This document shows positions 1 to 6,856 of a DNA stretch of 6,856 nt, one piece after another. Numbering within the stretch: position 1 is the stretch's first letter; every line of letters starts with the position of its first letter. Location of the stretch: the IMG/VR virus record IMGVR_UViG_2778261568_000010, positions 1-6,856 of that record. One strand, written 5' to 3'. Source of the stretch: a virus (taxonomy: Duplodnaviria; Heunggongvirae; Uroviricota; Caudoviricetes). The notes below the pieces were generated by a model. It did not search any database and was not told where the DNA came from. It saw only the letters and a program-made list of their open reading frames with translations. The translations under genes and the position numbers were made by a program.

Positions 1-153
1 ATGCGCAATGAAATAGCCATCAATCACCAGATGCTTCGTGCAGCACAGAACAAAGCAGTAATAGCCAGATTTATTGGTGATTCCAAAATGTGGCTTGAAG
101 CAAATAAAGCGATGAAATCAGCTATCAACCTTCCGTGGTATCGCAGGAAATGA
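1..153 (+). CDS. kil: Kil-like small protein (host cell-division inhibitor family), 50 codons as read; may start at internal ATG 31 or extend upstream of the window
   Basis: Translation MRNEIAINHQMLRAAQNKAVIARFIGDSKMWLEANKAMKSAINLPWYRRK contains IA-FIGD-KM--EA--A-K, which matches the lambda Kil N-terminal region as I recall it (TIATFIGDEKMFREAVDAYKK). Sits immediately upstream of the erf module, as kil does in P22. Window begins at the ATG, so the 5' end is unverifiable. Confidence 0.5.
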   Translation: MRNEIAINHQMLRAAQNKAVIARFIGDSKMWLEANKAMKSAINLPWYRRK

Positions 154-308
154 GTTTTACAGATAACTGGTCAGACGAAGAATTCATTCGTCAGATGAAA
201 GAATTAATCGGTAACGAAGGAGATATTCATGTCACTTGCAACCACAGTGAAGGAGAGCAAGTTACAGAGACGCATGTACACGCAGAAAGCTCTCTGGTAT
301 CGCCATAA
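150..308 (+). CDS. Small hypothetical protein (52 aa); positional analogue of P22 Arf (accessory recombination function) between kil and erf
   Basis: ATG at 150 overlaps the upstream TGA (ATGA), suggesting translational coupling. Translation MSFTDNWSDEEFIRQMKELIGNEGDIHVTCNHSEGEQVTETHVHAESSLVSP. Assignment is by position and size only; no sequence-level recognition. Confidence 0.35.
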   Translation: MSFTDNWSDEEFIRQMKELIGNEGDIHVTCNHSEGEQVTETHVHAESSLVSP

Positions 309-409
309 TGGCGACCGCGAAGGAATGCGGGTATGCCTTAATTTGTCCCGAGTCGAAGTATTAAATCAGCGTTATTTCCTTGGGCCATGTCCATTCTGAG
401 AACAAACAT

Positions 410-1015
410 ATGAGCAAAGAATTTTATGCAAGACTGGCAGCTATTCAGGAGAATCTGAACGCGCCAAAGAATCAGTACAACTCATTCGGTAAATATAAAT
501 ACAGAAGCTGCGAAGACATTCTTGAAGGCGTTAAGCCGTTACTGAATGGTCTGTTTTTATCAATCAGCGATGAAGTTGTGTTGATTGGTGATCGGTATTA
601 CGTGAAAGCCACGGCAACTATCACCGATGGCGAAAACAGTCATACGGCAACCGCACTAGCACGAGAGGAAGAAAGCAAGAAAGGAATGGATTCTGCACAA
701 GTTACGGGAGCTACAAGCTCTTATGCACGCAAGTATTGCCTCAATGGTTTATTCGGCATTGATGATGCGAAAGATGCAGATACCGACGAGCATAAACATC
801 AGCAGAACGCAGCAGCAAAGCAATCAAAACCATCACCTACACCTGGACAGGTTCTAAAAGCATTCACTGACGCAGCAATGCAGAAAAACACCGTGGAAGA
901 GCTTAAACAGGCGTTCGCCAAAGCGTGGAAGATGCTCGAAGGCACACCGGAGCAGCACAAAGCGCAGGACGTTTACAACATCAGACGAGACGAATTAGAA
1001 GGAGCGGCTGCTTAA
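410..1015 (+). CDS. erf: Erf-family single-strand annealing recombinase (essential recombination function)
   Basis: ORF-track frame 380..1015; I place the start at ATG 410 (MSKEFYARL...), since the track start at 380 is a TTG. The N-terminal half (NAPKNQYNSFGKYKYRSCEDILEGVKPLL...DRYYVKATATITDGENSH...QVTGATSSYARKYCLNGLFGIDDAKDAD) matches the conserved Erf domain as recalled from P22 Erf. Confidence 0.8.
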   Translation: MSKEFYARLAAIQENLNAPKNQYNSFGKYKYRSCEDILEGVKPLLNGLFLSISDEVVLIGDRYYVKATATITDGENSHTATALAREEESKKGMDSAQVTGATSSYARKYCLNGLFGIDDAKDADTDEHKHQQNAAAKQSKPSPTPGQVLKAFTDAAMQKNTVEELKQAFAKAWKMLEGTPEQHKAQDVYNIRRDELEGAAA

Positions 1016-1398
1016 TGGCACATTCGATTACTGTAAGACTAAACAAGCCCGCAAGAGAGTTTCAGGCCGGGGAAAATATCGGATTCAACATCCGTGCTGG
1101 CGTTCAGTATTACGATCGCCAGACAAAAAAGAAAGAATGGACAAACTACAGCGCCGTTGTATTTGCCAAGCCGGGAGCGCAAGCGGATTACTATCGTAGC
1201 GTTCTGGTTGAAGGAGGCATTGTAGAAATTACCGGAGAAAACATCAGAGTTGATGTTTATCAGGGGCAAAATGGTCAATCAATCACTCTTGAATTACTGA
1301 ATGCAAAGATTGGATTTGCAACTTCAGGAAACAGCCAACAGCAACAAAGTAGCAATCATCAAAATCATCCTGAATACGACGATTCAATTCCCTTCTAG
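1015..1398 (+). CDS. Phage SSB-like OB-fold single-stranded DNA-binding protein (127 aa) with host-SSB-like C-terminal tip
   Basis: ATG at 1015 overlaps the erf stop (TAATG). The pattern EW-NYSAVVFAKPGAQADYYRSVLVEGGIVEITGE-IRVDVYQGQNGQSITLEL parallels the E. coli SSB OB-fold core. A Gln/Ser-rich linker leads to a terminal EYDDSIPF, resembling the canonical SSB tip DDDIPF. Track ORF 925..1398 is the same frame with a spurious upstream extension. Confidence 0.6.
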   Translation: MAHSITVRLNKPAREFQAGENIGFNIRAGVQYYDRQTKKKEWTNYSAVVFAKPGAQADYYRSVLVEGGIVEITGENIRVDVYQGQNGQSITLELLNAKIGFATSGNSQQQQSSNHQNHPEYDDSIPF

Positions 1399-1421
1399 AT
1401 TAGCAAAATAAGGATTCCATT

Positions 1422-1718
1422 ATGCCAGCGCCTTTGTATGGTGCGGATGACCCGCGCCGCTGTTCCGGCAATTCCGTATCGGAGGTGCTGGATAAATTCA
1501 GAAAAAACTACGACCTGATAATGTCGCTACCGCAGGAAACGAAAGAGGAAAAGGAATTTCGTCATTGTATATGGCTTGCAGAGAAAGAAGAACGCGAGCG
1601 AATTTACCAGACATCAATCCGACCATTCCGCAAAGCCACATATACCCACTTCCCTGAATATATCGACCCGCGCCTGCGTAATTACCGCTCACGCTATGGC
1701 GCTATCAGTAATGACTGA
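1422..1718 (+). CDS. Hypothetical protein (98 aa), first gene after the erf/ssb module
   Basis: ATG at 1422 preceded by AAGGA at 1410-1414 (spacing 7). Charged composition (ETKEEKEFRHCIWLAEKEERERIYQ). No family recognised. Confidence 0.5.
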   Translation: MPAPLYGADDPRRCSGNSVSEVLDKFRKNYDLIMSLPQETKEEKEFRHCIWLAEKEERERIYQTSIRPFRKATYTHFPEYIDPRLRNYRSRYGAISND

Positions 1719-1728
1719 GGAATTTACC

Positions 1729-2019
1729 ATGAAAACAATGAAGCTAAACATCGTCCTCGGAAAATACGTTATTACCGGAACCAAACACGACCTGATTCTT
1801 AGTGAAAGAGGAATTATCAAAGAAGGCGAGAATGCAGGGAAAGAAACACTAAGCCGTATCGGTTATTACAGCAAGTTTGAGCATCTGGTTAAAGAATTAT
1901 GCAACCGTGAAATCCTGTTATCTCAGGCGCAGACGCTACAGGATATTCAGCAACATATCGAGAATTTAGGTGTGTCACTTAGCATGGCTATTGACCAGTT
2001 CGTGGAGAGTAAATCATGA
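1729..2019 (+). CDS. Hypothetical protein (96 aa)
   Basis: ATG at 1729 with GAGG at 1717-1720 (spacing 8); begins [18 protein letters not shown]. The track ORF 1576..2019 is the same frame with an N-terminal extension that would overlap the preceding gene. Confidence 0.5.
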
Positions 2020-2183
2020 GAGGACTTGCATACAATCCCGGCATTCTTCCAGCAGAAATGATTATTCGCCAACGCGTAAAGCCAATGCCATCGAGAGAGG
2101 AATTGCTTAAGAGAAATTCTTTTCCTTCAGTGAATCAAAACAAATATCTGAATGCGATGTGGCGCAAAGGAGGCAAGCAGTGA
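2016..2183 (+). CDS. Hypothetical small protein (55 aa), not in the ORF track
   Basis: ATG 2016-2018 overlaps the upstream stop TGA 2017-2019 (ATGA). Hand-translated: [55 protein letters not shown], stop TGA 2181-2183. Fills an otherwise gene-free gap in a densely packed operon. Confidence 0.35.
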
Positions 2184-2479
2184 GTGTATATCTTATTGAT
2201 AAACGTCGACGTGGGCAACAAATACCACCTGTAGGAATTCCGAATCACACATGGTTTTGCGTACTTGATATCGATGGTATGGATGCGTTGGTTGACACTA
2301 GTCATTACTGCGATACCGCAACAGCTACTACGGCGAAAGCAAAGAAAATGGCTGCTCTGATAGAAAACTGGACTCCACCTGATGGTTGGTGCAATGGGAA
2401 TGATCGAGATTGGCATGAAAAAATGAAGGGCTATATCTGCGATTTCTTACGTAAATGCAACGGCTTCAGGGTGATGTGA
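2180..2479 (+). CDS. Hypothetical protein (99 aa from GTG 2180; 106 aa if GTG 2159)
   Basis: GTG 2180 overlaps the upstream stop (GTGA) and follows AAAGGAGG at 2166-2173 (spacing 6). Several Cys residues ([24 protein letters not shown]). No family recognised. Confidence 0.45.
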
Positions 2480-2480
2480 C

Positions 2481-3017
2481 ATGAGCAAGATTGACTATCA
2501 GGCACTGCGTGAAAAGGCAGAGAAAGCAACGTGTGGGGTGTGTTCGCTCGAATATGGAGAGAGCCGATTTGATTGTGATGATGCGCTAATTCATCGTGAC
2601 GTTGTTGGATATCTTCCCATTTGCAGAATTGAAGGAGCGCATCCTGAAAGCGGTTTCGATGAAGATTTCCAAATTGAACAGCAGGCCAATGCTGAATTCA
2701 TCGCCGCAGCCAATCCGGCTACCGTGCTGGCACTACTGGATGAACGGGAAAGAAACCAGCAATACATCAAACGCCGCGACCAGGAGAACGAGGATATTGC
2801 GCTAACGGTAGGGAAGCTGCGTGTTGAGCTGGAAGCAGCAAAAAAGCGCATAGCAGAACTGAAAGCACGGGAGGTTGTACTGCCGCGTGCGCACGATGTT
2901 CACCCATTAGGGCCGCAGTCGGCGAAAATTTTTTGTGAGTTTCACCGGAGTATCGTGAACAGATGCGCCGATGAGATTCGCAAGGTTGGCGTCAAAGTCA
3001 GCATCAAGGGGAATTAG
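2481..3017 (+). CDS. Ead/Ea22-like phage protein (178 aa)
   Basis: Central segment ANAEFIAAANPATVLALLDERE is the signature I associate with the Ead/Ea22-like family of lambdoid early-left accessory proteins. It is followed by a predicted coiled-coil region (LTVGKLRVELEAAKKRIAELKARE). The N-terminus carries Cys at CGVC and FDCDD. Confidence 0.6.
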   Translation: MSKIDYQALREKAEKATCGVCSLEYGESRFDCDDALIHRDVVGYLPICRIEGAHPESGFDEDFQIEQQANAEFIAAANPATVLALLDERERNQQYIKRRDQENEDIALTVGKLRVELEAAKKRIAELKAREVVLPRAHDVHPLGPQSAKIFCEFHRSIVNRCADEIRKVGVKVSIKGN

Positions 3018-3021
3018 GGAT

Positions 3022-3528
3022 ATGGCTGAACTAACCAAAGAATGGCTGAAGCAAACTATCGCTGAATACGAAGCCAATCGTGATGAATTACCGTTTGGAC
3101 TGGATACCAACAGTGCCATTGGGCTTCAGGCGTTCAAGTTGGCGCTGGCATCGCTGGAAGCAGAACCGGTGGCGTGGAAGGTAACATTCACGCAAATTGA
3201 TCGTGAATATAACACGTTCACTGGTATGTATTCTGACAAAGCAGAAGTCGAACGGTGGGTGCGTCTGCATAAAGCATGTAATTTTCGGGCAGATATAACA
3301 CCGCTTTATACCGCCAAGCCAGTGCTGGTAACTCCGGATGGTTGGATAAGCTGTAGTGAGCGAATGCCGGATAAGTTAATTCCGGTAATGGTCATGTATG
3401 AAGACGGTGAGATGTGGTCTGCAATGTGGAATGGCAATCGCTGGGATGATGGCACCGAATATCCGGATCCGCACTCAGTTACGCACTGGCGTGAAATGCC
3501 AGCAGCACCGCAGCAGGAGGTGAAGTGA
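3022..3528 (+). CDS. Phage protein with C-terminal DUF551-type domain (168 aa from ATG 3022; 185 aa if ATG 2971)
   Basis: C-terminal DGWISCSERMPDKLIPVMVMYEDGEMWSAMWNGNRWDDGTEYPDPHSVTHWREMPAAP fits the DUF551 pattern (WIS..E..P...V.V.....W..G..W.....VTHW..MP) common in enterobacterial prophage early regions. The 2971 start would overlap the previous gene by 47 nt; 3022 follows AGGGGA at 3006-3011. Confidence 0.6.
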   Translation: MAELTKEWLKQTIAEYEANRDELPFGLDTNSAIGLQAFKLALASLEAEPVAWKVTFTQIDREYNTFTGMYSDKAEVERWVRLHKACNFRADITPLYTAKPVLVTPDGWISCSERMPDKLIPVMVMYEDGEMWSAMWNGNRWDDGTEYPDPHSVTHWREMPAAPQQEVK

Positions 3529-3806
3529 TGGACTCCTTCGCGAAATATACGATTATTGACTGGATAGCATTCCTTCAGGTTTTGCTCATCTGGTTTTATA
3601 TGGCTTACAGGAGTGGGCAGTGGATTGTCAGTGTAGCCTGTAGCAAGGGATGGCGTTGGTGGAACCGAAAGAATAAAAAAGCACTAGCCTTGGATTCGTT
3701 TTACGAAGCATTCAATCTTAACATCCTTCAGCCTGGTTCTGTCGTTGTAGTCACCACTCAAAGCGGCATGACCATTCAGATTCATAAACCAAAAGAGGAA
3801 AAATGA
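3528..3806 (+). CDS. Small predicted membrane protein (92 aa; 93 aa if GTG 3525)
   Basis: AGGAGG at 3514-3519 precedes the start. The N-terminal hydrophobic stretch YTIIDWIAFLQVLLIWFYMAY is long enough for one transmembrane helix and is followed by a basic patch (WRWWNRKNKK). The start overlaps the upstream stop (TGATG). Confidence 0.45.
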   Translation: MDSFAKYTIIDWIAFLQVLLIWFYMAYRSGQWIVSVACSKGWRWWNRKNKKALALDSFYEAFNLNILQPGSVVVVTTQSGMTIQIHKPKEEK

Positions 3807-3892
3807 TGTGGCCTATATGTGTTAATTGCGGACGGATGTGCCTATCTGGATGGTGCCGAAAGTGCGACAAATGCACGAAGCAAAGACAATAA
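3803..3892 (+). CDS. Candidate Cys-rich micro-protein (29 aa), not in the ORF track
   Basis: ATGATG start overlaps the upstream stop, with AGAGGA at 3793-3798. Hand-translated: MMWPICVNCGRMCLSGWCRKCDKCTKQRQ, six Cys in 29 residues (C-x2-C-x3-C-x4-C-x2-C-x2-C). Confidence 0.25.
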   Translation: MMWPICVNCGRMCLSGWCRKCDKCTKQRQ

Positions 3893-3926
3893 CAATCCTC
3901 GCACTCGCGGGGATTTCTTTTATCTG

Positions 3927-3950
3927 AACTCGCTACGGCGAGTTTTGTTT
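3927..3950 (+). terminator. Candidate intrinsic terminator hairpin (stem AACTCGC / GCGAGTT, loop TACG, then TTGTTTT)
   Basis: Read directly from sequence at 3927-3950; it lies in the only sizeable intergenic gap of the operon (3893..3964). Confidence 0.4.
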
Positions 3951-3964
3951 TATGGAGATGATAA

Positions 3965-4132
3965 ATGCACTTCCGAGTCACAGGTGAATGGAATGGAGAA
4001 CCATTCAACAGAGTTATCGAAGCCGAGGACATCAACGACTGCTATAACCACTGGATGATATGGGCGCAGATAGCACATGCAGAAGTAACCAATATTCGAA
4101 TTGAAGAACTGAAAGAACACAAAACCGCCTGA
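3965..4132 (+). CDS. Hypothetical 55-aa protein immediately upstream of xis
   Basis: ATG 3965 with GGAG at 3954-3957 (spacing 7). Hand-translated: MHFRVTGEWNGEPFNRVIEAEDINDCYNHWMIWAQIAHAEVTNIRIEELKEHKTA. Its size and distance from xis match the unnamed 55-codon ORF that I recall upstream of xis in the lambda reference annotation (coordinates from memory). The stop TGA 4130-4132 lies in the loop of the next hairpin. Confidence 0.45.
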   Translation: MHFRVTGEWNGEPFNRVIEAEDINDCYNHWMIWAQIAHAEVTNIRIEELKEHKTA

Positions 4133-4145
4133 TGGCGGTTTTTTC
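4121..4145 (+). terminator. Intrinsic terminator-like hairpin (stem AAAACCGCC / GGCGGTTTT, loop TGAT, then T-run)
   Basis: Near-perfect 9-bp stem with a GC core followed by TTTTTT, read directly at 4121-4145. Confidence 0.55.
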
Positions 4146-4159
4146 TTGCGTGTAATTGC
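4146..4159 (+). promoter_or_regulatory. cII-binding TTGC-N6-TTGC element of the int promoter pI
   Basis: TTGC at 4146-4149, a 6-nt spacer, then TTGC at 4156-4159, 13 nt before the xis ATG. In lambda, cII activates pI at exactly such a repeat in the -35 region, and the transcript starts inside xis so that Int is made without Xis. Confidence 0.6.
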
Positions 4160-4171
4160 GGAGACTTTGCG

Positions 4172-4390
4172 ATGTACTTGACACTTCAGGAGTGGAACGC
4201 ACGCCAGCGACGCCCAAGAAGCCTTGAAACAGTTCGTCGATGGGTACGCGAGTGCAGGATATTCCCTCCTCCGGTTAAGGATGGAAGAGAGTATCTGTTC
4301 CACGAATCAGCGGTAAAAATTGACTTAAATCGACCAGTAACAGGTAGCCTTTTGAAGAGGATCAGAAATGGGAAGAAGGCGAAGTCATGA
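4172..4390 (+). CDS. xis: Excisionase Xis (lambda type)
   Basis: 72-aa translation MYLTLQEWNARQRRPRSLETVRRWVRECRIFPPPVKDGREYLFHESAVKIDLNRPVTGSLLKRIRNGKKAKS matches lambda Xis as I recall it over its full length; the 3' end overlaps int by 23 nt as in lambda. Confidence 0.93.
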   Translation: MYLTLQEWNARQRRPRSLETVRRWVRECRIFPPPVKDGREYLFHESAVKIDLNRPVTGSLLKRIRNGKKAKS

Positions 4391-5438
4391 GCGCCGGGAT
4401 TTACCCCCTAACCTTTATATAAGAAACAATGGATATTACTGCTACAGGGACCCAAGGACGGGTAAAGAGTTTGGATTAGGCCGAGACAGGCGAATCGCAA
4501 TCACTGAAGCTATACAGGCCAACATTGAGTTATTTTCAGGACACAAACACAAGCCTCTGACAGCGAGAATCAACAGTGATAATTCCGTTACGTTACATTC
4601 ATGGCTTGATCGCTACGAAAAAATCCTGGCCAGCAGAGGAATCAAGCAGAAGACACTCATAAATTACATGAGCAAAATTAAAGCAATAAGGAGGGGGCTG
4701 CCTGATGCTTCACTTGAAGACATCACCACAAAAGAAATTGCGGCAATGCTCAATGGATACATAGACGAGGGCAAGGCGGCATCAGCCAAGTTAATCAGAT
4801 CAACACTGAGCGATGCATTCCGAGAGGCTATAGCTGAAGGCCATATAACAACAAACCCGGTCGCAGCCACTCGCGCAGCAAAATCAGAGGTAAGGAGATC
4901 AAGACTTACGGCTGACGAATACCTGAAAATTTATCAAGCAGCAGAATCATCACCATGTTGGCTTAGACTTGCAATGGAACTGGCTGTTGTTACCGGGCAG
5001 CGAGTTGGTGATTTATGCGAAATGAAGTGGTCTGATATCGTAGATGGATATCTTTATGTCGAGCAAAGCAAAACAGGCGTAAAAATTGCCATCCCAACAA
5101 CATTGCATGTTGATGCTCTCGGGATATCAATGAAGGAAACACTTGATAAATGCAAAGAGATTCTTGGCGGAGAAACCATAATTGCATCTACTCGTCGTGA
5201 ACCGCTTTCATCCGGCACAGTATCAAGGTATTTTATGCGCGCACGAAAAGCATCAGGTCTTTCCTTCGAAGGGGATCCGCCTACCTTTCACGAGTTGCGC
5301 AGTTTGTCTGCAAGACTCTATGAGAAGCAGATAAGCGATAAGTTTGCTCAACATCTTCTCGGGCATAAGTCGGACACCATGGCATCACAGTATCGTGATG
5401 ACAGAGGCAGGGAGTGGGACAAAATTGAAATCAAATAA
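4368..5438 (+). CDS. int: Tyrosine site-specific integrase Int (lambda type, 356 aa)
   Basis: N-terminal arm-binding domain MGRRRSHERRDLPPNLYIRNNGYYCYRDPRTGKEF and a C-terminal catalytic domain with the R...K...HxxR...H...Y signature (TGQRVGDL, SKTGVKIAIP, HELRSLSARLY, LLGHKSDTMASQY) match lambda Int essentially residue for residue from memory. A few substitutions relative to the reference are possible but I cannot verify them. Confidence 0.97.
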   Translation: MGRRRSHERRDLPPNLYIRNNGYYCYRDPRTGKEFGLGRDRRIAITEAIQANIELFSGHKHKPLTARINSDNSVTLHSWLDRYEKILASRGIKQKTLINYMSKIKAIRRGLPDASLEDITTKEIAAMLNGYIDEGKAASAKLIRSTLSDAFREAIAEGHITTNPVAATRAAKSEVRRSRLTADEYLKIYQAAESSPCWLRLAMELAVVTGQRVGDLCEMKWSDIVDGYLYVEQSKTGVKIAIPTTLHVDALGISMKETLDKCKEILGGETIIASTRREPLSSGTVSRYFMRARKASGLSFEGDPPTFHELRSLSARLYEKQISDKFAQHLLGHKSDTMASQYRDDRGREWDKIEIK

Positions 5439-5511
5439 TGATTTTATTTTGACTGATAGTGACCTGTTCGTTGCAACAAATTGATAAGCAATGCTTTTTT
5501 ATAATGCCAAC
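5439..5511 (+). other. attL P' arm (phage side): arm-type Int sites and IHF H' site
   Basis: The reverse complement of 5439..5511 reads GTTGGCATTATAAAAAAGCATTGCTTATCAATTTGTTGCAACGAACAGGTCACTATCAGTCAAAATAAAATCA, i.e. the lambda attP P' arm as recalled. AGGTCACTAT-type arm sites lie at about 5441-5468 and an IHF-like TATCAATTTGTTG at about 5474-5486 (reverse strand). Confidence 0.85.
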
Positions 5512-5526
5512 TTAGTATAAAAAAGC
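5512..5526. repeat. att core (15-bp common core O) at the prophage/host junction
   Basis: TTAGTATAAAAAAGC is the exact reverse complement of the lambda/E. coli core GCTTTTTTATACTAA. The flanking host-side sequence (reverse complement CCGTTGAAGCCTGC) matches the E. coli attB B arm as recalled. Confidence 0.9.
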
Positions 5527-5572
5527 AGGCTTCAACGGATTCATTTTTCTATTTCATAGCCCGGAGCAACCT

Positions 5573-6856
5573 GTGAACACATTTTCAGTTTCCCGTCTGG
5601 CGCTGGCATTGGCTTTTGGCGTGACGCTGACCGCCTGTAGCTCAACACCGCCCGATCAACGTCCTTCTGATCAAACCGCGCCTGGTACCTCTTCTCGCCC
5701 GATTCTGTCGGCAAAAGAAGCGCAGAATTTCGATGCTCAACACTATTTTGCATCCCTGACACCAGGTGCGGCAGCGTGGAATCCTTCCCCGATTACCCTG
5801 CCTGCGCAACCTGACTTTGTTGTCGGCCCGGCGGGTACTCAAGGTGTAACGCATACCACGATTCAGGCGGCGGTAGATGCGGCAATTATCAAGCGCACCA
5901 ACAAGCGCCAGTATATTGCCGTGATGCCTGGTGAGTATCAGGGAACGGTGTATGTCCCTGCCGCTCCGGGTGGAATTACTCTGTACGGTACAGGTGAAAA
6001 ACCGATTGATGTGAAGATTGGGCTTTCCCTTGATGGGGGCATGAGCCCTGCCGACTGGCGTCACGACGTCAACCCGCGCGGCAAATATATGCCAGGTAAA
6101 CCAGCGTGGTATATGTACGATAGCTGCCAGAGCAAACGCAGCGACAGTATCGGTGTTCTCTGCTCTGCGGTCTTCTGGTCACAAAACAATGGCCTGCAAC
6201 TGCAAAATCTGACCATCGAAAACACGCTGGGCGATAGCGTAGATGCGGGTAACCATCCGGCGGTGGCACTGCGTACTGATGGTGACAAAGTGCAGATCAA
6301 TAACGTCAACATTCTCGGTCGTCAGAATACCTTCTTTGTCACCAACAGTGGTGTGCAAAACCGTCTGGAAACCAACCGTCAGCCGCGTACTCTGGTGACC
6401 AACAGTTACATTGAAGGGGATGTGGATATCGTTTCTGGTCGCGGCGCAGTGGTGTTCGATAACACCGAATTCCGCGTGGTGAACTCACGTACTCAGCAAG
6501 AAGCGTATGTGTTTGCACCGGCTACGCTGTCTAACATCTATTACGGTTTCCTCGCCGTAAACAGCCGTTTCAATGCTTCCGGTGATGGCGTGGCGCAACT
6601 GGGTCGCTCGCTGGATGTTGATGCCAATACCAACGGTCAGGTGGTGATCCGTGATAGCGCCATCAACGAAGGTTTTAACACAGCCAAACCCTGGGCTGAT
6701 GCGGTGATCTCTAATCGTCCGTTTGCGGGTAACACCGGCAGCGTTGATGATAACGACGAAATACAACGCAATCTGAATGACACTAACTACAACCGCATGT
6801 GGGAATACAATAACCGCGGCGTGGGTAGCAAAGTGGTTGCAGAGGCGAAGAAGTAA
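5573..6856 (+). CDS. ybhC: Host outer-membrane lipoprotein YbhC (pectinesterase-like, carbohydrate esterase family 8 fold; reported thioesterase activity), 427 aa
   Basis: GTG start with GGAG at 5563-5566. The N-terminus MNTFSVSRLALALAFGVTLTAC is a lipoprotein signal peptide with lipobox LTAC. The full-length translation matches E. coli YbhC as I recall it. Codon usage and GC content look host-like, unlike the AT-richer phage DNA to the left. Confidence 0.93.
   Translation: MNTFSVSRLALALAFGVTLTACSSTPPDQRPSDQTAPGTSSRPILSAKEAQNFDAQHYFASLTPGAAAWNPSPITLPAQPDFVVGPAGTQGVTHTTIQAAVDAAIIKRTNKRQYIAVMPGEYQGTVYVPAAPGGITLYGTGEKPIDVKIGLSLDGGMSPADWRHDVNPRGKYMPGKPAWYMYDSCQSKRSDSIGVLCSAVFWSQNNGLQLQNLTIENTLGDSVDAGNHPAVALRTDGDKVQINNVNILGRQNTFFVTNSGVQNRLETNRQPRTLVTNSYIEGDVDIVSGRGAVVFDNTEFRVVNSRTQQEAYVFAPATLSNIYYGFLAVNSRFNASGDGVAQLGRSLDVDANTNGQVVIRDSAINEGFNTAKPWADAVISNRPFAGNTGSVDDNDEIQRNLNDTNYNRMWEYNNRGVGSKVVAEAKK

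Follow-up and report, generated by a model that had tools for sequence, protein, structure and literature searches.

A lambda integration module joined to an HK97-type recombination module at the probable attL end of a mosaic lambdoid prophage beside ybhC in Escherichia coli

The stretch of DNA analyzed here (6,856 bp, referred to as the window) comprises a prophage part of about 5.5 kb; no virion genes lie within it, and the public contig (NCBI GCA_002466895.1) stops in cIII. On a reading of the whole window in which we place high confidence, the genes follow the order kil, two small ORFs, erf, an SSB-like gene and abc2, as in HK97, HK106 and Sf6, and abc2 is succeeded by six accessory genes of the 'ea region' that lead to orf55, a terminator hairpin, pI, xis, int and attL. 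Positions 1-1732, with the recombination module, contain the following genes:

1-153, plus strand: kil, host cell-division inhibitor (Pfam Lambda_Kil, 1.7e-20; PHROG 2055)
150-308, plus strand: orfA, 52 aa, equivalent to Sf6 gene 30 (100% aa identity to Sf6 gp30; PHROG 2123)
229-399, plus strand: orfB, 56 aa, equivalent to Sf6 gene 29, HK620 hkaM family (100% aa identity to Sf6 gp29, 33% to HK620 HkaM)
410-1015, plus strand: erf, single-strand annealing protein (Pfam ERF, 3e-44)
1015-1398, plus strand: SSB-like gene of the HK97 gp40 type, 'SSB-1b' (94.5% aa identity to HK97 gp40; PHROG 44 SSB, 1.8e-28)
1422-1718, plus strand: abc2, anti-RecBCD protein (Pfam Anti-RecBCD_p2, 4.4e-63)

A reading made from the sequence alone had placed Kil-like, Erf and SSB-like genes here instead of lambda Red, and the family matches bear this out: alignment to lambda detected no DNA similarity to gam, bet or exo in the window. 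The description of kil as P22-like proved wrong, as Kil is 100% identical at the amino acid level to Kil of HK97 and Sf6 and 57% identical to lambda Kil, whereas similarity to P22 Kil, a member of PHROG 2394, could not be detected. Judged by its sequence, this Kil belongs to the lambda Kil family and represents the HK97/Sf6 allele. The orfB gene overlaps orfA in a different frame, and its product falls with HK620 HkaM into PHROG 1723; in HK97, by contrast, orfA and orfB are fused into one ORF and a 1-nt insertion alters the SSB tip. OrfA occupies the position held by arf in P22. The two proteins have only a W/F-SDEEFI motif in common (E 0.5), and Arf belongs to PHROG 2445.

The product of the SSB-like gene gave no Pfam hit and scored 16.4 bits with TIGR00621 as compared to the cut-off of 53.95. 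It is laid out as an OB-fold core, a Q-rich linker and a DDSIPF tip, and the D-D-x-I-P-F end is conserved in the family alignment. When its AlphaFold2 model (pLDDT 84.7) was compared to the PDB with Foldseek, the top 18 hits were bacterial SSBs (best E 8.6e-5) and the next few dozen were bacterial or mitochondrial SSBs and a few PriB chains. The predicted fold and the motif suggest that the protein acts as an SSB, and HK97 gp40 has already been classed as 'SSB-1b' in a 2025 paper (PMC12315714). Both the Erf and the SSB-like family calls thus hold with ERF, PHROG 44 and the structural matches.

Erf showed amino acid identities of 99.5% with the HK97 protein and 74% with that of P22 over the full length, and Abc2 showed 97, 96 and 94% identity to its counterparts in Sf6, HK97 and P22, respectively. 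The arf-erf-abc1-abc2 module of P22 occupies the same place in the pL operon, downstream of c3/kil, but P22 Kil, Arf and Abc1 are without homologs in the window, and the SSB-like gene stands at the abc1 position. The module as a whole is of the HK97 type (Erf, SSB-1b and Abc2) rather than the P22 type (Arf, Erf, Abc1 and Abc2); the HK97 Rec module was published as SAP, SSB-1b and Abc2 (PMC12315714).

Downstream of abc2, positions 1729-3962 were resolved as follows:

1729-2019, plus strand: Sf6 gene-24-like ORF (96% aa identity to Sf6 gp24; DUF5405, 1.8e-5)
2016-2183, plus strand: DUF2737 gene, P22 orf56 / HK97 gp38 / HK620 hkaI family (Pfam DUF2737, 8.8e-32; 77% aa identity to P22 orf56)
2180-2479, plus strand: DUF7739 gene, equivalent to Sf6 gene 22 (98% aa identity to Sf6 gp22; DUF7739, 4.9e-17)
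2481-3017, plus strand: Ead/Ea22-family gene, internally mosaic (Pfam Ead_Ea22, 1.3e-30)
3022-3528, plus strand: DUF551 gene, P22 eaA / HK620 hkaE C-terminal domain family (Pfam DUF551, 8.4e-18)
3525-3806, plus strand: DUF4752 gene, equivalent to HK106 gp31 (Pfam DUF4752, 2.9e-35)
3803-3892, plus strand: 29-aa Cys-rich ORF, equivalent to HK106 gp30 (read from the sequence; a 90-bp CDS is annotated in HK106)
3889-3962, plus strand: intergenic linker with two terminator-like hairpins (3894-3915 and 3926-3945; terminator scan)

The gene-24-like ORF is absent at the corresponding position in HK97, HK106, HK620 and P22. The first 31 bp of the Ea22-family gene correspond to the Sf6 boundary sequence 'bsq3', positions 2482-2512 being 100% identical to HK97, and the gene has only a 120-bp patch (2724-2843, 95%) in common with lambda ea22. 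Ea8.5 is also absent from the window; the layout between 2481 and 3892 had been suspected not to fit lambda ea22 and ea8.5. Around the DUF551 gene, positions 3145-3530 match phages CurroJimenez_Bas106 and Dewey with 97.7% identity, and for positions 3327-3530 the identity to Stx phages is 99.5%. Over the DUF4752 gene, positions 3503-3926 are 97.9% identical to HK106. The 29-aa ORF gave no match in PHROG or NCBIfam; lambda homology sets in at its stop codon. The hairpins of the linker fold with -13.1 and -11.9 kcal/mol (z -5.5 and -4.2), and the linker holds the lambda joint (3889), a patch in common with Sf6 (3888-3962) and the insertion point of HK106 (3911-3926).

The remaining prophage sequence and the adjoining host DNA carry the features below:

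3965-4132, plus strand: orf55, equivalent to lambdap35, 55 codons (91% aa identity to lambda NP_597778; PHROG 676, 4.6e-38)
4121-4142, either strand: G+C-rich hairpin with T tract overlapping the orf55 stop codon, intrinsic-terminator-like (-16.5 kcal/mol, z -5.1)
4147-4160, plus strand: pI CII-binding box TTGC-N6-TTGC, TTGCGTGTAATTGC (read from the sequence)
4172-4390, plus strand: xis, excisionase (Pfam Exc, 9.6e-41; 97.2% aa identity to lambda Xis with V50I and G59S, 98.6% to HK97 Xis)
4368-5438, plus strand: int, lambda integrase (Phage_integrase, 1.7e-40; lambda arm-binding domain, 7e-33)
5439-5511, minus strand: attP P' arm (arm-type Int sites and IHF H' site predicted by identity to lambda)
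5512-5526, minus strand: 15-bp att core, attL crossover region, reading TTAGTATAAAAAAGC and on the minus strand GCTTTTTTATACTAA
5527-6856, plus strand: host DNA outside the prophage, attB B arm and ybhC (5573-6856), with ybhC annotated in all top E. coli hits

Positions 3889-5526 align to lambda (NC_001416, 29361-27724) with 97.985% identity (1,638 bp, 33 mismatches, 0 gaps), and the block takes in orf55, the terminator hairpin, the pI CII box, xis, int, the P' arm and the 15-bp core; the expectation of a lambda-identical or nearly identical right part was thereby confirmed. Uniform lambda identity across the window was not observed, as it is confined to this block and the one 120-bp patch. 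Int is 98.9% identical to lambda Int (P115S, H164P, A245T and I248V) and 99.4% to HK97 Int, with R212, K235, H308, R311, H333, Y342 and N99 all kept. Zero mismatches to lambda were found over the last 328 bp (5199-5526), and positions 4133-4212 around the pI box are likewise identical. A CII site and pI are annotated at the aligned position in the HK620 and Sf6 records; the gene for the CII protein presumed to act on pI lies outside the window. At the position of the 4121-4142 hairpin a putative terminator is annotated in HK97, and the homologous hairpin in the P22 record is the terminator of aI RNA. The core corresponds to lambda misc_recomb 27724-27738 and is noted in the HK97 record as 'identical to lambda att site core'. 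The integration module is that of lambda, with identical core and P' arm and with the prophage lying in attB beside ybhC, as for lambda. In contrast, upstream of lambda position 29361 the window diverges from lambda, lacking ea8.5, exo, bet and gam.

As the sequence enters the host attB arm and then ybhC at 5526/5527, this position is the attL junction; in unoccupied genomes the match begins only at window position 5508. The window is thus very probably the int-proximal (attL) end of a mosaic lambdoid prophage at the lambda attachment site of E. coli, covering the distal early-left (pL) operon. A defective remnant, in which only the left end from kil to int survives with decaying, non-functional genes, would agree with the window and the NCBI contig ending at kil or a short way upstream of it, in cIII, with the frequency of cryptic lambdoid remnants in E. 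coli and with the closest complete prophage at the site, L009, in which several neighboring genes are flagged as frameshifted or with internal stops. Yet all 15 ORFs of the window are full length and free of frameshifts, with 91-100% amino acid identity to homologs from viable phages, the stop in cIII resembles the assembly breaks that are typical where prophage sequence is repeated, and L009 itself is a whole prophage of 40 kb located between ybhB and ybhC, so that we regard decay as unlikely.

Alignments to phages located joints at about 400, 1419, 1732, 2015, 2164, 2481, 2750/2843, 3145, 3503 and 3889, dividing the window into at least eight segments with differing nearest relatives (HK97/HK106, Sf6, HK620, Stx phages and lambda). 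The similarities have E-values of 0, and chance can therefore be dismissed. The single breakpoint predicted between 3530 and 3965 exists, namely at 3888/3889, but it is one of at least eight joints. Several joints coincide with gene boundaries or fall into intergenic hairpins or short sequences common to lambdoid phages; such hairpins or conserved patches are found at 2482-2512, 3888-3962 and 4081-4152, the last being common to P22, Sf6 and HK620 at 93-95%. These are places where short-read assemblers can mis-join reads of lambda-like and HK97/Sf6-like prophages at a shared repeat, and matches to the window occur at a median of 2 and at most 10 places per E. coli genome. Nevertheless, all 6,856 bp are 100% identical in two independent assemblies, GCA_002466895.1 and Logan SRR4261770 (reported for 16 samples), and the same joints occur in isolated, sequenced phages: HK106 runs unbroken through 3503-3926 and 3911-5526, and in HK97 erf-abc2 is linked to lambda xis-int. 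Moreover, erf and int lie within a few kb of ybhC in complete E. coli genomes. An assembly artefact is accordingly most improbable.

The mosaic prophage might belong to a P22-like (Lederbergvirus) phage with acquired lambda int/att or to an HK97-like siphovirus, and we consider the chances of the former, which is compatible with the reading given above, to be even. L009 is of the P22 type in its capsid, portal, tail-needle, tailspike and gtr genes, positions 150-5438 have a 97% match in podovirus vB_EcoP-720R6, and the P22-like phage Sf6 (NC_005344) provides the best matches of 1-400 (kil, gene 30 and gene 29, 99% DNA identity) and of 1419-2750 (abc2 to the start of the ea22-like gene, 96.0%), with the annotated bsq3 in common. 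On the other hand, for the erf-ssb and int blocks the matches to siphoviruses HK97 and HK106 are as good or better, and early-left modules of lambdoid phages assort independently of virion modules (PMC12315714). Sf6 differs from the window in Erf (28% amino acid identity, C-terminal part only), in the canonical SSB (gp27) and gp26 in place of SSB-1b, and in its unrelated IntS-type integrase and att; int, xis and att of P22 are also unrelated to those of the window.

Following established lambda and P22 biology, we propose that induction would lead to N-antiterminated pL transcription across the whole block, upon which Abc2 would bind RecC and reprogram RecBCD, and Erf would anneal the resulting single strands with assistance of the phage SSB. 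In the prophage sib is separated from int, which might allow Int and Xis to be made stably; the two would excise the element at attL and attR together with host IHF and Fis. During infection, CII would activate pI, yielding Int without Xis and insertion at attB. The mosaic itself may be the product of recombination at shared linker sequences among lambdoid genomes residing together.

The architecture is shared with HK97 (NC_002167) and HK106 (NC_019768), which possess kil, small ORFs, erf, gp40 (SSB-1b), abc2, accessory genes, terminator, xis, int and the lambda att core, with DNA identities to the window of 96.7-96.9% over 1-1732 and 98.3-98.4% over the int block. Differences concern the ea region, where the window has Sf6-type genes 24 and 22, another Ea22 mosaic and the DUF551 gene; furthermore, gp37 is found in HK97 but orf55 is not, and in HK106 an additional 813-bp gene lies between the two linker hairpins. 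The combination is not an unusual one, as both records annotate lambda integration genes with an Erf/SSB/Abc2 module. This architecture is not new and is common in E. coli: the int-attL-ybhC junction was found in 1919 and the erf-ssb block in 556 of 5426 complete genomes.

The similarity of the window to lambda is largely confined to its integration end. Positions 3889-5526 aligned to lambda NC_001416 (29361-27724) in a single gap-free blastn alignment with 97.985% identity and 33 mismatches, and the proposal of a right part identical or nearly identical to lambda was thus borne out. Left of 3889, lambda matches were limited to a 120-bp patch of 95% identity in the ea22-family gene (2724-2843) and to a weak match over 48 bp at the 5' end of this gene, which refutes uniform lambda identity. 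The phage-like genes all lie on the + strand; position 1 is the first base of the kil ATG and position 6856 the final base of the stop codon of ybhC, a host gene. The nearest matches by segment are as follows.

Nearest phage matches of window segments
1-400, kil, orfA and orfB: Sf6 99%, HK97 and HK106 about 97%
401-1418, erf and SSB-like gene: HK97 and HK106 only; P22 78.7% over the 5' part of erf
1419-1732, abc2: common to all; P22 91%
1733-2014, Sf6 gene 24-like: Sf6 only
2015-2164, DUF2737: HK620 97%, Sf6 96%, HK97 92%, P22 76%
2165-2750, DUF7739 and start of the ea22-like gene: Sf6 96%
2482-2842, ea22-like gene: HK620 93%
3145-3530, DUF551: CurroJimenez_Bas106/Dewey 97.7%
3327-3530, 3' part of DUF551: Stx phages 99.5%
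3503-3926, DUF4752 and 29-aa ORF: HK106 97.9%
3889-5526, int block: lambda 98.0%
3911-5526, int block: HK106 98.4%
4135-5526, int block: HK97 98.3%

From this segment-by-segment map, at least eight joints are present in the window. The breakpoint that the sequence-only reading had placed between 3530 and 3965 corresponds to the lambda joint at 3888/3889, but it is only one among these joints. The Ead/Ea22-family gene (2481-3017) is in turn mosaic: it resembles Sf6 up to 2750 and HK620 in 2482-2842 and includes the 120 bp of lambda ea22 and a P22 eaD patch (2729-2869, 88%); its 3' end had no close match among the reference phages examined.

An assembly chimera was ruled out as the source of this arrangement. 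The window was identical at full length (100%) to the NCBI draft contig NJKX01000034.1 (GCA_002466895.1) and likewise to the Logan assembly of SRR4261770, and because these two independent assemblies agree, it represents real chromosomal sequence. The NCBI contig stops 94 bp left of the window within cIII, probably because the assembly broke off in prophage sequence that is repeated, and the public sequence therefore covers this prophage end only. The exact window sequence was found in draft assemblies only: no complete E. coli genome among the 5,426 searched covered more than 84% of it and no phage record more than 64%, and neither set contained its exact combination of accessory genes, as is expected for a hypervariable region. 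In the megablast search of the complete genomes, the region matched in each of the top hits was annotated with an 'ERF family protein', a tyrosine integrase and ybhC.

The left part carries the following recombination genes and Kil.

1 (window start, at the ATG), + strand: kil, Pfam Lambda_Kil (PF06301) 1.7e-20, 72.6 bits (cut-off 27.6)
410-1015, + strand: erf, PF04404 ERF 3e-44, 151.1 bits against a cut-off of 25
1015-1398, + strand: SSB-like gene, 127 aa, 94.5% identical to HK97 gp40
1422-1718, + strand: abc2, Pfam 4.4e-63

The presence of Erf and SSB-like genes in place of lambda Red, as had been suggested, was confirmed, and gam, bet and exo were not detected left of 3889 by blastn against lambda NC_001416. 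At the DNA level, positions 1-1732 are collinear with HK97 (96.7%) and HK106 (96.9%). The module had been called P22-like, and this description holds for two of its members: Erf is 74% identical to P22 Erf at the amino acid level (99.5% to HK97 Erf) and Abc2 94% identical to P22 Abc2 (96% to HK97 Abc2). By contrast, Kil is 100% identical to the Kil proteins of HK97 and Sf6 and 57% identical over 30 residues to lambda Kil, whereas it shows no detectable similarity to P22 Kil and falls into a separate PHROG, so that the notion of a P22-like Kil was mistaken. Permissive blastp of P22 Kil, Arf and Abc1 against the window proteins gave no significant match (best E 0.5-1.3, from a short orfA motif), and all three belong to PHROGs other than those of the window proteins; P22-like Kil and Arf were dropped as candidates on these grounds. 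The position of abc1 in the P22 module is taken here by the SSB-like gene. Erf, the gp40 homologue and Abc2 are contiguous, in the same order as in HK97 and each close to the HK97 gene. Since P22-type Kil, Arf and Abc1 have no homologues here, the module is of the HK97 type and not of the P22 type. This type (SAP Erf + SSB-1b + Abc2) is among the classes given in PMC12315714 (Genome Res 2025), which lists Rec modules made up of SAP, SSB and anti-RecBCD genes. Single-strand annealing and ring oligomerization of the window Erf would be expected by analogy with P22 Erf. No Chi site was found on either strand of the whole 6.9-kb window, which is consistent with an anti-RecBCD phage but uninformative in a sequence of this length.

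Between kil and erf, the small ORFs orfA (150-308) and orfB (229-399) overlap in different frames and are identical to Sf6 genes 30 and 29, a region annotated in HK97 as one fused 83-aa ORF. OrfB belongs to the same PHROG as HK620 hkaM, and both families bear the PHROG label 'recombinase', the basis of which is not evident. OrfA occupies the position of P22 arf and has only a W/F-SDEEFI motif in common with Arf (E 0.5).

The assignment of the 127-aa protein as SSB-like rests on its PHROG, its predicted fold and its C-terminal motif, because searches of Pfam, NCBIfam and PDB sequences gave nothing above threshold: no Pfam family matched at E 0.01, TIGR00621 scored 16.4 bits (cut-off 53.95), and the best PDB sequence match, although an SSB, had an E value of 0.042. 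PHROG 44, 'single strand DNA binding protein', was the sole strong sequence-family match (1.8e-28). The AlphaFold2 model (pLDDT 84.7) comprises a beta-barrel and one helix, resembling the OB fold of bacterial-type SSBs, with the Q-rich residues 107-121 disordered (pLDDT below 50). The top 18 Foldseek matches in the PDB were bacterial SSBs (best E 8.6e-5) and the next few dozen were bacterial or mitochondrial SSBs plus a few PriB chains, all with a probability of 1.00 but with TM-scores of only 0.4-0.5. Moreover, in an alignment of 23 family members, an N-terminal domain of about 105 residues is conserved, the Q/P-rich linker that follows varies greatly in length, and the proteins end in a conserved D-D-x-I-P-F, within YDDSIPF in the window protein; this is the layout of bacterial SSBs. 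Our assignment agrees with that in PMC12315714, where the predicted fold of HK97 gp40 places it in the class 'SSB-1b'.

In the HK97 reference, gene 40 contains an additional A near its 3' end (about 2885-2906; window counterpart 1380-1398), and the encoded protein ends in ...YDDSNPILI, while the window, HK106 and the wider family share ...YDDSIPF. The prototype of SSB-1b therefore has no canonical tip, whether through a genuine mutation or an error in sequencing, and the window, in which the tip is intact, flags this frameshift. A tentative reading of the model and the motif, which we consider rather unlikely, is that SSB-1b (1015-1398) may functionally imitate host SSB, with its E. coli-like DDSIPF tip recruiting host SSB-interacting proteins or Erf to recombination intermediates and thereby replacing Abc1 and Arf of the P22-type pathway. 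Work relying on HK97 would then understate the role of SSB-1b, as the tip in that reference is destroyed by the 1-nt insertion.

The integration block carries the following features.

3965-4132, + strand: orf55, 91% amino acid identity to lambdap35
4121-4142: strong hairpin followed by a T tract (-16.5 kcal/mol, z -5.1)
4147-4160, + strand: CII recognition repeat TTGC-N6-TTGC, TTGCGTGTAATTGC, identical to lambda
4172-4390, + strand: xis, Exc 9.6e-41, two amino acid changes relative to lambda
4368-5438, + strand: int, Pfam Phage_integrase 1.7e-40 and Arm-DNA-bind_1 7.1e-33, four amino acid changes relative to lambda
5439-5511: P' arm, within the lambda-identical stretch 5199-5526
5512-5526: 15-bp att core GCTTTTTTATACTAA, + strand reading TTAGTATAAAAAAGC
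Expected at the opposite prophage end, beyond the window and the public contig: P arm (P1, P2, X1, X2, F, H1, H2), attR and sib

No mismatch to lambda occurs in 4133-4212 and 5199-5526, and from 5199 onward lambda, HK97 and HK106 are all identical to the window. Further mosaicism inside the block was considered and rejected: the mismatches to the three phages are scattered, except that 4489-4688 is mismatch-free against lambda, and no clear additional joint emerged. Int differs from lambda Int only by P115S, H164P, A245T and I248V, with the catalytic residues R212, K235, H308, R311, H333 and Y342 all kept. N99, S282, G283, R287 and E319 are as in lambda Int, the last four being further specificity determinants reportedly described by Dorgai/Yagil 1995. 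The window Int is predicted to have lambda-type and not HK022-type core specificity, N99 being, with H329, a determinant that distinguishes the two (PMC10863862). The core is followed directly by AGGCTTCAACGG and then by ybhC, and prophage-free genomes align to the window from 5508 onward only; because of this adjacency and this limit, the junction is attL (B-O-P') in the classical lambda attB. In keeping with this, the B arm and ybhC follow the core and the prophage of a relative, E. coli JNE120393, lies between ybhB and ybhC. Since no direct open-access statement was found that HK97 uses the lambda att site, GenBank feature notes were relied on for that phage.

Gene content and order are intact from kil to int, the P' arm, core and pI cis sites are those of lambda, and the prophage is integrated at attB. 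Following lambda and P22 biology, we propose that upon induction N-antiterminated pL transcription would run through kil to int and that Abc2 would bind RecC and alter RecBCD, an effect for which PMC12315714 cites Murphy and Lewis 1993 and Wilkinson 2022. Single-stranded DNA would be annealed by Erf together with the phage SSB. With sib located at the far end of the prophage, the int/xis transcript would be free of it, and Int and Xis made from this transcript would then carry out excision with IHF and Fis. During infection, CII would activate pI, whose transcript would start just inside xis, yielding Int alone and hence integration.

The joints can be placed to the base. The lambda joint (3888/3889) falls at the stop codon (3890-3892) that closes a Cys-rich ORF of 29 codons and in lambda lies 13 nt past the ea8.5 stop codon. 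It is followed by an intergenic linker (3889-3962) with two terminator-like hairpins (within 3894-3945; -13.1 and -11.9 kcal/mol), common to lambda, Sf6 (97%) and HK106. In HK106 an extra 813-bp gene (5297-6108) is inserted exactly between the two hairpins, a moron-like insertion at the linker. The HK97 joint (4135) falls within the T tract of the hairpin at 4121-4142. With the last 50 bp of orf55, this hairpin forms a stretch (4081-4152) that P22, Sf6 and HK620, phages with unrelated integrases and upstream genes, share at 93-95% identity. According to the P22 annotation, the antisense aI RNA of the opposite strand terminates at this hairpin, so the hairpin may work in both directions. Furthermore, at its 5' end (31 bp, 2482-2512) the ea22-family gene is 100% identical to HK97, and this stretch is the counterpart of the Sf6 'bsq3; boundary sequence'. 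The joints fit the known lambdoid pattern in which modules are exchanged at gene boundaries and conserved linkers, a pattern reportedly described by Juhala et al. (2000) and Clark et al. (2001). Homeologous recombination promoted by phage recombinases as the cause of such mosaicism is the subject of PMC2327257.

The Cys-rich ORF (3803-3892; MMWPICVNCGRMCLSGWCRKCDKCTKQRQ) would encode 29 aa, seven of them Cys. It overlaps the stop codon of the DUF4752 gene in an ATGA and had no PHROG or NCBIfam match; its HK106 counterpart, gp30, is annotated as hypothetical only. The gene inserted in HK106 is annotated as 'queuine tRNA-ribosyltransferase', has its own hairpin in the cassette and is flanked on both sides by similar 16-bp sequences, GG(A/G)TTTCTTTTAT(C/A)TG. 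An Rfam scan at E up to 1 found no known RNA family in the window, with two sub-threshold, chance-level matches, both over hairpins, and a sigma-70 promoter scan gave 2 sites against 10 expected, which is uninformative.

Taken together, the earlier observation is confirmed and its interpretation supported with minor corrections. The architecture is already known and common, as in the HK97 and HK106 records, and its importance beyond correct annotation is small: it is textbook lambdoid mosaicism, a lambda integration cassette with an Erf/SSB/Abc2 cassette, of which the window provides a clean, base-resolved example, its joints lying in terminator hairpins and in stretches annotated as 'boundary sequences'. 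The siphoviruses HK97 and HK106 share this prophage end, while the close relative in E. coli JNE120393 (8600-47900), the nearest complete prophage at attλ, combines this end, kil-erf-ssb-abc2 ... xis-int, with a P22-type virion, gtr O-antigen-modification genes and lambda-type CII and Cro/CI regulators. The prophage of the window may itself have either an HK97-like or a P22-like virion. The P22-type virion joined to lambda int/xis in this relative implies that lambda integration specificity occurs on lambdoid genomes of both the podovirus and the siphovirus type. Of the 5,426 complete E. coli genomes, 1,919 (about 35%) carry the 391-bp int-attL-ybhC junction at no less than 80% coverage, and 556 (about 10%) carry the erf and SSB-1b block.

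What the first reader, a model, noticed from the sequence alone, without database searches (positions are those of the whole stretch)
1422..2479. Four co-translated unknown small genes directly downstream of erf/ssb: candidate anti-defence or host-takeover cassette
Genes at 1422..1718, 1729..2019, 2016..2183 and 2180..2479 are packed with overlapping or near-overlapping stop/start codons (ATGA, GTGA), which suggests translational coupling. I recognise no family for any of them. In lambdoid phages this slot, just after the recombination genes in the early-left operon, is where anti-RecBCD functions sit (lambda Gam, P22 Abc1/Abc2) and where anti-restriction or other counter-defence morons accumulate. 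The 98-aa protein at 1422..1718 has a size and position like P22 Abc2. That is a positional hypothesis only.
Basis: inference. Interest (0 to 1): 0.6.

Follow-up and report, generated by a model that had tools for sequence, protein, structure and literature searches.

The report
Abc2 plus three phage accessory genes
The first of the four small genes is the well-studied phage protein Abc2, which hijacks the host's RecBCD DNA-repair nuclease, and the other three are separately inherited phage genes of unknown function, so this is an ordinary, already catalogued stretch of a lambda-like prophage.

Summary
The four ORFs are real, same-strand, tightly packed genes under purifying selection. They are not family-less. 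Gene 1 (1422-1718) is Abc2: Pfam PF11043 at 210 bits, 94% identical to P22 Abc2, residues 1-64 identical, Pro68 kept, and the protein is solved in complex with RecBCD (PDB 8b1t/8b1u). Genes 2-4 belong to DUF5405 (the phage P2 Orf83 family), DUF2737 (P22 Orf56) and DUF7739. The block is 96.9% identical to Shigella phage Sf6 genes 25-22, annotated in 2004.

The four genes are not a fixed cassette:
- All four occur together in 2 of 73 related viral loci and in 20 of 5,426 complete E. coli genomes.
- Each of genes 2-4 also occurs in unrelated phages that lack Abc2.
- The tight start/stop packing runs through the whole operon from kil to DUF4752, not just these four genes.

One regularity stands out. 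In lambdoid phages abc2 is almost always followed by DUF2737. However, the conserved DUF2737 core also occurs in about 480 virulent Guernseyvirinae phages without Abc2.

No function could be assigned to genes 2-4. Structure models gave only weak fold matches, and I found no literature on them. Interest is low; the finding is already known.

The parts
410..1015 (+). erf (context): Erf-family single-strand annealing protein, the recombinase that Abc2 serves
   Evidence: Pfam PF04404 at 151 bits and phrog_155. 74% identical to P22 Erf by tblastn.
1015..1398 (+). SSB-like gene (context): HK022/HK97 gp40 type, called 'SSB-1b', ending in ...YDDSIPF
   Evidence: 100% identical to HK022 gp40. phrog_44 at 101 bits, no Pfam hit. 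HK97 gp40 is classed as SSB-1b by predicted fold in PMC12315714.
1422..1718 (+). Gene 1 = abc2, the anti-RecBCD protein 2 that binds RecC and modulates RecBCD
   Evidence: PF11043 at 210 bits over the full length and phrog_656. 92/98 residues identical to P22 Abc2, with residues 1-64 identical and Pro68 conserved. PDB 8b1t/8b1u match at E 1.8e-57. pN/pS 0.13-0.49.
1729..2019 (+). Gene 2 = DUF5405 family protein (Sf6 gp24, ES18 gp45, phage P2 Orf83 family); function unknown
2016..2183 (+). Gene 3 = DUF2737 family protein (P22 Orf56, Sf6 gp23, HK022 gp38); a basic 55-aa protein of unknown function and the usual downstream neighbour of abc2
   Evidence: PF10930 at 109 bits. 77% identical to P22 Orf56. 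pI 11.0. Linkage to abc2. The conserved core also occurs in Guernseyvirinae.
2180..2479 (+). Gene 4 = DUF7739 family protein (Sf6 gp22); GTG start; function unknown
2481..3017 (+). Ead/Ea22-like gene (context): the next gene of the same tightly packed operon
   Evidence: PF13935 at 107 bits. It starts 1 nt after the stop of gene 4.

Best explanation
The interval covers the last gene of the recombination (Rec) module and the first three 'ea-region' accessory genes of the early-left (PL) operon. The operon belongs to a mosaic HK022/Sf6-like lambdoid prophage integrated next to ybhC in E. coli.

**Gene 1 is Abc2.** By homology to the characterised P22 protein, it binds the RecC subunit at the domains that recognise Chi. 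It leaves RecBCD helicase activity intact but alters the late, Chi-dependent steps. It also engages the host prolyl isomerase PpiB through Pro68. RecBCD is thereby redirected from destroying phage DNA ends to feeding the phage's own Erf/SSB recombination pathway. These mechanistic steps are shown for P22 Abc2 and inferred here from 94% identity.

**Genes 2-4** (DUF5405, DUF2737, DUF7739) are three separate small non-enzymatic accessory proteins. Each has its own distribution across phages. They are expressed with Abc2 only because they sit in the same read-through, translationally coupled operon. My inference, which is weak, is that each acts alone by binding a host or phage macromolecule:
- DUF2737 is a highly basic peptide with a roughly 28-residue conserved core.
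- DUF7739 is a compact alpha/beta protein whose fold resembles small inhibitor or immunity proteins.
- DUF5405 is a beta-meander plus helical-hairpin protein, often encoded next to phage replication or recombination genes.

None of the three is shown to touch RecBCD or any defence system.
For: **Abc2 identity.**
- establish the family match, the 94% identity and the PDB match.
- The mechanism comes from PMC9836394. Abc2 residues 3-52/66 are ordered on RecC, which falls inside the 1-64 stretch identical in the window. Pro68 is modelled in the PpiB active site.
- PMC12315714 summarises Abc2 as blocking activation at Chi.

**Operon context.**
- The order is kil, phrog_2123, phrog_1723, erf, SSB-1b, abc2, DUF5405, DUF2737, DUF7739, ead, DUF551, DUF4752, xis, int, ybhC.
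- No internal promoter-like or + strand terminator-like site was found.

**Known arrangement.** The block is 96.9% identical to Sf6 genes 25-22.

**Independent assortment.**
- Among 73 IMG/VR loci with near-identical abc2, the genes downstream are: DUF2737 alone in 42, DUF5405+DUF2737 in 13, DUF7739 alone in 9, DUF2737+DUF7739 in 6, all three in 2, none in 1.
- The full block is present in 20 of 5,426 E. coli genomes, while parts of it are present in 1,483.
- DUF7739 occurs in a Plesiomonas prophage that shows no PF11043 (Abc2) or ERF hit among its called genes.
- DUF5405 occurs in P2-like phages between orf82 and gene A, in phages with ~70-kb genomes, and in the 163-kb Morganella phage MP1. 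It also follows an Abc1 homologue in a GamL-RecT Klebsiella prophage.
- DUF2737 occurs in virulent Jerseyvirus and Kagunavirus genomes between the lysis and terminase genes.

**Real genes.** pN/pS is 0-0.5 for all four.
Against: - Nothing here tests function. The Abc2 mechanism is transferred from P22 by homology, and the C-terminal 30 residues differ at several positions.
- The near-universal abc2-DUF2737 adjacency in lambdoid phages could reflect a functional tie that the 'independent genes' reading understates.
- The 80-locus samples are the best-scoring hits, with query-protein identity of 96-100%. They are therefore related by descent and are not independent observations.
Confidence: 0.8

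Rival explanations
1. abc2 and DUF2737 (P22 orf56) form a two-gene functional unit. DUF2737 would assist Abc2, or protect the phage from a consequence of tampering with RecBCD, for example a defence that senses RecBCD inhibition.
For: - DUF2737 follows abc2 in 63 of 73 loci. In 9 more a frameshifted remnant sits in the same place, giving 72 of 73.
- In the reverse direction, 55 of 74 DUF2737 loci have abc2 as the nearest recognised upstream gene, and 16 more have DUF5405 there, with abc2 presumed further upstream. Together that is 71 of 74.
- The pair persists where Abc2 has diverged to 63-77% identity (Stx2 phage, UAB_Phi20, ES18), and also in P22 and HK022.
- Where directly adjacent, the spacer is about 10 nt.
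- In the phage collection, 225 records hold a full-length Abc2 and 221 hold a full-length DUF2737. The counts for Stx1a-, Stx2a- and Stx2c-converting phages are identical in both searches.
Against: - The DUF2737 core occurs in about 480 records, those listed being virulent Guernseyvirinae, that are absent from the Abc2 hit list.
- Abc2 forms its complex with RecBCD without Orf56 (PMC9836394). Going by the title of Murphy 2000, cited, it also promotes recombination with lambda Bet.
- DUF5405 is inserted between the two genes in about 20% of loci.
- Nine loci carry only a broken remnant, so the gene is dispensable.
- In an Stx2 phage, Abc2 is 63% identical to the window protein but DUF2737 is 89% identical. 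That implies a recombination joint between the two genes.
- Linkage by descent within one phage group would give the same counts.
Confidence: 0.15
2. The four genes are a co-adapted anti-defence or host-takeover cassette that acts together.
For: - The genes are tightly packed and translationally coupled.
- The same four-gene order is conserved at about 97% identity in Sf6 and in 20 E. coli genomes.
- The position is in an accessory region known to hold counter-defence genes: Abc2, and Abc1 with a broad counter-defence phenotype (Silas et al. 2023).
Against: - All four occur together in only 2 of 73 loci and 20 of 5,426 genomes.
- Every subset occurs, and each of genes 2-4 is found in unrelated phage types without the others.
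- The packing is a property of the whole operon, not of this block.
- No hit to any defence-related library.
Confidence: 0.04
3. Gene 2 is a replication initiation protein, as the PHROG 154 label and some phage annotations state.
For: - phrog_154 is labelled 'replication initiation protein', and the same label appears on ES18 gp45, phiKT and KpCHEMY26.
- In P2-like phages the homologue Orf83 sits beside the replication nickase gene A.
Against: - Pfam and RefSeq both call it DUF5405.
- I found no experimental paper.
- A closely related prophage carries replication protein O in the early-right operon.
- Here the gene lies in the early-left operon, and it is absent from most relatives.
Confidence: 0.05
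4. Some of the ORFs are chance reading frames and not genes.
For: They are short (55-99 aa). One uses a GTG start, and a 93-aa antisense ORF overlaps gene 4 at 2135-2416.
Against: - pN/pS is 0-0.5.
- Homologues at 43-97% identity occur across Escherichia, Salmonella, Klebsiella, Providencia, Serratia and Plesiomonas, with conserved lengths and start positions.
- All four have Pfam and PHROG family matches and Shine-Dalgarno-like motifs.
Confidence: 0.01

Closest known systems
Shigella phage Sf6 genes 25-24-23-22 (Casjens et al. 2004 annotation; NC_005344)
   Same: Same four genes in the same order and spacing. 96.9% nucleotide identity over 1,079 bp and 96-100% protein identity.
   Different: - Sf6 has a canonical SSB plus an extra 159-aa gene (gp26) between erf and abc2, whereas the window has the HK022-type 127-aa SSB-1b.
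- Sf6 uses a different integrase and attachment site. The window prophage has a lambda-type Int and lies next to ybhC.
Salmonella phage P22 abc region (erf-abc1-abc2-orf56-eaE)
   Same: - Abc2 is 94% identical and Orf56 77% identical.
- The gene order erf, abc2, DUF2737 and then ea genes in the PL operon is the same.
   Different: - P22 has Abc1 where the window has SSB-1b.
- P22 lacks DUF5405 and DUF7739.
- Gene 2 shows no similarity to Abc1.
Lambda Gam / phi80 GamL (the other lambdoid RecBCD inhibitors)
   Same: Same operon neighbourhood and the same target enzyme.
   Different: - The proteins are unrelated and work differently. Gam blocks the DNA entry site and all RecBCD activities, whereas Abc2 binds RecC and leaves the helicase active (PMC9836394, PMC12315714).
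- No window protein hits a Gam or GamL family.
Phage P2 Orf83 (DUF5405)
   Same: Homologous to gene 2: 33.7% identity over 92% of the length, E 1e-8, and the same Pfam family.
   Different: It sits in the P2 early replication operon between the TraR-like orf82 and gene A, not after a recombination module. Its function is also unknown.
Neisseria DMP12 DNA mimic / E. coli YfbM / Burkholderia CdiI immunity protein (fold neighbours of gene 4)
   Different: - 8-11% identity, and no sequence-profile match to any PDB chain.
- Gene 4 is not acidic (pI 7.6, 13 basic against 12 acidic residues), so a DNA-mimic mechanism is unlikely.
- Only 1 of 5 models was confident.

Membership tests
Abc2 / Anti-RecBCD protein 2 (Pfam PF11043) | Full-length sequence match above the family gathering score | tested here: met
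   210 bits against a cut-off of 25, residues 1-98 on profile positions 1-97. phrog_656 'abc2 anti-RecBCD' at 190 bits.
Abc2 / Anti-RecBCD protein 2 (Pfam PF11043) | Conservation of the RecC-binding helical region (residues 3-52/66 are ordered on RecC in 8b1t/8b1u) | tested here: met
   Residues 1-64 are identical to P22 Abc2; the first difference is A65S. The extent of the ordered region is from PMC9836394.
Abc2 / Anti-RecBCD protein 2 (Pfam PF11043) | Pro68, the residue that engages host PpiB | tested here: met
   The I-R-P motif at positions 66-68 is conserved. Its role is described in PMC9836394.
Abc2 / Anti-RecBCD protein 2 (Pfam PF11043) | Location in the PL operon just downstream of an Erf-type recombinase | tested here: met
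   The order erf 410-1015, SSB-1b 1015-1398, abc2 1422-1718 matches P22, HK022, Sf6 and ES18.
Abc2 / Anti-RecBCD protein 2 (Pfam PF11043) | Physical binding to RecC and modulation of RecBCD activity | not testable with these tools
   Needs co-purification or genetic assays.
P22 Abc1 (considered for gene 2 and for the gene between erf and abc2) | Sequence similarity to P22 Abc1 (94 aa, with a C-terminal helix-turn-helix) | tested here: not met
   Gene 2 against Abc1: E 2.3 over 15 residues. SSB-like gene against Abc1: no alignment. A true Abc1 homologue, by contrast, scores 43% identity at E 1e-29.
DUF5405 (Pfam PF17399; P2 Orf83 family), gene 2 | Match above the gathering score and homology to P2 Orf83 | tested here: met
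   25.6 bits against a cut-off of 21.6. tblastn to P2 orf83 gives 33.7% identity at E 1e-8. BFVD top hits are DUF5405 proteins with TM 0.76-0.86.
DUF2737 (Pfam PF10930; P22 Orf56 family), gene 3 | Match above the gathering score and homology to P22 Orf56 | tested here: met
   109.2 bits against a cut-off of 25. 77% identity to P22 Orf56.
DUF7739 (Pfam PF24881), gene 4 | Match above the gathering score | tested here: met
   63.4 bits against a cut-off of 27. RefSeq annotates close homologues as 'DUF7739 domain-containing protein'.
DNA-mimic inhibitors (DMP12 / Ocr-like), considered for gene 4 | Strongly acidic surface that imitates DNA | tested here: not met
Lambda Gam / GamL RecBCD inhibitors | Sequence match to a Gam or GamL family | tested here: not met
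   No such Pfam or PHROG hit for any window protein.
Co-inherited multi-gene system (cassette) | Component genes are gained and lost together across genomes | tested here: not met
   All four occur together in 2 of 73 loci, and every subset is observed. The full block is in 20 of 5,426 genomes, against 1,483 genomes that carry parts of it.

The most novel reading that the evidence does not exclude
DUF2737 (P22 Orf56) would be an unrecognised host-targeting peptide. Its roughly 28-residue core (P-x-P-[ST][10 protein letters not shown] ... N-K-Y-L-N) is conserved between temperate lambdoid phages and virulent Guernseyvirinae. In lambdoid phages it has stayed glued to abc2 because it counters a host response to RecBCD hijacking, for example a guard-type defence. 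On the same reading, DUF7739, with its inhibitor/immunity-like fold, and DUF5405 could also be new counter-defence proteins.
Probability: 0.12. Interest if true: 0.55.

Novelty: already known. Interest (0 to 1): 0.15.

Why it matters
It matters little as a discovery. Abc2 and this exact gene order have been in the databases since the Sf6 and P22 genome papers, and all four proteins have curated family entries.

The practical value is corrective: the 'unknown' 98-aa gene should simply be annotated abc2.

A modest lead remains. Three small, conserved, uncharacterised proteins sit in a region already shown to hold counter-defence genes. Of these, DUF2737 is present in more than 700 sequenced enterobacterial phages, is almost inseparable from abc2 in lambdoid phages, and has never been studied. 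Testing it would be cheap and could add a factor to the RecBCD/phage-recombination story.

Tried and rejected
- **Gene 2 as Abc1.** No similarity.
- **Sequence searches of genes 2-4 against PDB.** Single sequences and profiles both gave nothing.
- **NCBIfam and PADLOC.** No hits for any of the four genes.
- **Rfam on the whole window.** No hits.
- **DMP12-type DNA mimicry for gene 4.** Rejected on charge.
- **AFDB50 Foldseek search.** The library was unavailable.
- **Profile search of DUF7739 against 1.84 billion representatives.** It found 72 small clusters. The few long hits are low-complexity matches or chimeric gene calls (for example a lambda P fusion), not informative domain fusions.
- **Literature.** No paper mentions DUF5405 or DUF7739. 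One phage-therapy paper mentions DUF2737 in passing. No paper addresses the function of P2 orf83.
- **Supplements of the Silas et al. accessory-gene screens.** I searched them for peptide fragments of genes 2-4 and found nothing. Many of the spreadsheets are not held, or are cut when stored.
- **Genome-contig scan with DUF2737.** It gave only 7 loci and was not informative.
- **'Not real genes'.** Rejected on pN/pS and on the homologues.

Full report
**1. The observation**

The window carries a run of same-strand genes. ORFs lie at 1422-1718 (98 aa), 1729-2019 (96 aa, the ATG inside a longer TTG-initiated frame), 2016-2183 (55 aa) and 2180-2479 (99 aa, GTG). Each start has a Shine-Dalgarno-like motif 6-10 nt upstream. 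No promoter-like or + strand terminator-like site falls inside the interval, and Rfam finds nothing.

The ORFs are real genes. pN/pS is 0.0-0.19 against Sf6 and 0.27-0.49 against ES18, UAB_Phi20 and an Stx2 phage. Full-length homologues at 43-97% identity occur in several enterobacterial genera.

Two parts of the observation fail. First, the tight packing is not special to these four genes. Every junction from kil (ends 153) through DUF4752 (ends 3806) is between -80 and +23 nt. Second, the genes are not family-less.

**2. What the genes are**

Gene 1 is Abc2.
- It matches Pfam PF11043 (Anti-RecBCD_p2) at 210 bits over its whole length, and phrog_656 'abc2 anti-RecBCD'.
- It is 92/98 identical to P22 Abc2. 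Residues 1-64 are identical and Pro68 is kept.
- It matches the Abc2 chain of PDB 8b1t/8b1u at E 1.8e-57.

Gene 2 matches DUF5405 (25.6 bits, cut-off 21.6) and phrog_154. Gene 3 matches DUF2737 (109 bits) and is 77% identical to P22 Orf56. Gene 4 matches DUF7739 (63 bits).

The whole block is 96.9% identical to Shigella phage Sf6 genes 25, 24, 23 and 22. RefSeq annotates it in E. coli prophages as 'phage anti-RecBCD protein, DUF5405, DUF2737, DUF7739'.

**3. Context**

The window reads, in order:

| Coordinates | Gene |
|---|---|
| 1-153 | kil |
| 150-308 and 229-399 | two overlapping small genes of the HK97 42.1/42 type |
| 410-1015 | erf |
| 1015-1398 | 127-aa SSB-like gene |
| 1422-2479 | the four genes of the finding |
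| 2481-3017 | Ead/Ea22-like |
| 3022-3528 | DUF551 |
| 3525-3806 | DUF4752 |
| 4172-4390 | xis |
| 4368-5438 | lambda-type int |
| 5573-6856 | host ybhC |

The SSB-like gene is 100% identical to HK022 gp40. HK97 gp40 is classed as 'SSB-1b' in PMC12315714.

This is the promoter-distal half of the PL operon of a mosaic lambdoid prophage. In P22 the order is erf-abc1-abc2-orf56-eaE. In HK022 it is erf-gp40-abc2-gp38(DUF2737)-Ea22-like. Gene 2 is not Abc1.

**4. Is it a cassette?**

No.
- Among 73 IMG/VR loci with near-identical abc2 and at least 1.5 kb downstream, the genes that follow are: DUF2737 alone in 42, DUF5405+DUF2737 in 13, DUF7739 alone in 9, DUF2737+DUF7739 in 6, all three in 2, none in 1.
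- In 5,426 complete E. coli genomes the full block is present in 20, while parts of it occur in 1,483.
- Among 50,697 phage records only the two Sf6 entries hold the full block.

Each of genes 2-4 also lives elsewhere.
- DUF7739 sits in the early-left operon of a Plesiomonas prophage that shows no Abc2 or Erf family hit. It also occurs in a few phages with ~35-kb and ~95-kb genomes. It is found in 21 phage records in all, and in only 72 clusters at 50% identity among 1.84 billion representatives.
- DUF5405 is the phage P2 Orf83 family, at 33.7% identity and E 1e-8. It occurs in 160 phage records, including P2-like phages (between orf82 and gene A), phages with ~70-kb genomes and the 163-kb Morganella phage MP1. 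It lies near int in a Providencia prophage. In Klebsiella oxytoca prophages it directly follows an Abc1 homologue behind GamL-RecT.
- DUF2737 is covered in the next section.

**5. The abc2-DUF2737 pair**

This is the one regularity worth noting.
- DUF2737 follows abc2 in 63 of 73 loci. In 48 of these it is directly adjacent, and in 15 DUF5405 lies between the two.
- The nine 'missing' cases carry a frameshifted remnant (MRGLA* ... [27 protein letters not shown]) in the same place.
- In the reverse direction, 71 of 74 DUF2737 loci have abc2 or DUF5405 immediately upstream.
- The pair persists in P22, HK022, ES18, UAB_Phi20 and Stx2 phages, where Abc2 is only 63-77% identical to the window protein.
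- The phage collection holds 225 full-length Abc2 records and 221 full-length DUF2737 records, with identical counts in the Stx-phage categories.

Several facts argue against a functional tie.
- The conserved DUF2737 core is also present in about 480 further records. Those listed are virulent Guernseyvirinae (Jerseyvirus, Kagunavirus). In the two examined, the 51-52-aa gene sits among tiny ORFs between the lysis and terminase genes, and these phages are absent from the Abc2 hit list.
- Abc2 forms its RecBCD complex without Orf56 (PMC9836394).
- In the Stx2 phage, Abc2 is 63% identical but DUF2737 is 89% identical, so a recombination joint lies between them.
- The remnants show that the gene is dispensable.

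I therefore rate 'functional partner of Abc2' at about 0.15 and treat co-descent as the default explanation.

**6. Mechanism**

For gene 1 the mechanism is transferred from P22 Abc2 (PMC9836394; PMC12315714).
- It does not stop unwinding.
- It is thought to block Chi activation and/or RecA loading, and to favour loading of the phage annealase.
- Its Pro68 sits in the active site of host PpiB.

All residues ordered on RecC are identical here, so the transfer is safe as an inference, but it was not tested.

For genes 2-4 only weak structural inference is available.
- Gene 3 is a very basic (pI 11.0), proline-rich 55-mer with a roughly 28-residue invariant-rich core. That is consistent with a peptide that docks on a conserved enterobacterial target.

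I found no paper that addresses any of the three. The accessory-gene screens of Silas et al. used Abc2 as a control. They found that Abc1 triggers a P4-encoded abortive response and has broad counter-defence activity. I could not find genes 2-4 in the text or in the supplements held.

**7. Comparison and verdict**

The claims 'unknown genes' and 'cassette' are not supported. The arrangement is already known (Sf6 genes 25-22), and all four proteins sit in curated families. The residual interest lies in the three uncharacterised DUF proteins, chiefly DUF2737.

Novelty: already known. Interest: 0.15.

Noticed in passing
window 150-308 and 229-399: Two conserved small genes upstream of erf overlap by 80 nt in different reading frames. 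They are phrog_2123 (52 aa, acidic) and phrog_1723 (56 aa), and Sf6 gp30/gp29 and HK022 42.1/42 overlap in the same way. The first shares only the motif SDEEFI with the N-terminus of P22 Arf. Both PHROGs are labelled 'recombinase' without evident basis.
   Followed up: partly
window 1015-1398: The 127-aa 'ssb' has no Pfam SSB hit, and TIGR00621 scores only 16 bits. It is 100% identical to HK022 gp40, and HK97 gp40 is classed SSB-1b by predicted fold. It ends in ...EYDDSIPF, which by my recollection resembles the E. coli SSB C-terminal tip (DDDIPF) that recruits host partner proteins. It occupies the slot where P22 has Abc1.
   Followed up: partly
L181 3441-3596 (Salmonella phage SE2 gp24); L182 3441-3599 (Escherichia phage SZH-1 gp10): The conserved core of DUF2737 (P-x-P-[ST][10 protein letters not shown]..N-KYLN) occurs in about 480 further phage records. 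Those listed are virulent Guernseyvirinae. In the two examined, the gene lies in a cluster of tiny ORFs between the lysis and terminase genes, and these phages do not appear in the Abc2 hit list.
   Followed up: partly
L089 4033-7195 (Klebsiella oxytoca prophage): An Abc1 homologue (43% identical to P22 Abc1) lies in a GamL-RecT-Gp157 recombination module, not an Erf/Abc2 one. It is followed directly by DUF5405, and a TraR-like zinc-finger gene lies two genes further on. P2 likewise has its TraR-like orf82 next to orf83.
   Followed up: partly
L033 2702-3315 and eight similar IMG/VR loci: Where DUF2737 seemed absent after abc2, a frameshifted remnant is present (MRGLA-stop, then the C-terminal core in another frame). 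It is followed by an EaE-like gene and then DUF7739.
   Followed up: yes
L179 2501-2975 (Stx2a-converting phage Stx2_EH1965): Abc2 is only 63% identical to the window protein, while the adjacent DUF2737 is 89% identical. This implies a mosaic joint in the short spacer between them. No erf homologue was detected upstream of abc2 in the 2.5 kb examined.
   Followed up: no
window 3894-3945 and 4121-4142: Two tandem + strand terminator-like hairpins follow DUF4752. A strong hairpin that is symmetric on both strands (AAAACCGCC-ATCA-GGCGGTTTT) sits between the 55-aa gene 3965-4132 (phrog_676) and xis.
   Followed up: no
window 5439-5534: The sequence after int reads as the reverse complement of the lambda attP P' arm joined to the core, TTTATAC-type, followed by host sequence (...cttagtataaaaaagcaggcttca). 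That would be a lambda-type att junction beside ybhC. I recognised it from memory of the lambda att sequence and did not test it with a tool.
   Followed up: no
window 2135-2416, minus strand: A 93-aa antisense ORF lies almost wholly inside gene 4. I take it to be a chance frame, since the sense gene has the homologues, the Pfam match and the purifying-selection signal. I did not examine it further.
   Followed up: no

Follow-up and report, generated by a model that had tools for sequence, protein, structure and literature searches.

A predicted two-cistron form of the modular Ea22 gene in the early-left region of a prophage at the lambda attachment site

Introduction

Ea22-family genes rank among the earliest genes and, where the phage carries Shiga toxin, also among those early genes with the highest expression; the family biases the lysis-lysogeny decision, which in Shiga-toxin phages controls toxin release. 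Without ea22, lambda and above all Phi24B have a shorter latent period and a larger burst, fewer host cells survive, and lysogenisation is less frequent. In Phi24B, the latent period falls from 135 to 85 min and the burst rises from 25 to 110; the drop in lysogenisation was seen at all m.o.i. tested for lambda and at m.o.i. of 5 and 10 for Phi24B (PMC7093339). Lambda Ea22 assembles into a tetramer; its central part is a coiled coil and its C-terminal domain is dimeric (PMC10834534; PDB 8DSX). The C-terminal parts of Ea22 proteins are mosaic and acidic, and the phenotype is not recovered with just the C-terminal domain of the lambda protein (PMC10834534). A C-terminal K/R-G-E tripeptide has been described for Ea22-like proteins, and no partner of Ea22 emerged from published two-hybrid screens (PMC7093339). 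The tetrameric state and the pro-lysogenic phenotype are known just for the lambda, P27 and Phi24B proteins (PMC10834534, PMC7093339).

The mosaic build of Ea22 and a variant that bears a DUF551 domain (PMC10834534) are already in print, as is the split form of 933W (PMC8614690). In Phi24B, Ea22 (vb_24B_6c, 301 aa) carries an Ead_Ea22 domain at residues 2-155 and DUF551 at residues 231-296 on a single chain. The 933W ea22 and DUF551 genes, P22 eaD...eaA and HK620 hkaG/hkaE all follow the order Ead then DUF551 on one strand, with one to three small genes in between; in the HK620 annotation, hkaG and hkaE both resemble one single 933W protein. The P22 EaA protein has a dATP/dGTP pyrophosphohydrolase domain (PF04447) ahead of DUF551. 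YfdS of the cryptic prophage CPS-53, another small prophage protein with DUF551, is encoded in the yfdQRST cluster without an Ead partner.

Here we analyze an Ead/Ea22-like gene (gene 1) and a DUF551 gene (gene 2) that adjoin at positions 2481-3528 of a viral DNA record (IMG/VR IMGVR_UViG_2778261568_000010, positions 1 to 6,856). A sequence-only reading of this DNA had described the two as conserved neighbors from widespread families with no established function. For Ea22 this last statement is outdated, as the deletions in lambda and Phi24B alter latency, burst and lysogeny.

Results

The gene pair occupies the location of Ea22-family genes

The window, that is, the whole 6,856-nt stretch analyzed, is the left arm of a lambdoid prophage, and its plus strand, on which all features of the pair given below lie, is the direction of early-left transcription. 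The genes run in the order kil, erf, an SSB-like gene, abc2 (an anti-RecBCD gene), DUF5405, DUF2737, DUF7739, gene 1, gene 2, DUF4752, a lambda-orf55-like gene, xis and int. The pair is thus found just downstream of erf, the SSB-like gene and abc2, between the recombination genes and xis/int and on the strand that it shares with xis and int; this is the early-left (exo-xis equivalent) region in which an Ea22-family gene is expected, and agrees with the location given by the sequence-only reading. An exact copy of the lambda att core, GCTTTTTTATACTAA (positions 5512-5526), lies 3' of int, with the host gene ybhC beyond it. The prophage is integrated at the lambda attachment site. E. coli chromosomes match the entire window at this site with ~97% identity, and the exact pair is present in only 4 contigs that represent one common locus (E. 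coli assembly GCA_002466895.1).

Both open reading frames are intact, have proper starts and stops, and are tightly packed: a single nucleotide separates the DUF7739 gene from gene 1, four nucleotides separate gene 1 from gene 2, and gene 2 overlaps the DUF4752 gene by 1 nt. This packing would suit coupled translation. Only one sigma-70-like site was predicted within positions 1400-5600, against 6.7 expected from shuffled sequences, which fits a single long pL transcript; searches for RNA families, repeats and internal promoters returned none in the region of the pair.

Gene 1 encodes an Ead/Ea22-like protein with a predicted coiled-coil stalk

Gene 1 (positions 2481-3017) encodes a 178-aa protein of the Ead/Ea22-like family, a homolog of the P22 eaD and lambda ea22 products. 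It matches the Pfam family Ead_Ea22 (PF13935; IPR025153) over residues 2-129 with E=1.3e-30 and 107.2 bits, where the curated cut-off is 27 bits, and the independent gene calls of the source contig give the same proteins of 178 and 168 aa for the pair. The N-terminal acidic domain (aa 1-85, positions 2481-2735; pI 4.4), delimited by alignment, position counts and charge, matches the Pfam family by itself (E=3e-13); its AF2 model is poor, with pLDDT of 41-64. The motif FIAAANPATVLALL (residues 73-86, positions 2697-2738), given as a signature in the sequence-only reading, is 96-98% conserved across 120 homologs.

The stalk is predicted to be a single long helix (aa 79-129, positions 2715-2867; pLDDT 86-96) in the coiled-coil region that gene 1 has in common with lambda Ea22. 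The heptad register is constant over residues 93-139; a simple heptad score was not discriminating, being matched by 7 of 300 shuffles. The coiled-coil call, also made in the sequence-only reading, is based instead on the AF2 helix, on homology to lambda Ea22 (61% identity) and on the literature. Behind the stalk, alignment defines a 48-aa tail (positions 2871-3014) that ends in K-G-N and has no match to PDB 8DSX or to any Pfam family. Of 50 unique viral Ead ORFs, KGE closes 23 and KGN 5, which makes the end of gene 1 a minority variant of the K/R-G-E motif. Proteins with the N-module and tail in common fall into length classes of 150, 178, 206 and 241 aa, which in the one data set available differ by multiples of seven residues; such steps would be expected of a coiled-coil spacer, with exceptions in the 196- and 235-aa classes, which break the seven-residue step.

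The N-terminal Cys cluster remarked on earlier is present, with cysteines at residues 18, 21, 32 and 48, but it is not a conserved motif. Across the 120 homologs, Cys occupies position 48 in all and position 18 in 111, position 32 is Cys in 30, and position 21 is invariably Trp (120/120), so that Cys21 of gene 1 is a private Trp-to-Cys change (TGG to TGT). The Cys-bearing segment is absent entirely from lambda Ea22 and P22 EaD. We rejected a Cys4 zinc-binding module because the four cysteines are not conserved across the homologs.

Gene 2 joins a two-helix module to a C-terminal DUF551 domain

Gene 2 (positions 3022-3528) encodes a 168-aa DUF551 protein, as judged by an identical database protein (P0121), gene calls and Pfam. 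A mechanical ORF search had placed the start at position 2971, overlapping gene 1; we rejected this ATG since homology sets in at Met 18 of the ORF and the identical protein P0121 has 168 residues. The ATG at 3022, 4 nt past the stop of gene 1, is supported by PHROG alignments, which start at ORF residues 16-18, by P0121 and by the independent gene calls.

The N-terminal part is a two-helix module (aa 1-53, positions 3022-3180) that ends in LEAEPV and was delimited by AF2, BLASTP and profile comparison; its helices span residues 6-22 and 29-46 (pLDDT 79-90). It belongs to no Pfam family. The module recurs at N-termini, 103 of 113 matches beginning at residue 5 or before. Similarity to the distal stalk of Phi24B Ea22 is weak in BLASTP (E=0.035); the profile score against the same segment is 17.2 bits, where the maximum of 2000 shuffles is 8.7. 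The N-terminal part of gene 2 is thus probably homologous to the distal stalk.

The C-terminal part matches the full DUF551 profile (PF04448; IPR007539; profile positions 1-68 of 68, E=8.4e-18, 65.4 bits; curated cut-off 22 bits), which bears out the earlier assignment. The domain (aa 102-168, positions 3325-3525) is acidic (pI 4.4) and Trp-rich and occupies the extreme C-terminus, ending at residue 168 of 168. W108, S112, P116, W156, P160 and P163 are invariant, and the flanks of the domain, W..S..ERMP and HW..P..P, are conserved. DUF551 ends no more than five residues from the C-terminus in 92 of 99 representative relatives. The parts ahead of it range from ~20 to >200 residues in these representatives and many are mutually unrelated; the Ead module is found in only six of the 99. 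By these comparisons, DUF551 is a portable, strictly C-terminal module.

Domain searches therefore supported both family assignments of the sequence-only reading. Structure prediction, which that reading had proposed as a check, delivered the confident stalk helix; the models as a whole are of low to moderate confidence (whole-model pLDDT 64 and 68 for the two proteins), and fold comparison of both gave no informative structural match. A PDB sequence search returned no relative of either protein, and the NCBIfam library gave no match to the pair.

The two genes together tile single-chain Ea22

Gene 1 aligns with residues 1-123 of Phi24B Ea22 (E=3e-35, 54% identity) and gene 2 aligns collinearly with residues 120-297 (E=1e-12, 30% identity), so that the pair tiles the entire protein. 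Similarly, the phrog_60 profile is covered by gene 1 at positions 1-137 and by gene 2 at positions 114-283. The description of the two genes as mere neighbors does not hold up against this comparison, in which they jointly account for one chain with both Pfam domains. Phi24B Ea22 and the pair have the same order of parts (Ead domain, conserved stalk, middle piece, C-terminal DUF551) and the same early-left location, between recombination genes and xis. Phi24B makes one polypeptide, whereas in the pair a stop codon ends the first chain and the second begins at an ATG 4 nt further on; in addition, gene 1 has gained the 48-aa tail ending in KGN, and the N-domain and DUF551 core sequences differ. 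A single polypeptide of the 'Ea22_V2' type is not encoded here, as the TAG at 3015-3017 is followed by the ATG at 3022 in a different frame. The alignments identify the pair as a predicted two-cistron ('split') form of the modular Ea22 gene of lambdoid phages. In 933W, P22 and HK620 small genes separate the corresponding genes, whereas here they are directly adjacent, and gene 2, in contrast to P22 EaA, contains PF04448 only. YfdS, likened to gene 2 by description, differs in context, since gene 2 sits beside an Ead gene.

Lambda Ea22 (182 aa) is encoded at the same genomic position as gene 1; the two proteins have the N-terminal helix in common, and their stalks are almost identical in the segment LLDERERNQQYIKRRDQENEDIALTVGKLRVELE; residues 51-126 of gene 1 are 61% identical to the lambda protein (E=5e-27). 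Lambda Ea22 lacks a beta-rich part of ~50 residues that is present in the gene 1 N-domain, its C-terminal domain (80 aa, dimeric, PDB 8DSX) is unrelated, and lambda, unlike the window, has no DUF551 gene.

Natural fusions combine the same modules. Seven proteins (P0095, P0100, P0102, P0106 and P0114-P0116) are 95-96% identical to gene 1 residues 1-132 and continue into DUF551; in P0114, the DUF551 allele is identical to that of the window. At the DNA level, the pair and the P0114 gene are ~96% identical over pair positions 1-386 and match at 201 of 202 positions over 847-1048, with nothing alignable between. These breakpoints delimit an exchangeable 460-nt cassette (positions 2867-3326) that is replaced by a 51-nt linker in the fused allele. 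The cassette contains the gene 1 tail, the TAG at 3015-3017, a purine-rich AAGGGG at 3006-3011, the ATG at 3022 and the gene 2 N-part. The fused loci have no second, separate DUF551 gene. We also considered a programmed frameshift that would fuse genes 1 and 2, and rejected it because the natural fusions use the other, 51-nt linker and not the overlap.

DUF551 follows Ead in a fixed order

Linkage of the modules was assessed in 80 viral contigs that contain the Ead N-module of gene 1, 74 loci of which were evaluable. DUF551 lies downstream of Ead on the same strand in 61 loci and upstream in none. Of the linked loci, 11 have it fused to Ead, 31 as an ORF of its own no more than 1.2 kb away and 19 at a greater distance, the spacing being 166 to 2024 nt; the remaining 13 of the 74 loci have no downstream DUF551. 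The 4-nt stop-start junction recurs at several loci.

Genes 1 and 2 might instead be functionally independent accessory genes, adjacent through a syntenic mosaic region, with gene 1 as a complete Ea22. We consider this unlikely, albeit the main alternative. The order of Ead and DUF551 is never reversed despite the wide range of spacing, natural fusions join exactly the gene 1 and gene 2 modules, fused loci do without a separate DUF551 gene, and the 4-nt junction is recurrent, all of which argue against independence. Its attraction lies in the KGN end of gene 1, which is the family's own terminal motif variant, in lambda, which has Ea22 but no DUF551 gene, in the genes that intervene in P22 and 933W, in the 13 loci without a downstream DUF551 and in the many unrelated N-parts to which DUF551 is joined, among them the pyrophosphohydrolase of P22 EaA. 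Since lambda Ea22 works without DUF551, 13 of 74 Ead loci lack it and only 6 of 99 DUF551 representatives have Ead, the two modules can act apart.

Modules are widespread and recombine at a conserved junction

Parts of the pair were matched by megablast in 3119 of 5426 complete E. coli genomes and in 516 phage records, consistent with the claim that both families are widespread. No phage record and none of the 5426 genomes covers at least 80% of the 1048-nt pair. Relatives combine modules of different similarity: at locus L001, the gene 2 N-part is 98% and DUF551 43% identical, at L002 the values are 80% and 99%, and at L007 and L008 an Ead N-domain of 98-99% identity precedes an unrelated tail.

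The start of DUF551 (codons 102-117, positions 3325-3372, LVTPDGWISCSERMPD) is a conserved junction that forms the right-hand recombination boundary. Nucleotide identity in this segment is 91-96% in five of the six alleles compared and 71% in L008, and shared residues are encoded by identical codons in 85-100% of cases (67% in L008); the DUF551 cores of the compared alleles, P22 eaA among them, are ~35% identical at the nucleotide level. Conservation at synonymous sites argues for a recombination junction and not for protein-level selection alone. Part of the conservation of the pair, to judge from these alignments, reflects recent module recombination and not long-term constraint. Between homologous modules, dN/dS ranges from 0.04 to 0.46 in the Ead N-domain, from 0.11 to 0.67 in the stalk and from 0.19 to 0.37 in the N-part of gene 2, which indicates moderate purifying selection on the modules. 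The earlier proposal that conservation implies a selected role is thus upheld by dN/dS values below 1 and weakened by the share of conservation that recent recombination would explain.

These values also bear on the idea that the two genes are a broken fusion gene, mosaic filler that is decaying or has no function. In its favor, the exact combination is rare, being present in 4 contigs and covered to at least 80% by 0 of 5426 complete E. coli genomes, a relative in strain D1 has a truncated Ead pseudogene, and gene 1 has its private Trp21-to-Cys change. Functionless decay is most improbable because both frames run unbroken from a proper start to a proper stop and are closely coupled, and because dN/dS is below 1; each module is, moreover, present in thousands of genomes.

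Discussion

We favor, as the probable explanation, that the pair is a split Ea22 allele with an Ea22-type early role, in which it would slow lytic growth and favor lysogeny. Phi24B Ea22 contains both modules, which makes the same job for the pair the best-supported reading; the pro-lysogenic role is inferred by homology from lambda and Phi24B ea22. In this model, gene 1 would supply the N-terminal domain and the long coiled-coil stalk, closed by the short tail, and gene 2 would supply the parts that follow the stalk in single-chain Ea22: a helical piece resembling the stalk end, a middle piece and the DUF551 head. The gene 1 product would oligomerize via its stalk, by analogy to tetrameric lambda Ea22, and the gene 2 product would either dock on this stalk or work alone. 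Produced very soon after infection or induction, the two proteins may delay the lytic cycle and make lysogeny more probable, and the acidic head domains (the gene 1 N-domain and DUF551, both of pI 4.4) would most likely bind a host or phage partner. The proteins from which the role is transferred are 54% (Phi24B) or, in the stalk only, 61% (lambda) identical and differ in their N- and C-terminal parts, which counts against this explanation.

Another proposal is that the pair is a counter-defense device, with the Ead stalk presenting heads that can be exchanged and either DUF551 or the N-domain neutralizing a host defense system that senses phage recombination or replication. The neighborhood is suggestive, with erf, the SSB-like gene and abc2 just upstream and a Lar-type restriction-alleviation gene near the loci of relatives, and rapid head swapping with divergent DUF551 cores between conserved flanks would fit an arms race. 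In addition, a 2026 preprint reports that the anti-OLD protein Oad2 is a relative of P22 EaE and in some cases forms a fusion with EaD/Ea22; the preprint regards the region as an anti-immunity hotspot. Neither protein of the pair nor the DUF7739 gene upstream resembles P22 EaE, however (E=0.44 for gene 1, 0.23 for gene 2 and 3.4 for DUF7739), and on this comparison we rejected kinship to EaE/Oad2. PADLOC profiles, which represent defense proteins and not counter-defense ones, gave no match at E<=0.01 to the pair and three neighbors, a literature search found no link of Ea22-like proteins to anti-defense, and dN/dS is below 1, with no sign of positive selection where measurable. Taken together, we regard a counter-defense role as quite improbable.

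A related and more specific idea, which is speculative and which we likewise hold to be quite improbable, combines display with the split: the Ead stalk would be a general display scaffold, DUF551 would be one of its swappable heads and would disable a pathway of host immunity or stress, and the split gene 2 product would plug into the gene 1 oligomer non-covalently via its stalk-like N-terminal helices. If this were true, heads would be swapped by recombination at conserved junctions and the scaffold would not have to be rebuilt.

When overexpressed, YfdS, with YfdQ and YfdR, contributes to inhibiting DnaA-dependent initiation, and mutation of yfdS brings sensitivity to H2O2 (PMC4776307; PMC10834534). 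Both observations would suit a DUF551 protein that acts on host DNA replication or stress, as suggested for YfdS, with the effect on lysogeny secondary to a slowed cell cycle. Yet only YfdR binds DnaA and YfdT can replace YfdS (PMC4776307), and no structural match was found for the DUF551 protein; we consider such an action very unlikely to be the explanation for the pair.

The pair belongs to a known, mosaic family and is an ordinary finding, not a new kind of element: both proteins are in public databases as identical sequences under the same family names. What the present comparisons add is modest, namely the demonstration that the pair tiles Phi24B Ea22 and the exact cassette breakpoints relative to the fused allele, along with counts that show linkage of Ead and DUF551 in a conserved order, the finding that DUF551 is placed strictly at the C-terminus, and the removal of the Cys-cluster idea. 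The fused and split forms constitute a clean natural allelic series, with near-identical flanks and a difference of only the 460-nt cassette, which could be used to ask whether the stalk and the DUF551 head need physical linkage.

The first ~53 residues of the DUF551 protein (gene 2, 3022-3528), encoded by positions 3022-3180 and comprising two helices with LEAEPV at the end, constitute a recurrent N-terminal module that is found in many proteins. A profile built on the N-terminal ~98 residues of gene 2 and used for its relatives was matched by 113 of 146 representatives. The match starts no later than residue 5 in 103 of these 113 proteins, and 47 of the 113 lack DUF551, the domain that gene 2 carries at its C-terminus.

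Counterparts of the Ead/Ea22-like gene (gene 1, 2481-3017) and its DUF551 neighbor occur in other loci, whose coordinates are given within each locus. In L007 (2501-3139) and L008 (2501-3292), Ead and DUF551 are encoded as a single-chain fusion. Both fused genes have replication genes (lambda P-like, DnaT-like) on one side and the small terminase gene on the other. In neither locus is this the early-left operon: the phage type differs, and so does the region. In E. coli strain D1, a related att-lambda prophage (L002) carries an Ead gene annotated as a truncated pseudogene (3001-3570) with an intact DUF551 gene downstream; therefore, Ead can be lost while DUF551 is retained. Codon 21 of gene 1 (2541-2543) is TGT (Cys) here, whereas it is TGG (Trp) in all retrieved homologs (120/120) and also in the fused allele P0114. 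The change to Cys is private to gene 1; the position is invariant otherwise.

Two tandem terminator-like hairpins (3894-3915 and 3926-3945) are present on the + (transcribed) strand, after the DUF4752 gene and ahead of the lambda-orf55-like gene (3965-4132). A third (4142-4121) lies on the - strand immediately ahead of xis. On the + strand of 1400-5600, a single sigma-70-like promoter match (5398-5425) was found vs 6.7 expected from shuffles. This stretch is promoter-poor, which is what a single long antiterminated early transcript would lead one to expect.

The lambda attachment-site core GCTTTTTTATACTAA is matched exactly at 5512-5526 on the - strand, with int (4368-5438) on one side and the host gene ybhC (5573-6856) on the other. 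At this core, the GC content of the window rises from ~0.45 to ~0.55, which marks the prophage-host junction.

The SSB-like gene at 1015-1398, which follows erf, encodes a 127-aa protein that matches the PHROG single-strand-binding family; no Pfam model matches this protein. Its DDSIPF ending resembles the C-terminal tip of bacterial SSB.

Follow-up and report, generated by a model that had tools for sequence, protein, structure and literature searches.

Does a 29-codon open reading frame, lodged between a small membrane protein gene and two terminator-like hairpins of a tailed phage, encode a protein, and does that protein belong with its neighbour? The question was raised by a preliminary description of the DNA analyzed here (hereafter the window, 6,856 nucleotides of an IMG/VR virus record), which presented the two genes together. 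Such a frame means little by itself, since 17 frames of at least 20 aa overlap positions 3300-4100. This one, hereafter the micro-ORF, stands above chance because it is conserved elsewhere. Annotation pipelines systematically miss phage genes shorter than ~30 codons. The features of the locus are the following.

3528-3806, + strand: DUF4752-family gene, 92 aa from the ATG at 3528 (Pfam PF15944, phrog_667)
3549-3608, + strand: codons of the predicted transmembrane helix (residues 8-27), with the invariant Asp11-Trp12 (Kyte-Doolittle, AlphaFold2, alignment)
3648-3668, + strand: codons of the invariant GWRWWNR motif (residues 41-47), a basic/aromatic patch directly after the helix
3794-3799, + strand: Shine-Dalgarno AGAGGA of the micro-ORF, inside the last DUF4752 codons (read from the sequence)
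3806-3892, + strand: microprotein gene, 28 codons plus TAA, MWPICVNCGRMCLSGWCRKCDKCTKQRQ (homologues, codon-position bias, HK106_030)
3894-3925, + strand: first terminator-like hairpin (9-bp stem, 3894-3915) and its T-tract (terminator scan; RNA fold, z = -4.66)
3926-3955, + strand: second terminator-like hairpin (3926-3945) and its T-tract (terminator scan, RNA fold, lambda comparison)
3965-4132, + strand: homologue of lambda orf55 (lambdap35) (phrog_676, E = 4.6e-38)

By its sequence, the 92-aa protein is clearly an ordinary, full-length member of a catalogued Pfam family, DUF4752. Its residues 8-91 cover positions 2-84 of the 84 positions of the PF15944 model (E = 2.8e-35, 120.6 bits for a cut-off of 27), it matches phrog_667 in PHROG (E = 1.8e-37), and its database homologues carry the name "DUF4752 family protein". 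The relatives come from phages of E. coli, Enterobacter and Salmonella (e.g., ST104 orf7). They have in common with the window protein the helix residues D-W, which are invariant, as well as IWF-M and GWRWWNR..K, and we found no difference between this protein and the members of the family. In the sequence GTGATG, the start codon overlaps the TGA that ends the DUF551 gene before it, and an alternative GTG start at 3525 would give 93 aa. One strongly hydrophobic helix followed by a Trp/Arg/Lys-rich patch had been noticed in this protein, and both observations hold. The top 19-residue Kyte-Doolittle window spans residues 8-26 (mean 1.78), the record of phage Kapi1 reports a DeepTMHMM helix at residues 9-27 of the homologue, and AlphaFold2 places a helix at residues 9-45, with the highest pLDDT (~88) over residues 11-30, in a model that is of low confidence overall (pLDDT 68) and dominated by this one long helix. 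The hydrophobic segment persists even in relatives that are only 47% identical. Over the same range, GWRWWNR is kept in 13 of the 13 aligned members, and GWRWWNR..K constitutes the invariant core of the family. A small C-terminal domain follows the helix and the patch. The protein is thus predicted to be a single-pass membrane protein with an N-terminal helix, probably oriented N-out/C-in according to the positive-inside rule. Superinfection exclusion, toxicity or membrane stress had been suggested as roles of such proteins; PADLOC-DB has no defence model that this one matches at E <= 1.

The micro-ORF starts where this gene ends. The TGA of the DUF4752 frame (3804-3806) falls within ATGATG, and the micro-ORF can be read from either ATG to the stop codon at 3890-3892. 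From the first (3803-3892), it has 29 codons and encodes MMWPICVNCGRMCLSGWCRKCDKCTKQRQ, with cysteines at positions 6, 9, 13, 18, 21 and 24. The second (3806) lies 6 nt after AGAGGA, is the start conserved across the family and gives a 28-aa product; it is the likely start. The six-cysteine, 29-codon frame that had been described, with its ATGATG overlap and the preceding AGAGGA, is therefore present, but only five of the cysteines are invariant in the family, the sixth (C24) being specific to the lambdoid version, and translation likely starts at 3806 rather than at 3803.

A tblastn search of 50,697 phage records with the 29-aa peptide revealed unannotated homologues in unrelated phages at E = 1e-5: Deseoctovirus C1/S192, Skatevirus KFS-SE2, ST1UNAM, ZCEC08, CF-SP1 and the 154-kb Citrobacter phage Tr1. 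Homologues also occur in lambdoid and P22-like prophages and in a Kluyvera genome. The collection amounts to about 30 distinct nucleotide versions in total, with 80 IMG/VR loci and the one Kluyvera genome contributing ~25 further distinct versions. All of the ~30 are open from the methionine of MWPIC to a stop 24-35 codons on. In each case the start overlaps or abuts the upstream stop codon, and in the homologues examined a purine-rich, GGAGG-like element precedes the conserved ATG by 4-7 nt, despite the upstream genes being unrelated. The family (24-35 aa) has the consensus MWPICKHCGRxCxxxWCxKCDK and the motif MWPIC-x2-CGR-x-C-x3-WC-x-KCD(K/R). Among 17 distinct peptides, the residues that never vary are M, W, P, I, C, C, G, R, C, W, C, C and D.

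The family is rare. It was found in 182 of the 5,426 complete E. coli genomes and in 29 of the 50,697 phage records. Beyond the Kluyvera locus, the collection with one genome per species yielded just a 12-residue fragment in a Hyphomicrobiales MAG, which we treated as a chance match, and the sole match among plasmids is on a chromosome-like replicon of 1.4 Mb. A protein search with three family members concatenated returned P0007 alone, a 121-aa fusion of DUF4752 and the microprotein from one assembly that is probably a frameshift; proteins of such small size are evidently all but absent from the database searched. Two other candidates were discarded. P0054, the only match of the 31-aa window translation among representative proteins, has SGFCQECDRCTTLQRQ repeated four times in tandem and its score is summed over the repeats, which makes it a composition or repeat artefact. 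The cluster representative of the peptide, a 480-aa TolC-like protein, was disregarded as a clustering artefact.

Substitutions among the versions are distributed as in a coding sequence. Over 22 core codons, the variable sites number 8, 8 and 19 at the first, second and third codon positions, and pN/pS is 0.135 in the frame of the micro-ORF, where the two alternative frames give 2.3 and 1.3, although the related loci were partly recovered with peptide patterns, which inflates the apparent conservation at those positions. The tblastn search and a search with a DNA pattern for residues 8-21 only reduce this bias without removing it. The latter matched 76 viral contigs, and in 76 of 76 the match lies in a short frame starting with MWPIC or MMWPIC (MMWLIC in one of them), never within a longer protein. 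Nucleotide identity between subfamilies drops to 65-76% while the peptide core is conserved. With frame, start and stop kept in divergent relatives and a bias towards synonymous change, the micro-ORF is, on this comparative evidence, a real protein-coding gene under purifying selection. The preliminary description had named disruption in close relatives as the outcome that would speak against it, and the frame proved conserved. The near-identical lambdoid copies differ by ~8 distinct non-synonymous and 2 synonymous changes, with singletons that include C21Y, C21R, G10R and P4L, so that recent selection in resident prophages looks relaxed, or these copies are decaying.

It had also been expected that standard annotation would miss this gene. 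This is largely, but not always, the case. PGAP leaves it out in 12 of the 12 RefSeq E. coli genomes listed, whereas HK106_030 (YP_007151700.1, UniProt K7P872) annotates exactly this frame in phage HK106, the only phage where the annotation is correct. The HK106 product is identical to the 29-aa sequence read from the first ATG and occupies the same place after a DUF4752 homologue; it is, however, an unnamed "hypothetical protein" in one genome, with no family, conservation or function described for it. In the records of mEp213, Dewey and Bas106, the same DNA is annotated with another frame, one that is not conserved. We rejected mEp213_028 (79 aa), which runs through both hairpins into orf55, as well as Bas106_0019 and Dewey_CDS0021 (33 aa) and a minus-strand frame of 94 aa, all of them unconserved outside the near-identical lambdoid copies. 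Pfam, PHROG and NCBIfam gave no significant model for the microprotein, and the family is previously uncatalogued in these three resources. The name DUF1244 is attached to an identical peptide in third-party metagenome annotations; the Pfam model of DUF1244 matched neither the window peptide nor the 17 family members at E <= 10. Within the literature library searched, there was no paper that mentions DUF4752 or contains the peptide strings of the micro-ORF.

What might such a small protein be? The cysteines had been likened to a zinc knuckle or ribbon, and their spacing bears out the comparison: it is that of two CxxC knuckles (C-x2-C-G ... W-C-x-K-C). Both C-x2-C-G and W-C-x2-C are invariant and separated by a connector of 8 residues, as in a two-knuckle zinc ribbon. 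AlphaFold2, run on the single sequence, gave a model with beta-bridges and a mean pLDDT of 83. Judging from the cysteine spacing and this single-sequence model, a minimal Zn2+-binding zinc ribbon is the most likely fold. Counting from the conserved methionine, one Zn2+ would then be bound by the knuckles C5-x2-C8-G and W16-C17-x2-C20-D, and the 8-residue hairpin joining them would carry the fifth invariant cysteine (C12) and the conserved R10. Searches for known folds remained below significance. The best Pfam matches (E = 0.25-0.82) are under the cut-offs, the PDB profile search gave at best E = 0.45, with only zinc modules similar, and Foldseek matches of the model have E >= 6.6. The top PDB profile match, also in the Foldseek list, is the C-terminal zinc ribbon of RPC2, the second-largest subunit of RNA polymerase III (PDB 5fj8_B / 7ast_M). 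Like the peptide, it has the CxxC-x8-CxxC spacing, a G that follows the first knuckle and SGW ahead of the second one (ICKHCGRMCLSGWCRKC vs VCDKCGLMGYSGWCTTC), with values that are not significant (E = 0.45 for the profile, E = 8.7 in Foldseek). In RPC2, the ribbon belongs to a eukaryotic subunit of 1,149 aa; the phage peptide is free-standing, has 24-29 aa and carries an extra invariant cysteine. The resemblance speaks for a common class of fold rather than for common descent.

The peptide could be real and yet not be a zinc ribbon: it might bind iron-sulfur or some other metal, perhaps in dimeric form, or be redox-sensitive or disulfide-forming. C12, which a Cys4 zinc site leaves unexplained and surplus, would fit this reading, as would the 4Fe-4S motif among the weak, non-significant Pfam matches and the fact that no zinc-ribbon model is significant. 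However, CxxCG ... WCxxC around a connector of 8 residues is the classic arrangement of a two-knuckle ribbon, it can be aligned position by position, if not significantly, with the solved Cys4 ribbon of RPC2, and the spacing read directly from the sequence is unlike the ferredoxin-type CxxCxxCxxxC. We regard another metal site or a redox role as unlikely.

The genomic context of the micro-ORF bears on its relation to the membrane protein. Homology to the relatives that carry an ASCH gene breaks at ~3800 and resumes at ATAACAATCC (3889), so the exchanged unit is the micro-ORF itself, which is interchangeable with the ASCH gene at this position. Its upstream neighbours are of at least five kinds: DUF4752, a TraR/DksA zinc-finger protein (PF01258 matches the neighbours at loci L074 and L079), and unrelated proteins of ~190, 109 and 213 aa. 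Downstream, it is followed by a terminator, a NinX-like gene, a MazG-like gene or other elements. The micro-ORF is a self-contained mosaic cassette, independent of its neighbours, and with at least five different genes before it, it would not be a functional partner of DUF4752.

The opposite reading is that DUF4752 and the microprotein form a two-gene unit, for instance a membrane effector accompanied by its small zinc-binding regulator or antidote, or a pair for superinfection exclusion or toxicity. The two genes do overlap and would be translationally coupled in the window, an identical 3' end of DUF4752 precedes the micro-ORF in 64 of the 64 lambdoid-type loci recovered, and the P0007 fusion joins them in one assembly. 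Yet the micro-ORF lies without DUF4752 behind at least four other unrelated genes, DUF4752 is far commoner without the micro-ORF (then followed by ASCH, Ant or other genes), and the mosaic breakpoint falls exactly between the two. Moreover, the micro-ORF is 100% identical in an E. coli genome whose DUF4752 gene has become a pseudogene, and PADLOC-DB returned no family at E <= 1 for either protein or for six neighbouring ones. A two-gene unit is not borne out by these observations and is in our view very unlikely.

The other side of the cassette belongs to a widespread junction. The first hairpin starts 2 nt after the stop codon of the micro-ORF, in a region nearly identical to the intergenic region between ea8.5 and orf55 of lambda. 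The second is part of a conserved junction common to many lambdoid phages, and the junction segment matches ~2,500 of the 5,426 complete E. coli genomes. Behind it, the orf55 homologue is annotated in mEp213 as "similar to lambdap35". On the lambda gene map, orf55 closes the exo-xis region and is followed by xis and int; it has been described as the last exo-xis gene (PMC8614690). Phage Kapi1 has an extra gene between the hairpins and orf55, Kapi1_003, which has no similarity to lambda Ea8.5.

This arrangement could suggest that the micro-ORF is a regulatory leader or uORF, perhaps sensitive to cysteine, that controls the tandem terminators, and so read-through into orf55-xis-int, with a peptide that is itself functionless. 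As in attenuation leaders of the trpL/leuL type, a short frame rich in the codons of one amino acid, here cysteine, is directly followed in the window by intrinsic terminators; this tandem pair is strong, and a ribosome terminating 2 nt before it would cover the left arm of the first hairpin. A terminator also follows within ~10 nt of the micro-ORF in the Deseoctovirus and Skatevirus phages. In contrast to such leaders, the whole peptide is conserved, and its W, P, I, G, R, W and D are invariant while their codons vary synonymously, a constraint that a leader does not need. Many homologues lack a downstream terminator: in the TraR-NinX context and in Tr1 the next gene starts 4-8 nt downstream, and the last codons of the micro-ORF serve as its Shine-Dalgarno site. 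The fold of 3790-3965 offers no antiterminator or other alternative pairing. Rfam gave no leader on the strand of the micro-ORF, just two sub-threshold matches (E ~0.9); one of them, a Leu_leader match over the hairpins on the opposite strand, is, like the other, attributed to chance. Finally, lambda has the same junction behind ea8.5, and ST104 has it behind its ASCH gene, so that the terminators belong to the junction and not to the micro-ORF. The chances of a functionless leader peptide therefore seem very slim. That the micro-ORF is an unexpressed chance frame, its 87-90 nt conserved as a recombination junction or a DNA or RNA element, is strongly disfavoured: its location at a mosaic junction, the choice of other frames by other annotators and the non-synonymous singletons of the lambdoid copies would fit, but the competing annotated frames have stops in homologues or pN/pS > 1, and the third-position bias, the start, the Shine-Dalgarno sequence and the short length are kept across divergent subfamilies and unrelated contexts.

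We thus favour the reading in which positions 3806-3892 are a genuine, translated 28-aa microprotein gene, whose product is likely a zinc ribbon, carried as an autonomous early cassette of the exo-xis region and perhaps directed at a host target. Resting on sequence comparison and on the predicted fold, this account as a whole is probably correct. The gene sits, by its position, in the early leftward exo-xis region, between the DUF4752 gene and the orf55-xis-int end of lambda type. Ribosomes that terminate on the DUF4752 stop, or reinitiate after it, would read the start of the micro-ORF through the TGATG overlap and the AGAGGA 6 nt upstream. The cassette would move between phage genomes on its own, which argues that the microprotein acts autonomously, not as a partner of DUF4752. 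We infer zinc binding, fold and mode of action, and propose, by inference only, that the microprotein would bind a macromolecule that its hosts in Escherichia, Salmonella, Citrobacter and Kluyvera have conserved. That lambdoid prophages and unrelated phages carry the same peptide suggests that Enterobacteriaceae have its target in common.

The lambda genes of this region offer the closest comparison. Ea8.5 (zinc-finger/homeodomain), the TraR-like C4 zinc-finger protein Orf73 and Orf55 lie in the same neighbourhood, the early leftward operon from the recombination genes to xis, and the micro-ORF ends at the very junction where ea8.5 ends in lambda. In another prophage group, it directly follows a TraR/DksA-type gene. 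The exo-xis accessory proteins of lambda are small, non-essential, partly zinc-binding and modulate development (PMC8614690, PMC9239242). The microprotein is three times smaller than these proteins and also occurs in non-lambdoid phages. A BLASTP comparison with lambda Ea8.5 gave no alignment at E <= 100, leaving only genomic position in common, and the Pfam DksA/TraR zinc-finger model PF01258 did not match the microprotein. If it does bind a host macromolecule, the microprotein would have an accessory early function, as do the remaining exo-xis genes, which adjust the physiology of the host or the lysis-lysogeny decision. In a bolder version, to which we give little credence, the microprotein, with its 24-28 aa, would be among the smallest autonomous zinc-ribbon effectors known, spread as a mobile early cassette through temperate and non-lambdoid enterobacterial phages, and would bind a conserved host machine to tune takeover or the lysis-lysogeny decision. 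The transcription apparatus is the candidate, given the company of the gene (TraR/DksA-like genes, orf55, the exo-xis region) and the resemblance to an RNA polymerase zinc ribbon.

The exo-xis region affects lysogenisation and induction, including in Shiga-toxin phages, and the micro-ORF adds a new component to it. With 24-28 codons to compare, stronger comparative evidence for this gene could hardly be expected, and the family motif is a usable signature for annotators. Since a peptide of 24 aa can be chemically synthesised, its metal binding, structure and partners are directly testable.

Genes of the window (coordinates, strand, assignment)
380-1015, +, ERF recombinase
1422-1718, +, P22-type anti-RecBCD protein Abc2
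1729-2019, +, DUF5405 protein
2159-2479, +, DUF7739 protein
2481-3017, +, Ead/Ea22-like protein
ending at 3528, +, DUF551 gene
3528-3806, +, 92-aa DUF4752 protein
3803/3806-3892, +, cysteine-rich micro-ORF
3965-4132, +, lambda orf55 homologue
4172-4390, +, Xis
4368-5438, +, integrase with the lambda arm-binding domain
5573 onward, +, host pectinesterase-like gene

Read on the + strand, the window represents the left end of a lambdoid prophage. These assignments place both genes of 3528-3892 within the exo-xis region, in the early leftward operon. This region holds small non-essential genes affecting lysogenisation and induction (PMC8614690, PMC3824215). Separately, a 127-aa ORF follows the ERF gene (1015-1398); it lacks Pfam matches at E ≤ 0.001, and its C-terminus (...DDSIPF) recalls the acidic tail of SSB. 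It may be a divergent single-strand-binding protein.

The preliminary description had reported a six-cysteine, 29-codon ORF overlapping the stop codon of a small membrane protein gene, an observation that we confirm. The ORF (3803-3892) encodes MMWPICVNCGRMCLSGWCRKCDKCTKQRQ, the upstream TGA (3804-3806) lies inside ATGATG, and AGAGGA occupies 3794-3799. The mere presence of such an ORF is uninformative, since 3300-4100 is overlapped by 17 ORFs that are 20 aa or longer. We queried 50,697 phage genomes with the 29-aa peptide by tblastn and identified near-identical copies in lambdoid or P22-like phages (HK106, mEp213, mEp043, Kapi1, IME10, Dewey, Bas106, Gally, JEP4, H19J, and two Stx1a phages). 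Quite different phages were matched as well, at E = 1e-5: Escherichia phage C1/S192 (Deseoctovirus), Salmonella phages KFS-SE2 and KFSST1 (Skatevirus), ST1UNAM, ZCEC08, CF-SP1, and the 154-kb Citrobacter phage Tr1 (Stephanstirmvirinae). Every divergent phage homologue sits in an unannotated gap. Read directly from the DNA, these are compact ORFs, MWPICKHCGRMCL(N/T)(S/N)WCRKCD(K/R)xSK or MWPICKHCGRMCWSVWCTKCDKRG, each preceded by a GGAGG-type Shine-Dalgarno sequence and with an ATG that overlaps or abuts the preceding stop.

A family-alignment scan of IMG/VR recovered 80 loci, which together with the GenBank phages represent 30 distinct nucleotide versions; one-per-species bacterial genomes added a copy in a Kluyvera prophage. 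As expected of a conserved gene, the ORF is kept open in all 30 versions and substitutions are biased to third positions (8, 8, and 19 variable sites per codon position over the 22 shared core codons), while nucleotide identity between subfamilies is only 65-76%. The summed pairwise pN/pS over these codons is 0.135, against 2.3 and 1.3 in the shifted frames, values that are indicative only as synonymous sites are saturated. Thirteen residues are invariant among the 17 distinct peptides (M2, W3, P4, I5, C6, C9, G10, R11, C13, W17, C18, C21, and D22 in 29-aa numbering). Because related loci had partly been found through peptide patterns, we rescanned with a degenerate DNA pattern limited to residues 8-21. 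It matched 76 viral contigs, all 76 in an ORF of 24-39 codons starting exactly with (M)MWPIC (one P-to-L variant), and never inside a longer protein. Since the N-terminus, start position, and short length lie outside the pattern, this confirmation is largely independent. At the level of sequence, and within sets that are small and phylogenetically non-independent, these comparisons show the micro-ORF to be a real gene under purifying selection as a protein, and a chance ORF is effectively excluded. Among 64 near-identical lambdoid copies there are about 8 distinct non-synonymous changes and 2 synonymous ones, the singletons including C21Y, C21R, G10R, and P4L, a pattern consistent with resident prophages being under relaxed selection or decaying.

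Initiation is conserved at the Met that immediately precedes Trp, at 3806, with AGAGGA 6 nt away; in one relative the first ATG is replaced by ATT. The product is probably 28 aa long. Its six cysteines hold for the window, but only five are family-invariant, as C24 is limited to the lambdoid version. The expectation that standard annotation would miss the gene is largely borne out. We found it in 182 of 5,426 complete E. coli genomes, and in the 12 E. coli rows displayed PGAP annotates nothing there except the overlapping end of DUF4752; it has nevertheless been annotated once, as a 'hypothetical protein' (HK106_030, YP_007151700.1, UniProt K7P872). A DUF1244 label on the K27 variant in a third-party metagenome annotation is unsupported by Pfam scans. 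Three rival frames are annotated over the gene:

L001 1807-2046 (window 3819-4058), mEp213_028, 79 aa
L002 1847-1948 (window 3826-3927), Bas106_0019, 33 aa
L171 424-525 (window 3826-3927), Dewey_CDS0021, 33 aa

They show stops or no constraint in divergent homologues and are probably mis-annotations; the 79-aa frame crosses both downstream hairpins and continues into orf55. The 90%-identity protein cluster of the 29-aa peptide (P0001/P0002) is represented by an unrelated 480-aa TolC-like protein, a clustering artefact through which searches restricted to representatives miss the microprotein.

The upstream 92-aa protein is an ordinary DUF4752 member. Its ATG at 3528 overlaps the upstream TGA, it matches Pfam DUF4752 over its full length (E = 2.8e-35, 120.6 bits for a cut-off of 27), and it belongs to phrog_667. 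A database search gave 47 relatives, the named ones all 'DUF4752 family protein' and, where the source is named, from Escherichia or Enterobacter. It is a small single-pass membrane protein, in line with the hydrophobic helix and Trp/Arg/Lys patch described previously: hydropathy peaks at residues 8-26 (mean 1.78 over 19 residues), and an alignment reaching 47% identity has invariant D11-W12 and I21-W22-F23-x-M25 in the hydrophobic segment, then G41-W-R-W-W-N-R47 and K51 just past it. AlphaFold2 on the family alignment predicts helices at 9-45 and 50-61 and a β-hairpin at 72-86, with modest confidence overall (pLDDT 68, about 88 across the membrane segment). Five basic residues on the C-terminal flank of the helix and a net N-terminal charge near zero probably indicate, by the positive-inside rule, an N-out/C-in topology. 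The invariant Asp11-Trp12 (window 3558-3563) puts an Asp inside the predicted membrane helix. The helix and GWRWWNRK are retained, but the C-terminal domain is replaced, in a frameshift variant of 73 aa that recurs (P0023, P0028, P0031; about 20 member sequences). A role in superinfection exclusion, toxicity, or membrane stress had been suggested; no PADLOC defence model matches the protein and we found no mention of DUF4752 in the literature searched, and the earlier interpretation as a whole is partly supported.

The juxtaposition of the two genes could reflect a functional pair, a reading contradicted by their independent distribution. In alignments with ST104, PA28, and GER2, homology through DUF4752 ends around 3800, between AAAGAGGAA and AAATGATG in the window and between AAGGAGGAA and GGTCGTGGCTAA in the other three, and restarts at ATAACAATCC (3889), stop codon included; an ASCH-domain gene fills the slot in ST104, CUS-3, and O157 prophages. 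Hence, the exchanged unit is the micro-ORF itself. DUF4752 usually precedes other genes. In a second group of prophages (L074, L076-L080, L082, L085, L087, L089; about 1286-1504) the gene ahead of the micro-ORF, whose stop the micro-ORF overlaps, encodes a TraR/DksA-type C4 zinc-finger protein, and the last codons of the micro-ORF (CGGGGGTGA) double as the ribosome-binding site of a downstream NinX-like gene. In Deseoctovirus and Skatevirus the micro-ORF follows an unrelated protein of about 190 aa and is itself followed by an operon-end terminator; in Tr1 it comes after a 109-aa protein, and in L081 after a 213-aa protein, there with a MazG-like gene downstream. DUF4752 and the micro-ORF are neighbours by recombination, not an obligate pair. 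The recurrent adjacency of two small zinc-type proteins, the microprotein and the TraR/DksA-type one, may be meaningful. Two IMG/VR relatives have chimeric micro-ORF C-termini that are recombination scars at the cassette edge: L020 reads KQRQSHIPTSAINR and then the 3' end of an ST104-type ASCH gene, with the crossover at AAGACAAT, and L075 has an unrelated tail after WC. One Logan assembly encodes a probably frameshifted DUF4752-microprotein fusion (P0007, 121 aa), and E. coli CP031215 has a DUF4752 pseudogene with an internal stop (L172 428-706) beside a 100% identical micro-ORF.

From 2 nt past the micro-ORF stop there are tandem terminator-like hairpins at 3894-3915 and 3926-3945, both with a T-tract behind them (fold z = -4.66), as would suit an attenuation leader. 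This explanation fails: the entire peptide is conserved, many homologues lack a terminator, the RNA fold offers no antiterminator alternative, and the terminators belong to a shared junction. This junction matches the lambda ea8.5-orf55 interval almost base for base (window 3889-3960; L088, about 1587-1660, minus strand), and alone matches about 2,500 of the 5,426 E. coli genomes. ATAACAATCC with the tandem hairpins looks like a conserved boundary or linker to which the micro-ORF, an ASCH gene, or ea8.5 is joined as alternative cassettes. In some relatives an additional CxxC-motif gene of about 100 aa is inserted between the hairpins and orf55 (L003 1946-2257, Kapi1_003; L172 864-1163), without detectable similarity to lambda Ea8.5.

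The invariant C-x2-C-G and W-C-x2-C-D, joined by an eight-residue connector, form as a motif the classic two-knuckle zinc-ribbon pattern, as the preliminary description had proposed. The fifth invariant Cys falls within the hairpin that connects the knuckles. With 6 K/R and 1 D/E, the peptide is basic. AlphaFold2 on the single sequence gives β-bridges at pLDDT 83. A PDB profile search found nothing significant; its best alignment (E = 0.45, VCDKCGLMGYSGWCTTC against ICKHCGRMCLSGWCRKC) is to the Cys4 zinc ribbon of yeast RNA polymerase III RPC2, with identical spacing. The four Foldseek matches, also non-significant, are all zinc modules, human Pol III chain 7ast_M among them. We take this resemblance to support the fold class only, and the peptide may instead bind a non-zinc metal or have a redox role.

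The microprotein would most likely bind one Zn2+ through four Cys and present its R-x-C...W hairpin as an interaction surface, acting in trans on a component of the host that is conserved across Enterobacteriaceae. The transcription machinery is an improbable candidate target, proposed by guilt by association because neighbours include TraR/DksA-like proteins and orf55: TraR homologues, lambda Orf73 among them, bind RNA polymerase (PMC9239242), and orf55 has been modelled as binding that enzyme (PMC8614690). Judging from its genomic positions, the micro-ORF is positioned to be translationally coupled within dense strings of early or accessory genes, and it travels between phages of Escherichia, Salmonella, Citrobacter, and Kluyvera as a cassette in its own right. 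We found no family for it in Pfam, PHROGs, NCBIfam, or PADLOC, nor in the literature searched. It represents a real microprotein family, mostly missing from annotations and of a familiar general kind, the small cysteine-rich phage accessory protein, and would provide an accessory early function comparable to that of other exo-xis proteins.

Follow-up and report, generated by a model that had tools for sequence, protein, structure and literature searches.

A lambdoid prophage attL junction probably splits the promoter of the adjoining Escherichia coli gene ybhC

When a lambdoid prophage integrates beside the Escherichia coli gene ybhC, phage DNA takes the place of the host DNA that lay upstream of the gene, and the question arises of whether ybhC then loses its promoter, keeps it, or is transcribed from the phage. 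This question was examined in a 6,856-nucleotide stretch of DNA from a Caudoviricetes record (IMG/VR IMGVR_UViG_2778261568_000010, positions 1 to 6,856; hereafter the window), the end of which is an ordinary left junction (attL, B-O-P') of an HK106/HK97-like lambdoid prophage beside ybhC. The junction is made up of the following features.

4172-4390, + strand: xis, excisionase of 72 amino acids (PHROG 629, E 1e-22)
4368-5438, + strand: int, tyrosine integrase of 356 amino acids (PHROG 7244, E 7e-83), stop codon TAA at 5436-5438
5439-5511: P' arm of attL, 73 bp from the int stop to the core
5512-5526: att common core, 15 bp, TTAGTATAAAAAAGC, the exact reverse complement of GCTTTTTTATACTAA
5515-5521: overlap region GTATAAA in the att core
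5527-5572, + strand: retained host DNA, 46 bp, holding the B arm, the final four promoter nucleotides, and the 5' UTR
5563-5566, + strand: Shine-Dalgarno sequence GGAG in the ybhC 5' UTR
5573-6856, + strand: ybhC, 427 amino acids with a GTG start (open reading frame list; annotation of identical loci)

The geometry described in an initial annotation of this DNA, with the core ending at 5526, the GTG at 5573, and exactly 46 bp of host DNA between them, was confirmed by the sequence and the open reading frame list, and the latter also confirmed that int and ybhC are co-directional. The strand is shared by xis and all upstream phage open reading frames, and int transcription is directed toward ybhC, which is annotated at identical loci as an outer-membrane lipoprotein and a putative acyl-CoA thioesterase or pectinesterase-like protein. 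The PHROG profiles show adjacent tyrosine integrase and excisionase genes at attL. Alignment with the empty site of K-12 gave identity from the core rightward through ybhC and no similarity left of the core, which bears out the earlier statement that host DNA beyond the core has been displaced; empty-site genomes align only from window position 5508 onward. The same junction was found in 1919 of 5426 complete E. coli genomes (~35%).

The attL itself is like that of lambda in its 15-bp core, P' arm, Int and IHF sites, xis-int order, pI CII box, and host B arm, and window positions 5427-5526 are identical to the lambda P' arm and core over 100 of 100 bases by string match to the lambda sequence. 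Exact string matches also place what we take to be the arm-type Int sites P'3 (5435-5444), P'2 (5446-5455), and P'1 (5456-5465) and the IHF H' motif WATCAANNNNTTR (5474-5486, at about -51 relative to the ybhC start), identities that follow the established lambda att anatomy. P'3 begins within the final int codons. Relative to lambda, the early-left region of this prophage differs in having erf, ssb, and abc2 modules, and the prophage is closest to HK106/HK97 (97% identity over 74% of the query); the HK106 record labels the homologous site 'similar to lambda attP'. The att/int module is common with lambda through lambdoid mosaicism.

Whether the promoter of ybhC survives integration depends on where transcription of the gene starts, and published start sites could be mapped onto the window.

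5531-5533, + strand: ybhC transcription start (PMC10469882, Table S5, mapped onto the window sequence)

Strain EDL933 bears the same junction as the window, with its int frameshifted, and Cappable-seq placed its ybhC start at 890874, which precedes the GTG by 42 nt (window 5531) and lies within 2 nt of the RegulonDB start of MG1655, in which attB is empty and the start lies 40 nt upstream of the GTG (window 5533; both PMC10469882). The mapped start thus falls inside the retained 46 bp, a location that the initial annotation had named as one half of what would tell against its own reading. In EDL933 this start was detected in five of eight conditions and missed in three, and it is the single gene-associated start of ybhC in a screen that reached 250 bp upstream; no start in the P' arm or the int 3' end is listed for these 250 bp and eight conditions, which argues against a P'-arm promoter (PMC10469882). 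The evidence for the start is all high-throughput, and Cappable-seq gives primary 5' ends, being blind to read-through either way. Among other data sets, ybhC is missing from the ROSE supplement, the lysogen arrays of Chen 2005 make no mention of ybhC, and the + strand entries of the Ettwiller Cappable-seq data for the region are only weak antisense starts (U00096.2 806570 and 806637).

Relative to the mapped start, the att core spans -19 to -5, and the start lies 5-7 nt to the right of the core. Two -10 candidates are found in the core: TATAAA at 5516-5521, 9-11 nt from the start, and TAAAAA at 5518-5523, 7-9 nt from the start, which is without the conserved T at -7. The 15-bp crossover core therefore appears to double as the -10 region of ybhC's own promoter. 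Promoter prediction on the empty attB, which the initial annotation had proposed, returned no sigma-70 promoter at ybhC with a consensus scanner in either attB or attL; this null is not decisive, since the experimentally mapped promoter is itself non-consensus, with about two of six bases at the -35 position agreeing with TTGACA at 16-18 bp spacing in attB and attL alike. A perfect TATAAT does occur in the P' arm at 5500-5505; as a -35 is missing at 16-18 bp spacing and EDL933 has no reported start at this place, it was set aside as a P'-arm promoter. Since the retained 46 bp hold the start and the core would hold the -10, attL would split the ybhC promoter without removing it. The earlier claim that the native promoter is displaced thus holds for its upstream part, which is lost, and fails for the start, which is retained and is the same in EDL933.

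The reading that we favor, and regard as likely, is that attL splits the ybhC promoter, such that the start is kept, a hybrid promoter is formed, and read-through from the phage occurs mainly on induction or infection. By this account lambda attB would not be a neutral spacer and would sit inside the ybhC core promoter, with the A/T-rich core supplying the -10 region and the B' arm and the AT-rich DNA further upstream making up its -20 to -62 part. After integration, ybhC would again have its core, start site, and 5' UTR, and the P' arm would substitute for all DNA upstream of about -20, bringing the IHF H' site to about -51 and the Int arm sites to -66 to -96. In a lysogen ybhC would still be transcribed from its own start, as is shown in EDL933. 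The hybrid promoter would be without the conserved -37 to -20 segment and the upstream T-tract and is probably weaker than the native one.

The importance of the exchanged segment is suggested by its conservation, which was scored as mean majority frequency in 74 species-level genomes whose site is empty. A block of 38 nt (-37 to +1; B', core, and AGGCT) is near-invariant across these 74 Enterobacteriaceae species, and both of its flanks diverge. The mean majority frequency is 98% for B' (-18 to -1 of the core), 96% for the core, and 91% for the next 5 nt, compared with 43-50% for the flanks and with 66% and 91% for ybhC codon positions 3 and 1. The block ends exactly at the mapped ybhC start, and its distance to the start codon ranges from 37 to 203 nt. 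The gene ybhB lies upstream in only 18 of 80 loci, the other 62 being without ybhB within ~1.5 kb; the one such locus examined, from Enterobacter, has a divergent hutI-like gene upstream. As the block ends at the start, its spacing to the start codon varies, and its upstream neighbor differs, it belongs to ybhC. No recognizable sigma or regulator motif explains the strong conservation of CTTCCCGTTTCGCTCAAC (-37 to -20). When compared by eye with consensus sequences, this segment fitted neither sigma-E, sigma-32, sigma-54, or sigma-28 promoters nor CpxR, PhoP, PmrA, OxyR, or mar-box motifs.

An engineered strain in which the upstream DNA was moved away gives an indication of the effect on ybhC output. 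In strain 83972, a 12.5-kb cassette was recombineered, as judged from the primer arms, exactly between -36 and -35 of ybhC, and ybhC became the most down-regulated gene in lag phase (log2 -3.4) and exponential phase (log2 -3.0) and was also lower near stationary phase (log2 -1.6), which correspond to falls in mRNA of 8- to 11-fold and about 3-fold. The authors gave no cis-effect interpretation of this drop; they found that ybhC deletion and attB insertion both made the strain more sensitive to H2O2. The cassette is artificial, and properties of the inserted DNA or lost ybhB read-through could underlie the fall in ybhC. Because the fall followed an insertion at -36/-35, the displaced DNA upstream of the ybhC core probably matters for expression.

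These two lines of evidence bear directly on the proposal that integration is neutral, in which the core, the start, and the downstream DNA would suffice for transcription, B' would be conserved for another reason, and the drop in strain 83972 would be an effect of the cassette. Identical start usage with and without a prophage, the tolerance of the junction by 35% of complete E. coli genomes, and a -35 position that is non-consensus in attB and attL are all consistent with neutrality. It is nonetheless unlikely, as the -37 to -20 segment is more conserved across genera than the first codon positions of ybhC, implying a function tied to this gene, the insertion at -36/-35 was followed by a marked loss of mRNA, and the EDL933 start escaped detection in three conditions. 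No quantitative comparison of ybhC between lysogens and non-lysogens was found in the literature, and ybhC expression may be altered in lysogens.

The second part of the question, whether the phage transcribes ybhC, was addressed by searching the region for terminators and phage promoter elements, which resulted in the following features.

3894-3915 and 3926-3945, + strand: tandem terminator-like hairpins in the early-left operon, 5' of xis (terminator scan)
4121-4145, + strand: hairpin AAAACCGCC-TGAT-GGCGGTTTT followed by a T run, directly 5' of pI and xis (-16.5 kcal/mol, z -5.1)
4146-4159, + strand: TTGC-N6-TTGC, presumably the CII box of pI (from the sequence)
5492-5527, + strand: AU-rich imperfect inverted repeat with a 12-pair stem, UGCUUUUUUAUA / UAUAAAAAAGCA (-10 kcal/mol, z -1.9)

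The scanners reported no + strand intrinsic terminator between int and ybhC (4150-5900). In the folds, the repeat at 5492-5527 is the sole hairpin at the junction; its stem is AU-only and is followed by GGCUUCAACGG without a U tract, and it is no intrinsic terminator, in agreement with the initial annotation, which had seen only an AT-rich imperfect repeat and no strong terminator here. A sib/tI-type long hairpin with a U tract is absent from 5439-5700, past the int stop. The position of this element was taken from the closest phage, HK106, as the attR of the present prophage lies outside the window and the complete E. coli genomes each cover at most 84% of the window. On the P arm of HK106, 145-190 bp beyond the core, there is a strong tI/sib-like hairpin of -21.9 kcal/mol with U6 directly after it; the P arm becomes attR upon integration, and the hairpin with it, as had been supposed for sib/tI. 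With no terminator between int and ybhC and tI/sib moved to attR, polymerase that transcribes int would enter ybhC.

Signals ahead of int indicate when such polymerase is to be expected. The hairpin at 4121-4145 looks like an intrinsic terminator, and its identical copy in HK106 was scored as a + strand terminator; the tandem hairpins at 3894-3945 would halt transcription without antitermination. In a lysogen pL is repressed and pI depends on CII. We take 4146-4159 to be the CII-binding repeat from what is established for lambda pI, and int-only transcription would thus be dependent on CII. The regulation of pI by CII is summarized in PMC5300877. Given the repression of pL, the dependence of pI on CII, and the three hairpins 5' of xis, read-through should be small in a quiescent lysogen, and substantial read-through into ybhC is expected only after induction or infection. 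Transcription from int into ybhC would accordingly occur mainly when pL is derepressed and N-antiterminated, as on induction, or when pI is activated by CII, as on infection; from the CII box, the hairpins, and the lambda literature, none would be expected in a quiescent lysogen. The read-through in lysogens that had been called plausible is thus favored by the co-orientation and the missing terminator and disfavored, for the quiescent state, by the control of pL and pI and by the hairpins.

A native ybhC promoter located farther upstream and displaced by the prophage, with lysogen ybhC transcribed mainly by int read-through (from pI or leaky pL) or from a P'-arm promoter, would agree with the absence of any host DNA left of the core, with the missing terminator, with the drop in strain 83972 once DNA beyond -35 was lost, and with the TATAAT of the P' arm, and it has a precedent with identical 73-bp spacing in HK022 at torS. 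We consider it improbable in view of the EDL933 start in retained DNA, the lack of any listed start in the P' arm or int 3' end, the missing -35 for the TATAAT at 5500, the CII box that should leave pI silent in an established lysogen, and the terminator-like hairpins ahead of xis. It is very improbable that ybhC mRNA of non-lysogens is mostly bioA-ybhB read-through that the prophage or any insertion would lower by breaking the operon: ybhB lies on the same strand as ybhC at a distance of 151 bp, the U tract of the ybhB hairpin is poor, and the insertion at -36/-35 would sever a ybhB transcript too, but Term-seq gives a strong primary 3' end of ybhB at its hairpin, a primary 5' end is mapped at -40/-42, and the conserved block is kept in the 62 loci without nearby ybhB, including the one with the divergent hutI-like gene.

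Prophage-to-host read-through during induction is long-established lambda biology, and this side of the present case adds little new. In gal escape synthesis, as here, transcription runs from pL through int and attL into ybhC toward gal, there is no attL terminator, and arrays showed host genes around attB to be up on induction (Osterhout et al. 2007, PMC2147009). Gal transcription rose 13-fold in induced lambda, and N antitermination (Adhya, Gottesman and de Crombrugghe 1974) was cited alongside escape replication; differential expression of ybhD, b0770-b0771, and modB persisted with a prophage defective in replication, the attB region in that short table was without overall up-regulation bias, and ybhC (b0772) was absent from it (PMC2147009). 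These studies differ from the present case in that they concern induced lambda lysogens, are confounded by escape replication, and hold nothing specific to ybhC or to quiescent lysogens.

Direct experimental precedent for an attL junction that affects a host gene is HK022, which integrates at an attB between torS and torT (Carey et al. 2019, eLife, PMC6814406). Both systems have the order int, 73 bp of P' arm, core, and same-strand host gene, in both attB is so near the host promoter that integration removes part of it, and prophages at both sites are widespread in natural E. coli. They differ in that at torS the host start is lost, a phage P' promoter takes over, and expression is raised (PMC6814406), whereas at ybhC EDL933 retains the host start, a start in P' is not reported, and expression would be expected to fall if it changes at all. 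Temperate phages and islands that insert into tRNA genes or other conserved genes, and restore the broken end from attP, likewise use a very conserved target and carry a copy of the part that would otherwise be destroyed, here the -10 and start-proximal core. Unlike a structural RNA or a coding sequence, the target at ybhC would be a promoter, and the mere 15 bp restored there leave out its conserved -37 to -20 segment.

A further proposal goes beyond the split promoter and is offered tentatively, as it may well not hold: ybhC would be lower in lysogens, responsive to Int and IHF, and flooded by N-antiterminated read-through on induction, which would amount to a cis-acting lysogenic conversion. 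In that case the Int core and arm sites would cover -19 to -5 and -66 to -96 of ybhC.

Single-copy constructs are placed at lambda attB on the view that it is a neutral 'safe harbour'. Roughly one in three sequenced E. coli genomes has a prophage at this site, and one data set points to a need for the displaced DNA in most of the activity of the ybhC promoter. If that DNA is needed, lysogens and engineered attB strains would be partial ybhC knock-downs, an unrecognized consequence shared by all attB(lambda) integrations made in strain engineering, such as CRIM vectors, DE3 lysogens, and attB knock-ins. The junction would then be the second natural case, after HK022 at torS, of a lambdoid attL that rewires an adjoining host gene, and the conservation of an intergenic attB would be explained by a phage that aims at a constrained promoter.

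Judged from the ORF list and the sequence, the window consists of a lambdoid prophage's early-left arm followed by host DNA. Its sizeable phage ORFs lie without exception on the + strand and encode an Erf-like annealing protein, an SSB, Abc2, several unknown proteins, an excisionase, and a tyrosine integrase. The nearest phages are HK106 and HK97 rather than lambda itself (97% identity, 74% of the query), and among complete E. coli genomes coverage of the window never exceeds 84%, indicating a mosaic prophage. The recombination module within positions 1–4100 (Erf, SSB, Abc2) is of the P22/HK97 type, not lambda Red, and the ORF at 1576–2019 matches a PHROG that bears the label "replication initiation protein", an odd match in such a region.

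Features of the attL junction (window coordinates)
4172–4390, + strand: excisionase (xis); ORF list, PHROG match
4368–5438, + strand: tyrosine integrase (int), stop TAA at 5436–5438; ORF list, PHROG match
5435–5444: Int arm-type site P'3; exact match to motif
5446–5455: Int arm-type site P'2; exact match to motif
5456–5465: Int arm-type site P'1; exact match to motif
5474–5486: IHF H' motif; exact match to motif
5512–5526: att core, 15 bp, TTAGTATAAAAAAGC; sequence
5573, + strand: GTG start codon of ybhC; sequence, ORF list

The 73 bp past the int stop are an exact match to the lambda P' arm; 5427–5526 agrees at 100 of 100 bases with the lambda P' arm and core. Against the unoccupied K-12 site, the alignment is identical over the core and everything to its right, with unrelated sequence to its left. 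The 46 bp of host DNA that the initial annotation placed between core and ybhC GTG, together with its coordinates, proved exact by sequence, ORFs, and K-12 alignment. By every feature tested the junction belongs to the lambda attL class, and it is carried by 1919 of 5426 complete E. coli genomes, BL21(DE3) and O157:H7 among them. Compared with BL21(DE3), BL21 reportedly has 23 bp extra between ybhC and attL (PMC4395058), so the retained 46-bp segment, the ybhC 5' UTR, is polymorphic among B strains. In Salmonella arizonae and Citrobacter amalonaticus (loci L011 and L026), elements with other P' arms are fused to the same 15-bp core, so several integrase/att families use the site outside E. coli.

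EDL933 carries the same junction at its cryptic prophage CP-933K, in which int is frameshifted and the P' arm identical. Cappable-seq of this strain gave one gene-associated start for RS04175 (ybhC, minus strand), at 890874, detected in five of eight conditions (Table S5, PMC10469882). With the start codon at 890832, the 42-nt distance was confirmed on the sequence; the comparison sheet of that study (row ybhC, 40, 4175, 42, 2) gives 40 nt for MG1655 (RegulonDB 10.5) and 42 nt for EDL933. Within the window, this puts the start at 5531 (EDL933) or 5533 (MG1655), in the retained 46 bp of host DNA and 5–7 nt beyond the core. Since the core then runs from −19 to −5, the −10 region must lie within it, as either TATAAA (5516–5521) or TAAAAA (5518–5523), the choice between them being uncertain. 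No further ybhC start is listed for EDL933, although screening reached up to 250 bp upstream and so took in all of the P' arm and the 3' end of int (PMC10469882). Functionally, HK022 at torS offers the nearest precedent: integration there ablates the host promoter, whose role passes to a phage promoter in P' (Carey et al. 2019, PMC6814406). Matters differ at ybhC: no P'-arm promoter like that of HK022 is seen, and the native start survives integration since the −10 region is rebuilt by the core. What had been described as displacement of the native promoter is better put as a promoter split at about −19: DNA upstream of this point is lost, whereas the start, in EDL933 also, maps inside the retained segment.

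A GCAGGCT to GCAGACT SNP at window position 5529 (1477 of the EDL933 locus, L083), 2 nt upstream of the start, occurs in O157:H7 and one Escherichia species (L009) and may lie behind the 2-nt offset between EDL933 and MG1655. The Ettwiller Cappable-seq table contains two weak starts antisense to ybhC beside attB (U00096.2 806570 + and 806637 +). The former (about position 2500, minus strand, of the K-12 locus L001) is 7 nt downstream of TATACT on the core's other strand, so the att core may serve weakly as a −10 in both directions. In lysogens, transcription from this first antisense start would head into the P' arm, on the strand opposite int.

The ybhC locus was then taken from 80 species-level Enterobacteriaceae genomes (L003–L082). 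The core was found in all 80 and a phage-type left arm in six; in 74, the core is flanked on its left by CTTCCCGTTTCGCTCAAC, with three mismatches or fewer. Mean majority-base frequency, anchored on the core, was 98% for the 18 nt of B' (the host arm left of the core), 96% for the core, 91% for the next 5 nt (AGGCT), and 43–50% for the flanks on either side; ybhC first and third codon positions gave 91% and 66%. The conserved block in these 74 loci measures 38 nt, CTTCCCGTTTCGCTCAAC-TTAGTATAAAAAAGC-AGGCT, and hardly varies between Enterobacteriaceae genera, with diverging flanks; it runs from −37 to +1 and ends at the mapped start. At the empty K-12 attB it occupies L001 2487–2524, equivalent to window 5512–5531 plus the lost B' arm. 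Int needs roughly 21–25 bp in attB; the block is much longer than this, so the constraint is of host origin. Spacing from block to start codon is 37–64 nt, or 172–203 nt with an ERIC-like repeat inserted. This repeat (about 130–160 nt; L051, L054, L056, and L065, from Klebsiella michiganensis, Klebsiella sp., and Raoultella) lengthens the predicted 5' UTR to 172–203 nt and leaves the block undisturbed. ybhB is present in 18 of the 80 loci and missing from the 1.5 kb or so ahead of ybhC in 62; in the one ybhB-less locus examined (L030, Enterobacter), a divergent hutI-like gene (53–1309, minus strand) lies upstream. The block keeps its place beside ybhC although its upstream neighbor varies. A conserved motif about 75–95 nt upstream of the core in Citrobacter, Enterobacter, Salmonella diarizonae, and Lelliottia loci, ATGTTAnTTAnTTGTGA, may be a hut-side operator. 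Less strongly conserved is ACTTTTT at −53 to −47, which lies within an 82% A+T stretch in E. coli and is by resemblance a candidate UP element. The −35 position is non-consensus, and the −37 to −20 segment matched none of the sigma or regulator motifs with which it was compared by eye.

One engineered insertion, made for another purpose, bears on the role of this upstream DNA. E. coli 83972 received a 12.5-kb cat-lsr-aph cassette "next to attB" by recombineering; the primer homology arms place the insertion between ...TTTTTACCT and TCCCGTTTCGC..., i.e. at −36/−35, leaving −35 to +1 of the block joined to ybhC. In lag (log2 −3.44) and exponential phase (log2 −3.01), no gene was down-regulated more strongly than ybhC, which was also lower (log2 −1.57) during transition to stationary phase. 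H2O2 sensitivity was greater in the insertion strain and likewise in a ybhC deletion. The authors did not propose a cis effect for this drop. It could alternatively be an artefact of the cassette; lost read-through from ybhB is unlikely, given that Term-seq maps a strong 3' end to the ybhB hairpin and that the neighbor in Enterobacter is divergent. The prophage junction removes the DNA lost in 83972 and −37 to −20 as well, and the replacement P' arm is 64% A+T over −65 to −38 and lacks the T-tract at the corresponding position. From the 83972 drop and this larger loss, we infer that the hybrid ybhC promoter in lysogens is probably weaker.

Transcription arriving from int was also considered. 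As the initial annotation had held, no strong terminator separates int from ybhC: terminator scans called no + strand intrinsic terminator in 4150–5900, and the inverted repeat at 5492–5527 (core and adjoining P') forms an AU-only 12-bp stem (−10 kcal/mol, z −1.9) followed by GGCUUCAACGG, with no U tract. Relocation of tI/sib to attR upon integration is likewise borne out, judged on HK106 in place of this prophage: 145–190 bp past the core, the HK106 P arm has a strong hairpin (−21.9 kcal/mol, z −5.2) with U6 after it, in the same place as lambda tI/sib.

Elements upstream of xis (window coordinates)
3894–3915, + strand: terminator-like hairpin 1; scan, sequence
3926–3945, + strand: terminator-like hairpin 2; scan, sequence
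4121–4142, + strand: terminator-like hairpin 3, then a T run (element to 4145); fold, sequence
4146–4159, + strand: TTGC-N6-TTGC, directly past the three hairpins

Hairpin 3 is common to HK106, where it is annotated or called. Given the three hairpins, upstream transcription without antitermination should halt before xis. TTGC-N6-TTGC is the CII-binding repeat of lambda pI, so int-only transcription should require CII. Regulation of lambda pI by CII is summarized in PMC5300877. Upon lambda induction, gal transcription rises 13-fold and a 300-kb attB-flanking region is up-regulated, which was attributed, citing Adhya et al. 1974, to escape replication and N antitermination; when the prophage was replication-defective, differential expression persisted for ybhD, b0770-b0771, and modB, in a table without overall up-regulation bias for the attB region (Osterhout et al. 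2007, PMC2147009). The architecture permits read-through from phage into ybhC, and read-through into host DNA has long been described for lambda. Since pL is repressed in a quiescent lysogen and pI has no CII, and with the hairpins ahead of xis in addition, read-through there is expected to be small. The proposed read-through in lysogens therefore stands as old lambda biology confined to induction or infection.

Overall, the initial observation is confirmed and its interpretation partly supported. What deserves a test is the idea of lambda attB as a constrained ybhC promoter; if so, natural lysogens and engineered attB insertions may be ybhC hypomorphs.
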